From Spirochaetales bacterium (GTDB taxonomy: Bacteria; Spirochaetota; Spirochaetia; JABEVK01): DNA of 10,380 nucleotides. The notes below the pieces were generated by a model. The model was not told where the DNA came from and did no database searches. It saw only the letters and a program-made list of their open reading frames with translations. Below are positions 1-10,380 of the stretch, one piece after another. A program made the position numbers and the translations under genes. The DNA lies in NCBI GenBank assembly GCA_037142615.1, contig JBAXAI010000060.1:1-10380 (forward strand), given 5' to 3'. Within the stretch, counting starts at the first letter, position 1. Every line of letters begins with the position of its first letter.

Positions 1-61
1 GTGCGGGACTTGCGGAATATCGTTTGGACGATAGACTCCCCGTGCGGGGTATAGAAAGAAC
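1..61 (-). mobile_element. Possible terIS/5' end of a second IS91/ISCR-like element inserted in the ABC gene
   Basis: On the minus strand, GTTC (58-61) sits where ABC-like sequence stops. It is followed by a CCCCG-CA-CGGGG inverted repeat (38-49). A shifted frame reads LYPARGVYRP, which resembles my recollection of the N-terminal 'GVYRPR' motif of IS91-family transposases. Only 61 nt are visible. Confidence 0.35.
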
Positions 62-574
62 GGTCGACACCGCGATGAACGGCGTCACGAGCAGCAGAAT
101 CGCGGTCAGCCCGGCGTGGATGCTCATCAGCACCGACACCGAGAACAGAAAGATCAGGCTGTTCTCAAAACTCTGGTAAATCACCCACGCCACCAGGTGG
201 CGGCAGGTGTCGAGGTCGCCGGTCATCAGCGCCATGAGGTCGCCGGTCCGGGTGCGGTCGAAGTAAGCGAAGTCGAGGTGCTGGATCTTCACAAACAGGC
301 TTTCGCGCATCGCCTTCACAATGCGCTGGCTGACGTTCTCAAAGGCCATCACGAAGACCCAGCGCAGCGTCATACGCACGATGGTGGCCCCCATGAGCAG
401 GCCCAGCAGCGTCCAAAGCAGGCCGAAGTCGCGCCCCAGAATCACCTTGTCGACCAGCACGCCGGTGAGCGACGGGTTGACCATGCCCAACGCGCTGGCA
501 AACACCGTCAGGACCAGTGCCCCGGCCATGACAAAACGGTAAGGTCTCAAAAAGCTCCAGAACCAGCGGTACAT
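62..574 (-). CDS. ABC exporter (fused TMD-NBD, MsbA/multidrug-like), N-terminal transmembrane part only; appears interrupted at about nt 61
   Basis: Absent from the ORF track because no stop lies in the window. RBS GGAGGAG (578-584) precedes ATG at 574. Manual translation: MYRWFWSFLRPYRFVMAGALVLTVFASALGMVNPSLTGVLVDKVI...AMRESLFVKIQHLDFAYFDRTRTGDLMALMTGDLD...LLLVTPFIAVST. This contains the ABC_membrane 'L.F.YFD..RTGDLM...T.D' signature. Past nt 61 the frame stays open but the peptide (LSIPRTGSLSSKRY) and codons (ATA, CTA, AGT, CGA) no longer look like this gene. Confidence 0.85.
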
Positions 575-660
575 GGGCTCCTCCACGGCCTATGGTACGG
601 CCTCGGGGGCCGACTCGACTATTGCGGTCGTTGACCCGGGCATGTAAAATCTTGACATGC
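575..660. promoter_or_regulatory. Divergent ABC/AraC promoter region with candidate AraC sites
   Basis: Plus strand: TTGCGG (622-627), 17 nt, TAAAAT (645-650), 6 nt, ATG (657). Minus strand: -10-like TACCAT (592-597) with a poor -35. TTGAC direct repeats at 631-635 and 652-656 (21-bp period). Imperfect palindrome GCATGT-N9-ACATGC (640-660). Confidence 0.55.
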
Positions 661-1454
661 AAGTGCTCGGAACCGGCTTCAATTCAGCGACAGGCATCCA
701 GATCCATTCCCACAACGACAGCGACAAGCACGAGTTCCACTACTATGTGGAAGGCCGGGGAACGTTTTGGAACGACGGGGTCGAAATGGCGGTGGAACCG
801 GGGGCCCTCTTTCTGTCGGCTCCGGGAGAAGCCCACGGCGCGGCGGCTCATGGAACGGCGACCCACGGCGCGGCGCGGCCCGAAGGGCGATTCCAGCTGT
901 ACTGGCTGCTATTTTCTGCCAGCGACGACCCAGATGGTTTGTTGCCCCGGCTGCGCAGTCGTTTCGACGGCGGTGCAAAAATCACCATCGGCAAGGGTCA
1001 GTCCACGACGTTTGAAGACATCCGCCGCCGCTGGACCAGTTCTGACCCCCTTTCGCGGCGATCGGCGGACTACCGCTTCGCGACGCTGCTGTGCGACCTG
1101 GTGGCTGGCCCACGGGGGGGTACCAACGTTCCGGTGCACTACATAGAAGAAGCCATGGGAATGATGCAGGCCACGCTTCACGAGCCAGTCGACCTGCGGG
1201 CGCTGTCGGCGCACCTGGGCATCGACAAGGCCTACTTCGTGCGCTTGTTCAAGCGCCACGTGGGGGTGCCACCGATGCGGTACTTCCTCGATCTGCGGCT
1301 CGACTCGGCCAAGCACCGTCTGATGGGCGGCGACGAAAGCCTGCGCACCATCGCACTCGACCTCGGCTTCCACGACGAGTTCCACTTCAGTCACCAGTTC
1401 AAGGCCCACGTCGGCGTCAGCCCGCAGGCGTTCAAGGCCCACCCCGGCGCGTAG
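657..1454 (+). CDS. AraC-family transcriptional regulator with N-terminal cupin ligand-binding domain
   Basis: 265 aa. Cupin motifs HSH...HEFHYYVEGRG and PGEAH. C-terminal double HTH: LSAHLGIDKAYFVRLFKRHVGVPP...LRLDSAKHRL...IALDLGFHDEFHFSHQFKAHVGVSP. Confidence 0.95.
   Translation: MQVLGTGFNSATGIQIHSHNDSDKHEFHYYVEGRGTFWNDGVEMAVEPGALFLSAPGEAHGAAAHGTATHGAARPEGRFQLYWLLFSASDDPDGLLPRLRSRFDGGAKITIGKGQSTTFEDIRRRWTSSDPLSRRSADYRFATLLCDLVAGPRGGTNVPVHYIEEAMGMMQATLHEPVDLRALSAHLGIDKAYFVRLFKRHVGVPPMRYFLDLRLDSAKHRLMGGDESLRTIALDLGFHDEFHFSHQFKAHVGVSPQAFKAHPGA
831..875 (+). repeat. Three tandem in-frame 15-nt repeats inside the araC gene
   Basis: GCCCACGGCGCGGCG / GCTCATGGAACGGCG / ACCCACGGCGCGGCG, encoding AHGAA-AHGTA-THGAA. 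Confidence 0.8.
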
Positions 1455-1475
1455 TGTACCGGGGTGGGGTTCCTC

Positions 1476-1805
1476 TTACTTCAGCGTGACGGTGACAGCG
1501 GCCAGGACTTTCTTGGCGTCCTCGGTGTAGGCCACCTCGACCTTTTCGCCTTTTTTCAGTGTGGCAGGAAGGAAGGCCTTCTTGTCCTTGCCGGTGAATA
1601 CCGTTTTGGCGTCGAGAACAAAGGTCTCGTCCTTGGTGCCGACCTTGACGACGAGTTCATCGGGGGTCTTCTTGGCGGGGTCGGCGGCCTTGAACGAAAC
1701 AACCGTACCCGTGACGGTCTTGACGGCGGCTTTGGCGTCGGCGGCGAACGCGGCTCCCCCCAGAACGAACGAAACCAGAGCGGCGAACAAAGCGAACTTG
1801 CGCAT
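1476..1805 (-). CDS. Small exported Lys/Val/Thr-rich beta protein, probably OB-fold-like (DUF5666/DUF1344-type)
   Basis: RBS CAGGAG before ATG at 1805 gives 109 aa. Sec signal peptide MRKFALFAALVSFVLGGAAFA|AD. Mature part has the 'GTVVS...LVVK...ETFVLDAKT...LKKGEKVEVAY' pattern. The fold call is pattern recognition. Confidence 0.75.
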   Translation of the reverse strand: MRKFALFAALVSFVLGGAAFAADAKAAVKTVTGTVVSFKAADPAKKTPDELVVKVGTKDETFVLDAKTVFTGKDKKAFLPATLKKGEKVEVAYTEDAKKVLAAVTVTLK

Positions 1806-1855
1806 GAAAATCTCCTGAACAGAACGTGGATACGACCTCCAAGAGGTCTGTCTCC

Positions 1856-1908
1856 AACATAACTGCGCCACCTGAGAGGACCCTTAGTTGCCGATGAGAT
1901 TGTTCTTA
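1856..1908 (-). promoter_or_regulatory. Candidate response-regulator-activated promoter for the exported protein
   Basis: TAAG-N5-TCTCA occurs twice with a 22-bp period (plus-strand TGAGA-N5-CTTA at 1873-1886 and 1895-1908). A -10-like TATGTT lies at 1856-1861, so the proximal copy overlaps the -35 position. A leader hairpin GACCTC-N3-GAGGTC lies at 1834-1848. Confidence 0.5.
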
Positions 1909-3356
1909 TTTGAGGAAGAACCGCGGTCGATCGGCAGCGACAGGCGGAATCCCGCCCCTCCGCTAGCGGGGTTGTAGGCCACCAGACGTCCTCCGTGGAG
2001 TTCGACGGCAGCCCGGGCGATCGGCAGACCTAAACCGTAACCGGGTCGGCCATCGGCCATTTTCGTGAACCTCTCGAAGATGGTCTCCTCGGTCCCAGGC
2101 TCTAGCTCCGGCCCCTGGTTCTCGACCTCCAGCAGCGCGAAGCCCGCCTGTTCGTGAAGCCGGAAGGTGACAAACCCGCCGGACGGGCTGTACTTGACGG
2201 CGTTGTCGAGCAGATTGAGCAAGGCCTGCCCCAACCTGTCGGCGTCCAGGGCGACGGGCAGCGGGCCCGAAACCTGCCACACCGGAGCGAGGTCTTTCGA
2301 CGACAGCAACAGCGAAAAATCCTCAACCCACTGACGGCAGAAGTGCCCCAAGTCGACCACGCGGGTCTGCAGAATCAACTGCTGGGAATCCAGACGGGCC
2401 AGCAACAGCAGGTTCTCGATCAGGTGCGACATGCGGCTCACCTCGTCGAGGTTACTCTCGAGGATCGTTTGGTATACGTCCCCGGTGCGCACCTGGGTCA
2501 GGGCAGTCTCCAGCGTGCCGGTCAAGATGGCTAGCGGCGTCTTGAGCTGGTGAGAAAGGTCCTGGAACAGCCGCGTTTGAAACTGGAAGCCGCGGTCCAA
2601 CCGGTCGAGCATGGCGTTGAAAGTGACCGACAGCCGTTGGATTTCGTCGGGGGTCGCTGGAACGGGCACCCGAACTGACAAATTCTTTGCCGTGATGCGC
2701 CGGATGTCGGCGACCAAGCGGTCAACTGGCAGCAACGCCCGCTTGAGCGCCAAACTCACCAGCCAGGCCCCGGCCACCAGGAGAACGGCGACCGCCGCCA
2801 TCAGCAGGCCCTGCACCTGTGACAGGGTGCCCCGCAGCGCTTCGACGGGGCTCAGCACCTGAACAAATCCTTGAACCTCCCCGTCGAGGTGGACAGGGAC
2901 CGTTGCGACACGGAAGGTGTTCTTCTGATCGGAGGCGTCGATGACCGTTGCCAGCGAGCGGTGCACGCTGCCGGAACGGGCCACCTTGAGCACCTCGGCG
3001 TCGGGAACATCCACGGCATTGGGCACGTGGGTCGACAGCAGCACCTGGCCGTTGGTATCGAGCAGGCTGGTCATCGTGGGCAGCGACGCCGGGACGTCCT
3101 TGGGTTCGGTGAAGAGGTCTTTGAGGCCTTCGGTGAGGGCCCCGGTGAGCACAAGGCTGACCTTGGGCTTCTGCGACGACAACCAAGACTCGACGGCCAC
3201 AGCGGTGGCGGTGGCTTGCGCCGAAAGCGCCCCGTCCAAGGCACCGGTGAGCTGCTGGTCGAGCAGCCAGAACAGCAGGACCGTCCCCGCCAACAGCACC
3301 AACGCGTTGGCCGCCACCGACCACAGCGTCACCCGCAGGCGCAGGCCGAAGTTCAC
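1884..3356 (-). CDS. Membrane sensor histidine kinase (TCS1; CusS/CzcS-like architecture: 2 TM, periplasmic domain, HAMP, HisKA, HATPase)
   Basis: GTG start at 3356 overlaps the regulator stop (GTGA), giving 490 aa. HAMP 'NLSVRVPV...DEIQRLSVTFNAMLDRL', H-box DLSHQLKTPL, N-box NLLDNAVKYS, F-box IFERF, G2 GYGLGL. Confidence 0.93.
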   Translation of the reverse strand: MNFGLRLRVTLWSVAANALVLLAGTVLLFWLLDQQLTGALDGALSAQATATAVAVESWLSSQKPKVSLVLTGALTEGLKDLFTEPKDVPASLPTMTSLLDTNGQVLLSTHVPNAVDVPDAEVLKVARSGSVHRSLATVIDASDQKNTFRVATVPVHLDGEVQGFVQVLSPVEALRGTLSQVQGLLMAAVAVLLVAGAWLVSLALKRALLPVDRLVADIRRITAKNLSVRVPVPATPDEIQRLSVTFNAMLDRLDRGFQFQTRLFQDLSHQLKTPLAILTGTLETALTQVRTGDVYQTILESNLDEVSRMSHLIENLLLLARLDSQQLILQTRVVDLGHFCRQWVEDFSLLLSSKDLAPVWQVSGPLPVALDADRLGQALLNLLDNAVKYSPSGGFVTFRLHEQAGFALLEVENQGPELEPGTEETIFERFTKMADGRPGYGLGLPIARAAVELHGGRLVAYNPASGGAGFRLSLPIDRGSSSNKNNLIGN

Positions 3357-4027
3357 GCCTCGCCCCCGATCTGGTAGCCTCGCCCCCGCAGCGTACGGAT
3401 GAGCTTGACCGGCGAGTCGGCGTCGATCTTCTTGCGCAGGTAGTTGATGTACACCTCGATGATGTTGGTCGCGGTGTGAAAGTCGAGGTTCCAAACGTGC
3501 TCGCTGATCATGTTGCGGGTGACGACCCTACCTTGGCACCTCAGCAGATACTCCAGCAGGGCAAACTCTTTGTTGGACAGGTCAATCTGCCGCCCTGCCC
3601 TCTCGACCTTGCGGCTGAGCAGGTCGAGGTTCAAGTCGCCGCACGAAAGCACCGTCGCCTGTTCGGAGTCTTTTTTGCGCAGCAGAGCGCGGATGCGGGC
3701 CAAGAACTCCTCGAAGTCAAAGGGCTTGGACAGGTAGTCGTCGGCACCAGCGTCGAGCCCTGCGATTTTGTCGGGAACCGTTCCCAGCGCCGAGAGCATC
3801 AGCACGGGCATGGAGCGCCGGTGCTTCCTGAGTGCGCGGCAGACGCCCAGGCCGTCGAGACCGGGCAACACCACGTCGAGAACCACCACGTCGTAGTCCT
3901 TCTGGCGGGCCGCTGCCAGCGCCTCGCGCCCGTCGGTCAGGCATTCTACCTCGTAGCCGGCCTCATTCAGACCGCGCTTTACGAACTGGGCGATTTTCTC
4001 TTCGTCTTCGACAACCAGGATGAGCAT
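3353..4027 (-). CDS. OmpR/PhoB-family response regulator (TCS1; CusR/CzcR-like)
   Basis: RBS GAGGT before ATG at 4027 gives 224 aa. Motifs ILVVEDE, VVLDVVLPGLDG, GLDAGADDYLSKPF, and winged helix TNIIEVYINYLRKKID...LIRTLRGRGY. Confidence 0.95.
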   Translation of the reverse strand: MLILVVEDEEKIAQFVKRGLNEAGYEVECLTDGREALAAARQKDYDVVVLDVVLPGLDGLGVCRALRKHRRSMPVLMLSALGTVPDKIAGLDAGADDYLSKPFDFEEFLARIRALLRKKDSEQATVLSCGDLNLDLLSRKVERAGRQIDLSNKEFALLEYLLRCQGRVVTRNMISEHVWNLDFHTATNIIEVYINYLRKKIDADSPVKLIRTLRGRGYQIGGEA

Positions 4028-4084
4028 GGCACACCTCGAAGACAAAACACCCGGTACTGCAAAAGGAAACACCGCCGGGTGCTC

Positions 4085-4117
4085 GGCCTTCCCCTGCGGG
4101 CTGTGCAGGGGAAGGCC
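4085..4117 (-). terminator. Perfect 13-bp stem-loop just after the histone-fold gene stop (terminator-like or 3' stabilising hairpin)
   Basis: GGCCTTCCCCTGC (4085-4097), 7-nt loop, GCAGGGGAAGGCC (4105-4117), 14 nt past the stop codon. There is no adjacent U-tract. A second weaker stem, CACCCGG...CCGGGTG (4048-4081), is followed by TTTTGTCTT on the minus strand. Confidence 0.65.
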
Positions 4118-4131
4118 TGGACAACTGTGTC

Positions 4132-4316
4132 CTAGAAGTCTTTCTCGAGCAACGTCTTGCGGGCGTCGGCCTTGGCGCTCTTGATCGCCGCGTCACACAG
4201 CTCGCGCACTTTGTCTGAAAGCACATCAATCACGGCCGCCGAGCACTTCAGGTCCGAAGCCTCCTGATGTAGGCCTTCACCTTCGAAGCAATCACCAGAG
4301 TCTCTTTTTCTGCCAT
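4132..4316 (-). pseudogene. Bacterial histone-fold protein (Bd0055/HBb-like singlet) with an apparent 1-nt deletion near 4264-4267 (sequencing error or genuine frameshift)
   Basis: RBS AAAGGGGA precedes ATG at 4316, which reads MAEKETLVIASKVKAYI, then AGG AGG CTT CGG ACC TGA. The -1 frame continues EASDLKCSAAVIDVLSDKVRELCDAAIKSAKADARKTLLEKDF*. Restoring one base gives a 61-aa protein with the LV..SKVK..IK helix 1 and the RKTxxxxD histone-fold motif. Confidence 0.88.
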
Positions 4317-4374
4317 CTTCGTTCCCCTTTATTTTCGAAACTTTCCGATCGACCACAGGACCGGCTATCCGTTC

Positions 4375-4403
4375 ATCATTCCGGGTCTGTCGGCGGCGGT
4401 CAA
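4375..4403 (-). promoter_or_regulatory. Sigma70-like promoter for the histone-fold gene
   Basis: TTGACC (4398-4403), 17 nt, AATGAT (4375-4380), about 60 nt upstream of the ATG at 4316. Confidence 0.5.
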
Positions 4404-4436
4404 GGGCAGATTGAAAAGAAAGGGAGAGTTTGGTGG

Positions 4437-5948
4437 CTACGAGGGTGCCGAATACCCCGAGAAGAGGTCCGAACGGATGCGCCAGCGCGGTACGCCGAGT
4501 CGTGCCAGCTCGCGTCGCAGGTGGGCGACAAAGCCGCTGGTCCCCGAAAGGTAGTAGACGGCCTGGCGAGGTTGGTCAACCTGTGCGACGATTTGGCTCG
4601 CGCCCAGCCGCCCTTGCTCGCTGGTGATGGTGGTGAACGTCTGGGCCCCCAAGGTCGACGCCGCCTCGCCAAACACGTCGGCATACAGCTGGTCGCTCTT
4701 GTTTCGATACGACAGCAACAACGTCAAGGGACGCCGTTCCTGACGATCCAGCATGTCCTGAACCATGCTCCGGAACGGGGTGACTCCGACCCCTCCTCCG
4801 ATGAGGACGAGCGGCCGCTGCAACTTGCGGGGCAGCACGAAGTCTCCCCCCAGCTCCGAAGCCCACATCGTGTCGCCCGGGGCCAGCTCGAGCAGGCGGG
4901 CCTTAAAGGCGCTGGGTCGCGCCGGGATTCTTACCCCGAAGGCCACGACTGCCTCGCCCGGAGCCGACGAGAGGCTGAACACCCGGCGGTTGCCGCGCTG
5001 GTCGCTGGCACCTGGCAGGGTCCATTCCATGGACTGGCCAGGACGGTAGTTGAGGGCTCCTGTGGTGCGAAAAGCAAACTCCCACAGGCCGGGAGCGAGC
5101 TCTGTCTTGCGCGTCAGGGTCACCCGGTGCCGAGTCTGGGGATTCATGAACCACGACGCCACGTTGCCGAGGGCCAGCGCCCACTCGGGCGAAAAGTTGA
5201 AGCCAAAGAGCGACAGTTGCGGCAGCGCGAAAAAGGCCACGATCACGGCGTACACCATCTGCCGACCTTTGGTGCGTGGCGAGGTGATGGGCTCAGTGAG
5301 CATCACCACGGCAAGGAACACCTTTTCGGTGCTGCCAAACAGCAACACGAGGTTTTGCAGTGCTTCGGGAAGGGCCAGTCCCTGCACCAAGCCGTTGCCA
5401 ACTGCCAGAACGGAGTAGACCACGAGGAAAAACCCGACCAGAAACCCCCGTCGCGTCTTGATAACCACCAGAAGACCCCCCAGGGCCACCAGCGGCAGCA
5501 GAAGCGTTTGCCCCACCCACCAGCTGGCGTACTCCTGGAACAGCAGTCCTGTGAGCAGCACGCCCACAATCACGGGGTTGAAGACGTGGCGCCGGCCCCA
5601 AACCAGCAGGTATTTCGAGGCAATCGCCAGAAAGGCTGCGGCGCCCATGAAACCCAGACGCAGCGGCTCGGTCGTCGAAGCCGGTGAAAGAACCAAGGCC
5701 AAAATGAGCGCCGTGATGAGCGTCGACTCCCAGTTGCCGCCGGTGCGAAACACCTTCGAAAAAGCCCAGTTCGCCAGCAGCGCCACCGCGATCAACACGC
5801 TGGTGGTCTGCACAAGCGCGAGCGGCCCCGCTCCATCGGCGGGCAACCACCCCAGGACGCCTGCCGCCAAAGCGGCAAGAAGCAGGCCCCCCAGATAGTA
5901 GGCTGTGAGCCGGAACATGGTGATTCGGTCGAGCAGGCGGTTCAGCAT
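4437..5948 (-). CDS. Membrane oxidoreductase: RnfD/NqrB-like polytopic membrane domain fused to an FNR-family FAD/NAD(P)-binding domain
   Basis: RBS GAGGAA before ATG at 5948 gives 503 aa. N-terminal hydrophobic region with 'STLITALIL', 'AIASKYLL..GRRHVFNP' and 'VMLTEPITSP' (RnfD/NqrB-like). C-terminal 'YRPGQ', 'RRVFSLSSAP', 'IGGGVGVTPFRSM', 'YYLSGT', 'SDLFSGY' (FNR-like). Confidence 0.9.
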   Translation of the reverse strand: MLNRLLDRITMFRLTAYYLGGLLLAALAAGVLGWLPADGAGPLALVQTTSVLIAVALLANWAFSKVFRTGGNWESTLITALILALVLSPASTTEPLRLGFMGAAAFLAIASKYLLVWGRRHVFNPVIVGVLLTGLLFQEYASWWVGQTLLLPLVALGGLLVVIKTRRGFLVGFFLVVYSVLAVGNGLVQGLALPEALQNLVLLFGSTEKVFLAVVMLTEPITSPRTKGRQMVYAVIVAFFALPQLSLFGFNFSPEWALALGNVASWFMNPQTRHRVTLTRKTELAPGLWEFAFRTTGALNYRPGQSMEWTLPGASDQRGNRRVFSLSSAPGEAVVAFGVRIPARPSAFKARLLELAPGDTMWASELGGDFVLPRKLQRPLVLIGGGVGVTPFRSMVQDMLDRQERRPLTLLLSYRNKSDQLYADVFGEAASTLGAQTFTTITSEQGRLGASQIVAQVDQPRQAVYYLSGTSGFVAHLRRELARLGVPRWRIRSDLFSGYSAPS

Positions 5949-5959
5949 GGCACGTTCCT

Positions 5960-6319
5960 CTACTGGGCGGCTTTTTTGAGGGCCGAAGTCAGCGACTTGG
6001 CAAAGGCCTCGCTGGTGAGGGTCGCACCCGAGATCACGTCGACCGAGCTGCTGTTGGAATCCATGGCCTGGCGTGCCAGCGTGGGCAGCGCGTAGTTGCT
6101 GATGCTGTTCGATCGGTTGGTGTGGTTGGGATATTCCAACACCTGGATACGGGTGATCTTTCCTCCGGCGATGGTTGCCTGTACCTGCACGTAGCCCCAC
6201 AGCGCGTTGGCCCGAAGGCCGACGAACACGCCGTTGCCCAAGCTGTACGCAAACGCCGAAGTCACCGTGACCGCCAGCAAGAGGGCGGTTCCCACCAAGA
6301 TCTTCTGATATTTCTTCAT
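5960..6319 (-). CDS. Exported FMN-binding domain protein (FMN_bind; predicted covalent flavinylation at Thr100)
   Basis: RBS AAGGAG before ATG at 6319 gives 119 aa. Signal peptide ends SAFA|Y. Contains 'WGYVQVQATIAGGKITRIQVLEYP' and the ApbE target motif VDVISGATLTS. Confidence 0.93.
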   Translation of the reverse strand: MKKYQKILVGTALLLAVTVTSAFAYSLGNGVFVGLRANALWGYVQVQATIAGGKITRIQVLEYPNHTNRSNSISNYALPTLARQAMDSNSSSVDVISGATLTSEAFAKSLTSALKKAAQ

Positions 6320-6349
6320 CGCAAACTCCTTTTCTGTCGCTCTGATTTC

Positions 6350-6382
6350 AGGATCGGAGCTCAAGATGAAGGGCCGATGAAG
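6350..6382 (-). promoter_or_regulatory. Response-regulator box A (11-bp-period direct repeat) and -10-like element upstream of the FMN-binding gene
   Basis: CTTCATC-ggcc-CTTCATC (6376-6382, 6365-6371), 9 nt, then GATCCT (6350-6355). Geometry is identical to box B. Confidence 0.7.
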
Positions 6383-6408
6383 TCGGTGGAAAAATCGAAA
6401 AATCTGTT

Positions 6409-7410
6409 TCAGCGAAGCGGAAAGCGCAGTTTGACGCGGGTTCCCTTGCCGGCAGGACTTTCGATTTCGACAGTTCCACCGTGCTCGGTGACAATGCGCT
6501 GCACGATGGCCAGGCCCAACCCCGCCCCGTCGGGGCTGCTGCTGCGCGCCTGGTCGGCCCGGTAGAGCGGGTCCAGCACATGAGGCAAGTCCTCGGGTGA
6601 AATTCCCATGCCGTCGTCAACGACCAGCACCTGAGCGGCGTCCCGGCTCACCGTCAGCGACACCTCAACCCGGCCACCGGCCAGTGTGTAGCGCAGCGAA
6701 TTGCCCAGAACGTTGACCAGGGCCCGCTCCACGGCCGGAGCATCCAGCGGCACCAGCACCGGTGGCGAGGGAGCCCACTGGAGGGTCAAACTTTTTTCGC
6801 GAGCGGGGCCGTCGAGCCGCTGCACAACGGTTCCCACCAGGTCGGCCAAGTCGTGGGGCTCGCGCCGCAGCTCCTGCTTTCCTTCGAGTGCGAGCAGCAG
6901 CAGGTCCTCGACCATCCTCGACATCCGGTCGACTTCCTCGAGCGAACTGAGCAGCACCTGGCGCGCCTCCTCCGGGGGAAGCTCAGCCTGGCGCAAAGCG
7001 ACTTCGGCTTCGGTGCGCAGCACTGCCAAAGGCGTCCGGAGGTCGTGAGCGGCGTTGGCAAAAAACTGCTGACGGGCCTCGACGGCCTGACGGATGGGGC
7101 GCAAAGTTCGTCCGGCCAAGTAGTAGCTCAGCAGCCCCGCCCCCAAAATAGTCAAGAGGTCGGTCAGCACAATCGACCGCGCCAGCCGCTCCAGGTAGTG
7201 TTCCAGCACCGTGTCTTGGGCCGTGGCCGGTTCCCTGGTGCCGAGCTCGCGCACTTCCTGCCCGTGCACGGTGTAGAGCGTCGAGCTCAAAAAGACCACC
7301 ACGATGGTCAGGATGATCAAGTACACCGAGGTGAGCCTCAGGCGGGCAATGACAAACGGATCAGCCCTTAAGGCAGTAACCCACGCCGCGAACCGTTTCG
7401 ATGAACTCAT
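6409..7410 (-). CDS. Sensor histidine kinase with a very short extracytoplasmic loop (TCS2)
   Basis: 333 aa. Two TM helices about 30 aa apart. H-box ANAAHDLRTPL, N-box NVLGNSLRYT, G1 DDGMGI, G2 GAGLGLAIV. The start is uncertain because it overlaps the regulator gene by 50 nt. Confidence 0.92.
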   Translation of the reverse strand: MSSSKRFAAWVTALRADPFVIARLRLTSVYLIILTIVVVFLSSTLYTVHGQEVRELGTREPATAQDTVLEHYLERLARSIVLTDLLTILGAGLLSYYLAGRTLRPIRQAVEARQQFFANAAHDLRTPLAVLRTEAEVALRQAELPPEEARQVLLSSLEEVDRMSRMVEDLLLLALEGKQELRREPHDLADLVGTVVQRLDGPAREKSLTLQWAPSPPVLVPLDAPAVERALVNVLGNSLRYTLAGGRVEVSLTVSRDAAQVLVVDDGMGISPEDLPHVLDPLYRADQARSSSPDGAGLGLAIVQRIVTEHGGTVEIESPAGKGTRVKLRFPLR

Positions 7411-8065
7411 TTTGCTTGCCCCCCGCCGGCCGCAGCCGCTCCACTTTCTTGCGCAGGTTCTTCACGTGCACATCGACCACGTTGCTGGCCCCATCGAACT
7501 CAAAGTCCCACAGGTTGTTGACAATCTGCACCCGCGAGAACACTTGGCCGGGGTGGCGCATGAGCAATTCCAGCAGACGGAATTCCTTGAGGGTGAGGCC
7601 GGCATCGCGGCCCGAAACCGTGGCCGTGAGGGTCACCGCGTTGAGTTCGACGTCGGCAAGCCTGAGCACTCCCGTGGGAGCCTCCAGCGGAGGACGACGG
7701 AGCAGAGCCCGCAGGCGCGCCGAAAGCTCGTCAAAGGCGAAAGGCTTGGCCAGGTAGTCGTCGGCACCGGCGTCGAGGCCTTTTACGCGGTCGGACACCT
7801 CGTCGCGGGCCGTGAGCATCAGAATGGGAAGGCGGACATCGGCCTTGCGCCAGCGGCGGCACAGCTCCAAGCCGTCCAAGTGGGGAAGCATCAGGTCGAG
7901 GACGATGGCGTCGAACCCCTCACCCGACGTGCGCTGCGCGCGGAGCAAGACGTCGAGAGCTTCTTCCCCGTCTTGGCACACCTCGACGACGGCTCCGTCG
8001 GCCATGAGGCCCTTCTTGATCGAGAGGGCGAGTTTCACGTTGTCTTCGACGACGAAGATCTTCAT
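7361..8065 (-). CDS. OmpR/PhoB-family response regulator (TCS2)
   Basis: ATG at 8065 (MKIFVVEDN) gives 234 aa. Motifs IVLDLMLPHLDG, ILMLTARD, GLDAGADDYLAKPF, SNVVDVHVKNLRKKV, IETVRGVGY. Confidence 0.95.
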   Translation of the reverse strand: MKIFVVEDNVKLALSIKKGLMADGAVVEVCQDGEEALDVLLRAQRTSGEGFDAIVLDLMLPHLDGLELCRRWRKADVRLPILMLTARDEVSDRVKGLDAGADDYLAKPFAFDELSARLRALLRRPPLEAPTGVLRLADVELNAVTLTATVSGRDAGLTLKEFRLLELLMRHPGQVFSRVQIVNNLWDFEFDGASNVVDVHVKNLRKKVERLRPAGGKQNEFIETVRGVGYCLKG

Positions 8066-8071
8066 GACAAC

Positions 8072-8100
8072 AGTATGGACCACAAAGCGGCCCCCGCGAA
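8072..8100 (-). promoter_or_regulatory. Candidate promoter giving a leaderless TCS2 transcript
   Basis: TTCGCG (8095-8100), 17 nt, CATACT (8072-8077), 6 nt, ATG (8065). No Shine-Dalgarno sequence. Confidence 0.5.
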
Positions 8101-8127
8101 GACTCCGCGGAGACAACTTCGTAGGCG

Positions 8128-8304
8128 CTAGGCGGTCGTGTTGACCTTGGTGCCTTGGTACGACTTCAGCGACACCCGGGAGCCGGCGTCGTCGGAATCA
8201 CCGTCACGATCGGCAACCGCCTTGGACTCTCCGGCTTCCGGACCGGAGGGAGGTGCGGCCGGCCTTGCGAGGGGCGGCGTGGGCAGATCAGAAGAGATGG
8301 TCAT
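8128..8304 (-). CDS. Small, probably disordered protein (58 aa) with an acidic DRDGDSDD motif and a C-terminal GTKVNTTA
   Basis: RBS AAGGAG lies 5 nt before ATG at 8304. A 5' hairpin GAAGGGA-N4-TCCCTTC (8316-8333) and regulator box B lie upstream. Confidence 0.7.
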   Translation of the reverse strand: MTISSDLPTPPLARPAAPPSGPEAGESKAVADRDGDSDDAGSRVSLKSYQGTKVNTTA

Positions 8305-8339
8305 AAGAACTCCTTGAAGGGAATACTCCCTTCGTTTAC

Positions 8340-8372
8340 AGCCTCGGCAGCCAACATGAAGCTGGCATGAAG
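8340..8372 (-). promoter_or_regulatory. Response-regulator box B (11-bp-period direct repeat) and -10-like element upstream of the 58-aa gene
   Basis: CTTCATG-ccag-CTTCATG (8366-8372, 8355-8361), 9 nt, then GAGGCT (8340-8345). Confidence 0.7.
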
Positions 8373-8468
8373 TTGAACCGACAAACGCGTGCCAACTCTG
8401 GTTTGATCTTGGCACGATCCTTGCTTTGTCAGGGACGGCAATCGTGGAATGAAATAGGAGGCGAGGCG

Positions 8469-8615
8469 ATGGGACGCGGTTATGATGTCATGGGGGCGGC
8501 CACTTCGGCGGCGGGCCGGGGCGGCACGGACCCCCTGAACTGGTTGTGGACGCTGGTTTTCATCGGCGTGGCGGTCGTGCTGGTGCTGTGGGCCAGCAGC
8601 AAAAAGAAAAAGTAG
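8469..8615 (+). CDS. Small single-pass membrane protein (48 aa)
   Basis: Strong RBS TAGGAGG upstream of ATG at 8469. Sequence MGRGYDVMGAATSAAGRGGTDPLNWLWTLVFIGVAVVLVLWASSKKKK has one TM helix and a poly-Lys positive-inside tail. Confidence 0.65.
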   Translation: MGRGYDVMGAATSAAGRGGTDPLNWLWTLVFIGVAVVLVLWASSKKKK

Positions 8616-8687
8616 CGCGGGAAGAATTTGCCCGCGTGGTCTCTCGGGTGAGCGGTTTATTCCCGTCCTGGCGTTTGCCGGACCGTC

Positions 8688-8716
8688 TTGCCCCTGCCGA
8701 GCCTTCTTGATATCCT
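8688..8716 (+). promoter_or_regulatory. Sigma70-like promoter with extended -10, leaderless configuration
   Basis: TTGCCC (8688-8693), 17 nt, TATCCT (8711-8716) preceded by TGn, then 6 nt to ATG at 8723. Confidence 0.6.
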
Positions 8717-8722
8717 GAGTTA

Positions 8723-9146
8723 ATGCGTATGGTTTCAATCTTGAGCCTGACTTTTTTGGCCTCGCTCAGCCCACCCGCCTTGACGGCATCCGAGGTCCCC
8801 GGTTCAGCAATGCCTTCCATCGGCCCCTGGCTGCTCGACAAAAAGGGCGAGCCGGCCCACTGGCTGGGGCACAGCTTTCAGGGCAAGAAACTTTTCGAGC
8901 CCATCAATGTGGTATTTATCGACTCGTTTTCGTCCACCGCCGAAGAGGCCCAGGCCAAGCTGTTTCGGGCTGTCGACCGCGCTGGCTACGGGCTCGAGAT
9001 CGGTCATTCGTGTGGCTACCATGCGTTCATCGGGCAAAAGCTCTTCCCGCAGATTCCCCCCAAGGACGGAACTGCTTTTTCGAACGCCGAGGCGTTTCTG
9101 ACGAACAACCACGGCCGCATCATGGGCCCCTTGCAGTTCGGCAAAC
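8723..9146 (+). pseudogene. Secreted hypothetical protein, 3'-truncated by the IS91-like insertion
   Basis: Signal-peptide-like N-terminus and a globular region (IGPWLLD...EPINVVFID...GHSCGY...NNHGRIMGP). After ...QFGK the frame runs into the oriIS motif and becomes a Pro-rich low-complexity tail ending at 9277. Confidence 0.65.
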
Positions 9147-10380
9147 TGATAGGAACAGTGATCCCGGCGCAAGCCGTGGTTTTGGGCCGACCGGAGCCGA
9201 AATTGCCCCGGACATCGGCGAACTTGCCACCCGCAGTTCCCGAATCTGTTCCTGCAACCTCGGCAACGCCGAACTGAACCAATTTTGGGTGCGAACCACG
9301 GCGGATGTCAATCCCAAACCAGAATTGGGTCAGATAGCCCGAGAGGCTCGAGGCATAGCTCGCGCGAGGGTTGCAGAACTCACGAGTTGAAAAGTCGCAG
9401 GCACAACGGGAAATGGCAGTTCAAGCTTGGGGAATCGGCGGTCCACGTACCTCGGGCAAGGCCGGCTGTTGCTGGGCCGCCCATTCGATGATGGCCTTGA
9501 GCTTGACCGGGTCCTCGATCACCCCCACCACGACCATGGTTCCGCCGCACTTAGGGCAGAGGAACGGGTCGACCTCATAAACCTTCTTGAGCAGCCGAGC
9601 CCAGTTCTTCTTGCGTTGCCGGGACCAGGAGTCGGGAACTTCGGGGAGTTCGCTACTCTCGGGCCCGACCTCGGCAAGTTCGAGTCCAGTTTCGTGGGCC
9701 TTGGTCCAGCCCTCCGGGGCAAAGCGAGATATTTTTGGCAGTTCGGTCCACTTCGACCGGACTCGGCTGGAATAGATTCCATACCGACGAACCAGTTGCG
9801 CTCTGCGGGGCGGGAGGTGGGCGACAAGCTGGTCGACGAACTCGAACCCCTTGAAGGTCTCGACCTTTCCGTCAAAGAACCCGTTGGCACGGGCCGACCA
9901 AGTGACAACGTCGGCAGTGGAATCGTAGCTGATGCGTTGTTCACTGACGGCACCCCGAACGGCATACTGCCCCAATGCCTCCTTGGTTGGTTTGTCCAGC
10001 ATTCGGGTTTCGCTCTCAACGCTGAAACCAGAGTGGACCCATGACCGGATCATCGACACCCGGTCTTGGTCGATCAGTTTGTGCTTCAAGAACAAGGCCA
10101 AGATGGATTCCTGCCAAAGCTTGAGCAGGCCAGCGTCGCAACCCAAGGGTAGATAGACAAATCGGCCCCACTCGTCGAAACCTCCCTCCAGGACCAGAAC
10201 GTGCCAATGAGGGTGGAACCGTGCAAACTCTCCGAACGATTGGTAAGAGGAGACACACCCGCACAGAAGCTCCCGCTGAGCCGCCAGGCTGAAGAACCCC
10301 GACAGCAACTCGAAAATCAGCCTGCAGACCTCGCCGAATAGGCGCTTGTCGTTCTTGAAGTACGGCCTCAGAATCTTGGG
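9147..10380 (-). mobile_element. IS91/ISCR-family rolling-circle insertion sequence (partial; oriIS end at about 9147)
   Basis: HUH transposase gene, followed by 274 nt of non-coding DNA with short inverted repeats ending in ...CTGTTCCTATCA|GTTT. This has the TTCCTAT core typical of oriIS, next to a GTTC-like target. No terminal inverted repeats or target duplication, as expected for this family. Confidence 0.8.
9421..10380 (-). CDS. IS91/ISCR-family HUH transposase, 5'-partial
   Basis: Frame is open to the window edge (PKILRPYFKNDKRLFGEVCRLIFELLSGF...). HUH motif FHPHWHVLV, 'HSGFSV', catalytic-region LGQYAVR, 'VRRYGIYS', and C-terminal WARLLKKVYEVDPFLCPKCGGTM. Confidence 0.93.
   Translation of the reverse strand, partial: PKILRPYFKNDKRLFGEVCRLIFELLSGFFSLAAQRELLCGCVSSYQSFGEFARFHPHWHVLVLEGGFDEWGRFVYLPLGCDAGLLKLWQESILALFLKHKLIDQDRVSMIRSWVHSGFSVESETRMLDKPTKEALGQYAVRGAVSEQRISYDSTADVVTWSARANGFFDGKVETFKGFEFVDQLVAHLPPRRAQLVRRYGIYSSRVRSKWTELPKISRFAPEGWTKAHETGLELAEVGPESSELPEVPDSWSRQRKKNWARLLKKVYEVDPFLCPKCGGTMVVVGVIEDPVKLKAIIEWAAQQQPALPEVRGPPIPQA

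Follow-up and report, generated by a model that had tools for sequence, protein, structure and literature searches.

A probable, recently inactivated allele of an HBb-type histone gene in a freshwater spirochaete

How is a bacterial histone gene to be understood when the DNA that carries it spells the protein in two reading frames? This question is raised by a locus on the minus strand of a 10,380-nucleotide stretch of DNA, hereafter the window, which is the entire contig C60 in the assembly of a Spirochaetales bacterium (G000; 4.27 Mb in 76 contigs, 96.7% complete, estimated contamination 2.24%). In a first-pass annotation made from the letters alone, two adjacent frames had been joined there into one protein of 61 residues likened to HBb (Bd0055), the histone of Bdellovibrio bacteriovorus. 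To our knowledge, bench work on bacterial histones has dealt with HBb and the Leptospira histones only. A bacterial histone fold has been counted in 1.86% of 18,343 genomes (Hocher, 2023), and histones of the 'bacterial dimer' class are described from the class Spirochaetia of the Spirochaetota, among other phyla (Schwab et al., 2024; PMC11390915). HBb-like histones being already known in Spirochaetia, the locus adds little to the catalogue. As argued below, its segment 4316-4132 is probably a recently inactivated allele of an HBb-type histone gene in a freshwater spirochaete, with an intact copy elsewhere in the assembly.

The features of the locus are collected in Table 1. On the minus strand, the ATG at 4316-4314 starts MAEKETLVIASKVKAYI, the 17 codons of which run from 4316 to 4266. 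Past codon 17 this frame continues as RRLRT and then meets a TGA. From 4266 the -1 frame reads QEASDLKCSAAVIDVLSDKVRELCDAAIKSAKADARKTLLEKDF, 44 residues ending at the TAG 4134-4132. If uninterrupted, the gene would encode 61 residues. A natural, intact protein of that very length, P0003, is identical to the first piece at 17 of 17 positions and to the second at 42 of 43, with a lysine at residue 18. Because one natural protein matches both pieces, the joined match goes beyond chance, and the proposal that two adjacent frames make up a single 61-residue protein is borne out. In the window copy itself one uninterrupted frame from ATG to stop is absent, the break lying at codon 18 and the TGA at 4250-4248. 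When the window gene is aligned with a second copy, found on contig C27 of the assembly, a single 1-nt gap appears. It falls in the K18 codon, where ATC-AGGAG in the window faces ATCAAAGAG in the paralog.

Table 1. Coordinates of the histone locus, its flanking signals and its neighbours (window positions unless a contig is named).
Feature	Position	Strand	Remarks
HBb/Bd0055-like 'bacterial dimer' histone gene (assigned by sequence), stop included	4132..4316	-	two frames; 1-nt gap relative to paralog; PDB matches; identity to P0003
First 17 codons, MAEKETLVIASKVKAYI: helix α1 with conserved S11-K12 and K14	4266..4316	-	17/17 identical to P0003
Missing-base site, conserved K18 codon	4264..4265	-	minus-strand AG in window, AAG in intact alleles
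Premature TGA of the ATG frame	4248..4250	-	ATG product is a 22-residue peptide
Remaining 44 codons, -1 frame: end of α1, L1, α2, L2 (R53-K54-T55), D60, short α3	4135..4266	-	
74-residue GTG ORF (P0002)	4132..4356	-	sole call in mechanical ORF list; first 30 residues out of frame
Shine-Dalgarno-like GGGGA, 6 nt upstream of ATG 4316	4323..4327	-	GGGG kept in paralog
Sigma-70-like promoter candidate, TTGACC-17-AATGAT	4375..4403	-	9/12 matches; both hexamers kept in C27 copy
Perfect 13-bp stem, 7-nt loop, 15 nt past stop codon	4085..4117	-	inverted repeat 4085-4097 / 4105-4117
Intact 61-residue second histone copy (P0004)	G000:C27:15375-15557 (L002 1450-1635; L091 6376-6558)	+	intact ORF
ABC transporter start	2-586	-	
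AraC regulator	657-1454	+	
Small protein	1476-1871	-	sub-threshold DUF5666 match
HAMP histidine kinase	1884-3494	-	
OmpR-type response regulator, downstream of histone	3353-4072	-	
587-residue protein with C-terminal FNR-like NAD-binding module, upstream of histone	4437-6200	-	Pfam NAD_binding_1 2.2e-08
Second kinase/regulator pair	6409-7410 and 7361-8116	-	
IS91-family (Y2) transposase	9421-10380	-	runs off contig end

The only reading frame listed mechanically at this place is the GTG ORF P0002. Its residues 1-30 come from the leader and the N-terminal DNA read out of frame, and it carries no name in the protein collection. The first-pass annotation had put this down to a wrongly annotated N-terminus. 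That explanation has to be given up: it is the DNA of the allele which lacks one base in codon 18. Gene callers thus miss or mis-call the window copy because of a genuine frameshift, and surveys that count proteins would log a 74-residue 'hypothetical protein' at the locus.

The family to which the gene belongs was approached through its intact relatives. A search of the protein collection with the 44-residue piece retrieves 33 proteins, nearly all of 61-62 residues, and a family alignment and profile were built from 31 intact relatives (mean column identity 77%). Invariant positions in these 31 sequences include S11, K12, K14, I17, S26, A27, R53, K54, T55 and D60. K18 is nearly invariant among them, K or R being found there in 76 of the 78 intact loci described below; in the window copy, the K18 codon is the one struck by the deletion. 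The profile matches Bdellovibrio HBb/Bd0055 (8fvx/8cmp) with E 8e-20 and 74 bits, gap-free over residues 5-61. It is weaker against HLp of Leptospira perolatii (9qt0; E 1e-14, residues 2-61) and against the archaeal HTkC of Thermococcus (9f2c; E 1e-10), and several structures of archaeal histones follow at E 2e-4 and weaker. The C-terminal piece of the window alone also matches 8fvx/8cmp (E 1e-06), its residues 2-43 falling on 19-60 without gaps. The general Pfam model CBFD_NFYB_HMF (PF00808) reaches the window piece at E 0.009 and 16.7 bits, under its cut-off of 21.4; at E up to 1 it matches 29 of the 31 relatives, with 1.1e-05 at best. NCBIfam, which has no model for the histone, yielded no family for P0003. 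On these sequence comparisons, the window gene is assigned to the HBb/Bd0055-like, α3-truncated 'bacterial dimer' class. The protein of the repaired type does match HBb, as the first-pass annotation had expected of a Bd0055-like singlet histone.

The 'bacterial dimer' class was defined by sequence clustering, and its members are described as devoid of the face-to-face (FtF) dimer-dimer contacts R48/N52 while retaining an RKT...D motif and three α1 lysines, numbered K11, K13 and K17 in that paper (Schwab et al., 2024; PMC11390915). The L2 RKT motif, the downstream D60 and the α1 lysines K12 and K14 are all present in the family. In FtF histones such as HLp and HTkC, a conserved R48 and N52 are reported to mediate a torus-shaped tetramer, and both HLp (9qt0-9qt2) and the histone of L. 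interrogans are described as FtF tetrameric (Hu et al., 2025; PMC12701072). We infer from spacing where the published numbers R48/N52 fall on HLp. At the positions aligned with the R and N of HLp, the family has S47 and D51, within a SAKAD stretch also found in HBb; the R/N pair typical of the FtF tetrameric class is absent.

HBb (8cmp, 8fvx, 9ezz) is the closest known system. It shares with the window family a length of about 61-64 residues, an alignment without gaps over 5-61 with 52% identity in Foldseek, the S-K motif of α1 discussed by Hocher (2023), three α1 lysines, SAKAD, the RKT....D of L2 and α3, a short α2, a very short α3 and a homodimeric state, which is a prediction for the window family. 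Unlike HBb, the window copy is frameshifted, its host is a freshwater spirochaete and no predator, and two copies occur in one assembly. HLp belongs to the same phylum and has the α3-truncated fold with a near-identical α1; in the alignments the N-terminal AEKETLVIASKVKAYIK of the window family is nearer to HLp than to HBb. The archaeal HMfA/HMfB (1a7w, 1b67) have in common with the family the histone fold and the region of the L2 RKT / RD clamp, the profile match being weak (E 0.03-0.07); compared with them, the family has a shorter α2 and a truncated α3. Two cysteines, C25 in L1 and C41 in α2, are nearly invariant in the spirochaete histones and conserved in the window family. HBb lacks them, having T and C/L-type residues at these places. 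In the predicted dimer, residue 41 touches α1 of the partner, and a redox or metal role for C25/C41 may be imagined.

In the window allele, no single frame encodes the full histone fold, and structure prediction was made with the intact allele P0003. The monomer model comprises helices 2-21 and 27-50 and a short helical turn 58-60, with a mean pLDDT of only 64.7; the class is characterised by a short α2 and an α3 of 3-4 residues, and the model agrees with this. A Foldseek search with this model gave nothing at E <= 0.001. The top matches were HBb chains (E 0.03, probability 0.96, TM 0.52, 52% identity); HTkC, HLp and eukaryotic H2B came next. This result lends weak support to a histone fold. 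As a homodimer, P0003 obtained an ipSAE of 0.59, as compared to 0.00 for the best control; among solved structures, 20 of 30 homomers attain this mark and 1 of 23 single chains does. The runs agreed in 100% of contacts, with a partner pLDDT of at least 81. The predicted contacts correspond to an antiparallel handshake, with α2-α2 (37 with 37, 33 with 40) and L1-L2 (24 with 55) pairings, and α1 residues 5-9, 12-13 and 16-17 belong to the predicted interface. Since HBb dimers have already been solved, this result may reflect mere likeness to HBb. The first-pass annotation had made the absence of a handshake dimer a test of its proposal, and a handshake homodimer is what the prediction returned for P0003. 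Its suggestion of a histone probably of the dimeric type is supported by SAKAD in place of the R...N of HLp and by the predicted homodimer.

By homology to HBb, the intact 61-residue protein would form a handshake homodimer. It would bind DNA without sequence specificity through the α1 lysines K12, K14 and K18 and also through the RKT motif of L2, held by D60. By analogy with work on HBb and HLp, it would be present in abundance in the nucleoid and would bend or coat the DNA there, the 2024 HBb paper, which deals with DNA bending by HBb, being one source of this view. In the assembled strain, the gene has lost one base of the K18 codon, such that translation from the ATG would stop after 22 residues. 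The window copy most likely makes no histone. Its products would be a peptide of at most 22 residues or the 74-residue protein devoid of α1, most likely inert in either case.

The first-pass annotation described the gene as a hidden histone of the organism, a picture which has changed with the intact copy, P0004, on contig C27 of the same assembly. This copy shares 93% of residues with the 44-residue piece and, over its full 61 residues, 92% with P0003. Promoter-like hexamers and the Shine-Dalgarno (SD) sequence are conserved between the C27 and window copies, and a single-domain response regulator follows the C27 histone gene on the opposite strand. The same assembly has an HU/IHF-family gene on contig C17. 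Histone function would presumably be provided by the C27 copy alongside the HU protein.

How contigs C60 and C27 came to resemble each other bears on this last point. Close copies of window genes are limited to the ABC transporter start, the AraC regulator and the histone, all on C27 and in the same relative order; protein identities are 88.6% for the N-terminus of the ABC transporter, 80% for AraC and 93% for the C-terminal piece of the histone. At the nucleotide level, window positions 62-1457 (AraC and the ABC start) are 78.7% identical to G000:C27:22722-24089. Judging from these sequences, the shared genes could stem from an old segmental duplication or from a co-binned relative. In the second case, C60 would represent a related population binned together with the main one, the two histones would be counterparts, and the organism of C60 may have lost its only histone. 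We regard this as rather unlikely. The three genes do keep their order and orientation in C60 and C27, the estimated contamination of the assembly containing C60 is 2.24%, other small contigs (C57, C59 and C66) match large ones at 76-78%, and each of the seven other histone-bearing genomes has its histone at one place only. However, C60 does not stand out from the genome in GC content (61.8%, versus 60.8%) or in tetranucleotide profile, the distance to the genome mean being larger for 90% of 387 10-kb chunks; between the shared genes, C60 and C27 differ entirely in gene content; and paralog pairs of 75-84% identity are found inside the single contigs C11, C22, C32 and C51 as well. In the genomes of the genus, compared for AraC copy number, the closest relatives are 38-57% identical. 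Neither composition, nor copy number within the genus, nor comparison of the genome with itself separates a segmental duplication from co-binning. If C60 were foreign, the argument of a backup copy would fail; the conclusions on the family and on the frameshift would be untouched.

The paralog also gives an indication of the age of the break. Between the window and C27 copies, dN is 0.029 and dS 0.59, hence a dN/dS of 0.05. These values suggest that strong purifying selection acted on both copies during almost the whole of their divergence, and hence that the deletion is recent. Searching contigs that represent one genome per species, 82 stretches encoding a relative were found. Two of them are from Asgard archaea, and the 80 loci kept carry names of Spirochaetia type (76), Bacteriovoracaceae (1) or bacteria without further naming (3). 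Among relatives with a name, those closest are MAGs from fresh water or sediment, labelled 'Spirochaetales', 'Treponemataceae' or 'Treponematales'. The ORF is intact in 78 of the 80 loci and frameshifted in none; of the remaining two, L072 is ended by the end of its contig and L080 is masked by N. The latter, with a match of 181 nt, had been considered as a frameshifted locus and was dismissed, being merely N-masked.

Among G000 and 30 relatives, 8 of the 31 genomes contain a match to P0003, including 2 of the 4 others in the genus and 5 of the 11 in the family; G000 alone has the histone at two places. On a wider scale, 1099 of 1.84 billion cluster representatives match at E <= 0.001. In the representatives that score best with the family profile (P0035, P0036, P0038, P0043 and P0037), the HBb-like fold occurs twice in tandem; these natural doublets measure 126-149 residues and contain two full repeats. 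In one protein of 268 residues among the best representatives, the doublet is preceded by a Cys/His-rich N-terminus.

Is the missing base a property of the DNA or an error of the metagenome-assembled genome, the gene being intact in the organism? An error in sequencing or assembly would agree with a low depth (about 8 in run X1), with the strong purifying selection on the gene (dN/dS 0.05) and with the fact that every other gene of the window reads through unbroken. To examine the site, contigs from four public runs were placed on window positions 3400-5200; these are assembled contigs of low depth (3.8-9.3). The runs in which the window occurs are freshwater or lake metagenomes. In X1, the likely source run and as such not independent of the window, a Logan contig of 1210 nt covers 3400-4475 with 0 differences and 0 gaps. 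X7, an RNA library of another study, provides a 357-nt contig (3938-4294, depth 9.33), again with 0 differences and 0 gaps. X2 (DNA, other study; 879 nt, depth 8.14) and X5 (DNA, third study; 437 nt, depth 3.8) both have an extra base behind 4264 together with 4246 C>A; this one letter and one gap are all that separates the X2 contig from the window over 879 nt. The inserted base is carried by 8.14/8.14 in X2 and 3.8/3.8 in X5, against 0/8.05 in X1 and 0/9.33 in X7. On the minus strand, the form in X2 and X5 restores AAG (K18) and, with K24N, encodes exactly P0003.

That an intact form, otherwise 99.8% identical, exists in X2 and X5 may be counted in favour of an error. Yet the same deletion is found both in the separate Logan assembly of X1 and in the X7 RNA contig from another sample and study, and the site is a run of two A, not a long homopolymer. 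Moreover, the deletion goes together with K24 and the intact form with N24; two haplotypes thus exist, a pattern which argues against a random error of assembly. We consider an artefact very unlikely and take the break for a true allele of the strain. The window copy would thus be a very recent pseudogene, the intact allele of which persists in sister populations from other samples.

Another way of keeping the gene functional would be for the broken allele to be expressed as it stands, by a programmed -1 shift near codon 18, by use of the 74-residue GTG ORF or from an internal start. The deletion leaves AGGAGG at 4265-4260, a perfect SD-like sequence that would suit an internal start. Internal SD-like sequences stimulate some known frameshifts. 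The broken allele was also found in an RNA library, and the 74-residue ORF, which keeps α2, L2 and α3, could in principle be made. However, the junction TAC ATC AGG AGG contains no slippery heptamer of the X XXY YYZ type, and none of the 80 related loci is frameshifted whereas programmed shifts are normally conserved. Because the site is not slippery and no frameshift occurs among the 80 loci, programmed recoding appears unlikely. As to the GTG ORF or an internal start, their products would be deprived of α1 with S11-K12, K14 and K18, which is part of the predicted dimer interface, and an SD-like sequence was not seen upstream of GTG 4356. That a functional histone could come from the broken allele by any of these routes seems to us extremely doubtful.

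The ribosome binding site, candidate promoter and perfect 13-bp 3′ hairpin named in the first-pass annotation were all recovered (GGGGA, TTGACC-17-AATGAT and 4085-4097 / 4105-4117, respectively). For the promoter candidate at 4403-4375, one occurrence was found against 0.1 expected in shuffles. The 81-nt stretch containing the 13-bp stem has a folding energy of -43.5 kcal/mol (z -6.08), a value matched by none of 200 shuffles. No U-run directly follows the stem; a second small hairpin and then UUUCCUUUUG lie just beyond. The 13-bp hairpin is probably part of a terminator or of an RNA-stabilising 3′ structure. In the alignment with the paralog, the sequence behind the C27 copy shows no counterpart of it. 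The idea of a repeated element was rejected: the 13-mer arm occurs at three other places in the genome, none of which forms a hairpin. The X7 contig from the RNA library (3938-4294) includes the 3′ part of the histone gene and continues across the 13-bp hairpin as far as nucleotide 90 of the response-regulator gene. Should this contig be RNA, the hairpin would not be a full terminator; carry-over of DNA is possible, and the presence of a sequence in an RNA library is no proof of its transcription. X7 cover is absent over 4315-5200 and in other bins, but with assembled contigs such gaps are uninformative.

In the first-pass annotation, the histone gene was placed inside a signalling/redox gene cluster, between a flavin redox operon and a two-component system. 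Upstream, the 4437-6200 protein gives an RnfD-like match under the cut-off (E 0.0013), and it is from this sub-threshold match that its N-terminal half may be taken for a membrane part; NCBIfam matches of the protein lie far under their cut-offs. When the proteins neighbouring the histone in the window and on C27 were compared with the 80 related loci, matches to window proteins were found in 5 loci, all weak (24-42% identity). After clustering of the neighbours of the 80 loci, no histone-specific cluster in common with the window was obtained. The window and C27 join just one cluster of 7 loci, with no fixed side or strand, the representative of which looks like a sensor kinase. The comparison of synteny in relatives foreseen in the first-pass annotation did reveal shared subsets: a membrane protein is encoded upstream in 26 loci, and a large peptidase-like protein, also upstream, in 20. 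The window and C27 belong to neither subset. A functional link of the histone to the two-component or flavoprotein genes was rejected since the neighbours are not conserved among the 80 loci, and on these comparisons the flanking two-component and flavoprotein-like genes appear incidental.

Within the window, the two OmpR-type regulators share 84 nt (3678-3761 / 7698-7781) at 81% identity. Many foreign contigs pile up at 3705-3765, which is a conserved receiver-domain segment and not a repeat element. The IS91-family transposase and the duplicated ABC gene, at opposite ends, are probably why the contig is only 10.4 kb long.

A last reading concerns the role of the gene. The window copy may encode an accessory, strain-variable nucleoid protein, carried on a variable island and turned off by mutation in some strains of one population of the freshwater spirochaete. 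The proposed island would be the contig ending in the IS91-family transposase, with its two extra two-component systems. We hold this to be distinctly unlikely. Were it true, intact and broken alleles would coexist, and bacterial histone paralogs would be dispensable and tuned by dosage; in Bdellovibrio and Leptospira, by contrast, the single histone is reported to be essential (PMC11390915).

The preferred reading remains that of an HBb-type histone allele inactivated recently by the loss of one base. Within one natural population, a histone paralog appears to occur as an intact and as a broken allele, with another, intact copy also present. Such a mixture of alleles would offer a natural test of whether duplicated bacterial histones are dispensable.
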